A model generated the notes under the pieces. That model saw nothing but the letters and a program-made list of their open reading frames with translations. It made no database searches and was not told the DNA's origin. Of a stretch of 64,000 nucleotides of DNA, positions 1 through 64,000 are shown in pieces (position 1 is the stretch's first letter; each line of letters begins with the position of its first letter). The stretch covers positions 3,235,899 to 3,299,898 of the forward strand of contig NZ_CP059888.1 of the NCBI RefSeq assembly GCF_016469335.1, in the 5' to 3' direction. Source of the stretch: Flocculibacter collagenilyticus. Lineage in GTDB: Bacteria > Pseudomonadota > Gammaproteobacteria > Enterobacterales > Alteromonadaceae. A program made the position numbers and the translations under genes.

Positions 1-1960
1 AATAGTCATCTATTTGGTTATAAAAAACGTTTGCGACAAACCCTACATCACCTTCAAATTTTCTAAAACTTAACTCTATGTTATTAGACTTTTCTAGCTT
101 AGCGGTGTTATTAGTGGCAATAAATTCATCGGCATGGTCGGCCTCTGCATCTAACTGATAAAGTGCGCCTACTTCAAATGTATTGGTGCCTATGTGTGGC
201 CCAAATGAAAATAATTCAGATGCAGATGGAGCACGTTCTGCGTGTGTGTAGGATAACGCGATGTTGTAGCCTGGGGTGAAGTCCCAAACAATTCCTGCTG
301 AAATACTCTTTGGTGTAAACGTTTGTGCAGGAAAGCTTGATGTATTTAACTCTAGTTCATCATGATGCTCGTCTTCTTCATGCTCTTCATCATCATGGTG
401 TTCAGCGACATCTGTAGTTAGCTTAACCCGCTCAATTCTAGCGCCCAACTGAACCAGTACATCACCAAAGTGCTTTTCTTCCAGCCATGCAAGCGCGTAA
501 GAGCGAGTTGTTGAAGGTGGTGAAAATGCTTCTGCGCCGACTACGTTAAAGTCGTTGTTTTTGTAGTCAAACGTGACTGCGCCGTGCCAGCCCGCATGTT
601 CTTTTAATATTAAATCACTGCGTAGTTGCCATGCTTCAGTATTAAACACTGTGCCAACAATACCGTTTTCTACTTCTGCATGTTGGTAATCTGTGTAACC
701 GACTTTAGTGTTTATAGCTGTTAGTACATTACTATCCAATGCTTTTTCGCTTAACAGTTGCCACCTATTCTGCTGCATTTGACCTTCAACAGACTCTTCA
801 TGCGCTTCATGCGCTTCATGCGCTTCATGTTCTTCATGTTCTTCATGTTCTTCGTGTTCTTCGTGAGCATGAAAAGGAATACCGTAATTACGTTCAAGCC
901 GACCAAATGAAAATCCTACAAAGCCATCATCCATTAAATAACTTACGCCGACAGTACCGCCTAACGCTTTGGCATTGCTATTTTCAAGCTTATCCGTTGC
1001 TGTATCATGGTGCTCTTCATCATGTTCATGCGCTTCTTCGTCGTGATCATCATGCATTTCTGACTGGATGGGAATGTTATAGTCATCACCTTTGCGCCAA
1101 AAACCATCAAGATGTACCGCAACGTCGTCCTTGCCAGTACCAAACATAAACGCAGCTTCATTTTCATTCGCAACCGTATTATGGCTAGCTTGCCATTCAG
1201 CAATAGTGTCAGTATTTGTTGGTACTCGGTTATCAACAATGTTCACAACACCACCAATGGCTCCGCTGCCATAGAATAATGTTGCAGGCCCTCTTAATAC
1301 TTCAACTTGTGTCACTGTTGCGGTTTCAGTGGCAACAACGTGATCTGGGCTGCCACGTGAAACGTCACTCACGTCTAAACCATTTTGCGCGATCATTACG
1401 CGCGGGCCATCTAACCCACGAATGATAGGGCTACTACTGACTGGCCCAAAATAAGAAGAATGCACACCAAGTTCTGTTTTTAATGTGTCGCCTAACGTTG
1501 AAGCATGTTTGTTTTTTAAGGAGTCACCTGCCAACACGCTAACTGGCGCAGACGATTCTAAAGTAGAGGCATGAAATGGGGTTGCGTACACATCGTAATG
1601 CTCCATAACCGATGGAGACAGCGTTATTTGATGCACCCCATCTTGGTGCATGATCTTAACCGTTTTAAAACCAAAGCCATCTGCTTTCACATGCAATTCA
1701 TCAGCATGTTGATTAAGTGCAGCCTTGTTGGTTTTTTTCAACGGAGGAAGTGTTAATTCAAACTGTCCGTTTTCATCCGTTTGAGTCGTCAGTCTTGTGC
1801 CATGAAGATCAACTTGTGCGGACGAAATCGGTTTACCCGTAGGGTCAATTATTGTGCCCTTGATTAAGTGCCCTGTTGCAGCGTTATCAGCATAAGCAGA
1901 CACAGAAGCCGCGGCTAAACCCAAAAGTATTGTATTTAATTGTGTTTTCATTTTGTTCAT
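1..1960 (-). CDS. TonB-dependent outer-membrane receptor, His/Glu-rich (ZnuD-like zinc-uptake type); 3' end cut by window edge
   Basis: Own translation of minus strand from ATG 1958-1960: MNKMKTQLNTILLGLAAASVSAYA signal peptide; plug-domain motif EVLRGPATLFYGSGAIGGVVNIV; long HEEHEEHEEHEAHEAHEAHEE and HHDDEEHEEDEHHDE loops. Absent from supplied ORF track because it runs off the window. Confidence 0.8.
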   Translation of the reverse strand, partial: MNKMKTQLNTILLGLAAASVSAYADNAATGHLIKGTIIDPTGKPISSAQVDLHGTRLTTQTDENGQFELTLPPLKKTNKAALNQHADELHVKADGFGFKTVKIMHQDGVHQITLSPSVMEHYDVYATPFHASTLESSAPVSVLAGDSLKNKHASTLGDTLKTELGVHSSYFGPVSSSPIIRGLDGPRVMIAQNGLDVSDVSRGSPDHVVATETATVTQVEVLRGPATLFYGSGAIGGVVNIVDNRVPTNTDTIAEWQASHNTVANENEAAFMFGTGKDDVAVHLDGFWRKGDDYNIPIQSEMHDDHDEEAHEHDEEHHDTATDKLENSNAKALGGTVGVSYLMDDGFVGFSFGRLERNYGIPFHAHEEHEEHEEHEEHEAHEAHEAHEESVEGQMQQNRWQLLSEKALDSNVLTAINTKVGYTDYQHAEVENGIVGTVFNTEAWQLRSDLILKEHAGWHGAVTFDYKNNDFNVVGAEAFSPPSTTRSYALAWLEEKHFGDVLVQLGARIERVKLTTDVAEHHDDEEHEEDEHHDELELNTSSFPAQTFTPKSISAGIVWDFTPGYNIALSYTHAERAPSASELFSFGPHIGTNTFEVGALYQLDAEADHADEFIATNNTAKLEKSNNIELSFRKFEGDVGFVANVFYNQIDDY

Positions 1961-2269
1961 TCACTTGTAAAGCACTGCACCGCCAACAATACACCTATAG
2001 AAAATAAGTATTAGCTAGCCATACAGCATCAAATTTTATTAACTATAGCTACTGGTTAACATCGCATCAAAAAACACCAGCAAGTGTAGCCAGTATTAGT
2101 ATGGAAAAATAAAAGTGCGATGTTATCGTTTCACTATGACAAATATAGGTAACACGCTATATCAACTGCATTTGAAGCATAGTTGGCAAAGATCACATGA
2201 ATAAATATGACGAACATATGCCCTTCATAAACATCAAAAATAGTGAATAGCGTTATAAAGCCTTACGGC

Positions 2270-2734
2270 TTATAAGAATGAACGAGGTGGGCCGCGAAGG
2301 TAGTAAAGCGTGATTAATAGCGATGGAAAGTCAGTATCGAGCCGATTATTCAGCACGTCACTCATTTGGCTTATTTCAAAATTGAATAAACCGACACTGT
2401 TAATTCCAGTGTCCAAAAGATGAGAATACAAACACAGTAAGCAGTCTGCATAGGATATTGGCGTTGACTCTTCATTACCAATGTCAGTTGCGTGAACGGC
2501 TTGCTTTACCTTTTCAGTGCCTTCTACATCTGTAATGGCACTAGCTACTATGCTATTACCAGTTGAGTGAAGGCCATGCTGGGTTTGTATTACCGAGTGG
2601 TTAAAGGAAGTAAGCGAATAATGCGTGAGATCATGGTTAACGAAAGCAATGATCGCAAGCATTAAAGTGCAAGATAACCAATGGTTAAATTTACTGCTGC
2701 GCTTGTGCATTGTAAGGGTCTGTTGACCTTTCAT
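2270..2734 (-). CDS. hypothetical protein (His-containing, no recognisable family)
   Basis: 154-aa ORF in track, upstream (same strand) of the TonB receptor; no motif recognised. Confidence 0.3.
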   Translation of the reverse strand: MKGQQTLTMHKRSSKFNHWLSCTLMLAIIAFVNHDLTHYSLTSFNHSVIQTQHGLHSTGNSIVASAITDVEGTEKVKQAVHATDIGNEESTPISYADCLLCLYSHLLDTGINSVGLFNFEISQMSDVLNNRLDTDFPSLLITLYYLRGPPRSFL

Positions 2735-2779
2735 TTTCGTCTCTATTATTTGCTCATTTTTTTACAACTGCAATCATAT

Positions 2780-2815
2780 AAAAAAAAAGCCAGAGAAGTA
2801 AATAGCCTCTCTGGC
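2780..2815 (-). terminator. rho-independent terminator-like hairpin (minus strand)
   Basis: gccagagaag-taaatag-cctctctggc stem-loop; on minus strand followed by T8 (complement of A-run 2781-2788). Confidence 0.4.
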
Positions 2816-3045
2816 AAACCAGCACATTTAAGACCCGTGGAGGGACTCTGAAAGTTAAACCACACCTATATTAAAAGACAAATACAGCAGCAACTTATCG
2901 ACCGTTAAACAATAAGTTAAAAAATAATTTTTAACTAAGTGTAAGCAACTTTCGAAATCTATTATGCATGAACAAAACCCATTTGCAAATGATAATTATT
3001 ACTATTTGAGAAATATTTGCATTCTTTCTTTACATAATAAAATAC

Positions 3046-3065
3046 TACTGTATATTTAAACAGTA
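3046..3065 (+). promoter_or_regulatory. LexA (SOS) box upstream of yebG
   Basis: tACTGTatatttaaACAGta = CTGT-N8-ACAG, 50 bp upstream of yebG ATG. Confidence 0.7.
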
Positions 3066-3115
3066 AACTATACATCGTTGTATCAAAGTAAAAGATAAAT
3101 GATTAGGGGCAAGTT

Positions 3116-3556
3116 ATGGCTGTTGAAACTCGTTACGTAATAATTAGAACTGTAAACAATAAAGGAAAAGAAGTGATGACCTTTACTGATAAAAAATCTG
3201 CTGATGAATACGATCGTATGTTAGACATGGCAGAGCATTTAACAGTATTGTTAGATGAGGCACCACTCGCCCTTGATGAAGCAATGAAAGAAGAATTAAG
3301 CGTATTTTTAGCAAAGAACAGAGAAGACGTGCTTATCGCCCTGCAAGCTAAGAAAAAAGCAGCTGAAAAGTCGTCAAAAAAAGCAGACACTAAGTCTAAT
3401 AAATCTACCGAGGCAACTAGCAGTGATGAAGACGCTGACACAAAAAACGTTCTGCAAGCCGATATAACAACCTTACCAGATACAGATACTGCAAATGCCG
3501 ACACCGAGCTTGAGAAAAATAACGACTTTATTATTGAAAAAGAAGACGCCGCATAA
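3116..3556 (+). CDS. yebG: DNA damage-inducible protein YebG homolog with acidic/Lys-rich C-terminal extension
   Basis: N-terminus MAVETRYVIIRT...MTFTDKKSADEYDRMLDMAEHL resembles E. coli YebG; preceded by a canonical SOS box. Confidence 0.6.
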   Translation: MAVETRYVIIRTVNNKGKEVMTFTDKKSADEYDRMLDMAEHLTVLLDEAPLALDEAMKEELSVFLAKNREDVLIALQAKKKAAEKSSKKADTKSNKSTEATSSDEDADTKNVLQADITTLPDTDTANADTELEKNNDFIIEKEDAA

Positions 3557-3585
3557 GTTGCGGCCAATAAAAAATAGTGTCACTA

Positions 3586-3627
3586 ATTTTTAAGTACGGA
3601 TTTTTAAGTACGGATTTTTAAGCACTG
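3586..3627. repeat. 14-bp tandem repeat x3 (atttttaagtacgg)
   Basis: Three consecutive units 3586-3599, 3600-3613, 3614-3627 (last degenerate). Confidence 0.6.
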
Positions 3628-3688
3628 GTTGTAAGCATTAACTTATAAACAGTGCCTTCTAAATACGCCCTACTAAACACAGCCCAGT

Positions 3689-3712
3689 AGCGCCCGATTA
3701 CGGGCGTTTGTT
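3689..3712 (+). terminator. rho-independent terminator (yebG)
   Basis: cgcccg-atta-cgggcg hairpin followed by tttgtt. Confidence 0.5.
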
Positions 3713-5054
3713 ATGATTCAGGCTCAACTTTATGCTTATTTTTTTCTTCAATCCATTGAGACATGTATTGAGTACTTTTCAATGAGTGGTGGCGAAGCAT
3801 AGCACCTGTAAAATTATTTAATCTATGCTGACCAAGGTGTTGTAACACATTATTGATTCTGTCAATAAGCGCCTTACCGATCACTTCAGCATCATAAATT
3901 TGATTAATTATCTGAAAACCATTTTGCTGCGCCTGTTGCCAAGCAGTTGAGTCTGAATACAGCGCAACCGCCTGCTCTACAAATGAATCAACATCATCTT
4001 CAATATAACCAGACCATGGTAAAGTGTTCTTAGCTTCATCTGTAAGAGTTGCTTCGCCCCCATCAACACTAACACGTGATTCAGAGGAATATTCAAGCCT
4101 TGGTATACAACTCATTGCCTCAACGCCAATAGTTGATGTGACATTAGGCGTACCAGCCTGCATCGCATCAATTAACTTACCTTTAAGGCCTGCCCCAAAA
4201 CGCAGTGGTGCTAAACACACCCTTGCTTGTTGCATTTCATGTTGTGCATCTTCAACCCACCCTTTCACATAAAACCCAATTTTCGGATTATGTAACTGCG
4301 TTGCTTTTTTAGGAGGGTATGAACCGCAAACCCGAATACTTGCTTGCGGTAAACGCTTTCTAATTTTTGGCCAAATTTCTTTATAAAGCCACAATACGGC
4401 ATCCCAATTCGGCTCATGACGAAAACTGCCAATTGAAATGAAATCCGTACGTTGCTCAAACGTCGGCAGCGTGTCAATTTCATTTGATGAAATATTTTCA
4501 ACCATGAATGGCGCATGCTGTAACAATGCAGGATCAATGTTAAATTGCTCTTGTAACAACTTCATTTCAGCACTCGAAATAATGAAAGTAAGATCACAAC
4601 GCAAAATTGCTGCAATCTCTCTTTTCGCATAATCTGAATGCCAATCTTCTTGTTGAATATCTCGATGCTGTTTTAATGCTTTGTGTCGAGCTTGGCGTAA
4701 GAAGTGTAAATCTTCGCTTTGTAAGATCCTAAGTGCCGAAGGACAGTTTTTCTCAACCCGCCATGCAAACTGCTCTTCCATCATGTAGCGGTCAAACACC
4801 ACAATATCTGGTGCTAATTCAGAAATATATTGATCAAAGCTACTGTCGTTCAGTGCAATACTTTGCGTTGGCACATTCAACATAGCCAAGTCTGCCATGT
4901 GCATACTTAACTCAGCAGGGCTGGCGAAGGTTACTTGCCAATCTTGTTGACGAAATAACTTTATCAAAGAAAGCATATTACTGCCCGCAGCTGATGACTT
5001 CGGCTCTGGCCACACATAGCCAATTATCAATACGTTCATGGTCATATTATTCAC
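3711..5054 (-). CDS. glycosyltransferase (GT4/RfaG-like)
   Basis: 447 aa; C-terminal GT-B fold signature region GWVEDAQHEM...RFGAGLKGKLIDAMQAGTPNV. Confidence 0.55.
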   Translation of the reverse strand: MNNMTMNVLIIGYVWPEPKSSAAGSNMLSLIKLFRQQDWQVTFASPAELSMHMADLAMLNVPTQSIALNDSSFDQYISELAPDIVVFDRYMMEEQFAWRVEKNCPSALRILQSEDLHFLRQARHKALKQHRDIQQEDWHSDYAKREIAAILRCDLTFIISSAEMKLLQEQFNIDPALLQHAPFMVENISSNEIDTLPTFEQRTDFISIGSFRHEPNWDAVLWLYKEIWPKIRKRLPQASIRVCGSYPPKKATQLHNPKIGFYVKGWVEDAQHEMQQARVCLAPLRFGAGLKGKLIDAMQAGTPNVTSTIGVEAMSCIPRLEYSSESRVSVDGGEATLTDEAKNTLPWSGYIEDDVDSFVEQAVALYSDSTAWQQAQQNGFQIINQIYDAEVIGKALIDRINNVLQHLGQHRLNNFTGAMLRHHSLKSTQYMSQWIEEKNKHKVEPES

Positions 5055-5097
5055 TACTTGTTTCTTATCGCCACACTGGGCGCATGTTGCCAGACAT

Positions 5098-5131
5098 AAA
5101 AAAACGCACCTTACAATAAGGTGCGTTTTTA
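5098..5131 (-). terminator. rho-independent terminator downstream of acnB
   Basis: aaaacgcacctt-acaa-taaggtgcgtttt perfect hairpin; on minus strand followed by a T-run. Confidence 0.65.
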
Positions 5132-5180
5132 TTAAAGTGTATTGTTAAAACGGTGTGTTAAAACAATTTATTCCTCAGCA

Positions 5181-7778
5181 TTAAACCGCTTGTTGAATAA
5201 TCACTGTTTCCGCTTTTTTAGTGTAATGCGGCATCTTATGGAAATTTAAGTAACGGAATGTATCCGCTGCTGTCGCATCGATTTGCTTCGCATATTCCAT
5301 GTATTCTTCAACCGTTGGTAAACGACCAACAATTGCACCTACCGCCGCTAATTCAGCTGACGTTAGATATACATTCGCACCATTACCTAAACGGTTAGGG
5401 AAGTTACGCGTAGAGGTAGACAATACCGTTGCTTTGTCTGCAACACGTGCTTGGTTACCCATACATAGTGAACAGCCCGGTGTTTCAATACGCACACCTG
5501 CGCGGCCGTATATGCCGTAATACCCTTCTTCCGTTAATTGATCACGATCCATTTTAGTTGGCGGTGCAATCCATAAACGTGTCGGTAATTCGCCTTTGTG
5601 CTTATCTAGTAATTTACCAGCAGCACGGAAGTGACCGATGTTCGTCATACATGAGCCGATAAATACTTCATCAAGCTTCTCGCCCGCTACTTCTGATAAT
5701 ACTTTTGCATCATCAGGGTCGTTTGGACAACATACAATTGGCTCTTTAATGTCAGCAAGATCAATTTCGATTACATGCTTATATTCAGCATCTTTATCTG
5801 CTTCCATTAACTCAGGATTAGCTAACCAGCTTTCCATCGCTTGAATACGACGCTCAATAGTACGAACATCACCGTAACCTTCAGCGATCATCCACTTAAG
5901 CATTACAATGTTAGATTCTAAGTACTCTTTAACTGACTCTTCAGAAAGCTTAATCGTACAACCTGCTGCACTACGCTCTGCTGATGCATCTGAAAGTTCG
6001 AATGCTTGCTCAACAGTTAAGTTTTCAAGCCCTTCAATCTCTAGTACACGACCTGAGAATTCGTTGATTTTACCTGCTTTCTCTACAGTTAATAGGCCAT
6101 TTTTAATGCCATATAACGGAATTGCGTGCACTAAATCACGTAATGTAATACCCGGTTGCATTTCGCCTTTAAAGCGAACTAATACAGACTCTGGCATATC
6201 AAGCGGCATTACACCTGTCGCTGCTGCGAATGCAACAAGACCAGAACCAGCTGGGAATGAAATACCCATTGGGAAACGTGTATGCGAGTCACCACCAGTA
6301 CCAACTGTATCTGGTAACAACATGCGGTTTAACCACGAGTGGATAATACCGTCACCAGGACGTAGAGAAACACCGCCACGATTCATAATGAAGTCTGGTA
6401 ATGTGTGATGCGTTTCAACATCAACTGGCTTCGGATACGCTGAAGTGTGACAGAATGATTGCATTGTTAAGTCAGCTGTGAAGCCTAAACATGCTAAATC
6501 TTTTAGTTCGTCACGCGTCATAGGACCTGTAGTGTCTTGCGAACCAACCGTTGTCATTTTCGGTTCACAGTATTGACCAGGACGAATACCAGCAACACCA
6601 CACGCTTTACCAACCATTTTCTGTGCTAGCGTGAAGCCTTTGCCAGAATCTATTGGATCAACAGGCTTTTTGAAGATATCAGTAGAGCCTAAACCTAGTG
6701 CTTCACGAGCACGGTCTGTTAGACCACGACCAATGATAAGTGGAATACGACCACCAGCACGTACTTCGTCAAGTAATACGTTTGAGCTTAGCTCAAACTC
6801 AGAAATTACTTCATCAGTACCTGAACGCTTAACAACGCCTTCGTATGGGAAAATATCAATAACATCGCCCATATTCATTTTTTGTACATCAAGCTCTATT
6901 GGTAATGCGCCTGAATCTTCCATTGTGTTGAAGAAGATAGGAGCGATTTTACCGCCTAAACATACACCGCCGCTGCGCTTGTTTGGAACATGAGGGATAT
7001 CATGACCCATAAACCACAGTACCGAGTTAGTTGCTGATTTACGAGACGAGCCCGTACCAACTACATCACCAACATACGCTAATGGAATATTATCTTCTTG
7101 AAGTGCTTTAATTTGCTTAATTGGGCCAATTGAGCCCGGCTCGTCAGGGTTAATACCATCACGTTCCATTTTTAGCATCGCTAACGCGTGTAATGGAATA
7201 TCTGGACGAGACCATGCATCTGGTGCAGGTGACAAGTCATCAGTGTTGGTTTCACCAGTGACTTTAAATACTTTAACAGTAATTTTTTCAGGTACTGCCG
7301 GCTTGTTTAAGAACCACTCTGCATTTGCCCATGATTCCATTACTTGCTTAGCATATTTATTGCCAGCGTCTGCTTTTTCTTTAACATCAAAGAAAGCATC
7401 AAACATCAATAATGTTTTACTTAAGCCTTCAACGGCAATTGGCGCAAGCTGGTCGTTATCAAGTAACTCAATCATTGGCTGAATGTTATAACCACCTAAC
7501 ATAGTGCCCAATAATTTCGTTGCTTGTTCAGCGTCCAAAATTGGTGATGTTGCTTCGCCTTTTGCGATAGCAGCTAAAAAGCCAGCTTTAACATACGCTG
7601 CATCATCTACCCCAGGAGGTACGCGATCAGATAATAGTTCTAGTAAAAAGGTTTCTTCACCAGCAGGTGGATTTTTAATTAGTTCTACAAGTTCTGCTGT
7701 TTGCTTGGCATTTAACGGCTTAGGTACAATGCCTTCTGCTGCACGCTCTTCTACGTGTTTACGATATTCTTGAAGCAC
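5181..7778 (-). CDS. acnB: aconitate hydratase B (bifunctional aconitase / 2-methylisocitrate dehydratase)
   Basis: 865 aa; [23 protein letters not shown]-terminus and full-length collinearity with AcnB. Confidence 0.95.
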
Positions 7779-8075
7779 GACTGTGTCCTCTTTATCTTAA
7801 ATGTGCGTGGTTAGTTGACTGCTTAGTTTACACTCACGAACGTTGAGTTTTTGTCATTCGACAATAACCACATCCTATAACGGGTTTAGAAAGTGTAGTA
7901 CATCTGTCACTACCCACTTTAAATCTTTGATTGATATGGTTTACGTGGACGTAAAGTATAATAGGAATAAGGGGAAATTAAAATTGGATAACTATAAATA
8001 AAAAATATAGTTAGCATAATAGTGATTTATATCAAGCCAGCAAAAAATTGCTGGCTTGTTCATAACAGGAATTAA

Positions 8076-10151
8076 TTACCAAATTTTTACGCGATCTTCA
8101 GGCGCAATATACATTGCATCACCTTCCTTCACGTCAAATGCTTGATAAAACTCAGGCATGCTTGCCACAATACCAATTACACGGTATTGGCTTGGTGAGT
8201 GCGGATCTGTCATTAGACGACGACGTAACTCTTCATCACGATATTTACGACGCCATACTTGCGACCAACCAATGAAGAAGCGTTGTGTACCTGTGAAGCC
8301 ATCCATTACTGGTGCTTTTTTGCCATCTAGTGATAATTCATAAGCTTTAAGTGCAACCGTTAAGCCACCAAGATCACCAATGTTCTCACCTAGTGTTAGC
8401 TCACCATTTACTGATGCATCTTCAAATGGTGCATAAGCAGCATATTGGCTAGCTAATTTAGCGCCACGAGTTTGAAACTCTTTTAAATCTTGCTCGGTCC
8501 ACCAGTTAACTAGGTTCCCGTCACCATTATATTTTGCGCCTTGGTCGTCAAAGCCATGGCCTAATTCGTGACCGATAACGGCACCAATACCACCATAGTT
8601 TACCGCGTCATCCGCTTCTAGGTTAAAGAAAGGTGGTTGTAAAATTGCCGCAGGGAATACGATTTCGTTATTAACTGGGTTGAAGTATGCATTCACCGTT
8701 TGCGGTGTCATATGCCACTCTGAACGGTCAACTGGCTTGCCAATTTTGCTTGCCATGTCTTGATATGTCCACTCGCTAAAGCGGGTAAAATTGCCTACTA
8801 AATCGTCTGCTTTAATGTCAAGATCTGAATAGTCTTTCCACTTATCAGGATAACCAATTTTAGGTGTGAACTTACTTAACTTAACTTTAGCGGCTTTCTT
8901 CGTTTCTTCAGACATCCACTCCAACTCATCAATCGCAATACCGTATGCTTTAATCAGGTTATCCACCATCTCTTCCATACGTTCTTTTGCTTCAGGCTTG
9001 AAGTACTCTTTCACATACAACTGACCTAAGATTTCACCAATCACGCCATTGGCACTATCTACCGCTTTTTTCCAGCGCGGCTTTTGCTCTGCCACACCAC
9101 TTAACACTGTGCTATGGAATGCAAAATGACGGTCTACTAGTTCTTTATGTAATAGGCTAGCTGCACCATCAATAGTATGGAACATCATATAGTCTTTAAG
9201 TGTTTGAATATCTGTGTTCGCGAATAGCTCACCAAATGCTTCAAAGTAAGAAGGCTGGCTAACAATAATAGACTCAGCTGATGCTAAACCAACTTGTTCA
9301 GCGTATTTGTCCCAAGGAAACTCGCCCATGGCTTTGTTCAAATCAGCCGCACTGTATTTGTTGTAACGCTTAGTTGCATCACGCGACTGCACACGCGTCC
9401 AGTGATTTTCAGCCAGTTTCTTTTCAAATTCAAACACACTCTGAGCCGCTTTTTCGGCATGTTCGTGACCCGCTGCTTTTAGCATATCTGTCACGTATAT
9501 GATGTATTCTTTGCGAATTTTTTCAAATTTTTCTGCGTTTTCTAAGTAGTAATCGCGGTCTGGTAAGGCTGTACCACTTTGATAAGTGTATACCGCGTAT
9601 TCTTTAGAATTCTTAGCATCATTGTTTACGTACCAGCCAAACGGAGTGGTAACGCCTTTTTTCTGTAAATATGCCATTGCCGCAACGTAATCGTCACGCG
9701 TATTAATTGACTTAATCAGTGTAAGATCAGGCTTAATTGGTGCAAGCTTTAATTCTTCAGCAAGCTCTGTGTCCATGTAAGCCTTATAAAAGTCGCCTAA
9801 CTTCTGCTCGTTAGAGCCTGGCGTTGCATTTTTATTTGCTGCAGCTTCTTCAATCAGCTTTTTCATCGCATTTTGCGAATCATCGTATAGCTTACTAAAA
9901 GAGCCATAGTTTGAACGATCAGCAGGAATTTCTGTTCTTTCAAGCCACTTACCATTTACGTAAGTATAAAAGTCGTCAGCTGGATTAACTGACTTATCAA
10001 AATTTTCTAATTCAACACCTGAGATAAGTTGTTGTTTTGACTCTGCCACTTCGCTTTTTGTGCTACTCGCAGTTTCTGAGTTTTGCGGTGAGCATGCAGC
10101 TAAGCCTAACGCTAGCGCAACACCAGCAGCAATTGCTGTTACTTTTTTCAT
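8076..10151 (-). CDS. M13-family zinc metallopeptidase lipoprotein (PepO/endothelin-converting-enzyme-like)
   Basis: HELGHGFDDQG zinc motif and NAYF motif; likely true start MKKVTAIAAGVALALGLAACS (lipobox) at 10151 rather than the track start 10205. Confidence 0.85.
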   Translation of the reverse strand: MKKVTAIAAGVALALGLAACSPQNSETASSTKSEVAESKQQLISGVELENFDKSVNPADDFYTYVNGKWLERTEIPADRSNYGSFSKLYDDSQNAMKKLIEEAAANKNATPGSNEQKLGDFYKAYMDTELAEELKLAPIKPDLTLIKSINTRDDYVAAMAYLQKKGVTTPFGWYVNNDAKNSKEYAVYTYQSGTALPDRDYYLENAEKFEKIRKEYIIYVTDMLKAAGHEHAEKAAQSVFEFEKKLAENHWTRVQSRDATKRYNKYSAADLNKAMGEFPWDKYAEQVGLASAESIIVSQPSYFEAFGELFANTDIQTLKDYMMFHTIDGAASLLHKELVDRHFAFHSTVLSGVAEQKPRWKKAVDSANGVIGEILGQLYVKEYFKPEAKERMEEMVDNLIKAYGIAIDELEWMSEETKKAAKVKLSKFTPKIGYPDKWKDYSDLDIKADDLVGNFTRFSEWTYQDMASKIGKPVDRSEWHMTPQTVNAYFNPVNNEIVFPAAILQPPFFNLEADDAVNYGGIGAVIGHELGHGFDDQGAKYNGDGNLVNWWTEQDLKEFQTRGAKLASQYAAYAPFEDASVNGELTLGENIGDLGGLTVALKAYELSLDGKKAPVMDGFTGTQRFFIGWSQVWRRKYRDEELRRRLMTDPHSPSQYRVIGIVASMPEFYQAFDVKEGDAMYIAPEDRVKIW

Positions 10152-10252
10152 GAAAGTTCCCGTAATTATTATCAGTAGCGCAAGTGTGAAATTTTTTCCT
10201 TGCACAATGTAGTTATTATTATGTTATTCGACGACCGATATTACCTGTTTAA

Positions 10253-10942
10253 CTACAACTTTTCAAAATCGCCAAAATGATTGGTTTTATTTGCCATGTA
10301 GCGTTTTCTAAAGGCAATAAAATGTGCTTCTAATGCATCAGCCGCTGATTGCGCTTTTATTAACTCTAGCGTCATTACCGCCACCTCTGCCGTACAGATA
10401 TGGTGATCATGGTAGCTGCTACGCATTTGATAATTTGATACTGTTTCAGGCGCAAAACTTAATACAGGAAACTGATTAAGCCATGGGCTTTTGCGAAACA
10501 TTTTTTTGGCTTCACGCCATGTCCCATCTAAAAGAATAAATAAAGGGCGCTTCGTTGTATCGGTTAAGCTTACCTGCTGAGTCACACGCTCTGGTGCGAC
10601 ACCTTCTTCAGGAAAAATCACATATGGTTGCCACTGCGGATCATTTAATAGTGCCAGCATTTCTTCGCTTGGTTCGGTTCTAGACCACAGAAACGCAAAG
10701 GTATCTGCAACAACATCCGCAATTAACTTACCTGTATTAGACGGCTTTAATGGCTCAGTTTTATACATAATTAAGCAAAACGCAGCATCTAGCTTCACCT
10801 GTTTAACATCTGCACATATACACATCGTATGTTGCAATAAGCATTCTTCACAACGTACGGTTTTAGAGCCTCGCGCATTAAATGGTTTTGTTGAATTTGC
10901 TTTAAGCACTTGTCTTAATTGACTGACAGCATTTATTGGCAT
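10253..10942 (-). CDS. tapT: DTW-domain tRNA-uridine aminocarboxypropyltransferase (YfiP/TapT)
   Basis: N-terminal Cys cluster CEECLLQHTMCIC and DTW motif LLDGTWREAKKM. Confidence 0.7.
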   Translation of the reverse strand: MPINAVSQLRQVLKANSTKPFNARGSKTVRCEECLLQHTMCICADVKQVKLDAAFCLIMYKTEPLKPSNTGKLIADVVADTFAFLWSRTEPSEEMLALLNDPQWQPYVIFPEEGVAPERVTQQVSLTDTTKRPLFILLDGTWREAKKMFRKSPWLNQFPVLSFAPETVSNYQMRSSYHDHHICTAEVAVMTLELIKAQSAADALEAHFIAFRKRYMANKTNHFGDFEKL

Positions 10943-11000
10943 GAGCTTAACTTTAAAAATTGATGGGAGGCCAATGGATGAGCACTCTTGTTCTGCTAAA

Positions 11001-11040
11001 CAAAAAGCCGCTTTCTAATAATAGATAGCGGCTTTAGTAT
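11001..11040 (-). terminator. rho-independent terminator downstream of lpdA
   Basis: aaagccgct...agcggcttt hairpin; minus strand followed by ttttgttt. Confidence 0.55.
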
Positions 11041-11082
11041 TACTCTTATTTAGGCCATTAGGACGTATTAGCCTAATAAAAC

Positions 11083-12507
11083 CTATTTTTTCTTTTTCGC
11101 TTTTGCGTTTGGTAAGTCGGTAATTGTACCTTCGTAAATTTCCGCCGCTAAGCCAATAGACTCATTTAGTGTAGGGTGAGCATGAATGGTTAATGCGATA
11201 TCTTCCGCATCTGCGCCCATTTCAATGGCTAAGCCAATTTCACCTAACATTTCACCGGCGTTAATACCTACAATTGCACCACCCACTACGCGATGGGTAT
11301 CTTTGTCGAAGATTAGCTTAGTGAAACCTTCTGTTCTTGCCGATGCAATTGCACGGCCTGACGCTGCCCAAGGGAACGTTGCTGATTCAACATTCATACC
11401 TTGTTCTTTTGCTTCTTTTTCCGTAACCCCTACCCAAGCCATTTCTGGATCAGTGTAAGCAATTGAAGGAATACATTTTGGTTCAAAGAAGTGCTTTTGA
11501 CCCGCAATTACTTCAGCCGCTACGTGTGCTTCATGAACAGCTTTATGCGCTAACATTGGTTGACCAACAACATCACCAATTGCAAAAATATGGTTCACAT
11601 TCGTGCGTAATTGGTTATCAACATTAATAAAGCCACGCTCATCAACATTAACACCTGCTTTAGCAGCATCCATTAAGTTACCATTTGGACGACGGCCCAC
11701 AGCAACTAAAATCGAATCATAACGCACTGGCTCTGCAGGCGCTTTTTTGCCTTCAAATGTTACATATAAACCGTCATCTTTCGCGTCTACTGCTACAACC
11801 TTAGTTGACAACATAACGTTGAAACGGTCTTTATTATATTTGGTATACGTTTTTACTACGTCTTTATCCGCCGCAGGAACTAGTTGGTCAGCAAATTCAA
11901 CAACACTGACTTTTGAACCTAGCGCGCTGTATACCGTACCCATTTCAAGACCGATAATACCGCCACCCAGTACCAGCATTTCTTCAGGAATATTTTTAAG
12001 CTCAAGTGCACCGGTTGAATCAATAACACGATCATCTTCAGGAATGAACGGCAACGCTACTGGCTCTGAGCCCGCAGCAATGATTGCATTGTCGAATGTG
12101 ATAGTAGTGCTACCGTCTTTACCTTCAACCTTAAGCGTATTTGAGCCGGTGAATTTACCGTAGCCGTTTACTACTTTCACTTTACGCATTTTAGACATGC
12201 CGTCTAAGCCTTTAGTAAGTTGGCTTACTACGCTGTCTTTCCAGTCGCGAATTTTATCAAGATCAATTTGTGGCTCACCAAATGTAACACCATGAGATGC
12301 CATATCTTTTGCATCATCAATCACTTTAGCCACGTGTAATAACGCTTTTGAAGGAATACAGCCAACATTCAAACATACGCCACCTAAGGTGTCGCGCGCT
12401 TCAACTAATGTTACATCTAAACCTAAATCGGCTGCACGAAATGCTGCTGAATAACCGCCAGGACCTGCACCAATAACGACTACTTGCGTTTTGATATCGT
12501 TGCTCAT
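11083..12507 (-). CDS. lpdA: dihydrolipoyl dehydrogenase (E3)
   Basis: 474 aa; VVVIGAGPGGYSAAFRAADLG FAD fold; GGVCLNVGCIPSKAL redox-active disulfide motif. Confidence 0.95.
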   Translation of the reverse strand: MSNDIKTQVVVIGAGPGGYSAAFRAADLGLDVTLVEARDTLGGVCLNVGCIPSKALLHVAKVIDDAKDMASHGVTFGEPQIDLDKIRDWKDSVVSQLTKGLDGMSKMRKVKVVNGYGKFTGSNTLKVEGKDGSTTITFDNAIIAAGSEPVALPFIPEDDRVIDSTGALELKNIPEEMLVLGGGIIGLEMGTVYSALGSKVSVVEFADQLVPAADKDVVKTYTKYNKDRFNVMLSTKVVAVDAKDDGLYVTFEGKKAPAEPVRYDSILVAVGRRPNGNLMDAAKAGVNVDERGFINVDNQLRTNVNHIFAIGDVVGQPMLAHKAVHEAHVAAEVIAGQKHFFEPKCIPSIAYTDPEMAWVGVTEKEAKEQGMNVESATFPWAASGRAIASARTEGFTKLIFDKDTHRVVGGAIVGINAGEMLGEIGLAIEMGADAEDIALTIHAHPTLNESIGLAAEIYEGTITDLPNAKAKKKK

Positions 12508-12695
12508 TGCTAACCTCTGTTGTTCTTAATGCGAGATGCCCATAGCAAATTTCTAACATCTCTTTGAATTATTTTATTAACCATCATGTCTTATGCGACA
12601 AAGCGATGGCAAGTTTATCATTGTGTTGTTGGTATGTCGCCCAATCTAACCAATTAATAACGGTAAACATTTGGTTTACCGTTATCGAATTTAAA

Positions 12696-14738
12696 TTAAA
12701 GGACTAACTTACGAATATCTGACAAAACACTGCTCACGTGCACTGCAAACCTTGCCGCTACAGCACCATCAATAACCCGATGGTCGTAAGACAAGGAAAG
12801 TGGCAACATCAGTCTTGGCACAAATTCAGCACCATCCCATTTAGGTTTCATTTCTGATTTAGAAACACCTAAAATCGCGACATCTGGCGCATTCACAATA
12901 GGTGTAAATGCAGTTCCACCAATACCACCTAAGCTTGAAATGGTAAAACAGCTACCTTGCATATCGGCTGCTTTTAGTTTTCCATCACGTGCTTTTTTCG
13001 AAATTTCCATGAGTTCTTTTGAAATTTCATTAACGCCTTTCTTGTCTACATCACGCACCACTGGCACAACCAAGCCATTTGGAGTGTCTACTGCAATACC
13101 AATGTGAACGTATTTTTTCATAATTAAGTGTTCACCATCTTCATCCAGTGAAGAGTTAAACACAGGATAAGTCAGTAGCGCATTTGCACAGGCTTTCATA
13201 ATGAAAACAAGTGGCGTAATTTTTAAGTCGGCTTTTTGTTTGGCCAGTAACGCATTTTGCTCTTTACGGAATGCTTCAACATCTGTGATATCTGCTTCAT
13301 CAAATTGCGTTACATGTGGGATAGTAACCCAGTTGCGATGTAAGTTAGGACCAGATATTTTCTGAATGCGCGTTAATGCAACCTTTTCAACTTCACCAAA
13401 CTTTGCAAAATCGACTTTTGGCTGAGCAATAACCTGAAGGCCACCGCCACTTGCGCTGACATTTGACGCAGCCGTTGCTTTAGGTCTTGATAATTCGTAC
13501 TTAACATAAGCTTGCACGTCTTCCTTAAGAATACGTCCTTTGCGGCCTGTGCCTTTAACTTTAGTAAGATCTACCCCGAATTCGCGGGCAATTCTGCGTA
13601 CTGATGGTGTAGCATTCACTAAGCCACCCGCTTGACGCTCGCCCGCTGAAGGGTGATGCGGAACAGGTGGCGCTTTTTGTGCTGACGGTTGCGCTTTTGA
13701 TGCTTGCGGCTGGCTGCTAGCTTGCTCGGTGCTTTTTCCTGTGCTTTGCTCAGCATTTTGCTGACTTGCTTTAGCTCCACCACTTTGGCTTGCAGATTCA
13801 ATCATTACGATAACATCGCCCATGGCAACTTTACCGCCTGTAGAAACCTTAACCTCCGTTACTTTTCCAGCAAACGGAGACGGCACGTCCATAGTCGCTT
13901 TATCGGTTTCAAGGGTAATTAACCCTTGCTCAGCTTCAACCGTATCACCCACAGCGACTAAAACGTCAATAATATCAACTTCGCCTTCTGTACCAATGTC
14001 TGGTACTTCTACCGCTTGTACTTGCGCTTCACCACTGGGTTCTTGGTCAACTTGCTCTTGACCGCTTGTTGACGATTCTTGTTGACCATTTGTTGCAGCC
14101 GCAGACTGAGAAGATTCAGCAGATTGTTCGCCTACACCACCTTCAGTCGCCAAAATAAGTACTAATGAGCCTTGGCTTACTTTATCACCTGCTGCCACTT
14201 TTAATGATTTAACCACGCCACTTTCAGGGCAAGGCACATCCATTGTTGCTTTGTCGGTTTCTAATGTGATTAGGCCGTCTTCTTTATTAACGCTATCGCC
14301 TTCGCTTACCAGTACGTCAATCACATCAACTTCACCGTCGGTGCCTATGTCTGGCACTGTTACTTCAATTGTGGTGCTTGTGTTCGACGAAGATTGAGTC
14401 GATGAAGTGTTTGCCGATTCAGCAGCTGCTTGATTGCTAGCCTGAGCCTCTTTCGCACTGTCACTCTCGGTTGCCGACTTTTCACTAGCAGAGTCATCAG
14501 CAGACGCCTCAAGCATCACAATTAGCGATCCTTCAGACACTTTATCGCCAACCGCGACTTTAATTTCTTTTACTGTTCCCGCCTGTGGAGCAGGAATGTC
14601 CATTGACGCTTTATCGCTTTCAACCGTAATTAACGAGTCTTCCGCTGCGACTTTATCCCCAACATTCACACAAAGCTCAATGACTTCAACTTCATCGCCG
14701 CCTACGTCAGGAACTAAAATTTCATTTAAATTTGCCAT
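12696..14738 (-). CDS. aceF: pyruvate dehydrogenase E2 dihydrolipoamide acetyltransferase (three lipoyl domains)
   Basis: Three repeated [10 protein letters not shown] lipoyl-lysine motifs; C-terminal catalytic DHRVIDG motif. Confidence 0.95.
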
Positions 14739-14749
14739 TTTTGCTCCTA

Positions 14750-17419
14750 TTACGCGTACAGTGGGTTTAGCTTGTCAGGGTCAATCGAAAACGCGTCTAT
14801 TGCTTGCGTTACTACTTTAGCGTCTACTTCACCACGTTTTGCTAATTCGCTAAGGGCTGCAACCACAATGTACTTGTGATCAACTTCAAAATGGTGACGT
14901 AAATTACTGCGGCTGTCAGAGCGGCCGAAACCGTCAGTACCTAACACTTTATAATCGGTAGGTACCCAAGCACGAATTTGATCAGCATATGACTTAATGT
15001 AGTCTGTCGCTGCAATCGCAGGGCCTTTAGTACCATTCAGTACTTCAGTCACGTACGCTTCTTTGCGATCTTGCTCTGGATTAAGCATATTGTGGCGGTC
15101 TACATCATAACCATCGCGCATTAATTCATTAAACGAGGTTACGCTGTATACATTAGATGAAACGTTATAGTCTTCTGCTAGTATTCGAGCCGCTTCTCTA
15201 ACTTGTAATAAGATAGTGCCAGAGCCCATTAACTGCACTTCTGCTTTCGCTTTTTTCGCTTTCACAGTATCTAACAAGTACATACCACGTAAAATACCTT
15301 CTTCAACACCTTCTGGCATAGCAGGCTGTACGTAGTTTTCGTTCATAATAGTTAGGTAGTAGAAGATATTCTCTTGATCGCCATACATACGGCGCAAACC
15401 ATCTTGCACAATCACTGCCACTTCATAGCCGTAAGTAGGATCGTAAGTTAAGCAATTTGGTACTGTGCCAAAATGAGAATGGCTGTGGCCATCCTGATGC
15501 TGCAATCCTTCACCATTTAGTGTCGTTCTACCAGCAGTACCACCAATTAAGAAACCTCTTGCTTGGCTATCACCAGCAGCCCATACCAAATCACCCACAC
15601 GTTGGAAGCCAAACATTGAGTAATAAATGTAGAATGGGATCATCGGCTGGTTAGTATTTGAGTATGACGTTGCCGCTGCTACCCAATCAGCCATTGCGCC
15701 TAACTCATTGATACCTTCTTGTAATACTTGCCCCGTTTTATCTTCACGGTAGTAAGCTACTTGGTCGGCATCTTGTGGTGTGTATTTTTGCCCTTCATGT
15801 GCATAAATACCAACTTGACGGAATAAGCCTTCTAAACCAAAAGTACGCGCTTCATCAGGAATAATTGGCACAATGCGTTTGCCAATTTGCTTGTCTTTAA
15901 TCAAAGCGGTTAATACACGACCAAATGCCATGGTGGTTGATATTTCACGCTCGCCCGACCCTTTCGTTACGGCTTCCAATGCTTTTAAGCTTGGAATGTC
16001 TAGCTCAATATCTGTGTTGCGGCGTCGCTTAGGTAAATAACCACCTAATTCGTTACGGCGCGCATGCATGTATTTTGCTTCTTCGCTGTCTTCAGGGAAC
16101 TGGTAATAAGGCATATCCGCCAAATCTTCATCTTTAATTGGAATATTAAAGCGGTCGCGGAAGTGTTTAATGGCATCAATGTCCATTTTCTTAACTTGGT
16201 GCGCAATGTTCTTACCTTCACCTGCTGCGCCCATGCCATAGCCTTTTACCGTTTTAGCTAAAATAACTTGTGGGCGGCCTTTTGTTTTACAGGCTTTATC
16301 GTATGCTGCGTATACTTTTACAGGGTCGTGACCACCACGATTTAAGCGCCAAATGTCTTCATCAGACATGTTTGCAACCATGGCTTTAGTTTCTGGATAC
16401 TTCGCAAAGAAGTTATCACGCGTAAACTTACCGCCTTTGGCTTTATAATTTTGGTATTCACCGTCTACGGTTTCTTCCATTACTTGTAGCAACTTGCCTG
16501 AAGTATCACGAGCAATTAACGGATCCCAGTATGAACCCCAAATAACTTTAATAACTTCCCAACCAGCACCACGGAATGTGCCTTCTAACTCCTGAATGAT
16601 TTTGCCGTTACCACGCACAGGACCGTCTAAACGTTGTAAATTACAGTTAATCACAAAGGTTAAATTATCTAGGCCTTCACGTGCCGCTAAGCCAATTGCA
16701 CCTAATGATTCTGGTTCATCACATTCACCATCGCCCATGAAGCAATAAACACGTTGCTCTGAACAGTCTTTAATACCACGGTCTGTTAAGTACTTTAAAA
16801 AACGTGCTTGGTAAATGGCTTTAATTGGACCTAAGCCCATTGAAACGGTAGGAAACTGCCAGAAATCAGGCATCAGTTTAGGGTGCGGATAAGATGATAG
16901 TCCATCTCCGTTCGCTTCTTGACGGAAGCTGTCTAACTGCTCTTCCGATAAACGTCCTTCTAAGAAGGCACGAGAGTAAATCCCCGGAGAAACATGCCCT
17001 TGAATATACAAGTAGTCGCCATCAAAGTCGCCGTTAGCCGCTTTGAAGAAGTGGTTGAAACCTACATCGTACAGCATGGCAGACGATGCGAACGATGAAA
17101 TATGACCACCTAACTCTAAGTCTTTTTTAGAGCCACGAATAACCATGGCTAATGCATTCCAACGAATAGCCGCACGAATTTTTGCTTCGATTGACTGATC
17201 GCCCGGCATTGGTGGTTCTTGCCCAGCAGGAATAGTGTTCAAGTAAGCGGTGGTGGCTTTATATGGCAAATGCGCACCACTGCGGCGCGCTTTATCAATT
17301 AACGCTTCCAATACATAATGACCGCGCTCTTTTCCATCTTCTTCAATAATCGCTTCTAACGCATCGAGCCAGTCTTGCGTTTCTTGCGGATCGATGTCGT
17401 TTGAAAAATTATCTGACAT
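14750..17419 (-). CDS. aceE: pyruvate dehydrogenase E1 component
   Basis: 889 aa; collinear with AceE; directly upstream of aceF and lpdA. Confidence 0.95.
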
Positions 17420-17548
17420 GTGATCTACCTTTTCTATGTTTTAGTATTCTTGCTCTGCCGTGTTAAACCATAGTCAACAAGTGTATAAACTTCTAATAAT
17501 TCACTAGGTTAATAAGTATTATTTGCCGTAACGCAGGATTAAAGTAAG

Positions 17549-18307
17549 TTATCCTTTTCTTACTCTTCTTAACGAGCGTTCAATACGGCTATTTTCACGA
17601 CCTATATTTAGTAATGTTTCTTCAATAAATGCTAAGTGCTCATTGCAGGCATGTCGGGCAAGCTCAGGCTCACCTGCCACAATGGCATCTAATAGTGTTT
17701 TTCTGTGTTGATTTACTTGTGCGCTGATCCCCTGCTTTTGACGCAAGGCCGCTAAATTTTGTTCGATGTTTTTCTCTAACAATCCTGTCATACCGCGTAC
17801 TAAGTGCAAAAGAACCACGTTATGAGAAGCCTCAGCAATGGCTAAATAAAATGAAAAAACACGCTGCGATTCAGTTGCTACATCCGCATTAGCGGGCAAC
17901 TGCTCAATGGCTTGGTAACGCTGCTGAATAACATTAAAGTCTGATTCGGTGCCTCTTAAGGCTGCATAATAAGCAGAAATACCTTCAAGCGCATGACGAA
18001 ACTCTAATAAATCAAATTGAGACTCGGGATGCTTGCTAATAAGCTCAAACAAGGGATCGGTAAGGCCACCTTCTAACTGCTCGCTGACATATGTGCCACC
18101 GCCTTGTTTGCGCGTGACTAAACCTTTTGCTTCTAGCTTTTGTATTGCTTCACGTAATGAGGGGCGCGACACTTCAAACTGCTTTGCCAATTCACGCTCA
18201 GCGGGCAGCTTTTGCCCCGGCGAAAACGTACCTTCAAGGATCATATTTTCTAACTGCTGCAATATAATGTCAGACAATTTTGGCGTTTTAATTTTTAATG
18301 ACGTCAT
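17549..18307 (-). CDS. pdhR: GntR-family pyruvate dehydrogenase complex repressor
   Basis: 252 aa; GntR HTH (ERELAKQFEVSRPSLREAIQKLE) plus FCD domain; heads the ace operon. Confidence 0.9.
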   Translation of the reverse strand: MTSLKIKTPKLSDIILQQLENMILEGTFSPGQKLPAERELAKQFEVSRPSLREAIQKLEAKGLVTRKQGGGTYVSEQLEGGLTDPLFELISKHPESQFDLLEFRHALEGISAYYAALRGTESDFNVIQQRYQAIEQLPANADVATESQRVFSFYLAIAEASHNVVLLHLVRGMTGLLEKNIEQNLAALRQKQGISAQVNQHRKTLLDAIVAGEPELARHACNEHLAFIEETLLNIGRENSRIERSLRRVRKG

Positions 18308-18383
18308 TTAATCAGCTAGTCTCGTTATACACGTTAACAGTGTGGAAAATGATTTAAAGTATAAACTTTAGACCAAAAAGGTA

Positions 18384-18399
18384 AATTGGTAATACCATT
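18384..18399. promoter_or_regulatory. PdhR operator-like palindrome upstream of pdhR
   Basis: aATTGGTaatACCATt matches the ATTGGT-N3-ACCAAT PdhR box with one mismatch, 77 bp upstream of the pdhR start. Confidence 0.55.
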
Positions 18400-18596
18400 T
18401 TTAAAATTCGCCCGATAAACTATCAAAATCCCTGTTTACAGTAAACCAATATTAAGTAATAGATGAATAATCCGCCAAAAATAAATAGAATAATTACTCT
18501 ATTTATTCGTAAGTAAACCAAAAACATCACACAGGTAAGTTAGTGGTCATACCAATTAACGAGGCAACTCTAATTTCCAAACTAAAGTATTGAGAA

Positions 18597-18643
18597 AGTT
18601 GAGCTGAAGAGAGTTGCACTGAAGAGAGTTAAAGTTGAGCTGA
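18597..18643. repeat. interleaved short direct repeats (aagttgagctgaa x2, ctgaagagagtt x2)
   Basis: Seen directly in the ampE-pdhR intergenic region. Confidence 0.5.
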
Positions 18644-18808
18644 ATATGCAAAGATAATTCGAATGAAACACCTAAAGCATATCGTTAATTGCAACGACAT
18701 AAGCTTGTGAGCAAAGCTTCAATACATTTAGGCTTGTCTTGGGCTGTGCTAAAACTGTCTTAACACAGCCTTCCAACTATATTAAAAGATGACTGACTAA
18801 TGTAGTGC

Positions 18809-19774
18809 CTAACTTAATTCACCGAATAGCGTGGCTAATGCCACTACCGCTAAAAAGAACAATAAATTGCGTTTTACTAACTTCACCATACATACAGGCT
18901 CTAAGGTACAGTGTATTTGCTCTGCTTCTACTTTTTCAGCTTCTATTGCAATATCTGCCACTACGGTTCTTGCCGATACCTTCATGTCTAATGCAATATC
19001 AAGCCAACGCCCCGTACCACGACTAAAGTTGCCAATAATCAGGTATCCAAAGCTAAATAAGCGGGCAGGAAGCCAATCAAGAATATGAATAAACATCCCT
19101 AATTTAGCAGTGTAAGGGGAAAGAAAGTTGTAACATAAATAGGCCTTGGGCGACTTTTCAATGTGCTCTAACGCCTCATCGTCAATATCATCCAATGCAG
19201 CCTGCCGGTCTAGCTTATGTTTATCGCTTAGCGATGCGCAGGCAATCACCTCTTCAGAGTTGGCTTTGCTCATATCATGTGCTTCGCGCACCATCACATA
19301 TAATACCGCCCCTGGCGCGCCCAGCACTACAAACCAAAACATAACACCGCAATAGTATTTAAAGTTTAGCCAAACTAATGTTTGGCCTAGGGTTTCAGTG
19401 GCTTCGCCTTCTGCATTTGTGCGCTGCCCCAATGCTGCCGCGTAACGTAAGCAGGCTTGCATATCGTTTCTGTTCGCCGCATTTAAATATTCTTTATACA
19501 CTTTTCTTAAATTGCGACAGCCCACACAAATTGCCAACACAAAAAATGCAATCAATGCTTCTAGTAACTGGCTGTCGAATAACATCATGGCGCATGCCAG
19601 CAAAATAACGGGGGTAAACAGCCACAGTAAAACACCCCACAAACTAAATTGGTGTCCGCTATAGCGCTTCGTTAAATTTACATATCGGGTAAAGTATCGA
19701 TGCGCCTGCCACGCTCGGCCGCGCAGCGCAAGCCGCTCAATAGTTAGAATAATGATGAGGGATATTAGAGTCAT
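18809..19774 (-). CDS. ampE: AmpE-like inner-membrane protein
   Basis: MTLISLIIILTIERLALRG... resembles the E. coli AmpE N-terminus; multiple TM segments. E. coli synteny ampDE-aroP-pdhR-aceEF-lpd is partly conserved (no ampD here). Confidence 0.7.
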   Translation of the reverse strand: MTLISLIIILTIERLALRGRAWQAHRYFTRYVNLTKRYSGHQFSLWGVLLWLFTPVILLACAMMLFDSQLLEALIAFFVLAICVGCRNLRKVYKEYLNAANRNDMQACLRYAAALGQRTNAEGEATETLGQTLVWLNFKYYCGVMFWFVVLGAPGAVLYVMVREAHDMSKANSEEVIACASLSDKHKLDRQAALDDIDDEALEHIEKSPKAYLCYNFLSPYTAKLGMFIHILDWLPARLFSFGYLIIGNFSRGTGRWLDIALDMKVSARTVVADIAIEAEKVEAEQIHCTLEPVCMVKLVKRNLLFFLAVVALATLFGELS

Positions 19775-20128
19775 TAAAACACCTTTGCGTTGTTACTCAC
19801 ATTGTGAATCAAAACATGAGTAAAGTCAGCTTGTTACTAAATAAATAACAACACATCAGACCATGATTAATCGCGCACTAATTCTTTTCTCAATTTCTAG
19901 CCGTAATTGACGATATCGCTTCATGGTATACAATAACTTCCCTACTCGTATCGATAAACTCACTCATAACGTTAAAGGCACGCACTCAGCAGCGCCATAT
20001 CTTCACGTGTAATGGGTCATAATGTTCTAGCCTTCTATACTTAATAGCTTTTATAATCTACATCAAGCCGCCTGTTTGAATAACGAGTAAGAAACAGGCT
20101 CTCATCATTTATATTCAAGGACATACTC

Positions 20129-20992
20129 ATGATCCACAGCATGACCGCCTACGCACGCCACGAAGTTAAAAATGATTGGGGCAACGCAATTTGGGAAATT
20201 CGCAGCGTTAACCAACGTTATTTAGAAACCTTTATTCGCCTACCTGAACAATTTCGCGCCATTGAAACCGTTATCCGTGAACGCCTTCGTAAACAACTGC
20301 AACGCGGTAAAGTAGAAGTATTCTTAAAATATAACGCCAACCCCGCCGCTGTTGGTCAGCTACAAATCAACGAAACTTTAGCAAAACAATTAATTGAAAA
20401 AGCAAACTGGATAAGAACTCACGGCGCAGAAAGCAACATTAATCCTATTGAGATTATGCGCTGGCCGGGCGTAATGGAAGTAGAAGAAGCCGACATCGAT
20501 ACCATTCAAACCGACATTTTAAATGGTTTTGACAAAGTACTAAGCGACTTTAAAGACGCACGCGGAAGCGAAGGCGAAAACTTAAAAGAAATGATTGAGC
20601 AACGCCTTACTGGCGTACTAGAGCAAAAAGCCATTATTGAACAACACCTACCAGAAATTATGGCATGGCAAAAAGAGCGCATCGTCAACCGCTTTGAAGA
20701 AATAAACCTTGAGCTAGATGAAGGCCGCTTAGAACAAGAGATGATCTACCTAGCACAAAAAACCGACGTAGCCGAAGAGCTAGACCGCCTAACCTCACAC
20801 GTAAACGAAACACAAAAAATCATGAAAAAAGGCGGCGCCTGCGGCCGACGTTTAGATTTTATGATGCAAGAATTCAACCGCGAGTCCAACACCCTAGCCT
20901 CTAAATCCATCAACGCCGACATCACCAAAGCAGCAGTAGAGCTAAAAGTGTTAATAGAGCAAATGAGGGAGCAGATCCAGAATATTGAATAG
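20129..20992 (+). CDS. yicC: YicC-family protein (stress-induced, RNase YicC family)
   Basis: MIHSMTAYARHEV...IWEIRSVNQRYLETFIRLPEQFR is near-identical in pattern to the E. coli YicC N-terminus. Confidence 0.85.
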   Translation: MIHSMTAYARHEVKNDWGNAIWEIRSVNQRYLETFIRLPEQFRAIETVIRERLRKQLQRGKVEVFLKYNANPAAVGQLQINETLAKQLIEKANWIRTHGAESNINPIEIMRWPGVMEVEEADIDTIQTDILNGFDKVLSDFKDARGSEGENLKEMIEQRLTGVLEQKAIIEQHLPEIMAWQKERIVNRFEEINLELDEGRLEQEMIYLAQKTDVAEELDRLTSHVNETQKIMKKGGACGRRLDFMMQEFNRESNTLASKSINADITKAAVELKVLIEQMREQIQNIE

Positions 20993-21018
20993 AATTTCAA
21001 TGCTATTCAATTTCAACT

Positions 21019-21048
21019 AAGCCCTTTGAAGATAAAGGGCTATTTAAT
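21019..21048 (+). terminator. rho-independent terminator (yicC)
   Basis: gcccttt-gaagat-aaagggc hairpin followed by tatttaatatt. Confidence 0.55.
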
Positions 21049-21115
21049 ATTGTAACGGTATGATTTAACTAGAGACTTTGTTAGAGGTAAAATTTAACAA
21101 ACTAACGAGGTTAAA

Positions 21116-21223
21116 ATGCCAAAGAAAACATTAACAGTAGAATTTAAACGTGAGTGTGCAGAGTTAGTCATTGTTCACGGCTATAAACATAAAGATGCAG
21201 CCATAGCGATGAATGTTCAATAG
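21116..21223 (+). pseudogene. IS3-family transposase OrfA N-terminal remnant (35 codons, then stop)
   Basis: MPKKTLTVEFKRECAELVIVHGYKHKDAAIAMNVQ* matches the HTH N-terminus of IS3 OrfA (FSAEFKRE...AAKAM pattern). No rest of transposase, no IRs. Confidence 0.55.
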
Positions 21224-21775
21224 ATGAACTAAATAAGCAAACTATGACATTCGACAGCTTTTCTTTGCTTAATTTTGGCTAATCAATGCATAAGATTTAC
21301 TTAAAAACGTAAGTATCGTCTCAGTGTTTGATTACAAAGATTTTGAAAAAAGACACTTAGCTGATGTGTTAAGCAGAAGCGTATTATAAGATGAAATATT
21401 TCGCTTTCGAGCATTTCAGCAAATTGTCACCTCCAAAATAGTTAATAAAAAACTTAAAAGCGAGCAATGTGAGGTAATTACGCATAGTGGCAGTTGTTAC
21501 GTTATTGAGCATAATCCAGAGTTTTTCGAATTAACACTTGCTAAATTTGCTGTGATGAGAAAGGGAGCCTCCACGCCACAGCGTATTATTGAGATGAGAG
21601 ACATATAAAAGCAGCCCAACAAAAATCTATATTGAAACATATTGCCACAGTGGTGACTGTATGTTGACCAGACAAATAATCATCATTATCGGTTATTTAT
21701 TTAGAGCACTTTTTACGAGAGAAGTATAATCACCTTTATCGGTGAATATATTTGAATGTTACTCAAATCCATCTA

Positions 21776-21797
21776 TAATCACTAAAATTGGTGATTA
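21776..21797. promoter_or_regulatory. palindromic operator-like site upstream of hipB (TAATCAC-N8-GTGATTA); second degenerate copy at 21727-21747
   Basis: Perfect 7-bp inverted half-sites 20 bp upstream of the hipB ATG; aatcacc-N6-ggtgaat 45 bp further upstream. Confidence 0.4.
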
Positions 21798-21817
21798 ATT
21801 TTAATAAGGTGCGATTA

Positions 21818-22108
21818 ATGGCTAAGAAAGTAACTGCTTCAAAAATGCCTAGCTCCGCACATATAGAGAGTGCAGAAGTTTTAGGCCAACTTATCAAGGC
21901 AAAGAGAACGGAACTCGGCATAAAATTAGCAGATTGTGCCGCGCTATGCGGGATCGGCATCAATACTTTGTCACGTATAGAAAACGGAAATTCAAACTGC
22001 ACTTTATCAGCGGTATTTTCTGTTTTAAACGGATTAGGTATTAAGCTAACCTCTAAAGAATTAACCCCTTTAGAAAAGGTATCATCACCTCACGATGAGT
22101 GGGTTTAG
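21818..22108 (+). CDS. hipB: HipB-like XRE-family HTH antitoxin
   Basis: HTH (LIKAKRTELGIKLADCAALCGIGINTLSRIENG); aaggtg RBS before ATG 21818; overlaps hipA start. Confidence 0.75.
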   Translation: MAKKVTASKMPSSAHIESAEVLGQLIKAKRTELGIKLADCAALCGIGINTLSRIENGNSNCTLSAVFSVLNGLGIKLTSKELTPLEKVSSPHDEWV

Positions 22109-23439
22109 ATATGATAAAAGCTGACGCATACAGGCTAGACATAAAATACGCTGATCAAGTGATCGGAAATTTATCTTTAGATAGTACGACCAACTTATTA
22201 AAACTTAGTTATTCACCGCAGTGGCAAAACGAAGGTTTTGCTATCTCACCCCATTTATCACTGGATAATCAACACTCGCCAGAAGTCGCATATAACTTTC
22301 TGGATAATGCCTTACCTGAGGGTGAAGCGAGAAAGTTATTAGCTGAAAATCTGGGAGTCTCGGAGAAAAATGTTTATTCACAAGTCCGTGCCATTGGAAA
22401 TGACTTAGCCGGGGCTATGACATTTTTACCGTCATCAGAAGAAGATCAAAACCAGCCATCTTTTAGAATACTTGAAGAAGAAGAGTTAATTACAAGGCTC
22501 GACAATAAAGAACAGTTTGGCCTACTCACATGGGACGATAAGCCACGTCTCAGCGTGGCCGGAGTTCAAGATAAATTAAATGTCTTTATTAATGAACAAG
22601 GAAATATCGGCTTTGGTGATGGCTCTCTCTGCTCTACCCATATTTTAAAATTTGAAAAGAAAAACTGCCCTAACCTCGTCTTGAACGAATTCTTTTGTAT
22701 GAAGCTCTCTAGTGCGATTGGATTGCCAACTGCTGATGTTGAGTATAGACAATTTGGACCACATCCATCGCTCATCGTAAAACGATTTGATCGCAAATAT
22801 GTTGCCGACTCCAACAAAGTAATGAGACGCCATGTTATCGATGGCTGCCAAGCGTTGAATTTACCAAGGGACTATAAATACGAGAGAAACTTAGGTGACG
22901 GAAGAGATGTTCAACATATTAGAGATGGAGCTAGCTTAGTAAAGCTATTTGAATTCACTGAACATATGTCTTCGCCAATTGAAAGTAAGCAATGGCTTAT
23001 AAACTGGCAACTCTTTAATTTAATGATCAGCAATTATGACAGCCACGGCAAAAACGTTTCACTATTCTTTGATAGAATTAACGCACGATTCACTCCCGCC
23101 TATGATTTAGTAAACATCGCCATGTTCCCTCAATTTAAGCATGTACTAGCGATGGCTATGGGAGATGAGTTTGAACCCAATGATATTCACGCTTATCAAC
23201 TAGCTGATTTCGCAGAAACCTGTGGCATAGATAAAAAACTATTATCTAGGTTGTTAACTGACATGGCAAATATAGTGATAAAACAACTTTCAACAGGAGC
23301 CTTGATTGAAAGTTTGAAAACTCAATCTCGCTTTTCTGATGCCGATGTTGGTCATTTTAAGCAACTGAATGACAACATATTAACAAGAACTGAGCACTTA
23401 AAAGCTCAAGCAGTTGAATTACCTTATATAGAAATATAG
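22099..23439 (+). CDS. hipA: HipA-family Ser/Thr kinase toxin
   Basis: 446 aa; RLSVAGVQDK (compare E. coli RISVAGAQEK) and catalytic NYDSHGKNVSLFF (compare DGHAKNFS). Confidence 0.85.
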   Translation: MGLDMIKADAYRLDIKYADQVIGNLSLDSTTNLLKLSYSPQWQNEGFAISPHLSLDNQHSPEVAYNFLDNALPEGEARKLLAENLGVSEKNVYSQVRAIGNDLAGAMTFLPSSEEDQNQPSFRILEEEELITRLDNKEQFGLLTWDDKPRLSVAGVQDKLNVFINEQGNIGFGDGSLCSTHILKFEKKNCPNLVLNEFFCMKLSSAIGLPTADVEYRQFGPHPSLIVKRFDRKYVADSNKVMRRHVIDGCQALNLPRDYKYERNLGDGRDVQHIRDGASLVKLFEFTEHMSSPIESKQWLINWQLFNLMISNYDSHGKNVSLFFDRINARFTPAYDLVNIAMFPQFKHVLAMAMGDEFEPNDIHAYQLADFAETCGIDKKLLSRLLTDMANIVIKQLSTGALIESLKTQSRFSDADVGHFKQLNDNILTRTEHLKAQAVELPYIEI

Positions 23440-23466
23440 ATACAAAATTAATTAATCATTTCACTT

Positions 23467-23731
23467 AGGGCGTGTTGACCTTTCGAGGTCGAATTTTGTT
23501 CAATCTAAACGTTTTTTGATCGCGGCGTGACAAGTGTAGCTTGGTTATTCCAAGTGAGCGCGTCACAACAAAGAGCAAGAAACGTTTAGATGAACCCAAA
23601 GGCAGCGCTTGTTTGTCATTTATACTGCGTTATCGCATGTGCGTGTGGAATAACCACACTTTACATGCTCTGCCTTGTCTTAATGACAAACAAACTGCTG
23701 CAAAAGTGAACTCGAAAGGTCAACACACCCT
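23467..23731. repeat. nested inverted-repeat element (MITE-like or structured RNA); 21-bp terminal inverted repeats with 20/21 match
   Basis: agggcgtgttgacctttcgag (23467-23487) vs ctcgaaaggtcaacacaccct (23711-23731); inner IRs ttgtttgtcatt / aatgacaaacaa and gtgtgg-aataa-ccacac. Confidence 0.5.
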
Positions 23732-23859
23732 AATTAAATCGGTTTTTACGGTTTACTCAGTCCACACTGTGGAATCTGTTCTTGGCGATTTAATGGAATG
23801 AAATTACTTCTTGATAAAGTATAAAGACAAATAAATATTGAATATAGATAAGATATTGA

Positions 23860-24420
23860 TTGTCTATAGGTCATAGTTTACACAATATTAGCTGGTTTAA
23901 GAATTTAGCTACTTTCACTCTACGAAAGAGTGAACTTTTGACAGACTTTGAAAATTACATTAACAGTAATGTAGCTTTTACCGACAAACGTCTTTTTGAT
24001 TTATTTCTGCTTATCAATGAGCAAGCAGACGTAATTTATAAGAAGCTGGGGATTGATTTTCCGGTTTCATGTTCGCCGACCGTGTTATCTCTGTCAGTAA
24101 AGGAAAATAGTACAGTAACTGACATCGCCAAAGCGTTGGGGTTATCCCACCAGCTCATTGCTCAGCGCCTAAAGAGTTTGTTGAAGCTTAAGCTAATTGA
24201 AAAGCAACCTTCGAATCAGGATAAACGAAAAATACTATACCGTCTTTCACAAAAAGGACTAGAGCAAGCATTAAAGCTCGATAAATATTGTGAGGGTGCG
24301 GAAAAAGCGTTCATTGATTTATTAAAAGAAGTCGGCGTTGACTTGCAGGGAACCGTCAATACAACCATTTCCGCGTTAAAGCATATACCTTTTCATGAGC
24401 GCTACGAACACGATGAATAG
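23860..24420 (+). CDS. MarR-type winged-helix transcriptional regulator
   Basis: TVTDIAKALGLSHQLIAQRLKSL...DKRKILYRLSQKG recognition-helix/wing pattern. Confidence 0.55.
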   Translation: MSIGHSLHNISWFKNLATFTLRKSELLTDFENYINSNVAFTDKRLFDLFLLINEQADVIYKKLGIDFPVSCSPTVLSLSVKENSTVTDIAKALGLSHQLIAQRLKSLLKLKLIEKQPSNQDKRKILYRLSQKGLEQALKLDKYCEGAEKAFIDLLKEVGVDLQGTVNTTISALKHIPFHERYEHDE

Positions 24421-24583
24421 TCGCCGTTGTAATAGGTCAAGATTTCCACGAGCTCTTGAAATTAAGGTTATTCGATAAGCTCAATATGAATGTAACAGGC
24501 TTTCAACCTGAAAATGGAACGCCTACAAATTTAACGACAGGCTTCATGCGCATCGGTAAAATTATCCTGCAATGCTCGCGTCA

Positions 24584-25246
24584 TTATATCCGCCTTGCTT
24601 GCAATACCAGTGTTTGCCACGACAAGTGCTCTCTTCCCAATTTATCTGGCTTAAACGGCGTCTCATGTATGCAATTTAGGCCCATACTATTTGCTAACTT
24701 TTTAAGCTCGTTAGCGCATACGGTATGCATGCCGCGTTTAGTTAAGTCTTCTTCTGTTTGGCCGTGACGTAGTGAAATTACTAATATGCCACCATCGTTA
24801 AGAAGGTGAGAAAGTGTATTAATTGCATGTAAACGCTCTTCGGGCGGAAGGTGCATCCATACTGCGCTAAGCAAAATCAAGTCAAACTTTGTATCCAACT
24901 CAGATATTTTATTAAGTGTTGGCAAAGCGTCGTTTAGCCATGTAACGCTTAAATTTTTTGTCTTTTTTTGGCCTATGTCTAATAATTTTTGCGCTGGTTC
25001 TACAGCTAATATTTGAACATTATTATTAACACTGTGTGTTTTAGCTGCTAGCTTGGCCAAAAATTTTGAATCTCGACCTGCGCCTGCGCCAATATCAAGA
25101 ATGTGGGCATCAGGCTTTTCTAGGATGACGGCTAAGAATTGAAACCAGTCTTGGTGTACTTCTTCAAAAGACAGGGCAAGGTATTGCTCTGCTAATGTAC
25201 TGGCATTGCTATTATAAAAATGATTATTATAAAAGCTGATTGTCAT
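24584..25246 (-). CDS. class I SAM-dependent methyltransferase
   Basis: Motif I ILDIGAGAGRDSKFLA; 220 aa. Confidence 0.65.
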   Translation of the reverse strand: MTISFYNNHFYNSNASTLAEQYLALSFEEVHQDWFQFLAVILEKPDAHILDIGAGAGRDSKFLAKLAAKTHSVNNNVQILAVEPAQKLLDIGQKKTKNLSVTWLNDALPTLNKISELDTKFDLILLSAVWMHLPPEERLHAINTLSHLLNDGGILVISLRHGQTEEDLTKRGMHTVCANELKKLANSMGLNCIHETPFKPDKLGREHLSWQTLVLQARRI

Positions 25247-25343
25247 GTTTTTCCTAAAAGTACGATGCTAAGCTGCTGAACACTTTACTCTAATTTACTT
25301 TAAAAGACTTTATTTATGGCAAGCTTATTTAGAAGGAATAAAC

Positions 25344-26603
25344 ATGGCAGATTGCTTTACAGGTTCTGATTTAATGCCGTTCAATCAAGCATTAACAAAG
25401 TTATTAAATGCTGTTCCTAGAATAACGGATACCGAATTAATTACCGTTGAAGAAGCAGATAAGCGGGTATTATCAGATGCAATTTACTCGCCCATTAATG
25501 TACCTGCTTTTAATAATGCAAGTATGGACGGGTACGCACTTCGCGATGACCACTTACATTCTAACGAACGGCAATTGACTGATTTTAAGCTAGCAGGCGT
25601 GGCTTTAGCGGGTCAACCATTTACAGGCGAATTAAAGCACGGAGAGTGTATTCGTATTATGACTGGCGCCGTAGTACCAGAAACGGCAAATACCGTAGTA
25701 ATGCAAGAAAACGTAGCCAACATAAGTAATACGATTGGCTCAACCATTACGCTTACTCACGCCGCTAAGCTAAATAATAACATTCGCTTTGCAGGGGAAA
25801 ATATTAAACGTAATCAGGTGGTGTTTGAACAAGGCCACCAATTAAAAGCGGTTGATATTGGTTTATTGGCTTCATTGGGTTTAGCCCACGTAACGGTTTA
25901 TCGAAAAGTGAAAGTTGCTGTATTTTCTACTGGTGACGAGTTAAGGCTAGCTGGCGAACCACTACAACAAGGTGATATTTACGAAAGTAATAGCCAAGTG
26001 ATTATGGCAATGCTAACCCGTATGGGAGCTGACGTAATCCCTATGGGAATAATTGCCGACGATAAAACAGCGATTAAAAACGCCTTTTTAACCGCAAATG
26101 AACAAGCCGACGTAGTAATCAGTTCGGGTGGTGTGTCAGTTGGCGATGCTGATTACATTAAAGACGTGTTAAGCGAGTTAGGCAATATTAACTTTTGGAA
26201 AGTCGCCATGAAACCGGGCAACCCCTTTGCATTTGGCGAACTACCAAATAGTGTATTTTTTGGTTTACCGGGCAATCCTGTGTCTGCGGCGGTTACCTTG
26301 CATCAACTTGCTATTCCAGCCATTCACGCCATGTCGGGCACTGCTCAACCAGTAAAAATAACGATCAGCGCCATTACGTTAGATAAAATTAAAAAAAGAC
26401 CAGGCAGGATGGACTTTCAGCGCGGTATTGCGTCGGTAAATAGCCAAGGTCAGCTACAAGTTACGCCGCTCGCAGGACAAGGTTCGGGAATATTATCATC
26501 ACTGTCATACGCCAACTGTTACATTGTGTTAGCACAAGAAAATGCAGGACATGAAAAAGGCGATGTAGTACAGGTTCAATTATTTGATCATATTATCGGT
26601 TAA
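25344..26603 (+). CDS. moeA: molybdopterin molybdenumtransferase
   Basis: 419 aa; collinear with MoeA; GGVSVGDADY motif. Confidence 0.9.
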   Translation: MADCFTGSDLMPFNQALTKLLNAVPRITDTELITVEEADKRVLSDAIYSPINVPAFNNASMDGYALRDDHLHSNERQLTDFKLAGVALAGQPFTGELKHGECIRIMTGAVVPETANTVVMQENVANISNTIGSTITLTHAAKLNNNIRFAGENIKRNQVVFEQGHQLKAVDIGLLASLGLAHVTVYRKVKVAVFSTGDELRLAGEPLQQGDIYESNSQVIMAMLTRMGADVIPMGIIADDKTAIKNAFLTANEQADVVISSGGVSVGDADYIKDVLSELGNINFWKVAMKPGNPFAFGELPNSVFFGLPGNPVSAAVTLHQLAIPAIHAMSGTAQPVKITISAITLDKIKKRPGRMDFQRGIASVNSQGQLQVTPLAGQGSGILSSLSYANCYIVLAQENAGHEKGDVVQVQLFDHIIG

Positions 26604-26630
26604 ACATTGCAGGGTCGGAAACAAGCGGAA

Positions 26631-27077
26631 TTATTCCCACTTTAATTCAGCTTGTTTGTCTTTAGCTTCTGCGTCTACCCAGCGCTCGCCATGGCTGGTT
26701 AATTCTTTTTTCCAAAATGGCGCCCTATTTTTAAGGTAGTCCATAATAAATTGATTTGCTTCAAACGCTGACTCACGATGCTGGCTCGTCACACCCACAA
26801 ATACTATTTGTTCACCTAGTGCTAATTCGCCAAAACGATGAATTACCTTTACTTTACCCAACGACCACTTTTTTTTAGCGGTTAATACAATTTCAGATAA
26901 CGCTTTTTCTGTCATTGCGGGGTAATGCTCTATCAGCAAGCTTTCTACTCTATTTCCTTGATTAAAATCTCTTACCAAGCCAACAAAACACACTACCGCG
27001 CCGTCAGTTGTATTGTTTTGCATTAGCTTGTGATATTCGTCAGAAAAATTAAAGTCTTGCTGCTGTACTGAAATCAT
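26631..27077 (-). CDS. moaE: molybdopterin synthase catalytic subunit
   Basis: HYPAMTEKALSEIV...VFVGVTSQHRESAFEANQFIMDYLKNRAPFWKKE is almost identical in pattern to E. coli MoaE. Confidence 0.9.
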   Translation of the reverse strand: MISVQQQDFNFSDEYHKLMQNNTTDGAVVCFVGLVRDFNQGNRVESLLIEHYPAMTEKALSEIVLTAKKKWSLGKVKVIHRFGELALGEQIVFVGVTSQHRESAFEANQFIMDYLKNRAPFWKKELTSHGERWVDAEAKDKQAELKWE

Positions 27078-27126
27078 ATTTACCTATTCCTTCTCAGCGC
27101 TTGCTGCTAAATACCAACTCTTTAAA

Positions 27127-27606
27127 TTACACAGAATGACGCCAGTGGCCTGTTTTTCCACCGGTTTTTTCAATTACGCGGATGCCATGAATGCACATTT
27201 CTGGATCAGAAGCTTTACACATGTCAAATAAGGTAAGTAGTGCAACGCTTACTGCGGTAAGGGCTTCCATTTCTACCCCAGTTTTGCCTGCTAACTTACA
27301 TAGTGCTTGTACTCTTATTTGCTGAGCATTTGGCTGAACATCAAAGTCCACATCCACTTTAGACAATGCTAAGGGATGGCACAACGGTATTAAGTCGGCA
27401 CATTTTTTTGCCGCTTGAATACCAGCAATTTTCGCAGTGGTGATCACATCACCTTTCTTATTTTTATGGTTAATCACTTCTTCAATGGTTGCGGGCGACA
27501 TTGAAATATAACCTTCTGCGATTGCGGTTCTAATTGTCACTGCTTTGTCTGTTACATCGACCATATTGGCTGCGCCAGATTGATCAACGTGCGTTAATGT
27601 TGTCAT
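27127..27606 (-). CDS. moaC: cyclic pyranopterin monophosphate synthase accessory protein
   Basis: 159 aa; MoaC pattern (MVDV..K..T.R.A.A). Confidence 0.9.
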   Translation of the reverse strand: MTTLTHVDQSGAANMVDVTDKAVTIRTAIAEGYISMSPATIEEVINHKNKKGDVITTAKIAGIQAAKKCADLIPLCHPLALSKVDVDFDVQPNAQQIRVQALCKLAGKTGVEMEALTAVSVALLTLFDMCKASDPEMCIHGIRVIEKTGGKTGHWRHSV

Positions 27607-27618
27607 TAAATTAACCTT

Positions 27619-28149
27619 TTATGCCTCGTTACTGGTGTCTATTTTTAAGTGGGGAACAAAGTTACAAGGACGATGAGACGAGTCAATTTGCGATTCAATA
27701 ATGGACCATGCCGTTTTACAGGCACCTGTAGAACCAGGCATACAAAAAATAATCGTGCCATTGGCTAATCCTGCAAGCGCTCTTGACTGAACGGTAGACG
27801 CACCAATTTCAGTGTAAGAAATATGCCTAAATAATTCGCCAAAGCCGTCTACTTTTCTATCTAACAACGGAGTGATGGCTTCAGGCGTAATATCGCGCTG
27901 AGTAAACCCCGTTCCGCCTGTGATCAAAACAGCATGTATATTTTTAGAGGCAATCCAATTAGATACCACCGCGCGCATTTGATAAAGATCATCTTTTATA
28001 ATCAGCTTTTCAGCCAAGACGTGGCCTGCCTGCTCAACCGCTTTCACTAAAAATGCCCCCGATGTGTCAGTTGCTTCATCCCGCGTGTCTGACACTGTTA
28101 AAACCGCTACGTGTAACGAGGTAAACGATTGCGTGTGGGTGTGCGCCAT
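27619..28149 (-). CDS. moaB: molybdenum cofactor biosynthesis protein B (MogA/MoaB family)
   Basis: 176 aa; VLITGGTGFTQRD motif. Confidence 0.85.
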   Translation of the reverse strand: MAHTHTQSFTSLHVAVLTVSDTRDEATDTSGAFLVKAVEQAGHVLAEKLIIKDDLYQMRAVVSNWIASKNIHAVLITGGTGFTQRDITPEAITPLLDRKVDGFGELFRHISYTEIGASTVQSRALAGLANGTIIFCMPGSTGACKTAWSIIESQIDSSHRPCNFVPHLKIDTSNEA

Positions 28150-28361
28150 AATACCTACCTACTGTTTAGTTAATATCGTATTTTCAAATCAATTTATTTT
28201 TATTATTCAAGATAATAAAGTGCTTAGCGCTAACCTGCTAGTCTTTCGTACTTAATTAGCGTTTTTAAGCAAACAAACACTTAGTTAGAAAAAAGATTCG
28301 AAAATAATTACTGTTAGCGGATGATGGCGTATTAAGATAACTTTACGAATCGCATTCTTAT

Positions 28362-29150
28362 GTGAGTAACTGGTTAACCCAAATGACAACAGCAAAAGCA
28401 GAAAAAAAAGCACTAACCGATGCCCAATTAATGCGCTATAGCCGCCACATTATGATGCCAAGTATCGATATTGATGGCCAAGAGGCGTTATGGAATAGCA
28501 ATATATTAATTATTGGTATGGGTGGCCTAGGCTGTGCAGCTGCACAATATCTTGCCGCTTCAGGTGTCGGCAAACTAACGTTAGTTGATGACGATGAAGT
28601 TGAGCATAGCAATTTACAACGACAAGTTTTACACGTTGAGCAGAGTGTCGGCTTAAGTAAAACCGAGTCGGCAAAATTAACGCTGGCTACAATTAACAGC
28701 GAGGTTTCTATTCACTGCATCAACAAACGCTTAAACGATACAGAGCTTGAAAAAGCCATTAAAGCACACACACTGGTGTTAGACTGCACCGATAATCTCA
28801 CCTCTCGTAACCAAATCAACCGCCTTTGCCATCAAACAAACGTGCCGTTAGTTTCAGGTGCCGCCATTCGTATGGAAGGGCAAGTAGCCACCTTTACCAT
28901 GCAACATAATCACCCCTGCTACCACTGCTTAAGCCATCTGTTTGGCGAACAAACGCTTACTTGTTCAGAAGCTGGCATACTGTCTCCGGTTGTTGGCTTG
29001 GTTGGCTGCATACAAGCGACTGAAGCGATTAAGTTCATTACACAGATCGGCGATACACTCAGCGGTAAAATACTTGTGATCGATGCCGCAACAATGCAAT
29101 TTAATCAATTTGCCATTACAAAGCATCCTGCTTGCAATGTTTGCAGCTAA
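28362..29150 (+). CDS. moeB: molybdopterin-synthase adenylyltransferase (ThiF/MoeB family)
   Basis: LIIGMGGLGCAAAQYLAASGVGKLTLVDDDEVEHSNLQRQ; C-terminal CxxC...CxxC. Track start is GTG 28362; first ATG is at 28383. Confidence 0.85.
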   Translation: MSNWLTQMTTAKAEKKALTDAQLMRYSRHIMMPSIDIDGQEALWNSNILIIGMGGLGCAAAQYLAASGVGKLTLVDDDEVEHSNLQRQVLHVEQSVGLSKTESAKLTLATINSEVSIHCINKRLNDTELEKAIKAHTLVLDCTDNLTSRNQINRLCHQTNVPLVSGAAIRMEGQVATFTMQHNHPCYHCLSHLFGEQTLTCSEAGILSPVVGLVGCIQATEAIKFITQIGDTLSGKILVIDAATMQFNQFAITKHPACNVCS

Positions 29151-29179
29151 ACCGGCGTGTTAGACATGAAAGACGAGTA

Positions 29180-30784
29180 TTAGGAAGATAAATCACGCCA
29201 TTTAAGCCCAAATTTACCTAAGTATTTCTGTAGTCTGCTTGAGTCATTAGGTTGCGACTTCATCGTTCTACTCACATTGAATAGCTCCCTGCCCGCCGAT
29301 GCCATACTGTTATGGTGTTCACATACCCCGAGTACAAAACTAAGCTGGTTCGCGTCAAAGTGATCTAACTGAGCAATCGCTTCTGGCGATAGGTAGTTAG
29401 CTAAGCTCGTTGCTGTTGATGGCTGCTCTGTGTCAAACCAAGCTACATTCAGCCGCTCAATTTCATCTGTTACATCAACCGCTGTAATTCTAGAAGAGTC
29501 AGCCAGGGTGCAAAGGCGCGTAATGGCTGAACTTAAATCACGAAAATTACTGGTCCATAACGCCTTATTAGACGTTGCAAAATCTACAAAGGCTAGCTTT
29601 GCTTCTTTGTTAAATTGCACTCGCTGCCCTGTGATTTGGGCATAACGATCCAGCTCATAATCAATGTTGGCAGGAATATCTTCTTTTCTGTCTTTTAGTG
29701 CTGGTAAGTCATACGCCCATAAATTTATTCTGGCGAGTAAGTCTTCCCGAAAGGCGCCCTTCTTAACTTCTTGTTTTAAATTACGATTCGTACCTGCAAT
29801 TAACTGAAAATTGCTCTTTACTGGTGTATCACTGCCAACGGGATGAAATGTTTTATTTTCAATAGCATGCAGAAGCATCGCTTGCTCTTCCAAACCTAGC
29901 TCACCAATTTCATCTAGAAATAACACGCCATTATTCGCGGTGAGTAAAAAGCCTTCTCGCGCACTTTGAGCGCCAGTAAAGGCACCTTTAGTGTGACCAA
30001 ATAATGCCGCCATCGCATTTTCGCCCTTTAACGTGGCGCAGTTTACCGACACCAAATCGCCTTTAAGCATTGCACGCTTTTTCTTAAGTTGAAAAATACG
30101 CGTAGCAAGTTGGCTTTTTCCAGCTCCTGTAGGCCCTGTTAGTAACATAGGATCATGAGAGCGAATAGCCACTTTTTCTATTTGAGTAATTAAACGATTA
30201 AACGCTACATTCTTGGTTTTAATCCCACCTTTTAAAAACGCTTTGCCTTCAAGATGCTCCCGATCAAACCGGGTGGCGAGCTGATCATATTTAGACAAAT
30301 CCAAATCAATAATTTGAATACGGCCAATTGACTTATTTTTACTATCTTTGTCGGGCGACGTTTGAATGAGTCGCCCCGGAAAATGGCGGCTTTCAGTGAG
30401 TAGATAACTACATATTTGAACAACATGAGTACCTGTGGTGATATGAAACAAATAATCATATTTATCTGTATCAAACGTTTGCTGCTGACACCAATCAAAT
30501 AGCTTGGCGTATACTTCCTCAAAATCCCATGGATCATTAAAGTTAACCAAATGAAGTACTACGTTAGTTTCAGGAGATACCGATTCAATATCTACGGCAA
30601 CATTGTTCGCAAGGCGGTTGCTGTGATTGTCATGCAGCATGTGAAGTTGATCGATAATTAAATCTTCCTGACTACATAAACTGACATTGGGCCGCCACCT
30701 CGCCCATCTATCCACTCTTTTCCCAACATAATCTAATTGTGTTCCAATTAAACTGACAGCAACCGTTTTCTTTTTCAAATTCAA
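29180..30784 (-). CDS. rtcR: sigma54-dependent transcriptional activator RtcR (CARF-like N-domain + AAA+ + HTH)
   Basis: 534 aa; collinear with E. coli RtcR (VAFGFVGT..LDY, PWDFEEVYA, LLTGPTGAGKS, GAFTGA sigma54-contact motif). Confidence 0.9.
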   Translation of the reverse strand: MNLKKKTVAVSLIGTQLDYVGKRVDRWARWRPNVSLCSQEDLIIDQLHMLHDNHSNRLANNVAVDIESVSPETNVVLHLVNFNDPWDFEEVYAKLFDWCQQQTFDTDKYDYLFHITTGTHVVQICSYLLTESRHFPGRLIQTSPDKDSKNKSIGRIQIIDLDLSKYDQLATRFDREHLEGKAFLKGGIKTKNVAFNRLITQIEKVAIRSHDPMLLTGPTGAGKSQLATRIFQLKKKRAMLKGDLVSVNCATLKGENAMAALFGHTKGAFTGAQSAREGFLLTANNGVLFLDEIGELGLEEQAMLLHAIENKTFHPVGSDTPVKSNFQLIAGTNRNLKQEVKKGAFREDLLARINLWAYDLPALKDRKEDIPANIDYELDRYAQITGQRVQFNKEAKLAFVDFATSNKALWTSNFRDLSSAITRLCTLADSSRITAVDVTDEIERLNVAWFDTEQPSTATSLANYLSPEAIAQLDHFDANQLSFVLGVCEHHNSMASAGRELFNVSRTMKSQPNDSSRLQKYLGKFGLKWRDLSS

Positions 30785-30929
30785 TATCCAAATAGATACA
30801 TTTAATATCCAAAATAATATATACGTTAGTTACACATTACAACACGGCCTGCACTAAAAACAGCACAAATAAAAATATAAATCAATAAAACAATTAGTTA
30901 TGAATTATTTTTAACTACTTAAACACCTT

Positions 30930-30945
30930 TGGCACGTGACTTGTA
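30930..30945 (+). promoter_or_regulatory. candidate sigma54 (-24/-12) promoter: TGGCAC-N5-TTGT
   Basis: tttGGcacgtgacTTGTa; -24 GG is perfect, -12 is TTGT instead of TTGC. Divergent from rtcR, about 90 bp upstream of the tRNA-like element. Confidence 0.4.
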
Positions 30946-31034
30946 ATTACATAGGTACTTGATTATTTAGCTGTGATTAAAATATCACGCTGGTGCACTA
31001 AGCAATGCGAATGTGTATGCCTAATCAAGTAACC

Positions 31035-31106
31035 ATTTAAGTAGCTCAATTGGCAGAGCATCGAACTTTCATTCGATTGTTGTGGGTTCAAGTCCCACCT
31101 TAATAA
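31035..31106 (+). ncRNA. tRNA-like element (tRNA mimic or pseudo-tRNA) in the rtc operon leader
   Basis: Hand fold: canonical D-arm (U8 A9 GCUC AAUUGGCA GAGC), canonical T-arm (GUGGG UUCAAGU CCCAC); 5-bp anticodon-like stem with a 6-nt loop (cuuuca); acceptor-like stem 5/7 paired; no CCA. Confidence 0.5.
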
Positions 31107-39784: not shown

Positions 39785-40411
39785 CTAGTCAACTAGAGCG
39801 AATTTTTCGTCTTTAAATGTTTTTACTGGGTTGCCGCGCTCCAACTCCCAATGTTGTTGCCAGCGTGCTTTTTCTTGCAACGACAATTGTGCATGCTTGG
39901 TCGCTTCTAGTTTTTGAAATAATAATGCCCTAGCTAAACGCTTATTAGCATGCTGACTTCTTTCACTTTCAACTCTTACTGCCACTCCCGTCTCGGTGTG
40001 TACAGCCCTAACCGCAGAGTCCGTTTTATTAACGTGTTGTCCGCCAGCTCCCGACGCCCTACACGTTTGAAAAGTAATGCTTCGATCAAACTGAATATCA
40101 TTTATTTCGTACATGTGTCCGCTAAAAAACCAGTTTTTACGCTTATGCTTTGATCTAAACTGACTTTGGCATACCCATAACATGGTTCCCTGCCAAGATG
40201 CAGCTAACCGCTTGGCATCTGGTGTTTTGCCAGAATCAAGCTGCATTAATACAGATTTAAAACAAGCCGGCGTGCTCATTTCAATGGCTTCAATAGTTTC
40301 TAGTTTTATACCTTGTGCTTTACATTGTTTTTCAATTGCTTTTAGCGCTAACCCTACTGCGTTTCCACATTCAACAGGCCCTTGGCCTGCGGATAATTGA
40401 AGTAATATCAT
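39785..40411 (-). CDS. prfH: peptide chain release factor H
   Basis: [16 protein letters not shown] (compare E. coli PrfH MILLQLSSAQGPEEC) and [19 protein letters not shown] motif. ATG 40411 overlaps the rtcB2 TGA (ATGA coupling); the track start at 40420 is TTG. Confidence 0.9.
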
Positions 40412-41574
40412 GATGAACAATTTCCATTTGTTTTAAAGGTTAAAACCGGGCGCAATTTTGCCACCACGTCAATAAGACCAGCATCAACCATATCGCTAAT
40501 CACTGTTTCACATTTTTTATAGGCTTGTGGTGCTTCATCGTATAAAAGCGCTTTATTACCACATACCACCCGGCTACCCAACGCCGTTCGATATAAGTCT
40601 TCACGCTTGTACTTATGACCTAACCGACTATGGCACTCACCACGCTTCCATTTCCTTCCTGCACCGTGTGCTAAAGAAAATAAACTTGTCGACATGTTTT
40701 CATGCTTATTGATCAATGGCTTTACCAAATAGCTATAGTCACCGCGCGAACCAGGAATCACTACATAGCCGTTGTCACTTGGTGTTGCACCTTTTCTATG
40801 TAACCAGCCGGCTTGTTCATCAATTACTTTAGGTGAAACCAAATTGTGATTTACATCTAGAGTGCAGTAACCATTAGTTCTTATCGCTTCTAAAAAACGT
40901 TTGGCAATTAATTCGCGATTAAGCTCTGCCCAACGAACAGCTTCATTATGCTTATTCATGTAATCAAGAAAGTCTTCGTCCATCTCGGTTAAACCGTCAT
41001 GATTATGCGCCGTAATATGATTAACCAAAATTGATTGCCCCAAGCCTCTAGAGCCAGAGTGTACTAGCAACTGTAAATGTTTTTCATTTAAGCCGAGCTC
41101 CGTTAGAGCGGTTTGATCATAAACATGTTCAATGGCCTGAAACTCGGCAAAATGATTCCCTCCACCAATAGTGCCTAAAGCATGATCAAAGGCATTGATG
41201 GTTATGCCTTTCTCAGCTTTGCGCGTATTAATAATCGGTGACCAGCTTTCATCTAAAGGGTGTTCTATATGCTCAAACTTTTTAGCTAATTTATCTATAT
41301 TTACCTTGGACACAGCCTTTGAGGTTTGCCATAACGCCATACCACAGCCAATATCATTACCTACCAAAGCAGGATAGATCTTATTCGTTGTGAAAAATGC
41401 CGCTCCAATTGGATAGCCTCTTCCTGGATGCAGATCTGGCATGCCGGCAACACGGTGCATACCAGTTAATGTTGATGTTTTTATCAATTGTTGAATTGCT
41501 AGCCCTTCAATCCACGTATTTGCAGATGCAATTAGGCTAACGTTTTCAGTAATTTTTTGGACGGATTTGCCCAT
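40408..41574 (-). CDS. rtcB2: RtcB-family RNA ligase, PrfH-associated paralog (RtcB2)
   Basis: 388 aa; RtcB motifs ([32 protein letters not shown]); translationally coupled to prfH. Confidence 0.9.
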
Positions 41575-41845
41575 AATACCAATTCCTTTTTCTTGTTAGA
41601 AAATGAGGATTTAAAACGTAATACGTATTGGCAGGTCTTTTTACACGCGTGGTGACCAGGGCGTAGCTTTACTAGAAAGCTAAAGATTATTGATAGCTTT
41701 CTGCTACTTAGCGGACAAGACCTGCAAAGGATTTTGATGTATATGTCATGATTTTTACTCCTTTACAGTTAGTTGATGGTTAATTAAGCGGGCGCATGAT
41801 AATCAGTTTAATGAGATAAAGCAAATAGTTGATATTAAATTTTAC

Positions 41846-42976
41846 GTGTTTTTATTAATATACAAGCCAATGAAGCTCACCAAGAAGAACATTCACATGG
41901 AAGAAAGATCGTTATCTCAAGCAGATGCGCAACGCCGCGTTGATCAAATTCATGCCTTTCAGCAAGAAATGACAACACTTGAAAATGAAGGGGTGCTAAC
42001 CATTTCCACCGAGCAAACAAACAAGGTTCAAGGTTATCACGCTCGGTTATTACAAACGCTATCAGCTAACTACGACGTTGATACGAATGCTAAGTCCAAA
42101 CAACTAACCTTAGGGATGAAGATTGCCTCTTTATTTGGCGCATTGGCAATGGCCGCCAGCATCTTTTTCTTGTTTTACCAATTTTGGGGTTACCTAAATA
42201 CTCCTGTTCAAGTTACTATTTTGGTGCTTGCACCTGTCTTATTATTTGTTTTATCTTTTTATCTTGCACAAAAACAGCATAGCGCCTACTTCTCAAAAAT
42301 AGCCGCATTGGTAAGCTTGTCTTGCTTTGTGTTAAACCTTTCCATGTTAGGGCAAGTATTCAACATAACTCCATCACCCAATGCTTTTGCAGTGTGGGCT
42401 GCTTTTGGATTCTTACTTGCTTATGCGTGTAATGCACGGTTATTACTCTTTTTTGCCATTGCCTGCATAAGTAGCTTTATTGCAATGAAAATTGGCACAT
42501 GGAGCGGTATTTATTGGATAAGCTTTGGTGAAAAGCCTGAACACTTTTTTATACCAGGTCTTATCATCTTCTTATTACCTCAATTTATTAATCATAAGCG
42601 TTTTACTGGTTTTGACGTTATTTATCGAGTAACAGCAATGATAATGCTATTCCTACCGATCTTGATACTCGCTAATTGGGGCAAAATAAGTTACTTAAGT
42701 TGGCCTACGCACATGATTGAGGGCGCTTACCAAGTTATTGGTTTTGCTCTTTCTGCCTCTGCCATTTGGCTAGGAATAAAGCGCCACTGGAACGAGGTGG
42801 TTAACACTGGCAATGTTTTTTTCGTTCTGTTTCTTTACACAAAACTCTTTGACTGGTGGTGGGAATGGATGCCTAAATACATTTTCTTTTTCCTCTTAGG
42901 CTTATCTGCACTGTTAGCCTTAACCATCTTTAAACGCATTCGCCAAAGCAATGTCAGCGAGGGAGTCGCACAATGA
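41846..42976 (+). CDS. polytopic membrane protein (DUF2157-like)
   Basis: Soluble N-terminal approx 80 aa then at least 8 hydrophobic segments; track start is GTG; alternative ATG at 41897. Confidence 0.45.
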   Translation: MFLLIYKPMKLTKKNIHMEERSLSQADAQRRVDQIHAFQQEMTTLENEGVLTISTEQTNKVQGYHARLLQTLSANYDVDTNAKSKQLTLGMKIASLFGALAMAASIFFLFYQFWGYLNTPVQVTILVLAPVLLFVLSFYLAQKQHSAYFSKIAALVSLSCFVLNLSMLGQVFNITPSPNAFAVWAAFGFLLAYACNARLLLFFAIACISSFIAMKIGTWSGIYWISFGEKPEHFFIPGLIIFLLPQFINHKRFTGFDVIYRVTAMIMLFLPILILANWGKISYLSWPTHMIEGAYQVIGFALSASAIWLGIKRHWNEVVNTGNVFFVLFLYTKLFDWWWEWMPKYIFFFLLGLSALLALTIFKRIRQSNVSEGVAQ

Positions 42977-43791
42977 AAAAGTATTTATTCATTGGTTTAA
43001 CCATTCTTATTGGCACCAATTTAGCGGTGCTAAGCGGTGTTGCCTATAATCGAATGGATGAACCAACAGCACAATTAACACTAACTGAACGAGAGCTAGC
43101 TTTACCTTATAACATTGGCAGCCAAAAAGAGAATTCAGGTTTGTCTCTCTCTATTCATTGGCGAGCGCCTAGTAAAACGAGTCAGTATGACGGTCATAAC
43201 CCTTATTACACTTACAACTCAAGAGATATAAAGATATCGAAAGATGTACTACTAGCGCTGGGGTTCACCCCTGAAGACGTGCTCAACAATAACTGGATTG
43301 AATCAAAGGAACTATATTGGGCTTTTGAGTTTGATGGTGCGTTACATCAAGCTGAAATAAAAAAAGCTGAAGCAAGCTATCAACGTGCTTTGAGCAACTA
43401 CGAAAAACTACCAAATAAAGAAAATAACAACCAAAAGCAACGTTCACGCAAAGCATTAAATAATGAAAAAACAATGAATAGTCGGCTATTTTTTATTGAA
43501 GCCGCGGCACATTATGAGGCGCTATCTTCCAAGTACGCTAATAAAAACAATATAGTCATCGTAAAAGGCTTAGCTCAACCTCACTTTGATGAAAGAGATA
43601 AACACTATCAGTTACAACTCAAACACTTATCAGTAAGAAAAATTATGGTGCCATCAAAATTTGCTAGCCACTTTGATCGCCTTAAAAGTAAACATAGCAC
43701 CAATAGCACGGCTCCCCGCTATACCGCCGATGTTCACTGGGGCAAGCGTTTAGAGCCATGGATTGTTGATGTAAAAAGGCTTACACCTTGA
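42973..43791 (+). CDS. hypothetical protein with N-terminal signal/anchor, coupled to upstream membrane protein
   Basis: 4-nt overlap (ATGA) with the upstream ORF; MKKYLFIGLTILIGTNLAVLSGVAY N-terminus. Confidence 0.45.
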   Translation: MKKYLFIGLTILIGTNLAVLSGVAYNRMDEPTAQLTLTERELALPYNIGSQKENSGLSLSIHWRAPSKTSQYDGHNPYYTYNSRDIKISKDVLLALGFTPEDVLNNNWIESKELYWAFEFDGALHQAEIKKAEASYQRALSNYEKLPNKENNNQKQRSRKALNNEKTMNSRLFFIEAAAHYEALSSKYANKNNIVIVKGLAQPHFDERDKHYQLQLKHLSVRKIMVPSKFASHFDRLKSKHSTNSTAPRYTADVHWGKRLEPWIVDVKRLTP

Positions 43792-43843
43792 GGCTGTTCA
43801 TTCCGTTGGTATAAAATTGGGCAGGCTGGCTATTATTCAATAA

Positions 43844-45040
43844 TCAAACCACCTGCCCTGCTGCCCAGCCGCTGCTCCAGGCCCATTGAAAATTGAAGCC
43901 TCCTAGCCAACCGGTTACATCTACTACTTCACCAATAAAGTACAAGCCTTTAGCTTGTTTGGCTTCCATGGTTTTTGACGAGAGTTGATCGGTATTAACG
44001 CCGCCAATGGTTACTTCCGCCGTTCGGTACCCTTCCGTTCCGTTTGGCTTTAATTGCCACTGATGCAGCTGTTCAGCGATGGTTGATAATTGCTTTTCGT
44101 TTAACACTTTTAGCGGCGCGTTTGGTATTTGTTGATATGCAAGAAATGTTTCTACAAATCGTTTTGGAAAACGCTTTGCCAAGCAAGTTTTTAGTTCTTG
44201 TTCGGGGTGCTTCTCTCTTACTTGGGTCAATAAGGCTAATACGTCTTGCTCTGGACTTAAGTTGATGGTTAAGTCGTCGCCGGGTTGCCAATAGCTAGAA
44301 ATCTGGAGGATTGCAGGGCCGCTGATGCCGCGGTGGGTAAATAACATGGCTTCTTTAAAGCTGGTGTCGTTTGCTTCTGCGGTGATGTCTACAGCGATGC
44401 CAGATAATGCGGCTAATTGCTCTTTGTCTTTATCGTGCAACGTTAATGGCACCAGTGCGGCGCGTGTTGGCAGTACTTCAAGACCAAACTGTTGTGCGAC
44501 TTTATAACCAAATGGTGACGCGCCAATTTTTGGCATTGAAAGGCCACCGGTTGCGATCACTAAACTTTCGCATTCGTAATCGTGGTTATCTGTTTTTACT
44601 AGGTAACGCGCCCCGTCTTGCTCAGTTTGTTCTATTGAAATAACCTCTGTGCGCAACGTGATGGTGGCGCCTGCTTGTTCGCATTCACTGACTAATAAGT
44701 TAACAATGTCTTTAGCGGAATCGTCGCAAAATAACTGGCCAAGTGTTTTTTCGTGGTAAGGAATTTGATATTTGTCGACCAGTGCAATAAAGTCCCACTG
44801 TGTATAGCGGCTTAGGGCAGATTTACAAAAATGCGGATTATTTGATAAGAAGTTTTCTGGGCCTGCGTACATATTGGTGAAGTTACAACGACCGCCACCA
44901 GACATCAGTATTTTACGCCCTACTTTTTTGGCATGGTCGATAACTTCAACTTGGCGGCCTCTTGCAGCTGCTACAGCACCACACATTAACCCTGCTGCGC
45001 CAGCGCCAATTACTAATACATCCACTTTTTTGTTTGCCAT
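43844..45040 (-). CDS. yhiN: HI0933/YhiN-family NAD(P)/FAD flavoprotein
   Basis: VLVIGAGAAGLMCGAVAAARG...GGGRCNFTN signature. Confidence 0.8.
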   Translation of the reverse strand: MANKKVDVLVIGAGAAGLMCGAVAAARGRQVEVIDHAKKVGRKILMSGGGRCNFTNMYAGPENFLSNNPHFCKSALSRYTQWDFIALVDKYQIPYHEKTLGQLFCDDSAKDIVNLLVSECEQAGATITLRTEVISIEQTEQDGARYLVKTDNHDYECESLVIATGGLSMPKIGASPFGYKVAQQFGLEVLPTRAALVPLTLHDKDKEQLAALSGIAVDITAEANDTSFKEAMLFTHRGISGPAILQISSYWQPGDDLTINLSPEQDVLALLTQVREKHPEQELKTCLAKRFPKRFVETFLAYQQIPNAPLKVLNEKQLSTIAEQLHQWQLKPNGTEGYRTAEVTIGGVNTDQLSSKTMEAKQAKGLYFIGEVVDVTGWLGGFNFQWAWSSGWAAGQVV

Positions 45041-45292
45041 GCGCTTATTACCTAAATCTATGCATTTATTTAATCAAATAATCAGCCTGTGCTCAGGCTA
45101 AACTGGCGGCATTGTACACGCTTTTATAGGTCGAGTGAAAAGCGTTACCATGTATTAGTGATTAGTTGGATAAGGCGAGAAGCAGCTAAAAATGGCTAGG
45201 CTGATTTTAAGTCTATGAATCAATCATTTAAAAAATGAGCCGCTTTTACGCGACTCATCTTTATACTAGGTTGGAAGATAGGGATTAGTTAA

Positions 45293-45769
45293 TTAACCTA
45301 TTTGCTTGAGCATAGTCTCAGCATCGCTTACTTCAAATTGCTTAGGCTCTTCAATATTTAACTCTTTAACAATGCCATCATCAACTAGCATAGAGTAGCG
45401 GCGAGAGCGAATGCCACCAAAACTGCCGGTGTCTGCGTCTAACCCTAATGCTTTTGCAAAGTCTGCAGCACCATCAGCTATCATCATTATATGCTCTGCG
45501 TTTAACGCTTTTCCCCACGCGTCTAACACAAACGCGTCGTTAACTGATGTACATATAATTTCATCAATGCCTTTTTCTTTAATTTTATCTGCGCTTGCTA
45601 CAAAGCCAGGTAAGTGAGACTCAGAGCACGTTGGTGTGAATGCGCCCGGAACAGCAAATAACACTACTTTTTTACCTGCAAATACATCCTCAGTGGTTAG
45701 GTTATTCATGTCGCTGCCGTTTTTATGCTGAAAGGTTACGCTTGGAAGTTTGTCGCCTTTATATATCAT
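45293..45769 (-). CDS. peroxiredoxin (Prx5-like)
   Basis: VPGAFTPTCSESHLPGF peroxidatic-Cys motif; 158 aa. Confidence 0.85.
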   Translation of the reverse strand: MIYKGDKLPSVTFQHKNGSDMNNLTTEDVFAGKKVVLFAVPGAFTPTCSESHLPGFVASADKIKEKGIDEIICTSVNDAFVLDAWGKALNAEHIMMIADGAADFAKALGLDADTGSFGGIRSRRYSMLVDDGIVKELNIEEPKQFEVSDAETMLKQIG

Positions 45770-45801
45770 GATGTTCCCTTGGTTAGAGTGTTTATTACAT
45801 A

Positions 45802-46584
45802 TTAGTCTGTCATTGCCGCATTAACATATACGTCAAAACGGTTTTTCTTGGTTTCAATCGCCATTGTTGGCTTTTGATTATCTAGCCAGTCTGCATAGTC
45901 TGGCCGTTTTACTACTACACGCTTTTTCGCTAATTTTAACGCTGGCGCTAACAATGCGTCAGCGTCTAAATCCGAACCAACCAGTGATTGAAATACGCGC
46001 ATTTCTTTTTTGATTAACGCCGATTTAACTGCACTTTTTTTGTTGGCTTTTTCAGGATGCGGATACATAGGGTCGAGGTACACTACATCAGGCTGCTCAT
46101 GTATTTCCTGTAATAACTCAATGCTAGATGCGGATATTAGCGTCATATTCTGCTGCATCCACTCACCAATTTCTGCATCCATATAGGCTCTATTTAAACC
46201 ATCATCTAGTAGCGCTGCAACTATCGGATTTCGTTCAATCATGGTAACTTTGCAACCTAAACTGGCAAATACAAATGCGTCTCTTCCTAAGCCTGCGGTG
46301 CCATCTAAAATACTTGGGGTAACCCCTTTATTTAATCCTACTGCTTTTGCAATGGCTTGGCCTTTACCGCCACCATATTTGCGGCGATGCGCCGCTGCAC
46401 CAGTAACAAAGTCAACATATACAGGACCAAGTTTGGGCTCATCTGTCTTTAATAACTGTAAGCCTTGTTCCCCTAAATACAACTCAAATGGCCCCACTTC
46501 TAACTCATCCAGCCCCCACTTTTTTATAATCAGTGCAGCTTGAGTTTGCAATTCAGGAAATGCAGTACGAATTTTAAGGGGCAT
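45802..46584 (-). CDS. rsmJ: 16S rRNA (guanine1516-N2)-methyltransferase
   Basis: Collinear with E. coli RsmJ/YhiQ ([36 protein letters not shown]). Confidence 0.85.
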
Positions 46585-46638
46585 TATTAAAGCCTATTGT
46601 TAAAAACTGAGTGAGTTGAAAAAAGTGTGGTCAAAAGC

Positions 46639-47334
46639 TTACTGTATCCCAACCACATTATCACCAAAGCTATAGGCAATGAGTCTGTTTAATGCTTGGT
46701 AACTCCAGCCGCTTTCTGCCTGAAGTCGGTCGTAATAGGCTTGGATGGCTTGAAGACTTTTTTTCGAAGTTAACCCACCATCAATCACTTGTTGTGCGCG
46801 CATGTAACCTTCAATATCTCTGGTAAGCAAAAAGGTATCTACACCTAATGCGCGAAGTGCGTATGGGCCTGTGTTTCCACCTAACCTTGCGCCATGCTTT
46901 TTTAAATATTGCCATAGCGTTATTACATTTTCATTGGCGAGCGCTTCAACTAATTGCGCAAAACCACCATGAGTTTGTTTTGCGCTATTGATCATTAATG
47001 CGTTTTCTTGAATGGTTTGTACTTTTTTATAGTTACGAATAATACGTTCGTCTTGCGCTTTACGCTCAACCATATCGGGTGGCATGAGCAATACTTTTTC
47101 AATATCAAAGTCAAAAAATACTTCTCGGAAGCCGTCCCATTTTTGTTCCACCACTCGCCACACAAAGCCTGATTGAAATACTTTTTTAGTAAACTCTTCT
47201 AAAAACTGACTATCAGTTTTATTTAAATAGCTTTTTTGATCTTTAGTTGGGCCGATAAGCGTCATCAACATTTTATCAGAGCCCTTTCGCTCTAAAGCAC
47301 GATGATAAATTGCGTCAAAGGATTCTGTTTTCAT
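46639..47334 (-). CDS. DNA-3-methyladenine glycosylase I-like (Adenine_glyco family), lacking the Tag zinc ligands
   Basis: Core pattern F..SGFVWRVV..KWDGFREVF.DFD...V..M...DVER...DERIIRN..KVQ resembles Tag; N-terminus lacks the CxW zinc site. Confidence 0.5.
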   Translation of the reverse strand: MKTESFDAIYHRALERKGSDKMLMTLIGPTKDQKSYLNKTDSQFLEEFTKKVFQSGFVWRVVEQKWDGFREVFFDFDIEKVLLMPPDMVERKAQDERIIRNYKKVQTIQENALMINSAKQTHGGFAQLVEALANENVITLWQYLKKHGARLGGNTGPYALRALGVDTFLLTRDIEGYMRAQQVIDGGLTSKKSLQAIQAYYDRLQAESGWSYQALNRLIAYSFGDNVVGIQ

Positions 47335-47549
47335 TCTGGTTTAGCCGTAAACTTTATTGAGTTTTAGTTTATTAAACTTGAGCTTATATACGAAGCAAGT
47401 GTAAATGCAGATTCAGTTACTTAAGCCTGTTTTTCATCTTTAATGGCATATATCAAAGTAAGCACACTTACCCATCTACCCTATTTAAGATGTAAAACTG
47501 AAAGTCGCTAATTAATAGCGACTTTCATTAATGCCTATTAACTTTAACG

Positions 47550-49607
47550 TTACGCGGCTTCAATCCCACTATGGCGTAACAGCGCATCAATTTGCGGTTC
47601 ACGACCCCTAAATGCAGTGAATAGTTCCATTGGCTCGTAGGCACCGCCTTTTTCTAAAATGTTGTGTAAAAAAGCTCTGCCCGTTTCTTTATTAAAGATA
47701 CCGTCTTCTTCAAACTTAGAGTATGCGTCTGCTGATAACACTTCCGCCCACTTGTAGCTGTAATAACCTGCGCTATAACCACCAGCAAAAATATGGCCAA
47801 AGCTATGCTGAAAACGATTAAAGTCAGGCACTTTTATCACTGCTACGTCAGCCCTAACATCATCAAGCGTGGCTTGAATGTCTATGCCTTTTTCTGCGTT
47901 GTATTCACGATGAATTCTAAAATCAAAAATAGAGAATTCTAACTGTCTCAACATGCCCATTGCTGCTTGAAAGTTTTTCGCCGCCAACATTTTATTGAGC
48001 ATTTCTTCTGGTAGTGGTTCGTTGGTTTCATAATGGCCTGAAATAAAAGCAAGTGCTTCAGGTTCCCAGCACCAATTTTCTAAGAATTGACTTGGTAACT
48101 CTACCGCGTCCCACGGTACACCATTAATCCCAGATACAGCCCCCGCTTCAACTTTAGTTAGCATGTGATGAATACCATGACCAAACTCGTGAAATAGCGT
48201 GATCACTTCATCGTGGGTGAATAACGCAGGTTTGCCACCAATTGGCTTATTAAAGTTACAGGTTAAAAATGCGACGGGCTTTTGTAAATCGCCATGTAAG
48301 TTACGACGACGGCTCACACAGTCGTCCATCCATGCACCACCGCGTTTGTTTTCACGCGCATATAAGTCAAAATAAAAGCTACCGCGCAATTCGTTTGACT
48401 CGTCAAAAATATCGTAAAAACGCACTGACTCATGCCAAACATCTACGCCGCTTCTTTGCTTAATGGTAATACCAAATAAGCGTTGTACCGTTTCAAATAA
48501 GCCACTTATTACTCGTTGCTCTGGAAAATAAGGGCGTAACTCTTCATCTGAAATAGCGTATTTATCTTGCTTTAGTTTTTCAGCGTAATAACCTAAATCC
48601 CACGCTTTTAAGTCGCTCATATCATGATTTTGTTTAGCAAAATCGTGAATTTCTTTTAATTCCGCTTCACCTTGTGCTTTAGATTTTGTTGCTAAGTCAT
48701 TCAAAAACTGAAGTACTTGTTCTGGTGATTCAGCCATTTTCGTTGCCAGCGACTGTTCGCTGTAGTCACTGAAGCCCAATAAATTAGCAAGCTCGTGACG
48801 CAGCGCCATGGTTTCTTGCATAATCGCGCTGTTGTCCCACTTACCCGCGTTAGGCCCTTGATCAGAAGCACGCGTACAAAACGCGCGGTACATTTCTTCA
48901 CGTAGTTCACGGTTGTCACTGTAGCTCATCACTGGCAAATAGCTTGGAAACTCCAGCGTAAATAACCAGCCATCTAATTCTTTTGCTTCTGCTGCGTGCT
49001 TTGCTGCGGCAATAGCGGAATCAGGTAAACCAGATAACGCAGCTTCGTCAGTAATATGCTTTGTCCAACCTAAGGTTGCATCTAGCACATTGTTACTGAA
49101 GGTTGAGCCAAGCTCAGACAACTTCATTACAATTTCGCCATAGCGCTGTTTTTTGTCATCAGGTAAATCAATACCCGATAAACGAAAATCACGCAATGCA
49201 TCATCAATTACTTTCTTTTGCTCGTCTGCAAGCGTTGTATATTCCGCGCTGTCTTTTAATTGCTGGTATGCGTTACATAACCCTTCATGTTGACCAACAA
49301 AGGTACCATATTCAGAGATTAGCGGCAGGCACGACTCATACGCATCACGTAACTCTTGGCTGTTCATAACCGAGTTTAAATGCGATACCGGTGCCCATAA
49401 TCGCTCTAGCTCATCATCTTTTTCTTCTAATGCAAGCACAAGATTTTGCCACGTAAACTGTGTATTACTCGTCAGTATGTGCTTGATGGTGTCTTTACAT
49501 CCTTGAATTGCGCTTTCTACCGCCGGTTTTACGTGCGCGGGTTGAATGTTTGAAAAGTCGGGAAGTGCATGAGGATCAGCGGCCAAAGCCAATAAAGGAT
49601 TATTCAT
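47550..49607 (-). CDS. prlC: oligopeptidase A (M3 family)
   Basis: 685 aa; LFHEFGHGIHHMLT zinc motif. Confidence 0.95.
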   Translation of the reverse strand: MNNPLLALAADPHALPDFSNIQPAHVKPAVESAIQGCKDTIKHILTSNTQFTWQNLVLALEEKDDELERLWAPVSHLNSVMNSQELRDAYESCLPLISEYGTFVGQHEGLCNAYQQLKDSAEYTTLADEQKKVIDDALRDFRLSGIDLPDDKKQRYGEIVMKLSELGSTFSNNVLDATLGWTKHITDEAALSGLPDSAIAAAKHAAEAKELDGWLFTLEFPSYLPVMSYSDNRELREEMYRAFCTRASDQGPNAGKWDNSAIMQETMALRHELANLLGFSDYSEQSLATKMAESPEQVLQFLNDLATKSKAQGEAELKEIHDFAKQNHDMSDLKAWDLGYYAEKLKQDKYAISDEELRPYFPEQRVISGLFETVQRLFGITIKQRSGVDVWHESVRFYDIFDESNELRGSFYFDLYARENKRGGAWMDDCVSRRRNLHGDLQKPVAFLTCNFNKPIGGKPALFTHDEVITLFHEFGHGIHHMLTKVEAGAVSGINGVPWDAVELPSQFLENWCWEPEALAFISGHYETNEPLPEEMLNKMLAAKNFQAAMGMLRQLEFSIFDFRIHREYNAEKGIDIQATLDDVRADVAVIKVPDFNRFQHSFGHIFAGGYSAGYYSYKWAEVLSADAYSKFEEDGIFNKETGRAFLHNILEKGGAYEPMELFTAFRGREPQIDALLRHSGIEAA

Positions 49608-49834
49608 TGCGTTATTTACTCATTATTTTTGCAAGTTTAAAGGTTAGATAAGGGTCATTATTAGCAGAATCAATAGAAGGACGTTAATCTTTTTAACGCA
49701 AGTACCATGTTAACCTTTAATTTAGGGCGTACTGCCCTTACCTATTTACCAATATATTGAATCTAAGTGTTTGGCGAAGTTACCGCTAAAACATGGCCGA
49801 TGATTAAACCAACTATTCGTTGCAGGAGCTTTTA

Positions 49835-51184
49835 ATGACAACACATTACGATTACATCGCCATTGGTGGAGGAAGCGGAGGAATTGCCTCTGCAAATCGC
49901 GCAAGCCGCTATGGCAAAAAATGCGCTATTGTTGAAGCTCGCCATTTAGGTGGCACCTGCGTAAACGTTGGTTGCGTGCCTAAAAAGGCCATGTGGTTTG
50001 CAGGGCAAATAGCCGACGCGGTGAAATATGCGCCTGATTATGGCTTTGACTTAACCCAAAACAACTTTAACTGGCGGACTTTAGTAGAAAGCCGTGAAGC
50101 ATACATTGATCGAATTCATAAATCCTACGACAATGTATTAGATAAAAACGGCGTCGATGTCATTAACGGTTTCGCCAAATTTATTGATAAAAACACCATT
50201 GATGTTGATGGTAAGACCTACACAGCGGATCACATTTTAATTGCAACCGGTGGCAGGCCTATTATCCCCAACATTCCAGGCGCGGAACATGGTATCGATT
50301 CAGACGGCTTTTTTGAATTAGAAGAGCAGCCGAAACGTACAGCGGTGATTGGCGCAGGCTATATTGCGGTTGAACTTGCGGGAGTATTTCATGCCCTAGG
50401 CACAGAAACCCATCTCGCGGTGCGCAAACACAAGCCATTACGCGGCTTTGATGACATGCTGTCTGACACCTTAGTTGAAGTTATGGAGCAAGACGGCCCT
50501 ACACTTCATACACACAGCACACCACAATCACTTGAAAAACATCCAGACGGTTCAATTACTATTCACCTTGAAGAAGGTAAAAGCATTGGCCCGGTAGACT
50601 GCGTAGTATGGGCAATAGGCCGCGAACCAGCCACCGACAATCTTCAACTAGAAAATGTAGGCATTAAATTAGATGACGATGGCTACATTCCTACCGATAA
50701 GTACCAAAACACCCGCGTGGATAATGTTTACGCAGTTGGCGACAACACAGGCCGTGCACAACTTACTCCTGTAGCTGTAGCAGCTGGCCGCAGATTATCA
50801 GAACGATTATTTAATAATAAACCTGATGAGCATTTAGACTATAACAACATTGCTACCGTGGTATTCAGCCACCCGCCTATTGGCACAGTGGGTTTAACTG
50901 AAGAAGAAGCCAAGCAGGAATACGGCGAAGAAAACGTAAAAGTCTACAAGTCGCAATTTACTGCTATGTACCAAGCCATGACTCAACACCGCCAACCAAC
51001 CCGAATGAAGTTAGTTTGCATTGGAGAAGAAGAAAAAGTTGTGGGTATTCACGGCATCGGTTTTACCATGGACGAGATTATTCAAGGATTTTCAGTAGCA
51101 CTAAAAATGGGAGCGACAAAAGCAGACTTAGATAGCACCGTTGCGATCCATCCTACGTCAGCAGAAGAGTTTGTTACGATGTAA
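49835..51184 (+). CDS. gor: glutathione-disulfide reductase
   Basis: [23 protein letters not shown]...[13 protein letters not shown] near-identical pattern to E. coli Gor; aggag RBS before ATG 49835 (track start 49820 is TTG). Confidence 0.95.
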
Positions 51185-51211
51185 TTATTCTCCAAACTAC
51201 TACTCTCAAAA

Positions 51212-51240
51212 ATATGAGCCATTCAGTTAATGGCTCATAT
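51212..51240. terminator. bidirectional terminator between gor and the M35 peptidase gene
   Basis: atgagccatt-cagtt-aatggctcat 10-bp stem; T-run on the minus side (ttttgagag). Confidence 0.55.
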
Positions 51241-51260
51241 ATCATTCTAAGTTACCTACA

Positions 51261-52355
51261 TTAATTCTGATAAGGCGTGTTCTCAGCAAAATATTCGTGG
51301 CTATCTGCGTTTTGAACTGCTTGGTTAGGGTTTGAGTTCGCTAAATTTTGCGCTCCTGTTTGACCGTAAACAATATCATCCGTACCCGCAACTACGTTAA
51401 AGTGGCTGAGCTCGTGAATAATAGTGCCTGCCTTTGAGTCTGTGCCCGTGGTTGGCGCATTCCAAAATGCACGACAAAGGTACACTTTGTACGGCTGGCT
51501 AGGATAAACGTATGCGTAGTAGCTTTGATTACAGCTGCAATCAAATGTTTTAGGTTTATTGTCTAACGCGTCTTTAACCGCATCAAAATTACTTGCTACT
51601 GTGTTCCAGCGTGATGATGAGTAGCTGCCAAACCAAGTATCATAACGTGGTCCTGCCGAACCATTTAAATAACTAACCGAATCGTTCGCCATCGTTTTCG
51701 CGCTAGAAAGTGCGCTCATAATTGAGTTTTGCTCAGAGTTACTACATGCACCAGTAAACGATACATCATCTGTACCGCCACCACCGCTACAATCTTCTTT
51801 TCTAGGGTTGCAACGTTTTGCAGTGCGCATTTTATCAACATAAATTGTTACCGCACTATTTGATTTTAGCTGTGTAAATGCAGTGTTTGAATCAGCTTTT
51901 TGAATAGCCATAGAAGGCGAAAACAAGTTATAGCTGCGTACATTTAATACCACTTCGTACTGCCCTTGCTCAGTAAAATCATACACGCCTGAAAGCTCCA
52001 CACGGTAATGGCGCATTTCATTCTTTTTGAAGATCACATAATCACCATCAGTAGGCGCTGGGCGCTTATAATGACGACCAAGATAATCAACAGGCTTGCC
52101 ATTTAAAGTCACTTTGAATAAGTCATCTTCAATTTCGCCCATGTCATCCGGCAAAAACCATTTAAGTACTTTTACGCTGCCGCCTGTACGGTTTTTAACT
52201 TTCACATCAACATAGATATTTTGATCATTGCCTAATGTTTGATGGTGTGGTTTAAGCGTAACTTCAATACCTGAATGAACTTTAGCAAACACGCTTGTAG
52301 ATAATAGAAGTGATACTGCAACCCCAAACAGGGCGAGTGTTTTTATTATTTTCAT
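51261..52355 (-). CDS. secreted M35-family aspzincin metalloendopeptidase (peptidyl-Lys type)
   Basis: Signal peptide MKIIKTLALFGVAVSLLLSTSVFA; HELSHF...GTDDIVYG aspzincin signature (HExxH + GTxDxxYG). Confidence 0.7.
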   Translation of the reverse strand: MKIIKTLALFGVAVSLLLSTSVFAKVHSGIEVTLKPHHQTLGNDQNIYVDVKVKNRTGGSVKVLKWFLPDDMGEIEDDLFKVTLNGKPVDYLGRHYKRPAPTDGDYVIFKKNEMRHYRVELSGVYDFTEQGQYEVVLNVRSYNLFSPSMAIQKADSNTAFTQLKSNSAVTIYVDKMRTAKRCNPRKEDCSGGGGTDDVSFTGACSNSEQNSIMSALSSAKTMANDSVSYLNGSAGPRYDTWFGSYSSSRWNTVASNFDAVKDALDNKPKTFDCSCNQSYYAYVYPSQPYKVYLCRAFWNAPTTGTDSKAGTIIHELSHFNVVAGTDDIVYGQTGAQNLANSNPNQAVQNADSHEYFAENTPYQN

Positions 52356-52750
52356 CGAACTTCCTTCGCTTCATTTATTTTATTGTTATGTTTTTTGGTT
52401 TTGTTTTTTGTATGAAATTAGTGACATAAATTTCCCTGCCTGTTGTCACGTACAACATGCACACCAATTGAGCAACAAATGAATTCAAACTATGACAAAC
52501 TTATGACACGAAAATAAGCGTGGTATATAAAGTTTATTTGCGCAAGAAATATACAAAACATTTCAGAGAGTTACCTAATATTAGGTACAGCATTTTAATT
52601 TTCATAACTAGGGGATTATTACGACATTAAGATAGATTATGAGTGGAAGCCCCACGGCTTCTCCCTAAACCGCATACAAATATCGATGCAGTTAGGGGAA
52701 GTGACACACCACTCAACAAATCAATCGGTCTACAGCCTTACAGTGATGTG

Positions 52751-53671
52751 TTAAATAAATGTCGAGGGAACATTTTCACAGGTTGGCTTAAAGTTTTTAT
52801 CTAAAAACTCAATAACTTGTGCGTGATAGTCGCTTTGAGGCTGAAAGTGATTACCATTTGGCACTATTATGTGTTGATAAGGATGTTGAAACTCTTTATT
52901 TTTAAGTCGACGCGTTACTTCATTAGACATTTCAGCAGAAGGCCAAACATGATCTTTTTCGCCAGAAATGAGTAATATCGGACCATTAATATTTTCTACC
53001 GCTATTTCAGCTGCTTTTAACGCCTTCTTATCTTCCATTGCTATTTCAAATCCTTTTCTAAAATTACCAGTGAAGAAATGAGGCAGCGCCTTATAAGGAA
53101 TGGTGATAAACGGAATGGGTGAATCATTATATTGAAAAGAGGCCGTTCTGCCGTCAGAGGCAATCGAAATAGCATTAAATGAAACATGACTTCCAGCTAA
53201 AGATACTACTGCATTAATGTCTGAATATTTAGATGCAAGCACAAGTGCTAGCTCGGCACCTTTAGAGCCACCAATTACCGCCACACAACTAGCATCAATA
53301 CTATCATCGTTTTGTGCACGTTTTATTTCGTCATGAATTGCGTTAAGCGAAATCCTATCTAAGTCTTTAGGGATACCTTTCATTCCAAAATAGCCGATTG
53401 CAAGCATTGCATATCCACTGTTAATGTATTGTTCCCGCTCGGCAATATTATGCTCTTTAGTCATACTGTTACCGCCCTCACTCCCACCAAAGTAAACCAA
53501 TAAAGGTTGCTTTTTACCTTTTTCAGTAAAAAGCTCAGCATGCACTTTACCGTAATGCTCGGGCACAATATCTGGATCAAACATTTTCTGAGAAACAAGT
53601 ACGTAGAAAATGATTAACAAGATGGATGTAACAGCTAATAAAAATAAATATTTTAAAACGTTGATAAGCAC
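52751..53671 (-). CDS. alpha/beta hydrolase (BAAT/acyl-CoA thioester hydrolase C-domain-like), membrane-anchored
   Basis: N-terminal TM; VIGGSKGAELAL nucleophile-elbow region; GTG start with ggag SD at 53669-53681. Confidence 0.55.
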   Translation of the reverse strand: MLINVLKYLFLLAVTSILLIIFYVLVSQKMFDPDIVPEHYGKVHAELFTEKGKKQPLLVYFGGSEGGNSMTKEHNIAEREQYINSGYAMLAIGYFGMKGIPKDLDRISLNAIHDEIKRAQNDDSIDASCVAVIGGSKGAELALVLASKYSDINAVVSLAGSHVSFNAISIASDGRTASFQYNDSPIPFITIPYKALPHFFTGNFRKGFEIAMEDKKALKAAEIAVENINGPILLISGEKDHVWPSAEMSNEVTRRLKNKEFQHPYQHIIVPNGNHFQPQSDYHAQVIEFLDKNFKPTCENVPSTFI

Positions 53672-54247
53672 TTAACTCTCCTTGTTTATACCTAATATAA
53701 ATTTAATATTTTTTTGTTGAACACAAAAGGTAGCTACTATTATGCGGTTTAACATGATGAAGTGAAGAGCTAAAGATTAGTATTTTGTTAAATTTTTTTG
53801 ATAATATTTCAGGCGTTTACAAATTCCCATAATAATCGCTCATTTTTCTGTACCTTCTGTAGTGGCGTAAGTCTGTTAAGTGAAGCGCCACCCGGCAAAT
53901 TAATCCGATGTACGGCCGTGAGAAACAAGTACGTAGAAAATGATCAACAAGATGGATGTAACAGCTAATAAAAATAAATATTTTAAAACGCTGATAAGCA
54001 CTTAACTCTCCTTGTTTATACCTAATATAAATTTAATATTTTTTGTTAAACACAAAAGGTAGCTACTATTATGCGGTTTAACATGATGAAGTGAAGAGCT
54101 AAAGAGTCGTATTTTGTTAAATTTTTTTGTTAATATTTCAGGCGTTTACAAATTCCCGTACTAATCGCTCATTTTTCTGTACTTTCTGTAGTGGCGTAGG
54201 TCGGTTAAGCGAAGCGCCACCCGACAAATTAATCCGACTTATGATCG
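53589..54247. repeat. tandem direct duplication, 2 x about 330 bp (about 95% identical), duplicating promoter, SD, GTG start and first approx 27 codons of the hydrolase gene
   Basis: 53589-53918 vs 53919-54247 aligned by eye: gagaaacaagtacgtagaaaatgat[t/c]aacaagatggatgtaacagctaataaaaataaatatt... through ...gcgccacccg[g/a]caaattaatccga. Confidence 0.8.
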
Positions 54248-54660
54248 TAGTTATTGAATTTCTCAGGGTGATGTTTAATAAACTTTTGAGCTGGTAGATA
54301 ATTTAGATTTGCTGCCTCCCTAATTAGGGGAGCCCCTTTCTGCCAATTATCTTCAAATCTAACATGATACGCACCCAATGAATATAGGCAATCGGGGTCG
54401 CCTAATTCAGCACATAAAGCAAGCCATTTATTTCTCTCTTGAATATCATTTTTCCAAAATTCATAGTACATTCTGAGCTTTTTGATAGATTCTACATTTC
54501 CTTCATTAGCCTTTGTATAGCTCGACCAATATTGAAAAGTGTTGAGGTAGCTTCTAGAACTACCTACACCAATATGGCCATAAAAGAGCCCCTTTCCTAA
54601 ATCAAAAATTAAGAATAAAAGCGAGATACTAATTAGTAAGAGCACGTGTTTTTTGTTCAT
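54229..54660 (-). CDS. hypothetical small secreted/membrane protein
   Basis: 143 aa; N-terminal hydrophobic segment; embedded among repeats. Confidence 0.35.
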   Translation of the reverse strand: MNKKHVLLLISISLLFLIFDLGKGLFYGHIGVGSSRSYLNTFQYWSSYTKANEGNVESIKKLRMYYEFWKNDIQERNKWLALCAELGDPDCLYSLGAYHVRFEDNWQKGAPLIREAANLNYLPAQKFIKHHPEKFNNYDHKSD

Positions 54661-54680
54661 TTCTTTAATTACCTGTTGGT

Positions 54681-54950
54681 GTATTAGCGCTGTAAGTCAG
54701 TTAAACGAAGCATTACCCGACATTAATCCGAATCCAACAGCTGAGCTTCAATTCCCCAAAGTTAAACATAAAAAACGCCTCACCGAAGTGAAGCGTTTAA
54801 AATCAGAGTTTTATTTGTTCAACCCAAATTGCTTAACTGCCCGTAACCTTAACGTCGGAAGGCGCCTGCTGCTTTTCCAACCTACAACCACTTTTGCGCA
54901 GTTCGGTTAAGCGCAGCGTCACCCGATAAGTCAACCTAACGTATGGCTGT
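54681..54950. repeat. about 270-bp repeat element, copy A (REP-like ends plus internal terminator hairpin)
   Basis: About 85% identical by eye to 55700-55975; contains aaacgcctcac-cgaag-tgaagcgttt hairpin (minus-strand terminator-like, T6 on minus side). Confidence 0.65.
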
Positions 54951-54963
54951 GACTGTACTTTAC

Positions 54964-55443
54964 CTAAAGCATTCTCAGTCTTCTTAGATAATTGTAAAAT
55001 AAAATAACTGGTGTAATAACCAATATGGATATAACCAAATAATTAGACTCAACATATAGCTCAAAAGCCACTATTGCCATACTGATACTGGAATACAAAG
55101 CTATATATTTAAATCTTTTCGGAAGTAAGATAGCTGTGTATAAATATAAAAACATTGATAATAGTAAAGCGCCATTCAAAAATCTCCCTTTACTACTTCT
55201 TTCCTCGATCATTTTACGTATTTTTCTATCCAGTTGAGCACTAGTTCGAGTACTCATTTCTTCCATTTCCTTGATACTCAAAACATCTGGCATAGCTTCA
55301 AAGTGAACAGAGTGAACCTGATGTACATTTTCTCCGATACTATTTGTAATGAACCAAAATCTATTTCCAATAATATTGAATACTAGATAACTTATTAAGA
55401 AAATAATAAAAACTGCCTTTAATCTCATATTGTTAACATCCAA
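54964..55443 (-). CDS. hypothetical membrane protein
   Basis: 159 aa; several hydrophobic segments. Confidence 0.35.
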   Translation of the reverse strand: MDVNNMRLKAVFIIFLISYLVFNIIGNRFWFITNSIGENVHQVHSVHFEAMPDVLSIKEMEEMSTRTSAQLDRKIRKMIEERSSKGRFLNGALLLSMFLYLYTAILLPKRFKYIALYSSISMAIVAFELYVESNYLVISILVITPVILFYNYLRRLRML

Positions 55444-55699
55444 ATTTAACGTACGAGGATTTTAAAAAAATACTTACCCCTATGTTTATTACTAATGAAA
55501 TTTTAGAGTCAATTTTTTCATATCACACTGGTAAAGTGAATGCGTCCATAATCACTCACTTCTTTAAGGACTCTCTCCAGCCAGCAAAACTGGCTCGAAT
55601 AAAGCATCGTCATCCGACAAATCAATCCGATGAAAAGCAACTAAAACCCAACCTAAGCTGACTGACCCATCGACTTTTATTTTAATATGCTATTTAACC

Positions 55700-55975
55700 T
55701 AGCACTGTAAGTCAGTTAAACGAAGCACTACCCGACATTAATCCGAATACAACAGTTGGATTTCAATCCCTCAATGTTAAACACAAAAACGCCTCACCTA
55801 AGTGAAGCGTTTAAAATCATAGCTTGGTTCGCATAAACCAAATTGGTTAACTGCCCGTAATCTTAACGTCGAAAGGCGCCTACGGCTTTTCCAACCTACA
55901 ACAGATTTAAAGTTAGGTGTAGGCCGGACAAGCGCAGCGCCGTCCTACGCTTTAATTACCAAGTACCCGCGTTCC
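55700..55975. repeat. about 270-bp repeat element, copy B, ending in REP-like palindrome gtaggccggacaagcgcagcgccgtcctac
   Basis: Collinear with copy A, including the terminator-like hairpin (about 55780-55812). Confidence 0.65.
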
Positions 55976-55979
55976 AACT

Positions 55980-57437
55980 TTAAACCCCACCCATACAGAT
56001 ATATTTAATATCGACATATTCATCAATACCGTATTTAGAGCCTTCGCGGCCTAGGCCTGACTCTTTTACGCCGCCAAACGGAATCAACTCGCTGGTAATT
56101 GAAACTTCATTAACGCCGACCATGCCGTATTCAATGGCTTCGCTCACGCGCCATGCTCTGCCTAAGTTTTGGGTGTAAATATATGCGGCAAGGCCGTAGT
56201 TGGTATCGTTTGCCATTTCGATTGCTTCTTCTTCTGTTGAAAACTTTACGACGGGGGATACAGGACCAAATATTTCTTCACTTAAAATGTTCATGTTTTT
56301 AGTTACGTTTCCTAGCACTGTAGGTTGAAAGTAACATTCTCCTTGATTTGAGCGCTCACCTCCCGCTAACACTTGCGCCCCCTCTTCAACAGCTTCATTA
56401 ACCAGTTTTTCTACTTTTAGTACGGCATCGATGTTTATTAGCGGGCCGATATCAACATTATCTGCAAAGCCATTATCTACCTTCATGCTGGCGACTTTTT
56501 CAGTTAGTTTTTTAGTAAATTCATCATAAATTTCGTCTTGTACCAGCATGCGGTTTACGCAAATGCAGGTTTGTCCTGCATTGCGATAGCGTGAGGCAAC
56601 TGCGCCCTCTACTGCACTATCTAGATCAGCATCCGCAAATACAACCAGTGGTGCATTACCGCCTAACTCCATCGATGCTTTTTTGACCGTGTCAGCCGAC
56701 TGTTTTAGTAGGGTTTTACCTATTGCAGTTGAGCCCGTAAAGGTGATTTTTTTAACTCGGGTGTCTGAAGTAAACACGTCACCGATGGTTTTTGAGTCGT
56801 CACTAATAATTAAATTAAGTACGCCTTTAGGTATGCCTGCGCGTTCAGCCAGTACAGCAAGGGCAATGGCCGACAGTGGCGTTTCTGACGCTGGCTTCAT
56901 AACAAAGGTACAACCGGCAGCTAACGCAGGGCCTGCTTTTCTAGTTAGCATGGCTGAAGGAAAATTCCACGGCGTTATGGCAGCCACTACCCCAACAGCT
57001 TGCTTGATGGTGACTAGGCGATGGGATGGGCTATTGGTGGGAGTAATGTCGCCATAAACACGCTTTCCCTCTTCGGCAAACCACTCTATAAAACTTGCCC
57101 CATATGCAATTTCTCCTCGTGCCTCTTCCAAGGGCTTGCCCTGCTCCGCGGTCATAATACGCGCTAAGTCTTCTTGGTTTTCCATAATTAATTCAAACCA
57201 TTTTCGTAATATACTGCTTCGCTCTTTTGCCGTTTTATGTTGCCATGCTGGTAATGCGTCAGTTGCCGCGGCGATGGCCTGTTTAGCGTGTTCTTCACCG
57301 GCATTGGCAACGGTTGCAATAACATCGCCTGTTGCTGGATTCAGTACGTTGAATGGCGTTAACGACGTATTTTGCCACTCACCATTGATATACAACTTAT
57401 CGTTTAACAAAGAATTATCAGACAAATTTAACGACAT
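55980..57437 (-). CDS. gabD: NAD(P)-dependent succinate-semialdehyde dehydrogenase
   Basis: 485 aa aldehyde dehydrogenase; GabD-like N-terminus (LYINGEWQ...LNPATGDVIATVA); catalytic Cys region GQTCICVNRMLV. Confidence 0.9.
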   Translation of the reverse strand: MSLNLSDNSLLNDKLYINGEWQNTSLTPFNVLNPATGDVIATVANAGEEHAKQAIAAATDALPAWQHKTAKERSSILRKWFELIMENQEDLARIMTAEQGKPLEEARGEIAYGASFIEWFAEEGKRVYGDITPTNSPSHRLVTIKQAVGVVAAITPWNFPSAMLTRKAGPALAAGCTFVMKPASETPLSAIALAVLAERAGIPKGVLNLIISDDSKTIGDVFTSDTRVKKITFTGSTAIGKTLLKQSADTVKKASMELGGNAPLVVFADADLDSAVEGAVASRYRNAGQTCICVNRMLVQDEIYDEFTKKLTEKVASMKVDNGFADNVDIGPLINIDAVLKVEKLVNEAVEEGAQVLAGGERSNQGECYFQPTVLGNVTKNMNILSEEIFGPVSPVVKFSTEEEAIEMANDTNYGLAAYIYTQNLGRAWRVSEAIEYGMVGVNEVSITSELIPFGGVKESGLGREGSKYGIDEYVDIKYICMGGV

Positions 57438-57749
57438 GACGCGCTCCTAGATCGTTGAAAGGAAATTAGCATTTGATACGCACCAAAGTGCAATTAGTAT
57501 CACAAGCGTAGCAGACTTATTTCTTCCTATGCTGATGCATTGAAGAAAAGGCCATTAAGAATGTTAGCTTCTGATTTTATGGGGAAATATTATACTTTAC
57601 TACGTTAGTGGTAATTAAAAAGTCATCAAATTGCGCTATTTTGAATTTCAAGCAGGTTTATTAGCACTAAAGTGTACAAAGCGATGTGCAGCACATATAC
57701 TTGTTCGTTGCAGCTTTATATTGAAAACGTTATTTAATTGGGGAAAACG

Positions 57750-58235
57750 ATGGAATACAACACGTCTGAACTTTGTGATTTATATGCCGATTCTGTCGAC
57801 GTCGTCGAGCCTATGTTTTTAAACTTTGGTGGACGTAATTCATTTGGTGGTAGCATTCATACAATCAAATGCTTTGAAGATTGTGGATTAATTAAGCAGC
57901 ACTTAGCCAACTCTGGTGTTGGTAAAGTATTACTTATTGACGGTGGTGGCTCAACCAGACGTGCATTAATTGATGCAGAAACAGCTGAGCTGGCAGCAGA
58001 GAATGGCTGGGAAGGCATTATTTGTTATGGCAGCGTACGCGATGTAGATGCGCTTGAAGATATTGAATTAGGGATTCAAGCGATGGCTTCTATTCCGGTA
58101 GGCGCTGATGAAGCGGGCACAGGCGAAGCTGATATTCCTGTTAATTTTGGTGGCGTTACTTTCTTACCAGAAGATCACATTTATGCCGACAGCACCGGCG
58201 TGATTTTATCACCAGAAGCGTTAGATTTTGAATAG
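57750..58235 (+). CDS. rraA: ribonuclease E activity regulator RraA
   Basis: [34 protein letters not shown] near-identical pattern to E. coli RraA; ggggaaaa RBS. Confidence 0.9.
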
Positions 58236-58437
58236 ATAGTGCGTTTTTCAACTTATCATTTTTTATAAAAAATTAAAGTTTACAGCTGGCGATATAGTTA
58301 AGGCTTCCTGCTGACGCCACTGTAAATTTTAATCACCTATAATAACAACAAAAATAGCCGCCTGACTTTACCTAAATTTTCACACTTGCGTCATTATAAT
58401 ATTTAACGCGTCTAATCAATTATATGGCATCAATATC

Positions 58438-59619
58438 ATGACTCTTAAACTTATTAGCTACACTCCTTCTGTTACCCATTGTTACGTTAATCAACGCCCG
58501 CATGAAGTACACTTAGGTGAAGTTATGCAACACCTTCCACTTGATACAACGCCTAACAACATAGCCAACGAATTACACAGCGCTAACAGCCTTTCACTGC
58601 CAGATGCATTAAACGAAGCCAAGCTGTTATCTCAAGCACTCGACGCATCAACGTTACTCAGCGGTTTACAACAATGCGCGCAACAAGGTGCAAAGTATGC
58701 GTTATTAGGTATTCCAGAAGATATTGGCCCTAAAGCAAACTTGGGGCGTGGCGGTGCGCACCAAGCATGGCCAGCTTTTCTATCGCGGTTTCTAAATTTA
58801 CAAAGCAATGAGTTTTTAAGAGGCGATGACATCGTTTTACTGGGAGAAGTTGACTGCCACGCACTCACAGCAAAAGCGAATGCATTATCAAATGATAATG
58901 TTGATGATATTGAAGGATTACGCAATTTATGTGCTGCACTTGATGGTTACGTTCACCCCATTATTGAGCAAATTGTTAAGGCTGGCTTAGAGCCTATCGT
59001 TATTGGTGGCGGACACAATAATGCCTATCCAATTTTGAAAGGGGCATCACAGGCATTAGATACGCCACTAGCCGCCGCCAATTTAGATCCGCATTCAGAC
59101 TTCAGGCCTTTAGAGGGTCGCCACAGCGGAAATGGCTTTCACTATGCGCAGCAACAAGGCTATCTCAGTGCTTACTATGTATTAGGATTACATGAATTAA
59201 AAAATTCTCAAGCATGTTTTTCGGCACTTAAAGATAAAGGGTTTAAATACGACAGCTACCAATCACTTTGGCTGCGCCAAGAAAAAACCTTTACCCAAGC
59301 TATCGACGAGGCAACAGACTATCTTTTAAAAGATATTCTGCCATTGGGGATTGAAGTAGACATCGACAGCATTGCATTTATGCCCGTAAGCGCTTACTCA
59401 AACTGTGGTGTTACTATTGCGCACGCTGAGCAATATGTGTACTCGCTAGCATGTCTTCCAGAAGCCACTTATTTACATTTATGCGAAGGGGCTCCAGCGC
59501 AGCATCCTTCAGGCATAGAGCAAGGTAACAGTGACGTTGGACAAGGGTTATCAGCGTTAGTTAACGCTTACCTTCAAGGCAGAATACATTACCAATTAAA
59601 CGAAGCGCAAAAGAGTTAA
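58438..59619 (+). CDS. arginase/ureohydrolase-family protein (formimidoylglutamase-like)
   Basis: VIGGGHNNAYPI, NLDPHSDF and VDIDSIAFMP resemble the three arginase-family motifs with substitutions. Confidence 0.5.
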   Translation: MTLKLISYTPSVTHCYVNQRPHEVHLGEVMQHLPLDTTPNNIANELHSANSLSLPDALNEAKLLSQALDASTLLSGLQQCAQQGAKYALLGIPEDIGPKANLGRGGAHQAWPAFLSRFLNLQSNEFLRGDDIVLLGEVDCHALTAKANALSNDNVDDIEGLRNLCAALDGYVHPIIEQIVKAGLEPIVIGGGHNNAYPILKGASQALDTPLAAANLDPHSDFRPLEGRHSGNGFHYAQQQGYLSAYYVLGLHELKNSQACFSALKDKGFKYDSYQSLWLRQEKTFTQAIDEATDYLLKDILPLGIEVDIDSIAFMPVSAYSNCGVTIAHAEQYVYSLACLPEATYLHLCEGAPAQHPSGIEQGNSDVGQGLSALVNAYLQGRIHYQLNEAQKS

Positions 59620-59695
59620 GCATACCTTAGTGCCAGCATAAGCGTGGCTAATTAACGCTTATGCTGAAAGAGATTTAAGAATAAATAAAAAGGAA

Positions 59696-60373
59696 TTAAT
59701 TGTTTTCCGATGGGGTAACGGTAGGACGAGTTAAACGAGTGGTTTCTTTAACGCGATAAACAGGGTCAACCTGCTCTATGCCTTTTATGGTTACATTTAA
59801 GTCGTTTAGTTTTCCGTTTCTAATTGAATATATTAAACCGTGTATCGACACTTTTTGGCCACGCTGCCAAGCCAGTTGCAACACTTTCGTTTTAGCCAAA
59901 TTTTGCACTTGCTCCATCACGTTAAGCTCACACATTCGGTTTACTTTTTCTTCCGGCGTTGGCATGGCGTCAACTTCACTTTGATTAGCATGATAAGTAT
60001 CTTTGATTTGGCGTAACCAATTATCCACCAGCCCGTGCTCATCATTGCCAATTGCGGCTTGCACGCCACCACAGCCATAATGGCCGCACACAATAATGTG
60101 CTCTACTTTGAGCACTTCAACAGCGTATTGTAAAACCGATAAGCAGTTAAAATCTGTTTGTTGAACCATGTTGGCAATATTTCGGTGAACAAAAAGCTCG
60201 CCTGGCTCTAAACCCACAATGGTGTTAGCGGGTACACGAGAATCTGAACACCCAATCCATAAGTAATCTGGGTTTTGCTGTCCAGCTAAACGTTTAAAAA
60301 AGTCGGGGTCGTCGTGTGTGCATTTATCTATCCATTTTTCATTATTTTGAATAAGTTGATCTAATTCACACAT
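59696..60373 (-). CDS. can: beta-class carbonic anhydrase
   Basis: WIGCSDSRVP and VCGHYGCGG zinc-ligand motifs. Confidence 0.85.
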   Translation of the reverse strand: MCELDQLIQNNEKWIDKCTHDDPDFFKRLAGQQNPDYLWIGCSDSRVPANTIVGLEPGELFVHRNIANMVQQTDFNCLSVLQYAVEVLKVEHIIVCGHYGCGGVQAAIGNDEHGLVDNWLRQIKDTYHANQSEVDAMPTPEEKVNRMCELNVMEQVQNLAKTKVLQLAWQRGQKVSIHGLIYSIRNGKLNDLNVTIKGIEQVDPVYRVKETTRLTRPTVTPSENN

Positions 60374-60612
60374 ATAACATCTCCAGAATGCACGCTATAG
60401 CAGCGTTTAATATAATAACTTTAAAAATATATACCTGCTTAATTGAACACTGATATTCAACTAAGCGGGATATACTTGCGCACTCCTTCGCATATTTACC
60501 TAAATATAACAATCGTTTGCTGGCTTTGCTACACTATTGCTAGTCTATATTTCAACACAAAGCTGGCGGCATTCTAACTAGATTAAAATGCGAGTGACAC
60601 CCGACCAGTCTA

Positions 60613-63570
60613 ATGCAACAGTTACAGGATATTTTCTTGCCGCGTTTTTTGTCTTTACTTTTGAAAGTGATATTACTTACAGTCACAGTAATACTGTTAC
60701 TGGTAACCGTTAGCATTACTAGCCTCTATTATTATCCGCAGCTATTAAACATGGCGCTTAAGCAATATGGCGTCAACGTAGACTGCTTGAAATGGCACGC
60801 GCCCTCTATTCAGCAACTTAATATCACACACCTGTGCTTTAATGCTGACACGGTAAACGTTGAAGTACATCATTTGACTCTGCATTATAACTGGCACACC
60901 CATACGCTTAGCCAATTAACAGCAGAAGATGTTCATTTAAGCTTAGCCTTAAATACTGACAGTAATAACGCCAACAGCAATAATGATTTACAAAGCAGCG
61001 CGAACACTCCTGCACAATTAATTGACATTATTACTAATTTACAAAAACTCGTGACTATTTCTCCAAATACAGTACTTAATCAGGTTACGATAAAAACCGA
61101 TAACCTACCTTCGCCTTATACGCCACTGCATTTTTCTTTATCTGTTAGTGAAAATAAAAGTCGGGTTAACGAGAGTACGTTGTTAGGTAGCGAACAATTC
61201 GACATAGCAATAACCAATATTGGATTTTCCGATACTTCGTTACAGCCTTTGCAAAGTAACAATAACAAAGATGAAAACGATGCATTTGAACCAAGTGAGC
61301 ATTCCGGTGCTGAGTCCATTCACCTAGTGATGGATAAGTGGCAGCCGCGAACGTTACACCAAGAACAAGTGCCTGTATCGCAAGAAATACTCTCGGTCGG
61401 TCTTAATTGGCAAGTGTCACTGAATAATTTGCAACGGTTAATCAATTTTGTTGGTCATATTACTTCAGCTTCACGCTTACCGCTGTTACGTAGTCAATTT
61501 AATCCAGCAGATAGGTGGCAAGGCCATGCGAATGTACAAGTGCCACTTAATAAATCAACCTATGTAGATTTGTATAATGAGCTTGCACTCACAAGTAAGC
61601 ACCACATTAAACTCAATAACAGTAGTGTTTTTAGTGCATTACCGTCGGTGCAATTGTCTACAGACATACAGGCTCAATTAAACAAGCAGCAAGCGCTATG
61701 GTTGCTTAATACGCATGGTGAAGAGCTCAAGATTGATGGCATCAATAAAGCCTTAAGCAACCCCACTTTTCAGACAGCACTAACTCAAGTACTGAAAGGA
61801 AAAATAGCCGATGACACGCTTAACACTCTCCTAAGTCAACTCGCCAATAAGAAACTGGCTCACTCAATCCAAAAAAACGTTCACATTGAAACAGACTTGA
61901 ATGAATTAACCAGCATTAACGTAACGCTACCTGAACAAATTACCTATCAAACGAAACAACAAACCTTAACCGTTAGTGACACCATTACGCTGCGCAGCCC
62001 CTCTGTTAGTATTAGCGTGTCTGATTTACACTTACCCCTGAATGCGCAAAATGACGCTAACGCCTCATTGATGGTGAATTTAATACCATCAACGTGGTTG
62101 ACGTTGTCAACGTTCAATCTAAATAACCAGTTGCTTAGTAAAGTAACGCCGCAAATATTTTTAAACGCTAAGGTGAGCTACTCTTCAACTTCAGGTATAA
62201 GCGCGGATATTAACAATGCAGTGTTGGCACTGGATAGTATTGCATACCAACAAGCCGACTTAATGCCATTCAACAGCAAACCGAAAAGTGTTACACCTAG
62301 TCCTGCGCAACCTTTCTCTGTTAAGTTACAAAAGCTAAAAGTACAAACATCTGGCACTTTCGCATATCAACAGCAAAATACGTTACCCGACCTCGATTTA
62401 AACCTTAAATCGACCATCGACTCTGTTACTGTATTAGGCGTTGACTTAGGTGCGTTCGCCAGTGATACAACACTGCGTAATGCTTCTACAGAAAATAAGG
62501 GAAATAACAGGGCGAATATTAACGTAAAAGCTAACGAACCGACTCTTTATGAGCTCTCCGGTAACTCGCAACTTGGCGATTTACCCATTGCGCACACCTT
62601 ACATATCAGCAACATTGTCGATGCTCCATCTCGCTTTAAGTTCGACATGACGTTTCCCAAGCAAGATATAAAGCATATTACCCCCACATTAAATTTAGTA
62701 ACGGCATTATTAAAACCCAAACAGGCCATTACGTTAAAAGCAGGCACACATTCAACTAAGTTAACCGGAACTTATCATCCACACACTTGGACAATAAAAC
62801 TAGTCAGCGATATTCAAAATCTAGCAATGAAGATAGGAAACATTGATATTAGCGGCTTTAACACGCATGTTTCAGCAGAGTTCATGCCCACAACTTTATT
62901 GGTAACGCCAAGTCATTTCACCATAGATCAGTTAAATTTAGGGGTTAACTTGCAGGATATTCAAGGGGCAATAGATATTAAGGGCCCATTAGCTGCGCCA
63001 ACATTCACAATTTCACAGTTAAACGGTAGCGTTTTACATGGCCAGTTTTCAGTAGCACCAACTCAAATTAACTTAAATCCACCAGCCGAAGTTGCAGAAG
63101 CTGAAGCACAAACAATAGTACTTCACTTACAGCAGCTGTCGTTAGAAGAGTTACTCGCGTTACATCCACAAGAAGGCGTAACGGTAACAGGACTGATGAG
63201 TGGCCGTGTGCCGGTATTATTCAGGGAAGGTTCAGCCAGCATCAGCCATGCTACACTCAATAATGTATCTAACGGTCAAATTATTATTAAAGACAACCCA
63301 ACGTTTAATGCCATTAAGCAACAACAAGCGAGTTTACAGCCAGTTTTAGAGTTGCTTCAGGAACTGCATTATAACGACTTTAATGCCAATATTAATATGG
63401 ACGAACAAGGCAATATGGACATAAAAATAAACATTCAAGGGATTAATCCTGAACAAGAGCAACCCGTCGATTTTAATTATCGACACGAAGAAAACTTATA
63501 TATGTTACTAAAAGCATTACAATTGGGTGACTCACTCAGTCAGTCCATTGAGCAGAAACTAAACCAGTAG
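60613..63570 (+). CDS. ydbH: YdbH-like large AsmA-family envelope protein
   Basis: 985 aa; N-terminal TM; followed by ynbE and ydbL as in E. coli ydbH-ynbE-ydbL. Confidence 0.7.
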   Translation: MQQLQDIFLPRFLSLLLKVILLTVTVILLLVTVSITSLYYYPQLLNMALKQYGVNVDCLKWHAPSIQQLNITHLCFNADTVNVEVHHLTLHYNWHTHTLSQLTAEDVHLSLALNTDSNNANSNNDLQSSANTPAQLIDIITNLQKLVTISPNTVLNQVTIKTDNLPSPYTPLHFSLSVSENKSRVNESTLLGSEQFDIAITNIGFSDTSLQPLQSNNNKDENDAFEPSEHSGAESIHLVMDKWQPRTLHQEQVPVSQEILSVGLNWQVSLNNLQRLINFVGHITSASRLPLLRSQFNPADRWQGHANVQVPLNKSTYVDLYNELALTSKHHIKLNNSSVFSALPSVQLSTDIQAQLNKQQALWLLNTHGEELKIDGINKALSNPTFQTALTQVLKGKIADDTLNTLLSQLANKKLAHSIQKNVHIETDLNELTSINVTLPEQITYQTKQQTLTVSDTITLRSPSVSISVSDLHLPLNAQNDANASLMVNLIPSTWLTLSTFNLNNQLLSKVTPQIFLNAKVSYSSTSGISADINNAVLALDSIAYQQADLMPFNSKPKSVTPSPAQPFSVKLQKLKVQTSGTFAYQQQNTLPDLDLNLKSTIDSVTVLGVDLGAFASDTTLRNASTENKGNNRANINVKANEPTLYELSGNSQLGDLPIAHTLHISNIVDAPSRFKFDMTFPKQDIKHITPTLNLVTALLKPKQAITLKAGTHSTKLTGTYHPHTWTIKLVSDIQNLAMKIGNIDISGFNTHVSAEFMPTTLLVTPSHFTIDQLNLGVNLQDIQGAIDIKGPLAAPTFTISQLNGSVLHGQFSVAPTQINLNPPAEVAEAEAQTIVLHLQQLSLEELLALHPQEGVTVTGLMSGRVPVLFREGSASISHATLNNVSNGQIIIKDNPTFNAIKQQQASLQPVLELLQELHYNDFNANINMDEQGNMDIKINIQGINPEQEQPVDFNYRHEENLYMLLKALQLGDSLSQSIEQKLNQ

Positions 63571-63581
63571 GCGTAATTATT

Positions 63582-63770
63582 GTGAAACATTATTCATTAC
63601 TATTCATCATATGCAGCACAATATTGCTTTGTGCATGCAGCCACCGAGTTGAAGTGGCAGCTAAAGAACCGATTACCATTAACCTTAACGTTAAAATTGA
63701 TCATGAAATTCGTGTAAAAGTGGACAAAGAGCTTGATGAGCTTTTTAGCGAAGACAGCGAAATTTTTTAA
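63582..63770 (+). CDS. ynbE: YnbE-family small lipoprotein
   Basis: LLCACS lipobox; EPITINLNVKIDHEIRVK matches the E. coli YnbE pattern (EPITINMNVKIEHEI); GTG start. Confidence 0.75.
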   Translation: MKHYSLLFIICSTILLCACSHRVEVAAKEPITINLNVKIDHEIRVKVDKELDELFSEDSEIF

Positions 63771-63794
63771 CTTTTCTTTTTAAGGACCTTTTTT

Positions 63795-64000
63795 ATGAAA
63801 ACAATGACGACTCTTTTCTTTTCTTGCATCTTCATGTTATCGGTAAGTATTAACGCATACGCTTTAACACTGAGTGAAGCCAAAGCGAAAGGCTTAGTAG
63901 GCGAACAAACAAACGGTTATTTAGCAGCGGTAACGAACACCCCTGCCGCCAAATTAATAGTAGAAAAAGTTAATATTAAACGCCGTGAAAAGTACCAAGA
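63795..64000 (+). CDS. ydbL: YdbL-like periplasmic protein (DUF1318), 3' end cut by window edge
   Basis: Signal peptide plus LTLSEAKAKGLVGEQTNGYLAAV (compare E. coli YdbL LDQARQAGVVGEQLNGYLGVV). Confidence 0.7.
   Translation, partial: MKTMTTLFFSCIFMLSVSINAYALTLSEAKAKGLVGEQTNGYLAAVTNTPAAKLIVEKVNIKRREKYQ

What the first reader, a model, noticed from the sequence alone, without database searches (positions are those of the whole stretch)
23440..23860. Nested inverted-repeat element carrying a degenerate, interrupted copy of the rtcA 3' end located 11.5 kb upstream of rtcA
19 nt (ttgttcaatctaaacgttt, 23496-23514) and 15 nt (aacgtttagatgaac, 23581-23595) are identical to the stop-codon region of rtcA (35046-35072). 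The flanks are weakly similar for another approx 30 nt. In the upstream copy the two pieces are separated by a 66-bp insertion flanked by a 7-8-bp direct repeat (aaacgttt), which looks like a target-site duplication. The same region contains a 21-bp perfect or near-perfect terminal inverted repeat pair (23467-23487 / 23711-23731) with inner IRs; it is MITE-like or a large structured RNA. Possible interpretations: an old att-like junction or segmental duplication marking how the block between hipBA and rtcA was assembled; a MITE; or a cis-RNA. The 86-aa ORF 23541-23801 inside it is probably not real.
Basis: seen in the sequence. Interest (0 to 1): 0.6.

Follow-up and report, generated by a model that had tools for sequence, protein, structure and literature searches.

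The report
Ordinary MITE plus its decayed fragment
The inverted-repeat element between hipA and a marR-like gene is a complete 263-bp copy of a small non-coding transposon family found in many marine Gammaproteobacteria, and the matching bases at the end of rtcA are a decayed fragment of a second copy that gave RtcA a new 12-residue tail.

Summary

- It has 20-bp terminal inverted repeats (GGGCGTGTTGACCTTTCGAG) and TA on both sides.
- An exact-match scan found the repeat at 45 loci in Vibrio, Shewanella, Colwellia, Pseudoalteromonas, Thalassotalea, Photobacterium, Psychromonas and Rheinheimera.
- 36 of those loci hold full copies, most commonly 264 bp. Up to 16 copies occur on one Pseudoalteromonas chromid.
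- A family profile built without the window copy matches it end to end (E = 7.8e-63). The supposed 66-bp insertion with an 8-bp target duplication is therefore the normal tip of hairpin arm A.
- AAACGTTT is self-complementary, so the two stem halves also read as a direct repeat.

**The rtcA match.** The similarity extends without gaps to 39 of 50 bases and begins exactly at TTAGG, the element's left terminus.
- Fifteen RtcA homologues lack the 12-residue tail encoded there.
- Deleting 35018-35083 restores a 347-residue RtcA whose TGA overlaps the rlaP ATG.
- So rtcA carries a decayed, internally deleted fragment of the element, not the reverse.

**Structure and open points.** The arms show strong compensatory covariation while the terminal repeats are invariant. 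I found no transposase partner and no clean empty site. This looks like an apparently unnamed family of a well-known kind, so interest is low to moderate.

The parts
23466..23467 (.). Left flanking TA, the presumed 2-bp target-site duplication.
   Evidence: TA lies on both sides in 29 of 37 copies. Position -3 is C or T in 35 of 37 copies.
23468..23730 (+). Complete 263-bp MITE, written with arm A first.
   Evidence: A family profile built without this copy aligns positions 1-268 of 268 to 23466-23732, E = 7.8e-63. Other full copies are most commonly 264 bp.
23468..23487 (+). Left terminal inverted repeat, GGGCGTGTTGACCTTTCGAG.
   Evidence: Exact matches at 45 loci across eight genera. The columns are nearly invariant. 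It contains a small GACCU-UUCG-AGGUC hairpin followed by a T-run, flagged as terminator-like.
23494..23600 (+).
   Evidence: Fold. In helices 4-6, 17 of 20 pairs show compensatory changes. Inverted repeat I2.
23602..23705 (+). Hairpin arm B, with internal-loop motifs whose sequence is conserved.
   Evidence: Fold. In helices 7-8, 9 of 18 pairs show compensatory changes. Nearly invariant motifs TTTCTACTGCGTTATC and CTGCCTTGTATAAA.
23711..23730 (-). Right terminal inverted repeat. Its reverse complement is GGGTGTGTTGACCTTTCGAG.
23731..23732 (.). Right flanking TA.
35018..35081 (+). Decayed, internally deleted fragment of a second element copy. It holds the left terminal repeat, the collapsed arm-A stem and possibly the start of the junction. 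TA flanks it at 35016-35017 and 35082-35083. The right boundary is uncertain.
   Evidence: Gap-free identity of 39 of 50 bases between 35015-35064 and 23465-23514, starting at TTAGG. The flank match ranks in the top 4 of 128,000 positions. With the family profile alone the hit is weak, E = 8.7.
35020..35058 (+). The rtcA codons for the tail TSRPFNTEPCSI plus the stop codon, all encoded by the fragment.
   Evidence: The tail is absent from 15 homologues of 343-349 aa. Removing 35018-35083 gives ...IDIKRKI* with TGA overlapping the rlaP ATG at 35094.
2713..2743 (+). Possible third trace of the family: a solitary terminal-repeat-like sequence, TAAGGGTCTGTTGACCTTTCA.
   Evidence: 21 of 31 matches to the left end, the best non-self hit in the window. 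The profile E-value is only 7.5, so this is tentative.

Best explanation
**What the element is.** Window 23468-23730 is a non-autonomous DNA transposon (MITE) of a family spread through marine Gammaproteobacteria.
- It consists of two 20-bp terminal inverted repeats enclosing two long hairpin arms. A single strand would fold into a three-way junction.
- It encodes no protein.

**How it most likely moves (inferred).** A DDE transposase supplied in trans recognises the invariant terminal repeats and inserts the element at TA, with a preference for YTAR, duplicating the TA. This is the behaviour of the IS630/Tc1-mariner type.

**What happened at rtcA (inferred from sequence).**
- A second copy once landed at a TA a few codons before the original rtcA stop.
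- That original stop probably overlapped the rlaP start as ATGA.
- Translation then ran into the element, giving RtcA a new tail.
- The copy later lost its arm-A tip, plausibly by slippage between the two self-complementary AAACGTTT repeats. It also lost arm B and the right end, and its terminal repeat decayed.

**What is shown.** Family membership, the terminal repeats, the TA flanks, multiple copies in other genomes, presence/absence polymorphism, stem covariation, and the unique RtcA tail.
For: **Family membership.**
- 45 loci hold the exact terminal repeat.
- 36 full copies of about 264 bp share the same architecture.
- A profile built without the window copy hits the window end to end, E = 7.8e-63.

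**Copy number elsewhere.** 8 loci in one Colwellia genome, 6 in Shewanella waksmanii HQB-86 and 5 in Vibrio hepatarius. Up to 16 places on one Pseudoalteromonas chromid, none of them annotated.

**Target site.** TA lies on both sides in 29 of 37 copies. Position -3 is Y in 35 of 37 and +3 is R in 33 of 37. These two positions are not complementary within a copy, so they belong to the flank and not to the repeat.

**Mobility.**
- The element is absent upstream of the orthologous GNAT gene in V. crassostreae and other Vibrio.
- It is absent downstream of menA in a related Shewanella that keeps the same gene order.

**Structure.**
- z is about -11 on both strands.
- 96.2% of cells are paired, against 86.2% in shuffles and 38-46% in slid controls.
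- 27 of 56 pairs show compensatory changes.

**The rtcA fragment.**
- 39 of 50 bases match without gaps, starting at the element terminus.
- The flank match stands at z of about 5.
- The tail is missing in 15 homologues.
- In Alteromonas the rtcA-rlaP spacer is 19 nt, against 74 nt here measured from the native end.
- In-silico excision restores a 347-aa RtcA with an ATGA overlap.

**Precedent.** Small mobile repeats fused to 3' gene ends that replace the stop codon are described in PMC2759123.
Against: - I identified no autonomous partner. None lies in the held loci and none in the viral contigs.
- I obtained no clean empty site, so TA as a duplication rather than as part of the repeat remains an inference.
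- Copy number in the source genome, Flocculibacter collagenilyticus, is unknown. The window shows only one intact copy and one or two fragments.
- The family profile alone does not detect the rtcA fragment significantly (E = 8.7). The case rests on similarity to the resident copy.
- The right boundary of the fragment is uncertain, so the excision reconstruction could be partly coincidental.
- Strong compensatory covariation together with conserved internal loops is more than a passively decaying MITE needs.
Confidence: 0.82

Rival explanations
1. The element is primarily a mobile structured non-coding RNA gene. On this reading the three-way junction with covarying arms and conserved internal loops is selected for an RNA-level function, such as regulation, termination or mRNA stabilisation, or guiding or controlling its transposase. 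The terminal repeats would serve only as its vehicle.
For: - Covariation far exceeds both controls.
- Internal-loop motifs are nearly invariant across genera.
- UUCG-type tetraloop hairpins occur at the junction and inside the terminal repeat, followed by T-runs.
- G-U pairs outnumber A-C pairs 43 to 19 on the arm-A-first strand.
- Copies often sit just after gene ends.
Against: - No Rfam family matches, even at E up to 10.
- There is no orientation bias relative to flanking genes: ++ 9, -- 8, +- 7, -+ 3.
- Both strands fold equally well.
- The G-U excess is dominated by related copies at a few pairs.
- I found no promoter within the element.
- Hairpin stems in other MITEs also keep their pairing (established knowledge of ERIC and Correia elements).
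Confidence: 0.1
2. The two similar sites would be att-like junctions or a segmental-duplication scar marking how the 23.5-35 kb block was assembled. The upstream copy would be an rtcA 3' end interrupted by a 66-bp insertion.
For: Two direct, collinear identities of 19 and 16 nt lie 11.5 kb apart. An 8-nt repeat flanks the extra 66 bp.
Against: - The upstream sequence aligns end to end with a family profile built from other genera, with no extra insertion.
- AAACGTTT is self-complementary and forms the stem.
- The block holds moaBCE, moeAB and rtcR and no integrase or recombinase.
- GC content is flat across the block.
- RtcA homologues lack the shared tail.
Confidence: 0.03
3. The rtcA-end palindrome is an independent functional hairpin, for example a terminator, a processing site or a protein-binding site between rtcA and rlaP. 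Its resemblance to arm A would then be coincidence or convergence.
For: It is a near-perfect palindrome sitting on the stop codon just upstream of the rlaP ribosome-binding site.
Against: - Similarity continues for 31 nt to the left of the palindrome, into the terminal-repeat sequence and in register.
- The fold of this region is unremarkable, with z = -0.35.
- The Alteromonas and metagenomic rtcA-rlaP junctions have no such palindrome.
- The only other TCTAAACGTTTAGA-like site in the window has 2 mismatches, which is the chance level.
Confidence: 0.05

Closest known systems
RUP, the repeat unit of pneumococcus. It is a 107-bp MITE thought to be mobilised by IS630-Spn1 (from my own knowledge: Oggioni and Claverys 1999).
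   Same: It is non-coding, has terminal inverted repeats, shows TA target duplication, occurs in many intergenic copies and depends on a transposase supplied in trans.
   Different: There is no sequence similarity. RUP is less than half the length and is restricted to Streptococcus. Its parent insertion sequence is known. For the present family no parent was found, and the two long covarying arms are distinctive.
Correia elements (CREE) of Neisseria (from my own knowledge, and the review PMC10969869).
   Same: They have terminal inverted repeats of about 26 bp, TA duplication, no known autonomous parent and a frequent position next to gene ends. They are reported to affect transcription, termination and mRNA processing.
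   Different: Correia elements are 100-155 bp, carry an IHF site and are confined to Neisseria. The present element is 264 bp, forms a three-way junction and spans at least eight genera in several gammaproteobacterial orders.
ERIC, also called IRU or RU-1, together with RU-2 and RU-3 of Enterobacteriaceae and Vibrionaceae (PMC2759123).
   Same: They form stable stem-loops, have TA at the termini and TA duplication. Copies fused to the 3' ends of genes remove the normal stop codon and add a new C-terminal peptide, exactly as seen at rtcA.
   Different: The termini differ in sequence (ERIC sequence recalled from memory, not tested here). ERIC elements are shorter, at 103-168 bp, and have a different host range.

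Membership tests
MITE (non-autonomous element with terminal inverted repeats) | Short length and no transposase gene. | tested here: met
   The element is 263 bp. Its only ORFs of 39-86 aa have no Pfam match and are absent from the protein collection.
MITE (non-autonomous element with terminal inverted repeats) | Terminal inverted repeats conserved across copies. | tested here: met
   The 20-bp repeats are nearly invariant in 37 copies.
MITE (non-autonomous element with terminal inverted repeats) | Multiple dispersed copies per genome. | tested here: met
   8 loci in Colwellia sp. and 6 in S. waksmanii HQB-86. Up to 16 places on one Pseudoalteromonas chromid. For the source genome itself this could not be tested, because only the 64-kb window was available.
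MITE (non-autonomous element with terminal inverted repeats) | Presence/absence polymorphism at orthologous sites. | tested here: met
   The element is absent upstream of the GNAT gene in related Vibrio and downstream of menA in a related Shewanella.
MITE (non-autonomous element with terminal inverted repeats) | Target-site duplication demonstrated against an empty site. | tested here: inconclusive
   TA flanks both sides in 29 of 37 copies, within a YTAR context. In-silico excision at rtcA fits a TA duplication. The orthologous empty sites I found were too diverged or rearranged to read the junction.
IS630/Tc1-mariner-derived MITE | Strict TA target and TA duplication. | tested here: inconclusive
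   The flanks fit this pattern. Models with 3-bp or 4-bp duplications do not fit the flanks. No empty site confirms it.
IS630/Tc1-mariner-derived MITE | Termini shared with an IS630-family insertion sequence in the same hosts. | not tested
   No pair of terminal repeats enclosing 0.35-6 kb with a transposase was found in about 400 kb of held loci. There were no viral hits. A proper search needs ISfinder or whole genomes.
Described structured RNA family (Rfam 15) | A covariance-model match. | tested here: not met
   Nothing reached a gathering score anywhere in the window except a tRNA at 31035-31105. At E up to 10 there were only noise hits of 11-14 bits.
Integrative-element att junction or segmental duplication | Direct repeats bounding a block that carries an integrase or foreign cargo, or a duplicated gene end. 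| tested here: not met
   The block encodes a marR-like gene, a methyltransferase, moeA, moaE, moaC, moaB, moeB, rtcR, an SPFH protein, rtcB and rtcA, with no recombinase. GC content is flat. The upstream repeat is a complete MITE.
REP/REPIN (mobilised by RAYT) or IS200/IS605-type palindromic elements | Short GC-rich palindromes or subterminal hairpins, with no terminal inverted repeats and no target duplication. | tested here: not met
   The element has perfect 20-bp terminal inverted repeats and TA flanks. The definitions of these families come from established knowledge.

The most novel reading that the evidence does not exclude
The family may be more than a selfish MITE. It could be a horizontally mobile structured RNA or single-stranded-DNA module. 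On this reading the covarying three-way junction and the sequence-invariant internal loops are maintained by selection for a function, such as a bidirectional terminator or mRNA-stabilising cassette, or an RNA that partners with its transposase. That would be a large undescribed structured nucleic-acid class spanning several gammaproteobacterial orders.
Probability: 0.1. Interest if true: 0.6.

Novelty: new member of a known kind. Interest (0 to 1): 0.27.

Why it matters
- **Annotation.** It resolves an odd-looking repeat as ordinary mobile DNA and corrects the direction of descent. The RtcA of Flocculibacter collagenilyticus carries a transposon-derived 12-residue tail, and the translational coupling between rtcA and rlaP was probably broken by the insertion.
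- **Mobile DNA.** The family is widespread across at least eight genera, is unannotated in every record I inspected, and has no Rfam match or text match in the paper library I searched. Its stem covariation is unusually clean. This makes it a useful case for asking why MITE hairpins are conserved, and for finding the IS630-like transposase that moves it.
- **Genome rearrangement.** Copies coincide with synteny breakpoints in Pseudoalteromonas and Vibrio, so the family probably contributes to genome rearrangement.

Tried and rejected
**Locating the source genome.**
- Looking up HipA with two alternative start codons found no exact record.
- RtcA later identified the organism, but the whole genome could not be scanned, so its copy number is unknown.

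**Empty-site hunts.**
- Three plasmid/chromid comparisons gave either shared insertions or rearranged flanks.
- Two protein-anchored look-ups proved absence at orthologous loci, but the junction sequences could not be read.

**Searches for further copies or a partner.**
- A literature search by sequence strings and by keywords found no description of this family. Romine et al. 2008 on Shewanella MITEs is not held.
- The viral-contig scan returned zero hits.
- The metagenome scan with the lineage-specific 19-mer returned 6 hits, all chance matches in unrelated contexts.
- Looking up ORFs inside the element, in the hope of reaching paralogous copies, found none on record.

**Readings I considered and rejected.**
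- The right end of the rtcA fragment could be a decayed right terminal repeat, but only 7 of 22 bases match (hand comparison of the sequences read).
- I checked for an IHF site and for an outward promoter in arm B, and found no consistent motif (read by eye from the alignment).
- The 21-nt direct repeat at 23433 and 23841 is at the level expected by chance in AT-rich DNA.
- An integron attC site, a retron, and REP or IS200-type elements were each rejected on architecture.

Full report
**1. The observation**

- 23496-23514 equals 35046-35064 (19 nt).
- 23580-23595 equals 35057-35072 (16 nt).
- The rtcA stop codon TAA is at 35056-35058.
- The outer inverted repeat is 23465-23487 against 23711-23733, with 22 of 23 bases complementary.

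The region 23455-23745 folds at -123.5 kcal/mol on the + strand and -123.4 on the - strand. Shuffles give about -70 +/- 4.8, so z is about -11. The fold is a three-way junction made of an outer stem, arm A (23494-23600) and arm B (23602-23705).

**2. Context**

The window comes from Flocculibacter collagenilyticus. Its RtcA is 100% identical to that species' protein, and the next homologue is only 73% identical.

Gene order, from Pfam:
- yicC, hipB, hipA (ending at 23439)
- the element
- a marR-like gene, probably starting at TTG 23938 because its ORF has no ATG
- a methyltransferase, moeA, moaE, moaC, moaB, moeB
- rtcR on the minus strand
- a tRNA-like gene at 31035-31106
- an SPFH/Band-7 gene, rtcB, rtcA (33988-35058), rlaP (35094-35906), and further RNA-repair genes

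The block between the two repeats has no integrase and no GC anomaly.

**3. What the element is**

*Distribution.* An exact-match scan of one genome per species with GGGYGTGTTGACCTTTCGAG returned 45 loci. They come from Vibrio (many species), Shewanella, Colwellia, Pseudoalteromonas, Thalassotalea, Photobacterium, Psychromonas, Rheinheimera and an uncultured Alteromonadaceae genome. One Colwellia genome has 8 loci, S. waksmanii HQB-86 has 6 and V. hepatarius has 5.

*Architecture.* In 36 loci a second, inverted arm lies 244-295 bp away, most commonly 264 bp. The window copy is 263 bp. All copies share one layout: TA, terminal repeat, arm A, a small junction hairpin, arm B, terminal repeat, TA (alignment A1).

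*Other records.* BLAST against plasmid and chromid records finds further copies in Pseudoalteromonas (up to 16 places in one record), Vibrio and Catenovulum. None is annotated.

*Family membership of the window copy.* A profile HMM built from the 36 foreign copies alone matches window 23466-23732 over profile positions 1-268 of 268, with E = 7.8e-63. The window copy is therefore a complete, standard member. The '66-bp insertion' is simply the distal part of arm A, which every copy has.

*The apparent target duplication.* AAACGTTT is its own reverse complement. The two paired halves of the stem therefore also look like a direct repeat, and that created the impression of a target-site duplication.

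**4. Mobility and target**

- The two bases outside the repeats are TA on both sides in 29 of 37 copies.
- Position -3 is C or T in 35 of 37 copies, and +3 is A or G in 33 of 37.
- Within a copy these two positions are often not complementary, so they are flank (a YTAR target preference) and not part of the repeat.
- Duplications of 3 or 4 bp do not fit the flanks. A 2-bp TA duplication does.
- By established knowledge of insertion-sequence families, that is the signature of IS630/Tc1-mariner.

I could not read a clean empty site, but presence/absence is shown in two places.
- The copy next to a GNAT gene in V. splendidus 12E03 is missing from the orthologous region in V. crassostreae and other Vibrio. 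Homology resumes 0-3 nt from the element's end.
- The copy 3 nt after menA in S. waksmanii HQB-86 is missing in a related Shewanella with the same convergent gene pair.

I found no autonomous partner in the held loci or in the viral contigs.

**5. Structure**

- RNAalifold predicts 56 pairs, of which 27 show compensatory double changes.
- With controls, 96.2% of cells are paired, against 86.2% in column shuffles and 38-46% when partners are slid.
- The covariation score is 0.273, against 0.094 in shuffles and about 0.05 in slid controls. None of 500 shuffles reached the observed value.
- The terminal-repeat stems hardly vary, which fits recognition of their sequence by a protein. The arms vary freely but stay paired.
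- Some internal-loop motifs of arm B, and the TTTTGTTC...GAACCC base of arm A, are nearly invariant.
- There is no orientation bias relative to neighbouring genes: ++ 9, -- 8, +- 7, -+ 3.
- Both strands fold equally well.
- G-U pairs exceed A-C pairs 43 to 19 on the arm-A-first strand, but related copies dominate this count.
- No Rfam family matches.

I therefore treat an RNA function as an open minority reading.

**6. The rtcA end**

*Similarity.* The similarity is not limited to the two identical blocks. Window 35015-35064 aligns without gaps to 23465-23514 with 39 of 50 identities. It begins exactly at TTAGG, which is the TA plus the first bases of the terminal repeat.

*Significance.* The 31 nt covering the repeat match at 20 of 31 positions. 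That 31-mer averages 7.8 +/- 2.4 matches over all 128,000 positions of the window. Only the element itself, its own right arm and a site at 2713 score as high or higher.

*Lineage.* The shared arm-A bases (AATCTAAACGTTT and AAACGTTTAGAT) lie in the part of the stem that differs between genomes. The fragment therefore descends from this host's own lineage of the element.

*The protein tail.* Fifteen homologues of 343-349 aa end 5-9 residues after a conserved Trp. The window protein continues with TSRPFNTEPCSI, which none of them has. Those codons (35020-35055) lie inside the fragment.

*The junction.* In Alteromonas, rtcA and rlaP are 19 nt apart. Here the native end and the rlaP ATG are 74 nt apart. 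Removing 35018-35083, which is 66 nt bounded by TA on both sides, yields ...GAT ATT AAG AGG AAA ATA TGA. That encodes a 347-aa RtcA ending IDIKRKI*, with its TGA overlapping the rlaP ATG as ATGA.

*History I infer.* An element copy inserted at that TA. Translation then read into it. The copy later lost the arm-A tip, for which deletion between the two AAACGTTT repeats would give exactly TCTAAACGTTTAGA. It also lost arm B and the right end.

*Limits.*
- The right boundary of the fragment is uncertain.
- The family profile alone sees the fragment only at E = 8.7.
- The remaining hairpin is not unusually stable, with z = -0.35.
- The phenomenon has a direct precedent in ERIC/RU-1 fusions to 3' gene ends (PMC2759123).

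**7. Comparison with known elements, and verdict**

In kind this is a TA-targeting bacterial MITE like RUP, Correia and ERIC. It differs in sequence, in its length of 264 bp and in its two-arm junction.

I found no name or description for this family in Rfam, in the annotations of the records I inspected, or in the open literature I could search. That does not prove it is absent from ISfinder or from bulk MITE catalogues such as PMC11602168.

My verdict is as follows.
- This is a new member of a known kind, of low to moderate interest.

Noticed in passing
window 31035-31106 (+): A tRNA-like gene sits between the divergent rtcR and the SPFH-rtcB-rtcA-rlaP operon. It scores 51.1 bits against the Rfam tRNA model. 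ARAGORN calls a tRNA with an undetermined anticodon, and the acceptor stem is A/U-rich. It recalls the tRNA-like module of bacterial Y RNAs (YrlA) next to rtcBA in Salmonella (from my own knowledge), but no rsr (Ro) gene is present here.
   Followed up: partly
window 29180-38954: A large RNA-repair gene cluster. It holds rtcR, an SPFH/Band-7 gene, rtcB, rtcA, rlaP and a 384-aa ORF with no Pfam match (35812-36966). Convergent to these are an HD plus AAA_33 kinase-like gene (37040-38302) and an RNA ligase (38295-38954). One metagenomic homologue (P0084, 615 aa) fuses RtcA and RlaP, and another operon inserts a PolyA_pol/HD gene between them (L049).
   Followed up: partly
window 2713-2743: A solitary sequence resembling the terminal repeat, TAAGGGTCTGTTGACCTTTCA. 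It matches the element's left end at 21 of 31 positions, the best non-self match in the window. It overlaps the start of the ORF at 2270-2734 on the minus strand. It may be a third decayed trace of the family, but the profile E-value is only 7.5.
   Followed up: partly
L006, L007, L014, L029, L040 (alignment A1, columns 184-197): Several Vibrio copies carry the same extra 14-nt GC-rich palindromic block (GCGGGGGCGCCCAGCT) in the right half of arm A. L016, L029 and L032 carry other internal insertions. These look like small insertions nested inside the MITE.
   Followed up: no
L046 compared with NZ_CP133570.1; L041 compared with L052-L057: Synteny breaks coincide with element boundaries. Pseudoalteromonas Bsw20308 and HL-AS1 share the element and its right flank at 97% identity but differ immediately to its left. 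V. splendidus 12E03 has cox11-MITE-GNAT where relatives have methyltransferase-GNAT. This suggests recombination between copies.
   Followed up: partly
L023 5061-5210; L030; L012; L027; L044: Truncated family members. These include half elements with one terminal repeat plus one arm, and solitary terminal repeats that abut unrelated genes. Decay into fragments like the one at rtcA is therefore common.
   Followed up: partly
window 23860-24420: The marR-like ORF contains no ATG. The likely start is TTG at 23938, behind an AAGAG ribosome-binding site, which gives about 160 aa. The listed 186-aa ORF is probably too long.
   Followed up: no
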